Of a DNA stretch of 34,571 bases, positions 1-34,571 are shown piece after piece. Source of the stretch: Octopus bimaculoides. Its lineage: Eukaryota. The number at the start of each line of letters is the position of its first letter. The stretch's first letter is position 1. The position numbers and the translations under genes were made by a program. A model generated the notes under the pieces. The model searched no databases and had not been told where the DNA came from. It saw only the letters and a program-made list of their open reading frames with translations. The stretch lies in assembly GCF_001194135.2 (NCBI RefSeq), contig NC_068988.1:71744640-71779210 (forward strand). The letters are read 5' to 3'.

Positions 1-110
<110 letters not shown>

Positions 111-609
111 TAGGGTTAAAACGTGCTTCGTGGACGATAAAGTGCTGTGAAATCACTATAATCCTAAGTATCTACCTTCCGCACTCTCACTTTACCCCCA
201 TCTGTCCATCCTGCTCTTTTATCACTGTTGAAAATAATATAAAAGATGTGCTTCAAATAATAAATTTATGCAAAATTGTCATTGTTCAAATTAACTAAAT
301 AATTAACAATTGGTTTCTTATCTTCAAAGTTCTAATGATACAGGAGAAAGTAAAGTAGACCGAAGTTGTCCTTCGTAGTTTTGCTTTAATAGCTAGATAT
401 CTAGCGAGTTCATACTTTAACCTTATAGATGAGAGAGAGTATGAGGTTAAAGCATGAACTCTCCCGATATTTACCTATCTATGAACAACTATATTAGAGA
501 ACTAGTTGGACTCTCCACTCTATCTGTGCTATTAGTGTACGAACTTTCTTGATATCTACCTAACAATTAAGAACTGCTATGAACTTTCACTTTCTTTATT
601 TTCTATTTT

Positions 610-3060
610 CTGCTATTTTTCGGGCACCTTCCAGAGTATTCGATAGGTTCCAAGCAGTGCTGTTTTCTGCAAGTGCTCCACCCTTATTGCAGCCCCTATT
701 TGTTCTACGTACTTCTTGAAATTTTTGCTCACTGTTCCCAGGGCTCCGACAACTATTGGTACTACTGCTACCTTTTTCCTCGACCACAGCTGCTTAACTT
801 CCCAAGCTAACCTGTCATATCTCTCGACTTTTCTTTCTTCCTTATCGCATACCTTGTTGTCGGCTGGGCATACTATATCTATGATCCAGCATAGTTTGCT
901 TCCTATTCTCTATCTCATGGTCGCACTGAATCATAAAATCCCATAGGATCTTTGCATACCAATAGTCGTACCAATTGTTTGCTCTGTCAAGTCCATACTT
1001 GTTGCAAAGTGTCCTATGGACAAGCCTGGTTATATTGTCGTGGCGTCTCTTATATTCCTTCTGAGGTAGTGGCGTACATTGGCTGGTAATATGCCATACG
1101 GTTTCACTGTTCTGTCCACAGATTCTGCACTTATCACTTTCTGCTTTGTTGTCTATTCTGTATTTTATGTAATTTGTTCTTAGGCAGCACAAATTAGAGC
1201 CTCCGTTTCCGGTTTTAAATCACTTTTAGTCAAACACAGTTATCTCTTTTCTCTGTCTGTCTTATCTTCAACATCCCTATGAAATTGGCCATGCATTCTT
1301 TTCTTTACCCACCTATTTTCAGTTTCATTCGTTTTCAATTTCTTGTATAGTGCGTTATCTTTGCAATCTTTCACCCTACACAAGCCTGACCTTCTCACTT
1401 CTAATAATAGCGGTTCTGTGGCATTTTTTACATATCATGCTAGTTGTTTCTTCTGCTCTAATGTTGCGTTCGCATCCAATAAGTCCTCTTCCCCTTCTTT
1501 TTCTTGGCACATACAGTCTGTCTATGTCACTTTTTGGATGGAGTGACCCATATCTAGTTAGCAACTTCCTTGTCTTTCTGTCTAAGCAGTTTAGTTCGAA
1601 TACTGTCCATGCGATTACCCCTGCTCCATATCTAAGGAGTGAAACCAGCCAGGTGTTGATAGCTTCGATCTTATTCCGTCCGTTTAATTTCGACTTAAGG
1701 ATCAGTCTGAGTCTGCGAGGTATTCCGCCTTAAATTTTTCTCTCATTTCTTTCTCCATCAATTTATTCATTTCCAAAATCCCCAAGTACTTATAGCTCGT
1801 CTCTTCTATCTGCTTCATAACCTACCCTGACGGTATCGTTAGCCCGTCCATACATTTGATTTTGCCTCTCTTAAAGACTAATACACCACACTTTTGCAGC
1901 CCGAACTCCATTCTGATATCAGCATTGACGGTATACACCGTATCAGCGAGGGAACTGACTTGGGTTTCATCTTTACCATAAAGTTTGAGGTTATCCATGA
2001 ATAAAAAATGGTTGACTCTTTGTTGGCGGCTTTTGAATACATACCCAGCTTTTGCTTTCCTCATAATCAGTGTTAGTGGTATCAAGCACAGTACAAAGAT
2101 CAGTGGGGACAGGCAGTCCCCTTGGAAGATGCCCTTCCTCATTTCTACTGTCCCTAAACTTCTTCGGTATGCTGTCAAGTCCGTCCTCCAATTCGCCATA
2201 CTTTTTGCAAGCAATCGCTCAACATTCGACACAATACCAAATAGGTTCATACACTCCATAATCCAAGAATGTGGGACTATATCGTACGCCTTACGATAGT
2301 CGATCCATGACATGGCTAAGTTACTTTACCTCTTCTTGCAGTCTCTAAGTACGGTTTTATCTATCAGGAGTTGATCCTTGGTACTTCTGCACTTACGCTT
2401 GCAACCCTTATGCTCATGTGGCAGGACTCCATTTTTTCAAGATGTTCTGCGAGTATTCCAGTTAATATCTTCTACATAAGTGGTATACAGGATATCGGCC
2501 TGTAATCGTCTACCGTATTGCCTTTTTCGATGTTTTTCCTACCCAATGTCAACCACTCTGGTGTTACTTGGTCAGCATTTAACAAGGTGTTGAGCTGCGC
2601 AGCTATTCGTGCATGACATTTACCAAATCTTTTGATCCAGTAACCTTGAACTCCATCTGGTCACGGGGCCTTCCAGTTGTTCATTCTTCTGCTGATTTCC
2701 TTTACTTTCCTAACTGAAATGACTAGTTCCTCTTGTTTTGGACAGACTACTGCTTGTTTCAGTTCTTGCAATCATTCAGCATCATTCTTGTGCTCTTTGT
2801 CTTTGCTCCAGATGTCACTCCAAAAACTTTGACTTTCAATGTTATCTGATATTAACTTTTCATCTGTACACTCTCCATTTATTTCTTTATAGAATCTCTT
2901 CTGATCTACTCTGAATAACCTATTCTGGTGGTAACCCTTCATTCTTTGGTTGTACCTTACCATCTTTGCTTTCTTTGCAACGAGGCGCTCTTTCAGTTCT
3001 TCCATTACTACTTTCAGGCCCTTTCTTACAATATTATACTTCCTTATCAGCGCCCTGTGC
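610..3060 (-). mobile_element. Dong/R4-clade non-LTR retrotransposon, 5'-truncated and degenerate (copy A: RT, CCHC finger, restriction-like endonuclease end)
   Basis: Minus-strand fragments read in order: EELKERLVAKKAK..RLFRVDQKRFY; WLTLGR..DYRPISC; WIDYRKAYDIVPH..GIFQGDCLSPLIF..HFLFMDNLKLY (RT); HPKSDIDRLYVPRKRRGRGL; CRICGQNSETVWHITSQC (CCHC); KILWDF; LQKTALLG. Many stops and frameshifts. Confidence 0.9.
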
Positions 3061-3282
<222 letters not shown>

Positions 3283-3966
3283 AAGACGTCGCTCAGTATC
3301 CAATATCGTGATGTTGTTGATTGAAAATATTGTCTACCGGGGGTTTGCCTTTTCTGTCAAGTCAAGAATCTCAAACAGACAGTACATTACGCAATATGCG
3401 TGCAGTTCCAAGTAATGCCGATTTTGCAATTCACCTAGATTGTAAGGTATTTCTAAAGTTACCAGATGCTTTTTTTTCGGGATGGGTGGTATTGAACCCA
3501 ATACTCCCATGACAATTGGGACAACCTTTATGTTTGACTCACGTAGCTGCCACATCTTAGCAATCTCAATTCTTAGGTCTCCATATTTATCAATCTTTTC
3601 TTTTTCATTTATGATAATATGCTGATCTCCTGGCACGTCGATTATTAAGCTTTATTGTTTGTCATTCCTAATGGTTACTATATCCGGCCTTCTGTTCTCT
3701 AACACCTAGTCTGCCTGGAAGTCAGAGTCCTAGAGGATTTTTGCCTTCCCCTTTTCGTCCATTGCCCTTTCAGCTGTATGTTGGTACCAAGCACCCGTTA
3801 CCTCGTATCCATACTTCCAGCATAGTAGCCAGTGGAGGTTTGGGGCTTCCTTGTTGTCTCTGCGCTTATACTCTTTCTGCTTCTGCACTTTCCCAAACAC
3901 TAACAATGTGAGTCACGCTTTCGATTCTCTTCCCACACATTCAGCAGAAGTTCGTTGCACTTGTAT

Positions 3967-4016
<50 letters not shown>

Positions 4017-4558
4017 TTCGCTGAGTTGGCATTCAATGCCAGATCCTGGGTGGTGATGATAAGGCTTTCAGTATTTTTTTAGGTCACCCTTGCTGAGCCA
4101 CCACCATAGTGCTTCCTGGTCTTTTAAGTCGTTATTTTCATGGTGGAACTGACCATATAATTCCATACGAAGTAGGGTTTCTTATCTCTCGTTGGCTGTT
4201 CGTGAATGAAATTCATGAGCATTCTCAAGTTCATTTTGGTAAATCCTTCTGCATTAGCAGCATACTGTAACAGGTCTTGTTTACTATTTACCAAATATTC
4301 TGCCACGTTTCTTCTTTTACCCTTGATTCACTACCGTACCCTAATCGGCCCATGCCCACCTTTACACCTCTTCATGCAGTGTGCCAGTGTACATTCGTCT
4401 TAGGTTGATGGGCACCATGCATTGTCATTGTCTTCCGAGTAGTGTGATCGAGCTGGTTAATCGCTGCATGCGTTCAGTTCAGGATGGGTGCACTATAGCG
4501 GACTGCAGCAACAGCCCAAATGTTGATAGCATTCACAAGGTACTTTGAGTTAATTATC
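3283..4558 (-). mobile_element. Dong/R4-clade non-LTR retrotransposon 3' fragment (copy B), interrupted by (TA)n at ~3966-4010
   Basis: Minus strand gives LVNAINIWAVAAVRYSA, RKTMTMHGAHQPK, WWWLSKGDLKK..ESLIITTQDLAL, a CCHC remnant, ENRRPDIV..LIIDV, and EKIDKYGDLRIEIAKMW..VVPIVMGVLG. It ends in an (AAC/AAT)n tail. Confidence 0.88.
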
Positions 4559-4654
4559 ATATACATATATAAATATATGTACATATATATATATATATAT
4601 ATATACTAGCAGTCTCACGGATTTCAAGAATGACATTATACTTACCATGTTTTC

Positions 4655-4885
4655 AGATTTAGGTGCTTACGTTACCACGAGCAAATGTAGATGCTCTTTT
4701 GAACCGTGATCCTACTCTTGACTTAGGATGAGCTACCAAAATTTGACGGGTGGGGGAAGTTTAATGAACCAGCAGCAATGAGCTACCAAGCATTTCCACC
4801 GCATAAACTGGAATATGGTGAAATAAAGTGCTTTACTCAAGGACATAATACACAATCCGGTTCAGAAATCAAACCCACGACCTTA
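4655..4885 (-). mobile_element. Degenerate tRNA-derived SINE
   Basis: Minus strand reads GGTCGTGGGTTTGATTTC (B-box-like) followed by TGTCCTTGAGTAAAGCACTTTATTT, a typical SINE head-to-body junction. Confidence 0.55.
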
Positions 4886-4969
4886 ACCACTCCTCCATAC
4901 GCCTTGACACACATACAATCCCAAGCACACCCACACCCACTAACACACGCATGCGCACACGCTCACGTG

Positions 4970-5010
<41 letters not shown>
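4970..5010. repeat. (CA)n microsatellite
   Basis: Direct reading. Confidence 0.95.
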
Positions 5011-5013
<3 letters not shown>

Positions 5014-7429
5014 AACGCGAACAAACACAAACCTTAGCGATCAACGAAATAATGCCCATCTTTTGATCATTTATCTACACATTGACGCTCGTAACTTTCA
5101 AAATATATATAAATAGCATTTCTAATTTAGGAAACTAGGAAATAACGAAATAGATTACTCATTATTTTAAACTGCCTAATTATTTTCAGTCTAACCATAG
5201 ATGCTCTTTATATCCTTGTGTTGTGTTAGTCATGTTTTACACATGCTTCTTTCAGGAAATCTACAGCGTTCAAAACACGTACGAATTTATCACGCCCTCG
5301 ACACTAAAAATTCAATAGCTCAATCTCAATACCTCTTTCGGTTCTCTCCCTTCTATATTTGACTGACAAAAAGATTTCATTAACGCAGACAATTTTTCCC
5401 CTCTCAATACGGATTTGATTCCAATAAAATTTTTTTCATTTCATCACGTTTGCTAACCAGCACTTAACTATATGAATATTTAGAACCAACAGGTAACTTG
5501 GGCAATTTGATGAAGCTGAATTTATGAATAATTGTTCCTAATTTAGAATAAGATTTTATTGTTCATTGCATATATCTATCCAATTTTTATTTCGCATAAG
5601 AATATTATATCAACATACGACACTGGAAAAAAAACAGAAATTTCCATTCATGTTGCTTTCACGCTTGTGCTCAAACCTAAAGCGTATCTATTACCGTTGA
5701 CAGAAGCATATTATACGGAGAATGTGCACAATATATGTAGCTACAAGAATCTGCTAAGGTGGTTAGCGTTGTCTCTATTTTTCGTGGAATGATATCACGA
5801 CACTTCATGCTATGAGAGTTAGGACTGTGCAAACAATTATTAAACTCTTCAGTTTTTTTGCTTTATTGCTTTTACTTATTATAAACATTATAATGCATAA
5901 TATACTCAACAAGTAGTAAACTATATAATCATTTACCAAAATATAAGTCGGAGAGAGTGAAATATTAAATTTTATTCAAACTGAAAAAGTCACAGTATTC
6001 AAACTGGGAGAGATCATAATATTTGATATTCTAATCGCAAGTGCCGTCTCTGTTTTTCATATAGATTCTTGCTGATTAATATATCTATTGCATTTCATCG
6101 CCATATGGGTCTTCATTTCTGATTAATTGCATTTTGATTTGCAATTGTTGCGTCTAACAATATCAAGAAATAGTTTTTAAAATCTCAATGGAGAATTTTT
6201 TCTAACTATCCTCAATTTTTTTAAATATCCTCTGCACATTTCCAAACCCAAAATTAGTCTACGAATTTATACAGAAATCTTTTTCAATAATAAGAACATA
6301 CACAAAGTATGTTGCATTGTAAAGTGCTTAAAGATGTCAATATTATATCTTTCTTGTCTACACCCAAATGAGCTGTAAAAGTTAAAGTAATATATGAATA
6401 TAAATTAAAACTAAATGCATAATCCATATATAACTACAACAAAAAAATACTGAGTAATTATTTAACACTTTGCTTATCCTATGTAACAATATATTTCCTG
6501 GTAACAATGTATCATATATAATACACGTTCCTAATTCTTTACCAAAGTAACTTGAGACTTATGAAAGGAAAGTTCTGTCACTCAAAATGTAAGAAACAAG
6601 GAATAACTAAAACACTGAAAAGAAGCATGGGCATTTAAGAAAATGCTTTGGACAGACAAACGTTAAAAGGAAAATGTTTTTAATTTTTAGAAGCAAACGC
6701 AGAATAAGCGCTGCAAATATGTATTTGTGAAAATCATTGTAGAGTACTTGATAGCAGTTTCATTGAAATATTGAAGATAAAAGGAAAGAGTAGCTTCCAC
6801 AAAATACGAAAGAACGATATGACCGCTGAAAAAGGATACTTTCTCTTACACATGCAGTACTAAAACGGGTTACTTTAAAAATGTCCAGATCAAAAGCTAA
6901 CGTACTTTAGATTTCAAATAACCAATGTACATCACAAGACTTTAATAGAATCTCTCAGTATGATTTTCCATAATTAAGACACAATCTCCAGTATTGTAGA
7001 ATGATTTGACAATTAAAGAAACACCATATTAAACAACTTTAGTTGGAAATAGGTGCATATCAATAAAAATTATCGTCCGTTGTAAAATTGATGTGCATCA
7101 ATAGGGGAATTGGTTGGAGATTTCAAATTTGTGGTATTTTAGTTGTGTGAAGGATGTATAATGTATAACTAAGTAGAGGTTACTGGGTGGGTAAGAAGAG
7201 AATTACATTTGTAGGTATAACTAACCAGCACAAAATGGCGGAGCTAACTAGCTAACTCAAAATTCCAGAGGGCTTGTAAGCAAGTTTAATCGATTTAGAT
7301 TATGTAATATTCAGTAATTAAGATTATGTAAAGTGGGCTTTCTCATTCTAAACCATTATTCTAGTCAGTGTGGTGTAGTTTGGTAATGCTTTATTTGTGT
7401 GAGTAGAGTGAATGGTGAGAAGAGGGATT

Positions 7430-7447
7430 TATATATATATATATATA

Positions 7448-7479
<32 letters not shown>

Positions 7480-7537
7480 NNNNNNNNNNGTAGTAGTAGT
7501 AGTAGTAGTAGTAGTTGTTGTTGTTGTTGTTGTTGTT
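7430..7537. repeat. Compound (TA)n(TAG)n(TTG)n microsatellite containing a 10-N gap
   Basis: Direct reading; abuts the truncated 5' end of Dong copy C. Confidence 0.95.
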
Positions 7538-7538
7538 T

Positions 7539-9045
7539 CCATGGGACGCTGAGGGAATAACTTCAAGATTGCCTTAATGGAGGAATAATACAAGTTTGAC
7601 TGACTAGAGGGAGGAAAATACTCATCATGAAAGATAAGAGCAAAGGTGACACAGCTAGCAACTATAGACCAATCACTTGCTTACTATTAGTGAGGAAGCT
7701 GTTAACTAGAATGCTTTCAGAAAGCATTTTCGAGCACCTTGACAACCAGAATTTACTGCCAGAAGAACAGAAATGTTGCAGGATGAAGGCTAGAAGACAA
7801 AACAGTTCCAAATGAAATAAAAGCTAAAAAGAAAAATCTAAAAATATCATGAATGGATTTTAGAGAAGTTTATGACATGATCCAACATTCGTGGATAAGT
7901 GAATGTCTGAGTATATTCAGCATAAAAGACAACATAAGAGAATTAATTAGATGCAGAAAGAAAAACTGAAAAGTACAACTCTACTCAGGTAACATACTCT
8001 TTGGGAAAGTTAACATCAAAAGACGATTTTTACCGGGGGTCTCGTTGTCGCCTTTAACATTTGTCTTATGTTTGATCCCCCTCGGTTTAGTGTTAAGGAA
8101 GGCAAAGGCAGAGTATCAGTTCAGAAATAGTAAAGGGAAAAATTAACAATTTGCTCTACATTGATGATCTGAAGCCTTTTAGTAAGAATGAAAAAGAGAT
8201 AGTTTCCTTCATACAGACTGTAAGACTCTTCTGCAAAGATATAGGCATGGAATATGGCATAGATAAGTGTGCAACATTAGTCATGAGAAAGGGACAGGTT
8301 GTCAAAAGTGAATGGATCCAATTACCAAATGGCCAGACAATAAAATCATTGAAAGGAGGAGAGAGTAATAAGTATCTAAGAGTATTGGAATCTGACAGGT
8401 TACTAACAATAGAAATTTAAACGAAAATTGAGAAAGAATACATCAGAAGGGTGACGAAGCTAATGAAGTCAAAGCTAAATGGTCCGAATCTAGTGAACGT
8501 TCTAATACTTGGGCAGTATTATTACTTAGATACTCAGCAGCTTTTGTAGATTGGACAAAAACTGAATTAGCAAAGCTAGACAGAAGGACTAGAAAGGAAT
8601 TCAATATGAATGGAGAACTCCACCCAAGGGCAAGAGTAGCAAGATTATACCTGCCTAAAAAGGAAGGCGGGTGAGGATTAATATCAACAGAAGACTGCGT
8701 GAAGTTAGCCAGAGTAGATATAGACTCCTATGTAGGTAATAGCGAAGTAAATTTGCTTGAGTCACAGTAAGACATATGAAAACTAAAAATCCAAACGAAG
8801 TTAAAAACCAGACAAAAGAACGGAAATTATCTGACTGGCAGGGGACAGTGTTGCATGATAGTTACAGCAATTAGCTGTAGTGAAACATGGTTATGACTGC
8901 AGAAAGGGAAGCTTGAAGAGGGGGCAGAAAGTTTGTTAGCAGCTTCAAAAGATCAAGCATTAAGGACTAGATGTTTAAACGTCAAGATAGACAAAATCCA
9001 AGTAGATTCCAAATGTAGATTATGCAAATCAAAAGAGGAATAGTT
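7539..9045 (+). mobile_element. Dong/R4-clade non-LTR retrotransposon internal fragment (copy C, RT to CCHC start)
   Basis: MKDKSKGDTASNYRPITCL; LYIDDLKPF..DIGMEYGIDKCATLVMRKG (RT); ARLYLPKKEGG; DQALRT; KCRLCKSKEE. Frameshifted and interrupted by stops. Confidence 0.9.
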
Positions 9046-9110
9046 GAATTAAATTGAAATGTTATTATAAACTTAGCATTATTTTTTTCCTTGTCGACGG
9101 GTCATGTACT

Positions 9111-9153
9111 AGTAATAATAATAATTTTGATGATGATAATAATAATAATAATG

Positions 9154-9233
<80 letters not shown>

Positions 9234-9347
9234 AAGAAGAAGAAGAAGAAGAAGAAGAAGAAGAAGAAGAAGAAGAAGAAGAAGAAGAAGAAGAAGAAGA
9301 AGAAGAAGAAGAAGAAGAAGAAGAAGAAGAAGAAGAAGAAGAAGAAG
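9111..9347. repeat. Compound (AAT)n(AAG)n microsatellite
   Basis: Direct reading; source of the poly-N/K/R/S/L ORF artefacts. Confidence 0.98.
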
Positions 9348-9564
9348 CGCAGTCAGAGAGCGCAAACCTCCGCCAAGGCAACACCAACGTCCTCTCAATG
9401 ATTAGTCAGAAAAGATTTTTAAAATGAGAATATCTGAAATCAACTTGACTACTCTCACAAACGNNNNNNNNNNNNNNNNNNNNNNNNNNNNNNNNNNNNN
9501 NNNNNNNNNNNNNNNNNNNNNNNNNNNNNNNNNNNNNNNNNNNNNNNNNNNNNNNNNNNNNNNA

Positions 9565-9615
9565 GCATTTACGATCGTTTCGATTTACTGGTTTAAGTAA
9601 ATCTCTTCAGAATAC
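9565..9615 (-). ncRNA. Complete minimal type I hammerhead ribozyme motif in the inverted pLTR
   Basis: Minus strand: GTATT (stem I), CTGAAGA, GATTTACT-TAAACC-AGTAAATC (8-bp stem II), GAAAC-GATC-GTA, AATGC (stem I). All core positions are canonical, the stem III region ACGATCGT is palindromic, and predicted cleavage follows GUA, between 9570 and 9569. Confidence 0.85.
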
Positions 9616-10831
9616 GAATAGATAGGTGCATCGGTTAGGATGCGAAAGATGATTTATAGATTATTGATAGATAATTGATAGAATTCACTGAATAATAAAA
9701 AACTTGACAAATTCTACGAAACTAGAAAGATGCTGACCTATAAAAATAATAAACAACCAACTAATAGGACTAAGCCACCCTCTTACGCAACGCCTCCTGC
9801 TAACTTAGGTGCAGACCTGAACAATAATCCCCCCCCACCCACTACAACACGGACGTAAATACACCTAATTATTTATGTGGCTGTAGGGATAGAACAAAGT
9901 ACCATTTCTCAAATAGATGTAAGATTACGTAGACCAATGTGACGTCCGCACAAACAACCAGAAGAAATCATACATAGGTGCAACGAAGAACCAAATGACT
10001 CTCAGATATAACACGCATCTATCCAGCTTCAGAAATAGAAATAAGGCTAACTCAACAGGGCTAAGTGCATACATTTGGGAACTTAAGGACGAAAAAATTG
10101 ATTTTAGCTTAAACTGGCGTATACTCACAAAAACATCGTCCTACCACACCACAAATAGACGCTGCGATCTCTGCCAATCAGAATGCCTAGCTATACTTGC
10201 GGCTAAGCAACCACTTCTCAACAGGAAATTTGAGAATAACAATTATTGTCTTCCCGTGGGCCTTTATGTATTTTCGAAATACCGATAGAATAGCCTCTCT
10301 TGTCTTCATGCAGGCCTCTATGGCTTCATAACCCCAATCTAGAATACTCATCTATATAAGTCGAATTAACTGGGTAACACCTTAAACACACGAAGAGTCA
10401 GCAGCAAACCCACTCGACCCAAACATTTCATAATAATACACTTTGCATATACACAGGACCCCGTCAAGCACTAGGAACCTGCTAAACTCTAGCAATAGCA
10501 CATTTTCAAACCACTCATGAGTTAGCTCCCTTCTAACCCAGTTAGAGTTACACCCCTTCACCTGCACCACCAGTGTAACTAGCTCTAAAATTGAATAAAC
10601 ACGTGCGAATAAAATGTGCTTAATTAAACTTGGAATCACGCACCTCAATAATACTCAACTTACCCTAAGTTCCCAACGAAACTAAACAATCTACCACGAG
10701 CAAAACTCTACCCTGCGAATTTCCCAGCGCAAGAACAAAAATTTAATGTAAAAATTACCAATTTGTTTACATTACCATCAAATGTCTATCAATTATCTTA
10801 GGCATCCTGACGGATGCACCTATCTATATTC

Positions 10832-10866
10832 GCATTCTGAAGAGATTTATTTAAACCAGTAAATGC
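10832..10866 (+). ncRNA. Inactivated hammerhead copy (sense pLTR) lacking GAAAC and stem III
   Basis: GCATT-CTGAAGA-GATTTATTTAAACCAGTAAAT-GC. Relative to 9565-9615, 16 nt (CGAAACGATCGTAAAT) are missing between two GTAAAT direct repeats. Confidence 0.75.
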
Positions 10867-11111
10867 TTCTCTCATCTCTGCTTCTTCCTCCTCGTTATCT
10901 ATTTAATTAAAGACATACCAGCGAAAACAAGGAGTTTCCCATTGTTATTATATCTGTTTTCTTCTCCTATATAACCTAAACTCCGGTTTTCCAAACGAGC
11001 CACCTGCTAGTGTACAGCCTTACAAAAGACTGTACCTCCCCAGCTAATATCCAGGAGCGACGCTGGATTTAACTATCCCTTAGAGGTATTAAACCACTCT
11101 AGCTGATGCCT

Positions 11112-11117
11112 ACATAC

Positions 11118-11156
<39 letters not shown>

Positions 11157-11260
11157 TAGACATATATATGTACGTATATATGCATATACTCACATATTTT
11201 TATTATATACATATTTATATATATATACATAGGTATATACATATATAAACATTTATATAC

Positions 11261-11341
<81 letters not shown>

Positions 11342-11655
11342 TATATATATAGACATATATATATAGACATATATATATATATACGTATAGATATATATAT
11401 GTATAGATATATATATGTATATATATATACATATATATACATATATATATATACACACACATATATATATATCCATATATATACATATATTCATATACAC
11501 ACGTATATATACATATATATATAAACATATATATACATATATATATATCCATATATATACCTATATATACATACACATATATATATATACATATATATAT
11601 ATCCATATATATACCTATATATACATACACATATATATATATACATACATATATA
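11112..11655. repeat. Long degenerate (TA)n/(TATACA)-type low-complexity array
   Basis: Direct reading; generates the YI-rich ORF artefacts. Confidence 0.97.
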
Positions 11656-11752
11656 CCACGGGCTTCTTTCAGTTTCCGTCTACCAAATCCGCTCACAAGG
11701 CTTTGGTCGACCCGAGGCTATAGTAGAAGACACTTGACCAAATTGCCACGCT
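11656..11752 (-). mobile_element. Fragment of the abundant tRNA-derived SINE (same family as 29311-29718)
   Basis: CGGGCTTCTTTCAGTTTCCGTCTACCAAATCC..GGCTATAGTAGAAGACACTTG matches 29558-29650. Confidence 0.9.
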
Positions 11753-14689
11753 CGCGCGTTAATCATTATATAAGTTCCCACTTCTACTAGTACTACAACA
11801 AACACACACATACACACATAGCCGCCTGCCTCCACTGGGTGGCTATGAATATTTTGCCCTTGTACGTATGCCTCTACATGCACATGCATGTGTAGAGAGG
11901 CACGTATTACATACACAGGTAAAAACAACTAAAACGTGTTTCATCATTGGTTTGCTCACTTATAAGACATCTGAGATAAACAATAACAACAACAACAAAC
12001 ATTGAAGCATCAGTTTTCAATTACCCCTTCAACTTTCTGCTGCTGGTGGATTTATCATGTGTTATCTATTCACTGTTTAATCAGACTGGGCCATCTGAAT
12101 TTTAGGTTGTCGTTAACATTTTAATAGGTCGCTAGTCAGACTTGTAGACAAGTAATCCAGTGTACTACTGATAAAACTATTTGGATTAAGCATAACTCAT
12201 GTATCCTTTCGTCTTTAGAATGCAGCTCTTTAAAATGAGCTAAGATTTATTTACTTGATACATATTCCGATCAAAGTACCGGTGCTGTTGTATAACCCGA
12301 GCTAGTTGATGGTTGGATAAACTAATAAATTCATGTATTCATTTTGTACATTTATGCTCGCATTACTGAAATATGTTTTCCGAATATGTTACAGTATAAT
12401 CTGAGGAGGATCTGGATGCTGATGATTGCAAATCTTGCGACCAAGGTACCTTCATTGATAGGTAAAGGCAGGTAAAAGCAATGTAAAAAAAAAATTAAGT
12501 ATCTCTTAAGTATTAATGTAGGTTATTATGTTCTACTACCAAATAATCATATTTCTCAGAAAATAAACCCCAAAAGTAGATAACAGGTCATTGATATTGA
12601 TAAACTCTCTATTTGTAGCAGGATATTACACTTACATGAGATATTGTATCTTGCTTCAAGTAGACGGTTTGATTGTATAATAACATTCGCAATCTAAATC
12701 ACTATATTAATACAAAAAAAAAGAACATTTAAATAATACACACCACGCTACAAAACTACATCAAATTGTCTAAACATTATTCACATGCTCTTTAATCTCT
12801 TAATTATAGGATTGGCAACAGCAATAAACTTTGTGGACCGTCTCAAGTAGATTCTTATTCGTTTGATTTCAGTTGGAGCAGTTTTTGACATACTGAGCAA
12901 ATATCACCAGCCAATTGGATTTCTTGGGGAGGAAAGTTTGAATGCATGGTGTTAGAGGGTAGATAAAGAATGGGAGGTGAACGGAATAAGAGAAAATATC
13001 TGTGGCAAGTGGTACAAAATAAGCAATTGAAGAGTTCAAAATGAGAAAATACTTTTGCATTTGCAAGGGAAGGGTAGAGAAAAGAAAGTCATTGGCTATA
13101 ATTCATTGCCTGAATATGTCATTTTCAATTTGCTAAATGGCGATAGCTTGTATGCAAACAAGAATGCGTGTAGAAGTAACAATGACACTTTGATCAATGT
13201 TGCAATATGGACCTTAATTGACACTGATCAGAAAATAATAAAAGCTGAAGTATTCCTGGCACTTAGTCTTTTTAATTACTGAATCGTTACATATGTGTCA
13301 TCGCCATAAATGTATGACTTGTGTATTGCTCATGTAAAAGTTTATTGGAAACGCAAGGTTAACGTTTCCTACTAATAGGCAGATGCTTTTAGAGGAATCC
13401 TAGTAAACGAATGGCCCTTACTGCATTGCCTTCAAGACTAAAGATGAAGGACAAGGAATTGTCCAATTAAGATTTGAAGAGTATAGTAAATTTTTATTTA
13501 GGCACAAGATCATAAATTGTGGGAGTAAGAATCAATGTTTCTAATCTACTGCTGTACATCAATGGTAATAATTTCATGGACTCTGGGAAGATAAGAGACC
13601 AAATTGGTTCTGTCATTATTGAGCAAATACTGTTAAAGCTTTCACCTAAATGTCACATACCAAACTTTTCCACTCTACCAATTCTGCTAGAACCATATGC
13701 TACTGCAAATATGACCATTGTAAAAACGAAAAATGAAATATAAAAAGCACTTTTAGATAACTGAAGCTTCGTTTCTCTCCGAAAATAACACATCAACTAA
13801 CACAGAATATTCATGTCCCTGTAGTAAGGATCCACTACACATCATAAAGTTTTGTTAAATAAAGGCGAGCACTGGATAGAACTGGAGTTAAGATTTTAAA
13901 CTGTGGAACTATTTCCCTTTCCGGTTGAAAGAATTCAACTTCACTTATTCCACTAATTTCACTGGAATATGAATATCACTCTCCATGCACACAACACAAA
14001 ATATGTTACCTTTGTGAATAATGAAATTTTAAAAAAGGATTTTTCGTGAAATCTTAGAGTAACTTATTAAAACTATTGGATGTTAATTTCGTGCTTTCTT
14101 CGGTTTCTTTCAAATATTAAACTGTTGGGAATCGGTATTTAAAATCAAAAATGGGAATCCGGCCGAAACTCGAGAAAGAACACAATGCTGCGCCTCCATT
14201 TTTCAACCAGTGCCAAAAAACAGCACACATAGTAATATTTATATATATATATGGTTTTTCATGAAGAAAGTACAGTTGAATGATTGTTTTAATAGATAGA
14301 TGAATTCTATCAGTTTAAGGATGACCCTTACCCAACCCAGCAGCATTCATGACCAGTGAGGGAAGATATGAATTAAACCAACAATTAAAGTCGCATCATT
14401 TTTACGTCTTTCAAGTGTTAAATTGGCGCTCTCTAGGAAACACGTAATATCTGGCAAAGATAAAGTTATTGTTTCTAAGTTTGTTTTTCTAACAAAACGT
14501 GAGTTTAATTTTATCTTGGGTGTTTGTATTTTACAGGGACAAGATAGCAGGGAAAGGGGATACCGTTCGCTGATCTGGGGATTAGCACCACTGTGCGTTG
14601 TGCACGCGTGATCAGCATGATGTTGCTATGTATGCGTCAGTAGGTGTATCACACAGTGAAAGGAGGAACGACCATCGTGGAGTAGTAAG

Positions 14690-14775
14690 CGTATTGAGAT
14701 TGCTGAATCTTTTGATATCTAATACGTCAAAATTGGCTGCTCAATTTTCGAGTTCAAGTGAAACATACGCACTAC
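14690..14775. repeat. Unclassified interspersed repeat, homologous to 15960-16040
   Basis: GATTGCTGAATCTTTTGATATCTAATACGTCAAAATTGG.. versus GATTACTGAATCTTTTGATAGCTCATACGTCAAAATGGG.. Confidence 0.7.
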
Positions 14776-15859
14776 ACGCAATGCACTCCTGCGTTGCCCG
14801 GGTCGTTGATAACATTAACACTACGACCAACTGGTATTGTAGTACATGCCTCTGATAAGGAAAAATTGATTCAAAATTGTACCAATCAGTGAACACGCAG
14901 TGCATCCCGACCAATAATGGGACACGCATCGTGGGCGGACTCATGTGTGTATGTGACCTTAATTTTCCCTCGCATAGATGCGCGGTATTATTGTTGTTGT
15001 CAGACATTTGTTTTCCATCGCACTACCCGCGTTATAGTACACGCTCAACCACCGAAAAATAGGGTTATTGTAGCAAAATCCTTGCGAGCCTTGTGGTTTA
15101 TGGAATGAATACTAGGCATGAATATATACTAATAACGATTAGCAACTTTGCATAAATTGGGTTGAATAAAGAGAAAAGGCAAAAAGAGTCGAAAGTTTTT
15201 GGTCATTGCTTCATGTCTTTAGTACACTTGAACGAATATAGGCCCTTACTGTGCTTCATCCTTGGGAAACTTTATTGAGTTTAAACCTGAGAAAGCCCCT
15301 TTGGCATTCCTGAATCGTTTGCTACCAAAAGAATTTACATGGACGAATTTTTTTAGTAGTAATATCAGAAGCGATCACAATTATATCAGAAACACGGTTC
15401 ATTAGTCAATATTCTGTTGACAAATAGGGCTTTGTGCAAAGAAATGGTATCACAATACATCAAAGAAATTGCTTAATCATGGAATACTGAAGACGTTCAC
15501 ATTGGCAGTTTAGTTGTGGCACAAAGGTCATTATTGACGGAAAAGGTGCCAATAATTGTACCAAAAAAGCATGTTTTTGGTCATTTTCCGTTGACAAATA
15601 AGGTTTCGTGCATCACAAATGCACTCATAACGCTCCTTGTATATTGCTGCATTTTTTTACACCAAAATAGGTAAGATATTATGCATCTAACTGTGTTACA
15701 TCAATCTGTGCAGTTTTTGTCACATCAAATACATGCATAAAGCAGGGGATATCAAACTAGATATACCGAGTTGTCATAGGCATGTTGTACTTGTCCGTTG
15801 TACATTAAAATTGGCAAAAACATTATAATTGGCAACTTAGATTAGAAGTAAATTCTAAT

Positions 15860-16039
15860 ATTGCCCGAAAATGACCTCAAAATTGTGCGACCCGACCTCG
15901 TTGTCAATGTTATTTTTGTAGTAAAAAAGATTTGTGCAAAACATACTTTGTTTGGTAGCCGAAAGATTACTGAATCTTTTGATAGCTCATACGTCAAAAT
16001 GGGCAACTCAGTTTTCGAATCCAAAAGGAACCATATGCA

Positions 16040-16040
<1 letters not shown>
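15860..16040. repeat. Unclassified interspersed repeat; 5' part shared with 21135-21245, 3' part with 14690-14775
   Basis: ATTGCCCGAAAATGACCTCAAAATTGTGCGACCCGAC.. versus ATTGTCCGAAAAGGAACTCAAAATTGTGCGACCCAAC.. Confidence 0.7.
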
Positions 16041-16087
<47 letters not shown>

Positions 16088-16429
16088 TCACTCACTCACA
16101 CACACATACACATAAACTCTGTTTTATATATATATATATATATATATATTATATGATCCTCTGATTTTAATTTTATTTTATATGCTCACAGAGAACAGTA
16201 GCTGGCCCCATTAGCGGACAAGTACACCATGCCTACGTCAACTCGGTATATCTAGTGGGACATTCCATACTTTATACATGTACATGATGTGACACAAACT
16301 ACACAGATTGATGCAACGCAATTAGATGCATAATATCTTACCCATAACGGACAGTTTCAGGATGGGTCGAAACCACCGTCGAACTGAATAGAGACTAGTA
16401 CTAAATCTATATTCCGTTTCCTTCATCAA

Positions 16430-17000
16430 TTAGTATTATTATAGAGTGAGAGTGCAGTGCATGCCATCAGTGTTGGACTGGGGTAAAGTATACAAAGCCC
16501 AGAAAACCTTTCATTACTACCCGTCTGACAAGGGTACACCAGGCACTGGCATCACAAGCATATGTGCGTGACATGGTGATCCCATATGATAAACAGTACA
16601 TGACCTAGCAGCAGGTGGAGCCCAGTTACAATTCTCTTCAGGTCGAGTAGCCCAACCCGCTCAAAAGGTCCCTGAATAAGGATGTTGAACAAAAGATGTT
16701 GAACAAAAGACCCATGTTTCTAGAGGTGAATTATCCAACCCCAAATAAATCCTCTCAACAAATGGCTATGATGCTCCCCTACTACTTCTACTCGTGATCA
16801 GAGATGCACATATCATCAGACACTAAAAGATATGCTCAAGTGGTTAAGGTCAAACAACTGACAAGCAAATCTGTGGTATTCTGCAGAATATTTACTGTAG
16901 ACCATTTTTATACCAAGACAAAGCAATGTGCATGATGACACTTCCAGTCAGTTAAGATTAGAAGCCATGAGAGCCACTGTCTGATATTGCATCAGGATAT
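16430..17000 (-). mobile_element. Unclassified retroposed repeat ending ...CACTGCACTCTCACTC plus a short AAT tail
   Basis: Its 3' end matches the 55-bp fragment at 3109-3163, which is followed on the minus strand by (AAT)n. No ORF found. Confidence 0.6.
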
Positions 17001-17417
17001 AAGTTCGAATTATTTGAGCGCTACTAAGGGTTTTCTATACCGAAGATCTCTAGAGATCACATTTGTAAAGACATTATTTAGAATCTACCTCTAATCTAAT
17101 CCTTCAAACGCATTATGTAACTTATTATCTACAAAACTTGCACATGCGAGTAATACAACGTATAATGTTCTCAACAATGCTGATACAGCAGGGATAATGC
17201 ACATCCGACATAATAGCTAATTTTCACATACCTTATCAAGCTGAACATTTCGTGTGTCCTTACAATAATTCTATATATATGTATATATAAAACACAGTAT
17301 GTCTGTATATATATATATGTGTGTGTGTGTGTTGTACATATATACATATATACATATATACAACAGTGTATTTATAAATATATATACATGTATATATATA
17401 CACACACACACACACAC

Positions 17418-18200
17418 ACTAGCAATGCATCCCGGCGTTCCTCGAATGTTATGACCTACAAGCACATTGAATTATTTGCTCCTCTCTTATGGGCAGAATC
17501 AGCACGGCTGATATATAGTTAATGGAATAATGGAAGTCATTTTTTGTTTAATAGTCAACGGCGAGTGTACAATGCACATGCGTTTGCATGAAAGTGCTTT
17601 GTCTTCTGAAGAAGGATCAGAATATGTATTGTTTCATCGTATAAAAGGGGGTTAATACGATTTTGTCCAGAAATCACGTTCTCAAAATTTTAATTTCTTT
17701 CGATTCCCACCGGAATGTCTTAAATTGTAACTTTTTCAATTTTTTTTTGTTTTTTTTTGTTTTGTTATCTGCGAAGAAAAATACAGAGATTATGAATTTG
17801 GGAAATATGTATATTTATATATATATAAGTCAGTAAATAGTGGGGTTGTGTTAACCGCACGTGGAGAAGTAATAGGAAAATGAAAAATAATGATAAGGCA
17901 GAATGTTAAACTGAAAGCATATTTTAATATAGATATGTAGAAAGGATTTCTAACCGGCTTTCATTGCATGGCAAACTTTCAAGAACAGGGAAAATGAGAA
18001 TGTTTTTTACAAAAAAGTAAAAAATAATATATAAAAAAATAATATATAAAAAAATAAATATACCAATACATTATATTGTCTTTGAGCTTTTAAACTTCAA
18101 TGGTAATCCATGTAGATAATAGTTGGAAAAATTAGGATGCATGAAATTGAGAGTTGTGTTTGGTTTTAAAAAGAAAGGGGGGCCGAAAGTTTATGTGTTG
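17418..18200. mobile_element. Possible non-autonomous Helitron/Helentron-like element
   Basis: Starts ACTAGCAATGCATCCCGGCGTTCCTCG, a pattern I associate with Helitron-type ends, with an ATGCATCC/GGATGCAT inverted pair (~17426 and ~18136). Boundaries are weak. Confidence 0.3.
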
Positions 18201-18424
18201 GATATATATATATATGTGTGTGTGTGTGTGTACACTATATATTCCCCTCCCCTTACCGAAAGCTGAACAGTTATTTCCCTTGCCCACAACAACAATAATA
18301 ACGATAACCAATTCTCTCCCCTTATTTTTCTACTTGTGAAGTCATTCACTCGTAAATATCATCACACACAACATGGGCAAAAATTTCTTCTTCAGAAAAT
18401 ACATATTCAAATAAGTAAACCATA

Positions 18425-18459
18425 ATATCATGAATAGCGAAAGCGAAACCGGTCGATAT
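18425..18459 (+). ncRNA. Minimal type I hammerhead-like motif with variant core (A3/U8)
   Basis: ATATC (stem I), ATGAATA, GC-GAAA-GC (stem II), GAAAC-CG-GTC, GATAT (stem I); palindromic ACCGGT in stem III. Confidence 0.55.
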
Positions 18460-19624
18460 ATTAAAAATTATATTAAAACTATGTAAAGTGTGTGTTTTTT
18501 CCTTTTTTAATTTCTTATATATATTACAACTCAGCAGGTGAGGATAATCGAAATTCCACTTTTTCTGTTACTATATACATACATATANNNNNNNNNNNNN
18601 NNNNNNNNNNNNNNNNNNNNNNNNNNNNNNNNNNNNNNNNNNNNNNNNNNNNNNNNNNNNNNNNNNNNNNNNNNNNNNNNNNNNNNNNNNNNNNNNNNNN
18701 NNNNNNNNNNNNNNNNNNNNNNNNNNNNNNNNNNNNNNNNNNNNNNNNNNNNNNNNNNNNNNNNNNNNNNNNNNNNNNNNNNNNNNNNNNNNNNNNNNNN
18801 NNNNNNNNNNNNNNNNNNNNNNNNNNNNNNNNNNNNNNNNNNNNNNNNNNNNNNNNNNNNNNNNNNNNNNNNNNNNNNNNNNNNNNNNNNNNNNNNNNNN
18901 NNNNNNNNNNNNNNNNNNNNNNNNNNNNNNNNNNNNNNNNNNNNNNNNNNNNNNNNNNNNNNNNNNNNNNNNNNNNNNNNNNNNNNNNNNNNNNNNNNNN
19001 NNNNNNNNNNNNNNNNNNNNNNNNNNNNNNNNNNNNNNNNNNNNNNNNNNNNNNNNNNNNNNNNNNNNNNNNNNNNNNNNNNNNNNNNNNNNNNNNNNNN
19101 NNNNNNNNNNNNNNNNNNNNNNNNNNNNNNNNNNNNNNNNNNNNNNNNNNNNNNNNNNNNNNNNNNNNNNNNNNNNNNNNNNNNNNNNNNNNNNNNNNNN
19201 NNNNNNNNNNNNNNNNNNNNNNNNNNNNNNNNNNNNNNNNNNNNNNNNNNNNNNNNNNNNNNNNNNNNNNNNNNNNNNNNNNNNNNNNNNNNNNNNNNNN
19301 NNNNNNNNNNNNNNNNNNNNNNNNNNNNNNNNNNNNNNNNNNNNNNNNNNNNNNNNNNNNNNNNNNNNNNNNNNNNNNNNNNNNNNNNNNNNNNNNNNNN
19401 NNNNNNNNNNNNNNNNNNNNNNNNNNNNNNNNNNNNNNNNNNNNNNNNNNNNNNNNNNNNNNNNNNNNNNNNNNNNNNNNNNNNNNNNNNNNTTAACCTC
19501 ACAAAGAGGTGAAAGAAGAGAGACAGCATAGCGAAAGTTTTGGCTGACTGTCATCCTGTACTCCCCATTTGGCTGTGAAACTCAAGGACAAGAAAGAATA
19601 CAACGATCACCCATGTCCAATTTA

Positions 19625-19627
19625 TAT

Positions 19628-19683
<56 letters not shown>

Positions 19684-19692
19684 CATACATAC

Positions 19693-19737
<45 letters not shown>
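19625..19737. repeat. Compound (TA)n(TG)n(TAGA)n microsatellite
   Basis: Direct reading. Confidence 0.95.
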
Positions 19738-21134
19738 TTATCGTTTAATGTTTCTTAAAGAAACACTCAATGCCCCTTCCCACACCTCGCCCACCCATCA
19801 CTTACCAGCTTTCAAAAAGCTACAATCTACCAATTTGTCACTTTTGTCAGATGTTTTCTGCATGCGTAGAATTCTACTGAAATAGTAGACATAAAAAATA
19901 CCAGACTACCACCAGAAAACCCGACATGCTAGAAACATGTAAACGACATTATTTCTAAAGAAACCTCCCCACTTTCCAAAAAGCTAAAAGTGTAACATTG
20001 GGAATGTGTTGCTTTTTGAATGTGGTGAGGTGATGGGTAAAATTCTTAAAGATTTGTACTCTCTGTTTATTTTACATGGATTGCCAAGAATAAAAATTTG
20101 AAAAAGTAAGAAATAAATTTGGTGTGGAGAGGGAGAAAATAAAAATATTGAGAACGTGCTTTGTGGGTGCAATCCTAATCTCCTGTATCGCAAACATAGG
20201 AATCGGAAGAAATTTAGAAAAAAAAATGTGGGAGGAAATGTTATCTCGGACATGCTAGAAAGAAGAGGTAAAGGACAGAATTTCTGGGAAAACTTCCTTT
20301 TAAGATTAGATCGAAGATCAAGATTTTAAATACGCTCATCACAAACACAAGTTATATAATACAAAAAGATCATTTCAATTAGGCTTGAGCTGTAAATTTG
20401 CACATGCACACTGCAAGAATTAATATAATTCTCACAAGATTTTTACCTACAGTGTGTGTATGCATGTGTATGTGTCAAAGTAAGTTATTTTATGGTATTC
20501 TTTCATTTGAAGAAGCAAATTTGTCAACTCAACATATATGGGATCATGTGATTCTTTGTTAATTTCCGTGAAATTTGTTTAATTTCTGTCTGCTTTGAAG
20601 AGAGCATAAATTGAAAGAGAGGAGAACGTGAAAAGGTGACATTTGCTTTGAAGTGAGACGAGAAAGTAAAAGAGAGGAGACGTGTGTGAAAGAGAGAGAG
20701 TGAGTGAAGATGTGTGATGTGATGTATGAAATTTTTTGCATGTATGTGCAAGTGGCACCCACTCGCTCTCTCTCTCTCTCTCTCTCTCCCTCTCTCTCTC
20801 TCCCTCTCTCTTTCACATACACACATTATCTTTCATATACACGTTCATAAATAAGCGGAGGTAAAGAATACGCACACCACCCGTTTTCGGCGTAGCCCTT
20901 ACCGCAAACACTGGGAGTGCGTATTCTTGACCTTCACCCATAAATACATATGTATACATCTTTTTTGTGTGTGAGAGAGAGAGGTTGTATATCCTCATGA
21001 CATATAGAAAAAATTATGTCTTTTAATGCAATTTTTTTGGCTGTGGCTTATTTTAATACAATATTTATGTGTACATTTTCATAAATGTTTGCGAAACATC
21101 GCACGATAGTGATACATTAGAAGCAAATCAAAAT

Positions 21135-21245
21135 ATTGTCCGAAAAGGAACTCAAAATTGTGCGACCCAACGTAGTTGCCGAGGTTATTTTAGTTGTAAA
21201 AAAAGAGTTGTTGAGTCAAAAACATAGTTTATTTTGTAGATAGAT
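21135..21245. repeat. Unclassified interspersed repeat, homologous to 15860-15960
   Basis: Shared CTCAAAATTGTGCGACCC..GTTATTTT..GTAAAAAA..AAAACATA blocks. Confidence 0.65.
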
Positions 21246-21492
21246 AATAAGCAGCTTTCTTTATTATAATACGCATGTGACTAATTCGGTGAAACATTAC
21301 TTTCATTATTCACACATCGTCACTGTCGTAATGCAAAACTTTGTAATTTTGGTTCAAATTGAAAGCGTGAAACTATTTTCATTTTGTAATGAAACCTGGT
21401 CGTTGTAGAGAATTGTATTTGAAATAACTATAACTGGTTATGAAGATAACGTAGAAAATATGTAAATGAAAGTAAAGTTTATTGGTCTGATT

Positions 21493-21690
21493 GAGGAGGT
21501 GGCAGAATCGTTAGCATACCAGGCAAAATGTTTGAGCGATATTTCGCCTGTTCAAATGCTTCCGGGATCAACTTTGCCTTTCATCATTCCTGGGTCGATA
21601 AATTAAGTACCAGTGAGACACTGGAGTCGATGTAATCGACTGGTCCCCTCCCCCGAATTATCAGGCCCTGTGCCTATAGTAGAAAGGATT
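21493..21690 (+). mobile_element. tRNA-derived SINE, second family
   Basis: A-box-like TGGCAGAATCG, then TTTGCCTTTCATC..GGGTCGATAAAATTAAGTACCAG..CACTGGAGTCGATGTAATCGAC; homologous to 25513-25712. Confidence 0.85.
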
Positions 21691-21972
21691 TCATTGTTCT
21701 GGTCTTAACATCAGTTGGTAAGAATAGAAGTCATTTGACGACACCCTTTTGTTTGTAATTGGCTATCCTGTCGCAGGTTCAATCCGAGGAATATTAAAAT
21801 AATACCCATCTTGTCCATTCCACAGAATAAGATAATACTGGAGAGAAGAATGTGTCTGTGAAATACGTTTAAGGTTGTTATCTTGAACACGAATGAGAAT
21901 ATCATGATTTACAATGGGATCACAGGCAAGCACACAGAGTCACAGAGATAGGCTTCACGTATGCGTTAATGT

Positions 21973-22029
<57 letters not shown>

Positions 22030-22937
22030 NNNNNNNNNNNNNNNNNNNNNNNNNNNNNNNNNNNNNNNNNNNNNNNNNNNNNNNNNNNNNNNNNNNNNNN
22101 NNNNNNNNNNNNNNNNNNNNNNNNNNNNNNNNNNNNNNNNNNNNNNNNNNNNNNNNNNNNNNNNNNNNNNNNNNNNNNNNNNNNNNNNNNNNNNNNNNNN
22201 NNNNNNNNNNNNNNNNNNNNNNNNNNNNNNNNNNNNNNNNNNNNNNNNNNNNNNNNNNNNNNNNNNNNNNNNNNNNNNNNNNNNNNNNNNNNNNNNNNNN
22301 NNNNNNNNNNNNNNNNNNNNNNNNNNNNNNNNNNNNNNNNNNNNNNNNNNNNNNNNNNNNNNNNNNNNNNNNNNNNNNNNNNNNNNNNNNNNNNNNNNNN
22401 NNNNNNNNNNNNNNNNNNNNNNNNNNNNNNNNNNNNNNNNNNNNNNNNNNNNNNNNNNNNNNNNNNNNNNNNNNNNNNNNNNNNNNNNNNNNNNNNNNNN
22501 NNNNNNNNNNNNNNNNNNNNNNNNNNNNNNNNNNNNNNNNNNNNNNNNNNNNNNNNNNNNNNNNNNNNNNNNNNNNNNNNNNNNNNNNNNNNNNNNNNNN
22601 NNNNNNNNNNNNNNNNNNNNNNNNNNNNNNNNNNNNNNNNNNNNNNNNNNNNNNNNNNNNNNNNNNNNNNNNNNNNNNNNNNNNNNNNNNNNNNNNNNNN
22701 NNNNNNNNNNNNNNNNNNNNNNNNNNNNNNNNNNNNNNNNNNNNNNNNNNNNNNNNNNNNNNNNNNNNNNNNNNNNNNNNNNNNNNNNNNNNNNNNNNNN
22801 NNNNNNNNNNNNNNNNNNNNNNNNNNNNNNNNNNNNNNNNNNNNNNNNNNNNNNNNNNNNNNNNNNNNNNNNNNNNNNNNNNNNNNNNNNNNNNNNNNNN
22901 NNNNNNNNNNNNNNNNNNNNNNNNNNNNNNNNNNNNG

Positions 22938-23190
22938 TCTTTTGATAACGAACTTTTCTTCCTGAGTGATGTTTGGTTTCGGAAGTTTCGCTTTTTCTAG
23001 CACCTGTCTCACTTTCCACCTTAGTTCATCTCCCCGAGCTTAATGGTATCTTTATGGCTATCTCTTCAATAAGGGCTATCATATCCAAGTATGGAATGCG
23101 CTTGATGGTTGTCATGAAGTTGAGGCATTTGTTTAGTACTGCTTCTTCAGAGCTTTCTAGATGTCAGCTACTTATATTAATTACTGCTTT
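22938..23190 (-). mobile_element. Penelope-like element ORF fragment (region N-terminal to RT)
   Basis: Minus strand: SEEAVLNKCLNFMTTIKRIPYLDMIALIEE, then after a frameshift ELRWKVRQVLEKAKLPKPNITQEEKFVIK. This matches the PLE pattern VLxKGLNF..IP..DII..E..NLTxxE. It runs into an N-gap. Confidence 0.75.
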
Positions 23191-23193
23191 CAC

Positions 23194-23194
<1 letters not shown>

Positions 23195-23258
<64 letters not shown>
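23195..23258. repeat. (TAGA)n microsatellite
   Basis: Direct reading. Confidence 0.97.
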
Positions 23259-23279
23259 TGTATATGATTATGTGTGTGT

Positions 23280-23460
23280 GTCTGGGTGTCTGCGTTTGTT
23301 TCTTCTATCACTGCCTGATACGTCCCCATAATTTAGCGGTTCGGTACAAGTAACCGACAAAATAAGTACTGGGGTTGATCTGTTTGACTAAAACCCTTCA
23401 AGGTGGTGCTCCAGTATTGCTGCAGTCAAATGACTAAGACAAGTAAAAGATTAAGAGAAT
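23280..23460 (+). mobile_element. 3' half of a SINE related to 29311-29718
   Basis: AGCGGTTCGG..AATAAGTAC..GGGGTTGAT..GGTGCTCCAG..GCAGTCAAATGACT..ACAAGTAAAAG matches the reverse complement of 29320-29460. Confidence 0.8.
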
Positions 23461-23554
23461 ATATATGAAGAATGCATGCACATGGCACATACATACAAAC
23501 ACACAATACATGTATACATGCATACACACATTTATTCATTCTTACAAATACAAA

Positions 23555-23880
23555 GACACAAACACTTCAATAGGGAAAAAAAACACCCAAAGAAGTTCCA
23601 CTCCCAGGATTTTAAGATATCCAACAGAACCACTCCATGCAACAGTGGGAATCTCAAAATCATAGGGATCTGCCTTCTCAACAAACTGAAATCAGCAATT
23701 AACAACAGGAAGGAACTACAGGGAGAGGACCGGTTACTATAGCAACACCATTGTGCACAACACCAGTTACTTTCCTCCTTCCTTCACCTTCCTCCCTCTT
23801 TTCTCCCATACATCAGAGCAACGATTTTTATATCCCTCATTTCTACAAATGTCCTGAGGAAGTGATTATAACCCCAAAAT
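23555..23880 (+). mobile_element. Possible degenerate PLE 3' end (GIY-YIG C-terminus)
   Basis: HFN..HSQDFKIS..LLNKLKSAINNRKEL resembles the PLE endonuclease tail. CTGAGGA follows at 23854-23860 but without an intact GAAA. Confidence 0.4.
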
Positions 23881-24539
23881 ATAAAAACAAAAGGTAAAAC
23901 TGCAACTTTCTTTTGCTTGCCTTCTTTTTTCCTATTGCAGTTTACTTTGTACATTCTCGGATTTTTCCGACCTTATACAAAAAATTTCTTCAAAGTAATA
24001 CTACACAATGCGTCACCAAAGCCACTCTCTTTTAATACATACATACAAAAATAAAATAAACGATTGAGACGGAAAATGGGATACACGAGAAATTGTATTG
24101 CTCACACCGATCGTTTCGACATATCCGGCATCGATCCCATCGATGCAATATATGTCGAATCAATCGTTGTGAGCAATAAAGTTACCCGTGTGTTCCATTT
24201 TCAGTTTATATTGTTTGTTTTATGCTCAACGTACACTGAGAATTTCCTGGGGTAGTTCTAGCGACAATTTTGTAATTACGTGGATGACGCCAGATAGCCA
24301 TAGTCAGTGAACGTGCTTTATCGGAACATATCAGCACTTAAATATTAGCTTACATACATACATACATACATACATACATCGGCAGTTCATCCAACACACA
24401 AACTCAACCAGATATTTACAAATACCGGGATCTTTCTTAATTCAAAATGTCTTATTACTTTGTTAGCAACAGACTTGAACTCTCTCAAGAAGAATTTAGA
24501 TTAAACTAAAAAAAAAAAAATCATACATACATACATACG

Positions 24540-24690
24540 CATCACGGGCTTCCGCATACTTTCAGACAAGAAGATTTCATTAAAAGCTATTGTTCAACGT
24601 GAGGTTACGGTTAAATATACTTGTCCAAAGCCAAAAGAATTTTAATAGAATTTGAAAGACACGCTCACGAAATTCTTAACCACACAACTG
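24540..24690 (-). mobile_element. Highly degenerate SINE fragment
   Basis: CACGGGCTTCC..GGTTAAATATACTTGTCCAA..CTTAACCACACAAC echoes the SINE body and head seen at 29560-29710. Confidence 0.45.
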
Positions 24691-25512
24691 GTAAGGTATT
24701 TACTTAAAATCTTAGGTATCATAAAATGTCTGACGTAAGTATATCAGCATCACAACACAAAATCTTCTTGAATAGAAACTTAAACTGGGAAAGAAAGAAA
24801 ATCAAACAAAAAACATTGATTCGGAAGAGAATTCCAATTTAAATTCGATATATTTACAATTTCTATTTCTCTATACTGTTCTTGGTTCTACTATCATGGT
24901 TTGTAATAGTATTTCATTTGTAGGAATGAGAGATTTCCTAACAAGAACTCTTAATTTGAGACATCACATCCTTGTATCATAAGCATATTAAATTTAATGA
25001 TCATATAGAAGAAATAATTGCATGGATAGTGAAATGATTATAGTAGAAGACATCTAACTAGGAGAAAATAATTATTATCATGCGAACGATATAGCGTTTC
25101 ATGTCACCAATAAACTTGACCCACAAATGGTCATGTCTGCTAATTTGTAGGTTGATATTTTATAGTAAGAAAACTTTGAGGATATCTGCTGCAACAACAC
25201 TGTAACATTGACGAATCTATTACTGTCCGCAGTTACTTTGCGCAACTCCTGCTGTGAGCATTAAAAAAGAAAAAAAAGCTATAATATTACTCTCAACATA
25301 GAAAACTCGGACATCCTTGACTTCTGTGTTGATATTTGCTATTGAATACAGACTACTGTTCTGGTGATGAGCTACGTAGACTTCCTAATGCTCAAAACCA
25401 TCCCACGTTAGAATTATTACACACGGGGGTTCTTGCAATTCATTATGATCATAGGCCACGATCATCTTGATATTAATACAAACAATAAAAGATCTTGATA
25501 TATATGTAGTAA

Positions 25513-25712
25513 GCAAGTTGGCAGAATCGTTAGTACGCCGGGAAAAATGCCTAGCGGTATTTCGTCCGTCTTTACGTTCTGAGTTAAAATTCCGCCGGGC
25601 CGGCTTTGCCTTTCACCCTTTCTGAGTCGATAAAATAAGTACCAGTTGAACACTGGAGTCAGTCTAATCGAATTATACCTTCCCTTGAAATTGCTGGCCT
25701 TGTACCAAAATT
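25513..25712 (+). mobile_element. tRNA-derived SINE, second family
   Basis: TTGGCAGAATCGTTAG (A box), GAGTTAAAATTCC (B box), CTTTGCCTTTCACCCTTTCTGAGTCGATAAAATAAGTACCAG. Confidence 0.88.
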
Positions 25713-26532
25713 TCCTACCAATATATATGTAGCTAACTATAGTGCATGTGTTCTTGTTTCATAACTCGGGTTTAGGTAATTGTCGAATAAATTATTATGC
25801 CGTCTAAATATAACACTGGAGAACATATTTTTGTGAATGATATCTGATACTTGATTCTAAGTATTTTGAGTGCGCTAAATATGAATTTGAACTCGGTTCG
25901 GCTCTATCAGGTCCTGATTTTTGTCAATAGCCTATGTGCCATTTTTCTCAAATTAGGACTTTCTCTCAAATTCTCAAATTAGGATTAAATTTTCTCAAAT
26001 TAGGACTAAAAAATTAAGTCATAGGTTCAAATTTAATTTCAAGGTTCATGAATACAAGCAGTCCAAAATTCTGTAAAATTACATTTTAAAGATAGAAATT
26101 ACTTAAAGAGATATGAAGCTTTCACTCTGGTAAAAAATGTCTCCTATATTTTCTTGTTAATGGCGGATCTCTTTCCAAACGCCAACAGTGAGAATACCAG
26201 TGTCTTTGGTACCATTCCACCATAATCTTTATATCTTGTTCATCACTTACAGCACCTAAATTACTTGGAAATCGGTCAAGATAACAATTCAAACAATGCA
26301 TTTTTATGCTAAGGAGAAAATAGCTAGTTCTAAAATCTATAAACGAGATGTAAGTAGTAACAATACTAAAAGTAACCTCTTTTTTTGCCACTATAACATG
26401 CCTGCTCAATAAAGAACTATGTTACTACACTCTAACCTCAGGAAAACGTCTTTTTTCAGGTTAACGACACAAAATCTGTGTCCGATATATTGTGAGTAAG
26501 GGAGCGAATCACTCCATTCCAGCTTGGCAATA

Positions 26533-26577
26533 CCAGTAGACCATGGTTTCTGGGTCTTTACCCTTCATCGGTACTGG
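26533..26577 (-). ncRNA. Minimal type I hammerhead motif (U4C, A-flanked stem II)
   Basis: Minus strand: CCAGTA, CCGATGA, A-GGGT-AAAG-ACCC-A, GAAAC-CATG-GTC, TACTGG. Perfect 6-bp stem I, palindromic ACCATGGT, GUC cleavage triplet. Confidence 0.72.
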
Positions 26578-26994
26578 ACACCTGCCTGTTAGAGATGGCA
26601 GTCATTCACCCCTACTCACAATATATAAACAGGGAAGCGGCAGAGAGCTGCCGATCTCGTAAGGAGCCAAATAGCTAGTTCTAAAATCTGTAAACTAGCT
26701 TGAGGGGAGTGGTTCGCTCCCTTTCTCACAATATATCGGACACAGATTGCGAGTCGTTAACCGCTGGAAAAATATTTTCCAGGGGTTAAGATGTAGTAAC
26801 ATATTTCTTTATAGAACAGCCATGTTATAGTGGCAAAAAAAACGTTACCGTGTAGTATTGTTACTACTTATATCTCGTTTAGAGATTTTAGAGCTAGCTA
26901 TTTTGCTCCTTATCATATGAACCGCTATCTGTCGCTTCCCTGTTTACATATTGTGAGTAGGGGCGAGTGACTACCATCTCTAGCAGGCAAGTAT

Positions 26995-27038
26995 CCAGTA
27001 CCGATGAAGGGTAAAGACCCAGAACCATGATCTACTGG
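26995..27038 (+). ncRNA. Second, mutated hammerhead copy (GAAAC to GAAC, GUC to AUC)
   Basis: CCAGTA-CCGATGA-AGGGTAAAGACCCA-GAAC-CATG-ATC-TACTGG. Confidence 0.62.
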
Positions 27039-27650
27039 TCTTGCCAAGCTGGGAGGGGAGTGATTCGCTCCCTTACTCACAATATATCGGACACAAGCTG
27101 TGTGCCGTTAACCAGCTGGAAAAGACGCTCCGGCATAGTTCTTTCGAGAACAACAATGCTATAGGAGAAAAAAACCCTTACCATTTTTATGCTCATATTG
27201 CAGCCTAATTCTTTGTAGTCACTTAAAATGTCTTTTACTATTTCTTCGTCGTTATCTGCCCCATAATTGCCTAAATTGTTTTCTATCAAATCTACGAATG
27301 AGAACTAGGCATTTTCTCGCGTTCATTCATAAAATTAAGAAAATCACCGTCTTTAATTAATGTTCTGGTTTGTGGACTGTCGAAATTTCCGCCTTGATTT
27401 TTTTCATAACTTAAACTTGGAAATTTTGAAGTTATTGCCGTTTGTATCTAAAGCTTTTACATATTGTCTAATGAGGCCCAGTTTAATATGCAGAGGAAAT
27501 ATGATTTTATCTCTGGGCACTAAAGGTGGATTTATTACGCTTTTTTCTTCAACAGCCAGTGATGTTTGTACTGGTCACATCTGTTTGAAATAATGTTACT
27601 CCTTGGCTCTGCTGTCCCATAAGCAAAGGAAACAGGGATATTTAGTATAC

Positions 27651-28122
27651 TTCAAAAGTTAGACAGAAAAGGTAAAAATAGATGAAAACCGATCGAAGAC
27701 CTAACGGACAGAAAAGGGAGTGAAAAACACGCTACAAGAAACATTCGCAGCTGACTTTCTCATCAGTTGGTATCCGAGACTATTTAAACCGAAACCACTG
27801 TCATCTAACGGCAGTGCCAAGGAAAATGCTGACAAATATGTGAGAGGGCAGGACAAAATAACGTTAACGGCAATAGAAAATGCCTTACGGCTGTAAATAA
27901 ACAATGGCAATAATTAAACGTATATACACTAAAACGATACAATACAAACAAAAAAAGCCTTTTCGGTAATCAAGCAGACATAGTGAGGTAACGCAAAAAA
28001 ATGGAAAAAGTCTTGATTATTTTCCAACGCTGGAATATTATCTTTCGGTTGTTTGTTGCTCTCTTTTTGTTCATCTTTTTTGTACATCTTGACGGACGGA
28101 ATACAAACGTGTCTGGCTGGGT
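27651..28122. other. Unclassified ~470-bp insertion splitting the transposase motif LLGQxxG / YTKYPC
   Basis: LLGQKAG ends at ~28122 and YTKYPCFLC resumes at ~27649 on the minus strand. The intervening sequence shows no transposase similarity and no clear TSD. Confidence 0.65.
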
Positions 28123-28911
28123 TCCTGCTTTTTGTCCTAGCAGAAAATTAACTATTTTTAAGTCAACACATATGATCCACTCGTGCTCCCTATATTTGAT
28201 ATTCAGAACCTTTTCTATATGTTCATAGATTCCTTTTAATTTTATTGAGTGCCCAATCTGTGTCGAGCCGTAGAGATTGCCGTTATGCAACTATACACGC
28301 TTAAGACTTTTTTCGAACTGTCTAAAAATAAGCACCAATCATTTGCATCGTAAGTCTCAGCTCCGACCTGTAATAAACTAGGTATGTCGCAGCAATATAC
28401 TAAACTATCCCCTGTTCTAAGATATTTAAGTTCTTCACTTTCTCTGTAAAATGTAATTTATATGTTTGAAGTACCTCAGTTACAATTATATTTAGGTAAG
28501 TTATAGTATATCAGTGACTAAATTACGTAGTTTTATAAAATTATAAACTTTCCATTGGAACTTCAGAATCAGGACCTGATAGAGAAAAACCAATTAAAAA
28601 TTTGCGCTCAGCGCATCTATGTTACATAAGACAAGCTGTTAAATCTAATTCAATTGACAAAAATTGAAATTTGTTTCCCAGTGTTGTATTTACAAACTTC
28701 TTTATGAATAAATTAACCTATTTTATGATAACTGCCTTTTCTTTATCACATTTAGATATCTCTGGATGATAAAGCATGCTATAAGGGAAAACTGCCATCT
28801 GTGATGATTCAATAAATAGGTTTATGTAAGCAGAGATCAGCACTCCAGAAGTGGAAGTCCTGCATGAAACAAGGTAAGGAATTTATTTCTGAACAATATT
28901 GTGTTCTGTCG

Positions 28912-28970
28912 ATACTAACTTACTAAACTTATTGATACTAACTTACTGAACGATACTAACTTACTGAATA
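28912..28970. repeat. Three imperfect copies of GATACTAACTTACT(G)AA
   Basis: Direct reading. Confidence 0.85.
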
Positions 28971-29150
28971 TGAGTCATTAATTCAAAAGAGAAACACTAA
29001 TTTGTGTAGTGCAAATTCAGACATCTTAATCAGTTTCATCTGAAAAATGTTATCTTGAAGCTTTATACTGTGAATTCAATTCCGTTATAGGGGCTTGATT
29101 AAATCGCTTGAGAGGAAATTTAGTTTTAAATTGTCCCATTCCACCTAAAG

Positions 29151-29158
29151 TATAAATA
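29151..29158 (+). promoter_or_regulatory. Candidate TATA box (TATAAATA), ~1.6 kb upstream of the peptide coding exon
   Basis: Perfect consensus in non-repeat sequence, but the motif is common by chance in AT-rich DNA and no strong donor was found just downstream. Confidence 0.25.
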
Positions 29159-29310
29159 GCGACATTGATACAAAGTTATCTGCAATAGGCTAGCATCTTA
29201 TTCAACAGTTGATATGTCTCTCACTCGTCTAGTTCTGCAAAAGGCAATACTGCGTTACTATGGAAATCCATGATTTGCATAAGAATTAACTTTATCGACG
29301 TATAAGACTC

Positions 29311-29718
29311 TCTTTTTACTCTTTTACTTGTTTCAGTCATTTGACTGCGGCCATGCTGGAGCACCGCCTTTAGTCGAGCAAATCGACCCCAGGACTTATT
29401 CTTTGTAAGTCTAGTACTTATTCTATCGGTCTCTTTTGCTGAACCGCTAAGTTACCGGTAAGCAAACACACCAGCATCGGTTGTCAAGCGATGTTGGGGG
29501 TACAAACACAGACACACAAACACGCATACATATATATATACATAGACATATATACGACGAACTTCTTTCAGTTTCCGTCTACTAAATCCACTCACAAGTC
29601 TTTGGTCGGCCATAGGCTATAGTAGAAGACACTTGCCCAAGATGCCACGCAATGGGACTGAAGCCGGAACCATGTGGTTGGTAAGCAAGCTACTTAGCAC
29701 ACAGCCACTCTTGCGCCT
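29311..29718 (-). mobile_element. Full-length tRNA-derived SINE with an internal (TG/TA) microsatellite
   Basis: Minus strand begins AGGCGCAAGAGTGGCTGTG (A box), then GGCTTCAGTCCCA (B-box-like), TCTTGGGCAAGTGTCTTCTACTATAGCC, and ends in an AGTAAAAG-type tail. Other copies lie at 11656, 23280 and 33609. Confidence 0.93.
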
Positions 29719-30038
29719 AATTTTATTCGTAACCGTCTAAATTTATTCGTATAAGAATTAACTTTATCGACGGGATATGTGATTTCCTGTTTTGACATTT
29801 GTTGTAATATTCTGTCTCTGAGAAAGACATAAGTAATTACCGATCGTGCCTTCTCTAATTTATTATTTCTGTGTTGAAATGAGATATTTTATCACAGAAT
29901 ATTAGCTTTTCAATTATCCTTCAGTATAAATGAAGGTGGTGGAATTAACTGAAACATCAAACTTATTTAGTAATCCAGGATTTCTATAAATAACAAAGCT
30001 TACGAAATATTATTTGACGTGAAAATGCATAATCTTTC

Positions 30039-30094
30039 GTTTAACCAAAACATAATTCTGTTTAACCAAAACATAATTCTGTTTAACCAAAACA
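30039..30094. repeat. 21-bp tandem repeat (GTTTAACCAAAACATAATTCT), ~2.7 copies
   Basis: Direct reading. Confidence 0.92.
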
Positions 30095-30765
30095 AACTAT
30101 TATTATAATTAGCTTCACATGGGCTAAGTAAGTTATCGGTGGTTTAGTAATGATTCGAATTTCAGAAAATACTTTGCAAAAATTCATGAGAAAAACAGAA
30201 ATGTTACATAACAATATTTCTCCTACCTGTGATTTTTATTAATAAACTAACTGGGACGATGATGTAGCAGAGACGGTACACCTTATACAAAAAGTTGAAA
30301 GTCCTGTATATCATTTTTTTGTAACTGAGTTACAATATCTAAATTAATTGTTAGTAACTTTCGTCATACTAATGTCCTTGACAAAAGCATCAAGAACATA
30401 CCATTGCCTGTACACATTTTTCAGACATTCTGACAAGCATAACAATAATATTACTTTCAACTATTAATCGACCTTGTGGTGATTACTGTAGGGCAAGCTA
30501 TAACTTCTTTGCCAAATCAAAACGTTCCTTGATTCCACTTGCCTGTTTATTTAGAAATAAATTATGTAGCTAAATCGCTTAAATATCAAATTATTCCATT
30601 AATTCATCCCCTAAATCATAGTTTCTTCCGAGACCAAATATTCTTGTGCAGTGCAAATATGTAGAACTGTTTTTGTTCGAGTTTAATTTTCCGAGTTTTT
30701 AACAATTGAAATAGTATTTAGAAGATAATCTTTTTCTCTTCATTTAATTTGTTCCAGAAACAATA

Positions 30766-30859
30766 ATGAAGGTTGTGTGTATATTTTTGCTGGTTTTGTT
30801 GCCATTGGCAATGGCAACTGTGTCCCTATATGACGAGGATGTCGATAAGAGATTTTCTT
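30766..30859 (+). CDS. Secreted peptide precursor, coding exon 1 (MKVVCIFLLVLLPLAMA-TVSLYDEDVDKR-FS, phase-1 end)
   Basis: Strong acceptor TCTTTTTCTCTTCATTTAATTTGTTCCAG ending at 30757; ATG with A at -3; textbook signal peptide ending A-M-A; acidic spacer followed by KR; donor T|GTAAGT at 30860. Confidence 0.8.
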
Positions 30860-30916
30860 GTAAGTTGTTGTCATTTCATTACACTTGAACATATTTCTAT
30901 TTAAAGTTATCTACAG

Positions 30917-30963
30917 GTGAACGAATCTACAAGCATGACTTCTTTTGTAAACTTTTATTCTGA
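30917..30963 (+). CDS. Secreted peptide precursor, putative coding exon 2 (C-ERIYKHDFFCKLLF-stop)
   Basis: A 57-nt GT..CTACAG intron (30860-30916) gives split codon T+GT = Cys, pairing with a second Cys; TGA at 30961-30963. Confidence 0.62.
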
Positions 30964-32144
30964 AAGTACCCTTGAAAAGTTCCAAACACCGCCTTTTGTT
31001 ATCGACAATTCACCTAAACATCTNNNNNNNNNNNNNNNNNNNNNNNNNNNNNNNNNNNNNNNNNNNNNNNNNNNNNNNNNNNNNNNNNNNNNNNNNNNNN
31101 NNNNNNNNNNNNNNNNNNNNNNNNNNNNNNNNNNNNNNNNNNNNNNNNNNNNNNNNNNNNNNNNNNNNNNNNNNNNNNNNNNNNNNNNNNNNNNNNNNNN
31201 NNNNNNNNNNNNNNNNNNNNNNNNNNNNNNNNNNNNNNNNNNNNNNNNNNNNNNNNNNNNNNNNNNNNNNNNNNNNNNNNNNNNNNNNNNNNNNNNNNNN
31301 NNNNNNNNNNNNNNNNNNNNNNNNNNNNNNNNNNNNNNNNNNNNNNNNNNNNNNNNNNNNNNNNNNNNNNNNNNNNNNNNNNNNNNNNNNNNNNNNNNNN
31401 NNNNNNNNNNNNNNNNNNNNNNNNNNNNNNNNNNNNNNNNNNNNNNNNNNNNNNNNNNNNNNNNNNNNNNNNNNNNNNNNNNNNNNNNNNNNNNNNNNNN
31501 NNNNNNNNNNNNNNNNNNNNNNNNNNNNNNNNNNNNNNNNNNNNNNNNNNNNNNNNNNNNNNNNNNNNNNNNNNNNNNNNNNNNNNNNNNNNNNNNNNNN
31601 NNNNNNNNNNNNNNNNNNNNNNNNNNNNNNNNNNNNNNNNNNNNNNNNNNNNNNNNNNNNNNNNNNNNNNNNNNNNNNNNNNNNNNNNNNNNNNNNNNNN
31701 NNNNNNNNNNNNNNNNNNNNNNNNNNNNNNNNNNNNNNNNNNNNNNNNNNNNNNNNNNNNNNNNNNNNNNNNNNNNNNNNNNNNNNNNNNNNNNNNNNNN
31801 NNNNNNNNNNNNNNNNNNNNNNNNNNNNNNNNNNNNNNNNNNNNNNNNNNNNNNNNNNNNNNNNNNNNNNNNNNNNNNNNNNNNNNNNNNNNNNNNNNNN
31901 NNNNNNNNNNNNNNNNNNNNNNNNNNNNNNNNNNNNNNNNNNNNNNNNNNNNNNNNNNNNNNNNNNNNNNNNNNNNNNNNNNNNNNNNNNNNCAGGATCA
32001 ATGTAGCTTAAAATCACAAAAATTATGTAACGCAAATTCCCCAGATCTCAGATAAGATTAAATTTATAACCATTTTGAGTCACTAGGCAATTATTGAAGA
32101 AATTTTGGCTAAGTATTCGGTTTGCTATTATTAATGTTGTCATT

Positions 32145-32830
32145 GTCATTGCTTACTTAAGTATTAATAAGGGCAATCGATTTCTGATCAATATATCGCT
32201 GATCACCCCCACACATTTCTCCACAGTAAAATCAACATCAATGGACGGGTATAGGGACACTACGCCCATGCTGCCTATAATGTGTCCCGTCAGGTCGTAG
32301 GCATCGTTGCACTCTTTGATTCTGCTGAGGAGGTCCTGTTACTGACAACATTGGCTCTGCAGACCGGTCTCGTCGGTGGTCCTGTTACTGGGTCAGTGAT
32401 CATCTTATGGTCCTTGCGCAGTCCATACAGTGCCGGGATGTCGTTGTGGCCTGGACGTTGTTGGCCGTGTGCTTCTTTGTCCCAAGGATGTTTGACCACA
32501 TCATCATATGAGCATTGAGGATCTTCTCTGTCTCCTCATACTCCCGTATCGTTGTTTCCCTAATATCGATGATGTGGGGTTGCATCGCCTGGATGTAGTT
32601 CGGTAGGTTGTCAACCGACATTCTGCTAGACTTGTCCGTGGAGAAGCCTACAACTTCACTATTTCTAGTGTGCTTGCGAAGGCCACCTGTAGACTTCTTG
32701 CAGAGTTGCTGTGCCTCACTACCACTCCGTCTACTAGTATATTGTTCTAAAATCTATATAATTTTAGTGTTGGCTATGATGAAGCGTGCTTCTATTTCGT
32801 CATTTGTCTGTTGAAGGATGCAAACTCTTT
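32145..32830 (-). mobile_element. Penelope-like element RT fragment, degenerate and internally deleted
   Basis: Minus strand: STDKSSRMSVDN..NYIQAMQPH; LYGLRKDHK..GPPTRPVC; IIGSMGVVSLYPSID (the D-x-x-S-L-Y-P RT motif with Asp replaced by Gly). Confidence 0.82.
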
Positions 32831-33049
32831 TGTTGAGGGGAAAGGTTGTCGATAAATAAGGCTCATATCATATGATATATCTCATGGATTGAAGAATAGG
32901 GACTGAAAAGGGTTAGTATCATTTATACCCGTTGTACTGCTATCTATCATAACATTTCTGAATGGGGTGAGAGGATAGAGCCGAGGGGAAGGCCATACTG
33001 CTGCAAAGAACAGTGACATACACATACAAGCATACACATACACTCACAT

Positions 33050-33052
33050 GCA

Positions 33053-33092
<40 letters not shown>
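33050..33092. repeat. (CA)n microsatellite
   Basis: Direct reading. Confidence 0.95.
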
Positions 33093-33096
<4 letters not shown>

Positions 33097-33608
33097 CGGA
33101 CACAAGCGCATGCGCACATAAGGATACACATCTCAGAAGAACAGAATGGAGTAATTGGAGCAAGAGCACACACGAAAACGAAAAGTGTCGCTGAAGAGGT
33201 CACAGATGTGTGACAAAAGATTTCCAGACAATGAACATGAGTTAAAATGAAAGAAAAATAAGAACAGTAATAAACGAGTGAAGAACAAATATGTAGTATT
33301 TATTTAGTAAAAAAAAATATATAATCGTCCCGAAATGCAACAATATATGTATATGAGGGAATATCAATCCGGGCAAAATACTTTGTAAGCCCTCTGTTAG
33401 TGCACTATGCTAACAATATTGCTCGTCTGGTGTATTGAAGTAAAGAACTCCACATATACTTTTGGCAGGGTCCGAGGTTATAGTTCATCACCATTCTATA
33501 TTGTAAATCCATGGTTGTGTTCCACGTATGCTGGATTTTACAGTGATATACAAGGCATAAATAATTTTTATGAATTTTAAATTTTCAATGCTCTTTTACT
33601 TGCTTATT

Positions 33609-33972
33609 ATTTTACTTGTTTCAGTCATTTTTATTGTGGCCATGCTGGAGCACCGCCTTTTAGTCGAACAAATCGACCCCTGAACTTCTTCTTTGTAAGC
33701 CTGGTACTTATTCTATCGGTTTCTTTTGCCGAAACGCTAAGTTACGGAGATGTAAACACACCAGCATGGGTTGTCAAGCTGTGGTGGGGGACAAACACAG
33801 ACACAAACACACACATACATACATACATACATACATACATACATGCATGCATACATACATATACAACGGACTTCTTTCAGTTTCCGTCTACCAAATCCAC
33901 TCACAAGGTGCCTCACAGTGGGACTGAACCCGGAACCATGTGGTTGGGAAGCAACCTTCTTACCACACTGCC
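33609..33972 (-). mobile_element. tRNA-derived SINE copy with an internal deletion
   Basis: Collinear with 29320-29710 but missing ~43 nt after CACAAGG (33908), most simply by loss between two CAAG(G) motifs. Confidence 0.92.
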
Positions 33973-34446
33973 ACTGCCACTGCCACACCTGCGCTTGCTT
34001 TTAATATTTTTTAAGTTTTAATTTTTCAATGTTTTAATTTTTTGAAAATTCTTTCCATTTAATTTAATTCACAATTATGTTTCGCCTTCAATTTTATGTA
34101 GTTTTAGGATAACTTTTATTTTATTTTAGTTTAGTTATTAGCATCACATTTCCCCCTCTATCTCTATTTGATATCCACTCTCACCAAAGCTTTCTCTACA
34201 TTCACATCATAATGTTGTTACTGCTAAGTTTTCATTCAGTTTTTTTTCTAATACATTTCACTTCTGCTGTGAGATGGTACGAATGACCAAATATTAAAGA
34301 TTTAAGTTGACCATGATAGTAAGTGGCCTATATCGAATTTTAATACAATATCTGGATAGTATATGACCTGAAGACAATATATTTTTGTGTGTGATGACTC
34401 ATGTACAAACACTAATGTCCTTATGATTATCCCTTCCTCTTTACAG

Positions 34447-34556
34447 ACGAAGAGCTATGCTCGAAATCTCAAATTCTCTCTTTTCACCGAGCGTCATGCA
34501 AAAAACATTCCTTGTGCAGTCCACTTCTTGTCTGTTATGCACACTCATTTATTTGA
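34447..34556 (+). CDS. Candidate exon after a strong acceptor; the phase-1 frame encodes a 4-Cys segment (xEELCSKSQILSFHRASCKKHSLCSPLLVCYAHSFI-stop)
   Basis: Branch-like ACTAAT, polypyrimidine tract CCCTTCCTCTTTACAG ending at 34446. All three frames are open for ~110 nt, so the frame is not diagnostic. Confidence 0.3.
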
Positions 34557-34571
34557 ATTGACTATATATAT

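What the first reader, a model, noticed from the sequence alone, without database searches (positions are those of the whole stretch)
26299..27193. Retrozyme-like insertion: back-to-back, greater-than-unit-length copies of a ~350-nt hammerhead-carrying unit
Seen: an 871-bp insert flanked by a perfect 12-bp duplication of transposase coding sequence. The left arm (26310-26700) is ~1.1 units with period 350. The right arm (26702-27181) is ~1.4 units with period 351 in the opposite orientation, starting at a different point in the unit. Each arm carries one type I hammerhead motif with a palindromic stem III, and there is no ORF. Established: minimal type I hammerheads with palindromic stem III occur in PLE pLTRs and in metazoan non-LTR retrozymes (few-hundred-nt tandem units processed to circular RNAs), and PLE insertions often show inversions. 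Inference: the greater-than-unit, permuted arms fit reverse transcription around a circular or multimeric RNA with a strand switch at ~26700. This would point to a possibly uncatalogued ribozyme-based non-autonomous retroelement family.
Basis: partly seen in the sequence, partly recalled or inferred. Interest (0 to 1): 0.8.

Follow-up and report, generated by a model that had tools for sequence, protein, structure and literature searches.

The report
Inverted hammerhead-repeat retroelement insertion
An 871-bp non-coding insert in a decayed animal transposon gene consists of two head-to-head, longer-than-one-unit copies of a 351-nt repeat with a degenerate hammerhead-ribozyme motif, and it looks like an old, dead copy of the already described animal "retrozyme"/Penelope-derived element class.

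Summary
The structural observation holds. An 871-bp insert (26311-27181) is flanked by a perfect 12-bp duplication. Removing it restores a repeat-encoded ORF that aligns gap-free with homologues across the insertion point.

The insert is two arms of a 351-nt unit. The left arm is 1.11 units, antisense. The right arm is 1.37 units, sense. They are joined head-to-head, and their outer ends fall at different unit positions.

The hammerhead claim holds only in part:
- The left copy has all three helices, GAAA, A15.1-U16.1, a C17 cleavage site and a palindromic ACCAUGGU helix III that pairs as a dimer. Its core reads CCGAUGA (U4 to C) and has an A.A mismatch at the base of helix II.
- The right copy has lost one A of GAAA and the palindrome.
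- Each arm has one motif, on opposite strands, so this locus cannot release monomers.

The best reading is a dead insertion of a non-autonomous, hammerhead-bearing retroelement (metazoan non-LTR retrozyme / Penelope-derived). It was probably made by target-primed reverse transcription from both strands of a staggered cut, on a multimeric or circular template. That class and that insertion architecture are already published.

I found no other copy, and the organism is unidentified. Copy number, family consensus and circular RNA are therefore untested.

The parts
26299..26310 (.). Left copy of the 12-bp target-site duplication CATTTTTATGCT (codons S-I-K-M of the host ORF on the minus strand)
   Evidence: (D8)
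26311..26700 (-). Left arm, 390 nt = 1.11 units of the 351-nt repeat; the hammerhead-sense strand is the minus strand. In sense orientation it runs from about unit position 173 at the centre, through a full turn, to unit position 210 at the left TSD.
   Evidence: (D2, I1, I2)
26697..26701 (.). Central head-to-head junction. The sense 5' ends of both arms meet here. The palindromic AGCT (26697-26700) can be assigned to either arm, giving 3-4 nt of microhomology.
   Evidence: assignment of AGCT is inference
26701..27181 (+). Right arm, about 480 nt = 1.37 units; the sense strand is the plus strand. It runs from unit position 1 (26702), through 351, to about 148 at the right TSD. The second partial unit (27053-27181) carries a roughly 14-nt deletion plus smaller indels relative to the first.
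   Evidence: (D1)
27182..27193 (.). Right copy of the 12-bp target-site duplication
   Evidence: (D8)
26533..26577 (-). Hammerhead-like motif of the left arm: CCAGUA / CCGAUGA / A-GGGU-AAAG-ACCC-A / GAAA / CCAUGG / UC|UACUGG. The predicted cleavage site is between 26539 and 26538. It deviates from the consensus at U4 (C) and at 10.1/11.1 (A.A). Helix I continues into a long closing helix (26526-26586 and beyond).
26995..27038 (+). Degenerate hammerhead-like motif of the right arm. It has the same 5' core and helix II, but GAA-CC (one A lost) and CCAUGAUC (palindrome broken), so it fails the descriptor.
26122..26310 (-). Host repeat-encoded ORF remnant, the part downstream of the insertion (SIKMHCLNCYLDRFPSNLGAVSDEQ...FLPE*)
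27182..27540 (-). Host repeat-encoded ORF remnant, the part upstream of the insertion (...FPLHIKLGLIRQYVKALD...ELGCNMSIKM). It is interrupted by several stop codons. The upper limit is approximate.

Best explanation
The insert is an old, inactive copy of a short non-autonomous retroelement. Its 351-nt unit carries a type I hammerhead-derived motif. This is the class described as metazoan non-LTR retrozymes, now argued to derive from Penelope-like element (PLE) pseudo-LTRs.

Proposed mechanism:
1. A staggered cut was made in an AT-rich site inside a decayed transposon ORF, leaving 12-nt 3' overhangs.
2. Each 3' end primed reverse transcription at an internal position of an RNA with a 351-nt period, either a multimeric transcript or a circle. 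The start points were unit position ~148 on one strand and ~210 on the other.
3. Each cDNA ran for more than one unit.
4. The two cDNAs were joined head-to-head at a short AGCT microhomology.
5. Fill-in of the overhangs produced the 12-bp duplication.

What is shown: the insertion, the TSD, the arm geometry, the hammerhead-like motif, its predicted dimer fold, and a significantly stable unit fold.

What is inferred: the RNA intermediate, priming on both strands, the PLE enzyme as the mobiliser, and past ribozyme activity.

Why the locus is dead: it has one motif per strand, the right copy is broken, and the copies are about 14% diverged.
For: - Insertion and TSD.
- Geometry: the sense 3' ends abut the two TSD copies at different unit positions and the sense 5' ends meet in the middle. 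This is what priming on both nicked strands predicts. [quoted passage not shown] 2021, PMC8557442).
- Enzyme behaviour: a purified PLE protein cleaves and extends both strands, prefers AT-rich DNA with ATT, starts reverse transcription internally at two adjacent sites, and is proposed to use multimeric RNA (Frangieh et al. 2024, PMC11167929).
- Target site: the TSD here is 75% AT, and both inferred nicks are followed by CAT with an ATT 1-3 nt downstream.
- Arm ends: there is no poly(A) or simple-repeat tail at either end, and no sequence is shared with the LINE fragments in the window.
- Period: a 351-nt period inside a TSD-bounded insert excludes a merely truncated multi-kb element.
- Motif: the hammerhead-like motif is far above chance, about 4e-4 expected per insert. 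Its homodimer MFE forms helices I and II and an 8-bp trans helix III (-46.4 versus 2 x -19.0 kcal/mol).
- Precedents for the deviations: U4C is a natural viroid variant with reduced in vitro activity, and mismatches at 10.1/11.1 occur in natural and retrozyme hammerheads.
- Motif dimensions: helix I of 6 bp, helix II of 4 bp and a short palindromic helix III equal those of canonical metazoan type I hammerheads.
- Unit fold: as a circle the unit folds with z = -5.2 (left) and -6.5 (right), and helix I extends into a roughly 55-bp closing helix.
- Retrozyme criteria met: GC 42%, no ORF, TSD longer than 4 bp.
- Genome context: a consensus PLE-type minimal hammerhead lies elsewhere in the window (9564-9616), so hammerhead-bearing elements do inhabit this genome.
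Against: - Only one locus is available. There is no second copy in 34.5 kb and none in any collection searched, so multi-copy status and a family consensus are untested.
- The core is non-consensus at two positions that normally matter, and no Rfam hammerhead model matches.
- The 29-nt identity of the motif between the arms is not more than expected from 85.6% overall identity (P = 0.41). There is therefore no evidence of selection on it.
- With two sequences, the structure has no meaningful covariation support.
- The arm ends are 62 nt apart, not the 30-40 nt of the published PLE 'tail'.
- No PLE RT/GIY-YIG ORF was identified in the window.
- Microhomology at the outer junctions is weak: 5 of 7 and a TTTTA offset by 2 nt (my reading).
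Confidence: 0.6

Rival explanations
1. LINE-mediated insertion with twin priming. The 351-nt repeat is a satellite or SINE-like transcript copied in trans by a LINE reverse transcriptase. The second nick primed internally, as in L1 inversions. The hammerhead-like motif is a relic with no role in mobilisation.
For: - A 12-bp TSD is typical of LINE/SINE insertions (established knowledge).
- Head-to-head geometry with 5' ends at the centre and microhomology at the junction is the twin-priming signature.
- LINE RT fragments are present in the window.
Against: - Neither arm end has a poly(A) or microsatellite tail.
- The unit shares no similarity with the LINE remnants in the window.
- There is no tRNA, 5S or 7SL head.
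- Both arms exceed one unit, which needs a multimeric or circular template anyway.
Confidence: 0.15
2. The insert is an extremely 5'-truncated ordinary PLE insertion. The 351-nt unit is just the repeated terminal (pLTR) region of an autonomous Penelope-like element, not an independent non-autonomous family.
For: - The architecture is identical to PLE insertions: partial tandem plus an inverted truncated copy.
- Most PLE insertions are 5'-truncated.
- Dual hammerheads 100-700 bp apart on opposite strands were reported for truncated PLEs.
Against: - A head-to-tail period of 351 nt means the template itself repeated every 351 nt. A multi-kb PLE would give a multi-kb period.
- The motif has canonical type I dimensions (helix I 6 bp, helix II 4 bp), not the PLE min-HHR dimensions (helix II 7-8 bp, helix I 4-5 bp).
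- There is no ORF fragment in the insert.
Confidence: 0.12
3. A DNA-level event: extrachromosomal or satellite DNA was captured at a staggered double-strand break, or a fold-back template switch occurred during repair. This gave an inverted duplication of a pre-existing repeat, and the hammerhead-like motif is incidental.
For: - Fill-in of a staggered break also gives a short duplication.
- Inverted head-to-head joins with 3-4 nt of microhomology are typical of end-joining or template-switch repair (established knowledge; junction).
- Nothing in the window proves an RNA intermediate.
Against: - Both arms are permuted, greater-than-unit copies with their 'sense 3' ends' outward. That is an orientation rule expected from priming on target 3' ends, not from random capture.
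- The unit carries a motif and a fold typical of ribozyme-bearing retroelements.
Confidence: 0.08

Closest known systems
Metazoan non-LTR retrozymes (Cervera & de la Pena 2020, NAR, PMC7229834)
   Same: - A short non-coding repeat in the 150-450 bp range (351 bp) arranged head-to-tail.
- A type I hammerhead-type motif with a 6-bp helix I, a 4-bp helix II and a short palindromic helix III that needs a dimer.
- GC 42% (<50%).
- A TSD longer than 4 bp.
- A strongly self-paired predicted circle.
- No LTR and no ORF.
   Different: - There are only 1.1 and 1.4 units per arm and one motif per strand, so no monomer can be excised from this locus.
- The core has C at position 4 and A.A at 10.1/11.1.
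- The sequence is unrelated to the coral, mussel and axolotl retrozymes printed in that paper's supplement.
- An inverted head-to-head arrangement is not mentioned in that paper.
- Expression and copy number are unknown.
Penelope-like elements: pLTR hammerheads and tandem/inverted insertion structure (Cervera & de la Pena 2014, PMC4209133; Craig et al. 2021, PMC8557442; Frangieh et al. 2024, PMC11167929)
   Same: - The insertion architecture: a partial tandem with an adjacent inverted 5'-truncated copy.
- Hammerheads on opposite strands a few hundred bp apart.
- An AT-rich target.
- cDNA start points internal to the template and different at the two ends.
- An enzyme known to extend both strands.
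   Different: - There is no RT/GIY-YIG ORF.
- The period is 351 nt rather than kilobases.
- Helix dimensions are not those of the PLE min-HHR.
- The end offset is 62 nt rather than a 30-40 nt tail.
L1 twin-priming inversions (established knowledge, not checked in a paper here)
   Same: Two arms in opposite orientation within one TSD-flanked insertion, 5' ends meeting at an internal junction with microhomology, and a TSD of about a dozen bp.
   Different: There is no poly(A). The arms overlap in template coordinates and each exceeds the unit length, so the template is repetitive or circular.
Newt/salamander satellite 2 and axolotl Rtz331/Rtz353 hammerhead repeats
   Same: - A unit of about 330-350 nt.
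- A hammerhead with weak helix III that works as a dimer.
- Rtz353 also has a mismatch (U.U) at the base of helix II and cleaves poorly as a monomer.
   Different: There is no sequence similarity. Those occur as long arrays with consensus CUGAUGA cores. Here there is a single dispersed, inverted insertion with CCGAUGA.

Membership tests
Hammerhead ribozyme, type I | 5' core C3-U4-G5-A6-N7-G8-A9 | tested here: not met
   Both copies read CCGAUGA, with C at position 4. U4C is a known natural variant with reduced in vitro activity (Perreault et al. 2011).
Hammerhead ribozyme, type I | G12-A13-A14 followed by the A15.1-U16.1 pair and H17 at the cleavage site | tested here: met
   Left arm: GAAA-CCAUGG-UC|. 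Right arm: GAA-CCAUGAUC, one A lost, so not met there.
Hammerhead ribozyme, type I | G10.1-C11.1 pair closing helix II | tested here: not met
   A.A flanks the 4-bp GGGU/ACCC helix in both copies. U.U mismatches at this position are documented in natural hammerheads and in axolotl Rtz353. I found no documentation for A.A.
Hammerhead ribozyme, type I | Three helices around the core, with helix I open | tested here: met
   Helix I is 6 bp and extends into a long closing helix. Helix II is 4 bp plus a tetraloop. Helix III forms only in trans, as an 8-bp ACCAUGGU duplex in the homodimer MFE.
Hammerhead ribozyme, type I | Match to curated covariance models | tested here: inconclusive
   No hammerhead family matches at E<=10. 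A fully consensus minimal hammerhead at 9564-9616 is missed as well.
Hammerhead ribozyme, type I | Self-cleavage | not testable with these tools
   This needs in vitro transcription of monomer and dimer constructs.
Metazoan non-LTR retrozyme | Head-to-tail repeats of 150-450 bp, non-coding, without LTR | tested here: met
   Period 351. No ORF exceeds 60 codons and there is no protein homologue. PBS and PPT were not specifically searched.
Metazoan non-LTR retrozyme | A type I hammerhead in every repeat, with at least two in the same orientation so that a monomer is released | tested here: not met
   There is one motif per arm, on opposite strands, and the right one is broken.
Metazoan non-LTR retrozyme | GC below 50% and TSDs longer than 4 bp | tested here: met
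   GC 42%. The TSD is 12 bp.
Metazoan non-LTR retrozyme | Highly self-paired unit RNA | tested here: met
   The circular MFE has z = -5.2 and -6.5 against dinucleotide shuffles, with 64% of bases paired. This is a prediction only.
Metazoan non-LTR retrozyme | Many genomic copies; expression as linear and circular RNA | not testable with these tools
   The source genome and its transcriptome are not available. There is no second copy in the window and no hit in the searchable collections.
Penelope-like element (autonomous) | ORF with a telomerase-like RT and a GIY-YIG endonuclease | tested here: not met
   There is no ORF in the insert. The RT fragments elsewhere in the window look LINE-like (RVT_1, zf-RVT).
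Penelope-like element (insertion signature) | Partial tandem plus an adjacent inverted 5'-truncated copy | tested here: met
   geometry compared with the description in Craig et al. 2021.
Penelope-like element (insertion signature) | A 30-40 bp 'tail' reflecting two adjacent internal RT start sites | tested here: inconclusive
   The two arm ends lie 62 nt apart in unit coordinates, at ~148 and ~210. One locus cannot show whether these sites recur.
LINE-dependent SINE | A Pol III-type head (tRNA/5S/7SL) and a LINE-like 3' tail or poly(A) | tested here: not met
   There is no tRNA, no Rfam match, no A-tail and no similarity to the LINE remnants in the window.

The most novel reading that the evidence does not exclude
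The locus may be a clean footprint of reverse transcription running more than once around a ribozyme-processed circular RNA. Priming would be on both strands of a PLE-type staggered cut. The element would belong to an undescribed retrozyme family whose hammerhead naturally carries C4 and an A.A closing helix II.

If genome-wide copies showed the same outward-3' geometry and recurrent start sites, that would be direct structural evidence for how non-LTR retrozymes are mobilised, and by which enzyme. The 2020 and 2026 papers leave this point open.
Probability: 0.2. Interest if true: 0.55.

Novelty: new member of a known kind. Interest (0 to 1): 0.33.

Why it matters
Non-LTR retrozymes and PLE hammerheads are established. 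How retrozymes are copied back into DNA is still inferred only from co-occurrence and sequence similarity with PLEs.

This is a TSD-bounded insertion whose empty site can be reconstructed. Its two arms point 3'-outward and each exceeds one unit. That is the product expected if a PLE-like enzyme primes on both strands of a repetitive or circular template.

One decayed locus proves little. It does define a simple genome-wide test: collect such insertions, then map their end positions and orientations. That test could settle template form and mobiliser. By itself the locus is a fossil with no evident function.

Tried and rejected
- **Rfam, gathering and E<=10**: no ribozyme family matched. The control on a consensus minimal hammerhead also gave nothing, so the result is uninformative.
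- **Rfam 'Hairpin ribozyme' hit** at 26627-26653(+): 16.5 bits, E = 3, antisense polarity, half of the model deleted, and not conserved in the right arm. Treated as chance.
- **Exact-pattern scans** with conserved 20-22-mers of metagenome contigs (twice), GTDB genomes (twice) and viral contigs. The only hit, a Chitinophagales MAG, shares nothing beyond the 20-mer, and about one such hit is expected by chance.
- **Composite six-frame translation of the unit** against 5.8 billion predicted proteins, hoping to catch spurious ORF calls on other copies: nothing.
- **Exact-ORF look-ups** of two window ORFs: not on record.
- **Organism identification through the LINE RT fragment**: the best relatives are 61-69% identical and sit in unnamed ENA assemblies.
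- **First protein search with the flanking ORF**: no word hits. The exhaustive search then found 52 homologues.
- **Selection on the hammerhead**: the 29-nt identical run is not significant (P = 0.41).
- **Covariation**: only two sequences, with 3 'compensatory' pairs in minor hairpins. This is not evidence.
- **TIR/foldback DNA transposon**: rejected because the two termini are different parts of the unit and not inverted copies of each other.
- **Pol III box B**: GGTTCGCTCCC in one copy resembles it (my reading), but there is no box A spacing or tRNA fold.
Full report
**Setting.** The window is a draft animal-type scaffold. It has five runs of N, many microsatellites, LINE-type reverse-transcriptase fragments and no tRNA or Rfam family at gathering score. 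I could not identify the organism. The closest database relatives of its LINE RT are 61-69% identical and lie in unnamed ENA assemblies.

**The insertion is real.**
- A perfect 12-bp direct repeat, CATTTTTATGCT, sits at 26299-26310 and 27182-27193 (D8). It bounds 871 bp (26311-27181).
- A 12-mer repeat alone would not be remarkable in this AT-rich DNA. Another chance pair lies in the same 1.9 kb (D9).
- This pair, however, lies exactly at the limits of the repeat block.
- Deleting the block plus one copy restores a minus-strand reading frame...ELGCNMSIKM|HCLNCYLDRFPSNLGAVSDEQ....
- An exhaustive HMMER search with the downstream 62 residues found 52 homologues. The restored sequence aligns with one of them gap-free through the junction (NMSLKIHFLHSHLDFFPDNLGAVSDE; E 3e-28).
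- The host ORF belongs to a widespread repeat-encoded family. It has no Pfam domain of its own and turns up fused to mariner, PIF1 or RT domains in evidently chimeric predictions. Calling it a transposase is therefore unproven. This copy is already riddled with stop codons.

**Anatomy of the insert.**
- Both arms show a direct period of 351 nt (D1 and D2) and are inverted relative to each other (I1 and I2, 83-87%).
- I took the strand carrying the hammerhead-like motif as sense and numbered the unit from 26702.
- The right arm (plus strand) runs 1-351 and on to about 148, where it meets the right TSD.
- The left arm (minus strand) starts at about 173 at the centre, runs through a full turn and ends at 210 against the left TSD.
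- The sense 5' ends therefore meet head-to-head near 26697-26701, where a palindromic AGCT can belong to either arm. The sense 3' ends point outward and stop at different unit positions, 62 nt apart.
- Neither end has a poly(A) or simple-repeat tail, and both match the unit to the last base.
- The termini are not inverted copies of each other, so this is not a TIR or foldback transposon.
- No other copy of the unit, and no similarity to the LINE remnants, exists in the window.
- No ORF exceeds 60 codons, and a composite six-frame query found no protein relative.

**The hammerhead claim.**
- On the minus strand of the left arm (26533-26577) the sequence reads CCAGUA-CCGAUGA-A-GGGU-AAAG-ACCC-A-GAAA-CCAUGG-UC|UACUGG.
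- Present: a 6-bp helix I, a 4-bp helix II with a tetraloop, GAAA, the A15.1-U16.1 pair, C17 at the cleavage site, and a helix III that is only the palindrome ACCAUGGU.
- Two copies of the domain fold, at minimum free energy, into the classical double hammerhead with an 8-bp trans helix III (-46.4 kcal/mol against 2 x -19.0).
- These dimensions are the ones given for canonical metazoan type I hammerheads (helix I 6 bp, helix II 4 bp, short palindromic helix III). They are not those of PLE minimal hammerheads (helix II 7-8 bp, helix I 4-5 bp) (PMC4209133).
- Two features depart from the consensus: C instead of U at position 4, and A.A where G10.1-C11.1 is expected.
- U4C is a documented natural viroid variant that lowers activity in vitro. 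U.U mismatches at 10.1/11.1 occur in natural hammerheads and in the weakly active axolotl Rtz353 motif (PMC3088659; PMC7229834).
- A descriptor relaxed to allow both departures is expected 0.013 times per window, about 4e-4 per insert, in dinucleotide shuffles. The resemblance is not chance, although I chose the relaxation after seeing the motif.
- The right-arm copy (26995-27038) shares the 5' core and helix II but reads GAA-CCAUGAUC. One A is lost and the palindrome is broken. It fails the descriptor and does not form helix III.
- Rfam reports no hammerhead even at E<=10. It also misses a fully consensus minimal hammerhead elsewhere in the window, so I give this no weight.
- The 29-nt identity of the motif between the arms is no longer than expected from 85.6% overall identity (P = 0.41). 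Two sequences give no usable covariation.

**Unit fold.** As a circle the 351-nt unit folds with z = -5.2 (left) and -6.5 (right) relative to shuffles, and similarly in antisense. Helix I continues into a closing helix of roughly 55 bp. This is the 'highly self-paired' look of retrozyme circles, but it is a prediction only. GC is 42%.

**What it most likely is.**
- A TSD-bounded, non-coding insert with a 351-nt head-to-tail period must have been copied from a template that repeats every 351 nt: a multimeric transcript or a circle.
- The outward-3', inward-5' geometry is what results when both 3' ends of a staggered cut prime cDNA synthesis on such a template and the two cDNAs are then joined.
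- A purified PLE protein has been shown to cleave and extend both strands, to prefer AT-rich DNA with ATT, to start reverse transcription internally at two adjacent sites, and probably to use multimeric RNA (PMC11167929).
- Here the TSD is 75% AT. The two inferred nicks read ...GCT^CATATTG and ...ATG^CATTGTT.
- Together with the hammerhead-type motif, this places the element in the class of metazoan non-LTR retrozymes (PMC7229834). A 2026 preprint argues these are non-autonomous derivatives of PLE pLTRs.
- I put this reading at about 0.6.

**What the locus cannot tell.**
- Circle versus multimer is open. Repeated segments within an arm are as different (87.5% in the left arm; 71.6% with gaps in the right arm, about 83% over ungapped columns) as the arms are from each other (85.6%).
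- That pattern fits either a homogeneous template followed by long decay or a heterogeneous array transcript. A 12/12 intact TSD has a probability of roughly 0.16 under the former, so it does not decide.
- The locus is dead. It has one motif per strand, one of them broken, so no unit-length RNA can be released from it.

**Rivals.**
- LINE twin priming explains the inversion and the TSD. It does not explain the lack of any tail or of a LINE-related 3' end (0.15).
- A severely truncated ordinary PLE fits the architecture. It does not fit the 351-nt period or the helix dimensions (0.12).
- DNA-level capture or fold-back repair cannot be excluded from one locus. It does not predict the orientation rule or the ribozyme-type unit (0.08).

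**Novelty.**
- The class, its ribozyme type, the need for dimers, the PLE link and the tandem/inverted PLE signature are all published.
- What I did not find in the retrozyme papers read here is an inverted, both-strands-primed retrozyme insertion with a reconstructible empty site. 'Inverted' does not occur in PMC7229834.
- That is a useful anecdote and suggests a genome-wide test. It is one decayed copy in an unidentified genome.
- I rate it a new member of a known kind, with modest interest.

Noticed in passing
window 9564-9616 (minus strand), with inverted partner 10777-10864 (plus strand): A fully consensus minimal type I hammerhead: CUGAAGA, an 8-bp helix II, GAAA, palindromic CGAUCG and UA| with a 5-bp helix I. 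It has PLE min-HHR dimensions and abuts the N-gap 9464-9563. Its homodimer forms an 8-bp trans helix III. An inverted copy about 1.1 kb away on the other strand (82-95% complementary) lacks the 16 nt CGAAACGATCGTAAAT, and so lacks GAAA and helix III. This looks like a PLE-type inverted pLTR pair, partly lost in an assembly gap. Rfam does not detect it even at E<=10.
   Followed up: partly
window 9995-10288 (plus strand): An ORF fragment lies between the two hammerhead-bearing inverted arms (...STGLSAYIWELKDEKIDFSLNWRIL...CDLCQSE...). From memory it resembles the C-terminal part of GIY-YIG-type nuclease domains common in invertebrate repeats. It has no Pfam hit at E<=10, so this is unverified.
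   Followed up: partly
window 842-2313 (minus strand) and 7627-8420 (plus strand): LINE-type reverse-transcriptase remnants (RVT_1, weak zf-RVT). The nearest database relatives are only 61-69% identical and lie in unnamed ENA assemblies, so the source organism could not be named.
   Followed up: partly
window 26303-26310 / 27194-27203 and the complementary strand at 26287-26310: The two nick sites inferred from the 12-bp duplication are both followed by CAT, with an ATT 1-3 nt downstream (GCT^CATATTG on top, ATG^CATTGTT on the bottom). This recalls the ATT preference reported for a purified PLE endonuclease. One site cannot show a preference.
   Followed up: no
window 26627-26653 (plus strand, antisense to the left-arm hammerhead): A weak Rfam 'Hairpin ribozyme' match (16.5 bits, E = 3) with 24 model positions deleted. 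The equivalent stretch of the right arm does not keep the hairpin, so I judged it chance.
   Followed up: partly
window 26708-26724 and 27059-27075; left-arm equivalent 26497-26513: A conserved hairpin GGAGUG-RUU-CGCUCC lies next to the best-conserved stretch of the unit, CTCACAATATATCGGACACA, which is identical in all three copies. In one copy the loop region reads GGTTCGCTCCC, one mismatch from a Pol III box B consensus. There is no box A or tRNA fold.
   Followed up: no
window 27114-27181: The last 68 nt of the right arm are much more diverged from the unit than the rest. There is a roughly 14-nt deletion plus smaller indels, and the right-arm overlap as a whole (27053-27181) is 71.6% identical with gaps counted. 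This could mean the template was a heterogeneous multimer rather than one circle, or it could be later decay.
   Followed up: partly
locus L003 3515-3534 (Chitinophagales MAG contig JAAFHQ010000388.1): An exact 20-mer match to the hammerhead core region with no homology outside it. About one such match is expected by chance in 596 Gb searched on both strands.
   Followed up: yes

Follow-up and report, generated by a model that had tools for sequence, protein, structure and literature searches.

The locus described here lies on contig NC_068988.1 of Octopus bimaculoides (NCBI RefSeq assembly GCF_001194135.2, positions 71,744,640 to 71,779,210 of the forward strand), and by "the window" we mean this whole stretch of 34,571 nucleotides. 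Toward its 3' end the plus strand carries the first part of a gene for a predicted secreted-peptide precursor, which is already annotated as the protein A0A0L8IA49 and is uncharacterised. The features that matter for what follows are:

28780-28786, plus strand: TATAAGG, a TATA-like sequence about 80 nt upstream of the donor of the 5' exon, identical in O. vulgaris and a possible core promoter
28864-28873, plus strand: 3' end of the 5' exon (ATGAAACAAG), located by a match to ATGAARCARGGT; the start of this exon is undefined
28874-30757, plus strand: intron 1 (GTAAGG ... TTCCAG), with donor and acceptor conserved in O. vulgaris
30758-30859, plus strand: coding exon located by tblastn, with a 5' leader, start codon, signal peptide, propeptide, KR and the first mature residues, ending in phase 1
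30766-30816, plus strand: conserved start codon and predicted signal peptide MKVVCIFLLVLLPLAMA; homologues begin with MK and a hydrophobic core
30817-30852, plus strand: acidic propeptide TVSLYDEDVD followed by KR (TVSLYDEDVDKR), with the R invariant in the family alignment
30860-30865, plus strand: GTAAGT, the phase-1 donor with which intron 2 begins; the O. vulgaris orthologue and two paralogues have kept it
30860-34571, plus strand: intron 2, running past the end of the window, with an N gap (31024-31992), interspersed repeats and microsatellites inside it
30917-30963, plus strand: the second exon proposed in an earlier note (CERIYKHDFFCKLLF*), an open frame of 15 codons

The surroundings are rich in repeats and in A and T, and are interrupted by five N gaps (7480-7489, 9464-9563, 18588-19492, 22030-22936 and 31024-31992); neither a tRNA scan nor an Rfam scan found anything in the window. 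Retroelement fragments occupy 842-3636 on the minus strand, where the ORF at 1822-2313 matches the Pfam reverse transcriptase RVT_1 (E = 7.5e-12); no Pfam match was obtained for the neighbouring minus-strand ORFs at 842-1192 and at 3334-3636, which may be further remnants of that decayed element. An interspersed repeat is present at 29314-29715 and 33611-33974, and the O. vulgaris locus has several copies of it in either orientation (L001 13497-13926 and 15590-15876 among them). The copies are 71-86% identical; the repeat is probably a SINE-like element, and ARAGORN found no tRNA-like head in it. Low-complexity and microsatellite tracts at 9100-9400, 11100-11720, 21960-22030, 33040-33100 and 33790-33870 are A/AAG-rich, TA/TATG-rich, (GT)n/(AC)n or (TACA)n, and some of them adjoin assembly gaps. 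On the plus strand, an ORF of 97 aa at 9995-10288 (…LSAYIWELKDEKIDFSLNWRILTKTSSYHTTNRRCDLCQSECLAILAA…) includes a Cys-containing motif, has no Pfam match and is possibly a transposon-derived fragment.

The earlier note, made from the letters of this DNA, had proposed a hidden two-exon gene at 30758-30963 for a small secreted peptide with a disulfide loop. Every feature it described can be confirmed in the plus-strand sequence: an AG acceptor at 30756-30757, an ATG at 30766, a GTAAGT donor at 30860-30865, a CTACAG acceptor ending at 30916 and a TGA stop at 30961-30963. Joining 30766-30859 to 30917-30963 yields the 46-aa product it gave, MKVVCIFLLVLLPLAMATVSLYDEDVDKRFSCERIYKHDFFCKLLF. Its statement that the first mature Cys is created only by the splice junction is wrong, because the GT of the donor supplies the last two bases of a TGT codon (T|GT) and the unspliced frame thus reads Cys at the same place (…KRFSCKLLSFHYT*).

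A search with this 46-mer against 5.8 billion protein sequences returned a single match (E = 3.4e-10), A0A0L8IA49, an 80-aa "uncharacterized protein" of O. bimaculoides. The two sequences are 100% identical over the 31 residues from the first exon and unrelated afterwards, and tblastn places residues 4-37 of A0A0L8IA49 at window positions 30757-30858, again at 100% identity. The annotated protein reads MKQETI-MKVVCIFLLVLLPLAMATVSLYDEDVDKRFS-LSDLLDKLRNLDLSNGCEKVCSAITGGFWEFLCPTACGLLVGN; its gene model uses both the acceptor at 30757 and the donor at 30860, and the exon to which that donor is joined encodes LSDLLDKLRNLDLSNGCEKVCSAITGGFWEFLCPTACGLLVGN. By sequence comparison the exon at 30758-30859 is far beyond chance and is conserved in O. 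vulgaris, where its counterpart (10001-10094 of the orthologous locus, L001) ends in the same phase and in the same GTAAGT donor. Taken as a whole, the comparisons make it very likely that the A0A0L8IA49 gene has its signal-peptide and propeptide exon at 30758-30859 and that 30917-30963 is part of an intron.

The elements that the earlier note saw in its first exon (acceptor, ATG, signal peptide, acidic propiece, KR and GTAAGT donor) belong to a real gene, and the kind of product it proposed was right as well: the annotated protein is by prediction a small secreted peptide with Cys residues downstream of a dibasic site that could form disulfides. The gene is not hidden, since it is already in UniProt, and it does not consist of two exons. 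A 5' exon ending at 28873 precedes the signal exon, which is followed by an exon of 115 nt and a short last exon. An exact-sequence look-up of the A0A0L8IA49 protein in the assembly index gave no record. A0A0L8IA49 comes from a gene model of 2015 and we found no RefSeq protein for this exact gene, so the newer annotation may be without it.

The upstream exon of the model can be located through ATGAARCARGGT, which has a unique match in the window (0 expected by chance) and reproduces MKQ and the first base of E of A0A0L8IA49. At ATGAAACAAG|GTAAGG this exon contributes an in-frame ATG at 28864; the added MKQ(E)TI that results is confined to the O. bimaculoides model. The corresponding codon (28864-28866) is ATC in O. 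vulgaris (L001 ~8516), and for this reason the 5' exon is probably 5' UTR. Judged from the homologues, all of which begin with MK at this point, the conserved start is the ATG at 30766, which gives a precursor of 74 aa, and the N-terminal extension of A0A0L8IA49 is probably species-specific or a choice of the annotation. The acceptor of intron 1 has a pyrimidine fraction of 0.76 and a run of 13 pyrimidines, with no upstream AG. Within the signal peptide, MKVVCIFLLVLLPLAMA combines a hydrophobic core of 12 residues with A-x-A at positions -3 and -1, and cleavage would be expected after AMA, at about 17 residues, as read from the sequence.

The remaining part of the protein is encoded farther downstream. 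By tblastn, the C-terminal 43 residues of A0A0L8IA49 have no match in the window. The exons could be solved exactly at three loci, the O. vulgaris orthologue L001 (77% identical in protein) and two paralogues, and all of them share one plan, in which a signal/propeptide exon ends in phase 1 at a GTAAG donor and is followed by an exon of 115 nt and by a last exon with 16-22 coding nt. The O. vulgaris orthologue is intact and has lost neither a splice site nor any of the four Cys, and its 115-nt exon (L001 14677-14791) lies 4582 nt downstream of the donor (~4.6 kb). L001 aligns colinearly with the window, at 88-92% identity (window 32015-32336 corresponds to L001 10722-11040, and 33947-34169 to 12547-12749), which would place the partner exon roughly 1.5 kb past the last window position, 34571. 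Opposite the N gap at 31024-31992, O. vulgaris has only 454 nt, and no exon in them. With no tblastn match in the window and an exon-free counterpart to the gap, we consider the partner exon absent from both; the 115-nt exon, verified at three loci, lies outside the window in the O. bimaculoides gene, and the splice partner of the 30860 donor in this species is assigned from the 2015 gene model and homology.

A0A0L8IA49 belongs to a family of small molluscan proteins. A full HMMER scan with A0A0L8IA49 as the query, over 1.84 billion cluster representatives, gave 12 matches, of which 11 are true relatives; the other, a repeat protein of 528 aa (P0009), is unlike the rest and was discarded as spurious. 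A profile search extended the set to 20 named proteins, all labelled uncharacterised or hypothetical: six from O. bimaculoides, three from O. vulgaris, one from Argonauta hians and the rest from bivalves (Magallana gigas, Crassostrea virginica, Saccostrea, Ostrea edulis and Mactra). Both the junction next to KR and a CX3C-X11-CX3C motif are found again in some 25 octopod and bivalve homologues, among them A0A0L8FGZ6, A0A0L8GVS8, LOC106874479 of O. bimaculoides, K1QRH5 and A0A8W8NII5 of Magallana gigas, and LOC111127623 of Crassostrea virginica; O. bimaculoides itself has at least six paralogues. In an alignment of 19 sequences, M1, K2, the R of KR, the four Cys and one Ala are invariant and the K of KR is nearly so. 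The Cys spacing is 3-11-3 in 18 of the 19 (X10 in the remaining one), and a dibasic site precedes the Cys domain in every one.

The window exon fits this family closely. The initial MK with its hydrophobic signal is found at 30766-30816, the KR after a short acidic propiece at 30817-30852, and the phase-1 GTAAG donor follows two residues after KR, as in the cephalopod members. The four Cys with 3-11-3 spacing are present in annotated A0A0L8IA49, where they are encoded by the exon outside the window, and the whole order of signal peptide, propiece, dibasic site and Cys peptide is seen at the sequence level in A0A0L8IA49 and in all 19 aligned members. In the annotated protein and the cephalopod homologues, a donor of the 30860 type leads to an exon beginning (T)TG/TA…, which gives the junction KRFS|LSDL; the junctions of the closest homologues are KRFS|LSDL, KRFS|LGEL and KRFS|IDDI.

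Other members show features of their own. In a Logan contig (SRR24489187_12050, here L002) that encodes an oyster-like member (P0021), the signal/propeptide region and the Cys domain form one uninterrupted exon at 1722-1945, with an acceptor-like tttttttttcag in front; its ORF ends at a phase-2 GTAAAT donor directly after "ACST", at the position of the last intron of the octopus genes. From this matching position, the last intron appears to be common to bivalves and cephalopods, and the intron after KR appears either to be restricted to cephalopods or to have been lost in the lineage of L002. The Crassostrea virginica proteins from LOC111127623 and LOC111125810 (P0022-P0024) carry two to four tandem propeptide units of the SPPDISKR type, each ending in a dibasic site, and the copy number varies between isoforms. 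One protein of 346 aa (P0013) has two tandem mature four-Cys domains separated by RKR and fused to a long unrelated C-terminal region, which may be a chimera of gene prediction.

If the stretch at 30917-30963 were a genuine alternative 3'-terminal exon, a single signal/propeptide exon would serve two products, the four-Cys peptide and the C-X9-C 17-mer FSCERIYKHDFFCKLLF that the earlier note had taken for the mature peptide. The donor is real, the candidate acceptor has a canonical CAG and keeps the right phase, and the acceptor, both ring Cys with their C-X9-C spacing and most of the frame survive in O. vulgaris. We nevertheless regard such an isoform as highly unlikely. For the real exon there is no difference between the window and the corresponding part of A0A0L8IA49, whereas the 17-mer tail CERIYKHDFFCKLLF has no counterpart in any family member; no protein with this tail turned up in the databases searched (the 46-mer search of 5.8 billion sequences and the family profile search), and the paralogue introns contain no similar tail. 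Tails of this general kind are common. When the 122 usable AG dinucleotides downstream of the 30860 donor in the window are enumerated and read in the phase set by the donor, 37% open tails of 16 residues or more and 23% open tails with two or more Cys, and two paralogue introns likewise offer tails with two or three Cys (RPLYFETKVRCKICACATS, with three, and a 30-residue tail with two). The candidate acceptor at 30916 is also the weakest of nine that we compared, the other eight being mapped or annotated acceptors of the family:

Pyrimidine fraction, -20 to -4: 0.59 at the candidate acceptor; 0.76-1.00 at the eight family acceptors
Longest pyrimidine run: 5 nt at the candidate acceptor; 7-26 nt at the eight family acceptors
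AG upstream, -17 to -3: present at the candidate acceptor (30905-30906, 10 nt upstream); none at the eight family acceptors

The intron it implies is 57 nt long, against 599-4653 nt in seven mapped family introns. Comparison with O. vulgaris points the same way, giving the following identities:

30700-30757, upstream intron: 96.6%
30758-30859, real exon: 90.2%
30860-30916, proposed 57-nt intron: 94.4%
30917-30963, proposed mini-exon: 91.5%
30964-31023, the 60 nt after it: 93.2%

The mini-exon is thus no better conserved than the intron on either side of it (91.5% versus 93-97%). Its four substitutions all change the product and fall in three codons (H>D, L>S by two bases, and TGA>TGC), so that the O. 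vulgaris tail reads CERIYKDDFFCKSLFCKYP, without the stop and with an unpaired third Cys; neither the stop nor the even number of Cys is kept in the related genome. The earlier note had itself named the joining of the 30860 donor to a different exon as grounds for giving up its model, and as far as annotation and homology can show, the two-exon model fails on this point because the annotated protein and all cephalopod homologues join the donor to another exon. Its first exon stands, by complete identity to part of A0A0L8IA49; its second exon and the 17-mer very probably fall, on a chance-level tail and a weak acceptor. The sequence at 30917-30963 is most likely intronic, with an open frame that arose by chance. 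Two further accounts of the gene are less probable still. Retention of intron 2 would extend the frame 9 codons past the donor and give a 40-aa product (MKVV…KRFSCKLLSFHYT*), which would merely be that of an unprocessed transcript; against it, an exact-sequence look-up of this product in the assembly index gave no record and the TGA that ends it in O. bimaculoides is TGG in O. vulgaris, and we give it almost no credence. That the annotated gene is a prediction artefact or a pseudogene encoding nothing functional might be argued from a family that is uncharacterised and without a Pfam model, and from the single annotation source of A0A0L8IA49. The intact O. vulgaris orthologue, with its splice sites and four Cys retained, the cephalopod and bivalve members with invariant Cys and a conserved KR, and the intron position common to octopus and a bivalve contig leave this account only a very slight chance.

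Inside the same intron, the strongest acceptor-like site (cccttcctctttacag|ACGAAG, pyrimidine fraction 0.82) opens a frame at 34428-34560 with 36 codons in phase and five Cys, and no family member matches it. We take this frame as a chance occurrence that illustrates how easily such tails arise. The trap is a general one: in an AT-rich intron, short in-phase tails that contain two Cys commonly follow any real donor (23% of AG sites here). The 17-mer is unsuitable for synthesis or assay on present evidence, and it should not be made because it is most likely an intron artefact.

With the identity of the exon, its splice partner, the family and the conserved gene structure established, the course from gene to product can be proposed with some caution. 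The gene would run from a short 5' exon ending at 28873 to the signal/propeptide exon and, across the phase-1 intron that begins at 30860, to the 115-nt exon and a short last exon. The signal peptide would be removed, and a proprotein convertase would then cut after KR and release, in place of the proposed 17-mer, a peptide of about 45 residues, FSLSDLLDKLRNLDLSNGCEKVCSAITGGFWEFLCPTACGLLVGN, with four Cys in the CX3C-X11-CX3C pattern. These four invariant Cys would pair in two disulfides that staple two helices into a hairpin. Signal cleavage, KR cleavage and disulfide pairing are in this case all inferred from the A0A0L8IA49 sequence and its alignment. AlphaFold2, run on the family alignment, predicts helices at residues 32-41, 48-56 and 58-73, the last two of which span the two Cys pairs, with a moderate mean pLDDT of 63 that rises to 70-77 over the Cys region; Foldseek returned 0 matches for this model in the PDB.

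With net charges of -5 to 0, the mature family peptides are anionic; they are 41-58 aa long, and 10 of the 19 end in Gly, a possible amidation signal. Since they are anionic and half of them end in Gly, we would favour a role as secreted signalling peptides over that of classical cationic antimicrobial peptides. A more specific proposal, which we put forward tentatively and at less than even odds, is that they form an undescribed cephalopod-bivalve family of KR-cut, Cys-stapled and often amidated helical hairpins that act as a new neuropeptide, hormone or pheromone-type signal. The family of small, conserved, uncharacterised four-Cys secreted peptides of octopods and bivalves, with an exon plan fixed in three octopod genes, is a sensible target for expression mapping and peptidomics, and the 17-mer is not.

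The gene is annotated but unnamed. No name for the family came up in Pfam, in the PDB or in two catalogues of molluscan neuropeptides, and full-text literature searches gave none either; those with its accessions, gene IDs and peptide strings found no papers. Pfam gave nothing above noise for A0A0L8IA49, the 46-mer or all 19 members, the match of one member to Conotoxin (E = 0.19) being noise, and sequence searches of the PDB gave non-significant Cys-pattern matches only. Among molluscan peptides, the conchiferan proneuropeptide family PXRX, which has four Cys and a P[FM]R[WY] motif (De Oliveira et al. 2019, PMC6425005), is similar in being restricted to molluscs, in its four conserved Cys (two predicted disulfides) and in its prohormone-type precursor. 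The motif by which that family is described is absent from 19 of 19 aligned members, which sets the octopus and bivalve proteins apart from PXRX. Clionin was also rejected, as its ACLxCxxCF… is a different sequence with a different Cys pattern (alignment in the supplement of PMC8398477), and the peptide strings of the oyster members are absent from the oyster neuropeptide catalogue in that supplement.

In the PDB the family profile aligned best, though not significantly, with 7lvg, a vicilin-buried peptide of walnut (E = 1.1), followed by Grindelwald of Drosophila (E = 3.8), in each case in the CX3C-X11-CX3C register. Plant alpha-hairpinins and vicilin-buried peptides such as 7lvg (the Jug r 2 peptide) share this register column for column; they differ in their plant origin, in being cut from vicilin precursors and in being highly basic. 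The 7lvg match reflects the Cys pattern only and is no evidence of homology.

A comparable arrangement is known from the conotoxins vil14a and flf14a-c, which have framework XIV, I-IV/II-III connectivity and a Cs alpha/alpha fold (PMC4278219). No sequence homology to the Cs alpha/alpha toxins was detectable, and no PDB match was significant. The octopus and oyster peptides differ from these toxins in being longer (41-58 aa), anionic and equipped with an extra N-terminal helix in the predicted structure. The exact Cys spacing of the family probably matches that of flf14a. Like Cs alpha/alpha toxins of the vil14a, flf14a-c and kappa-hefutoxin type, the octopus and bivalve peptides are small and, by prediction, secreted, carry four Cys in a twin CX3C and may fold as a helical hairpin, the predicted helices spanning both Cys pairs in a model of moderate confidence; the resemblance would be one of pattern and fold rather than of shown homology.
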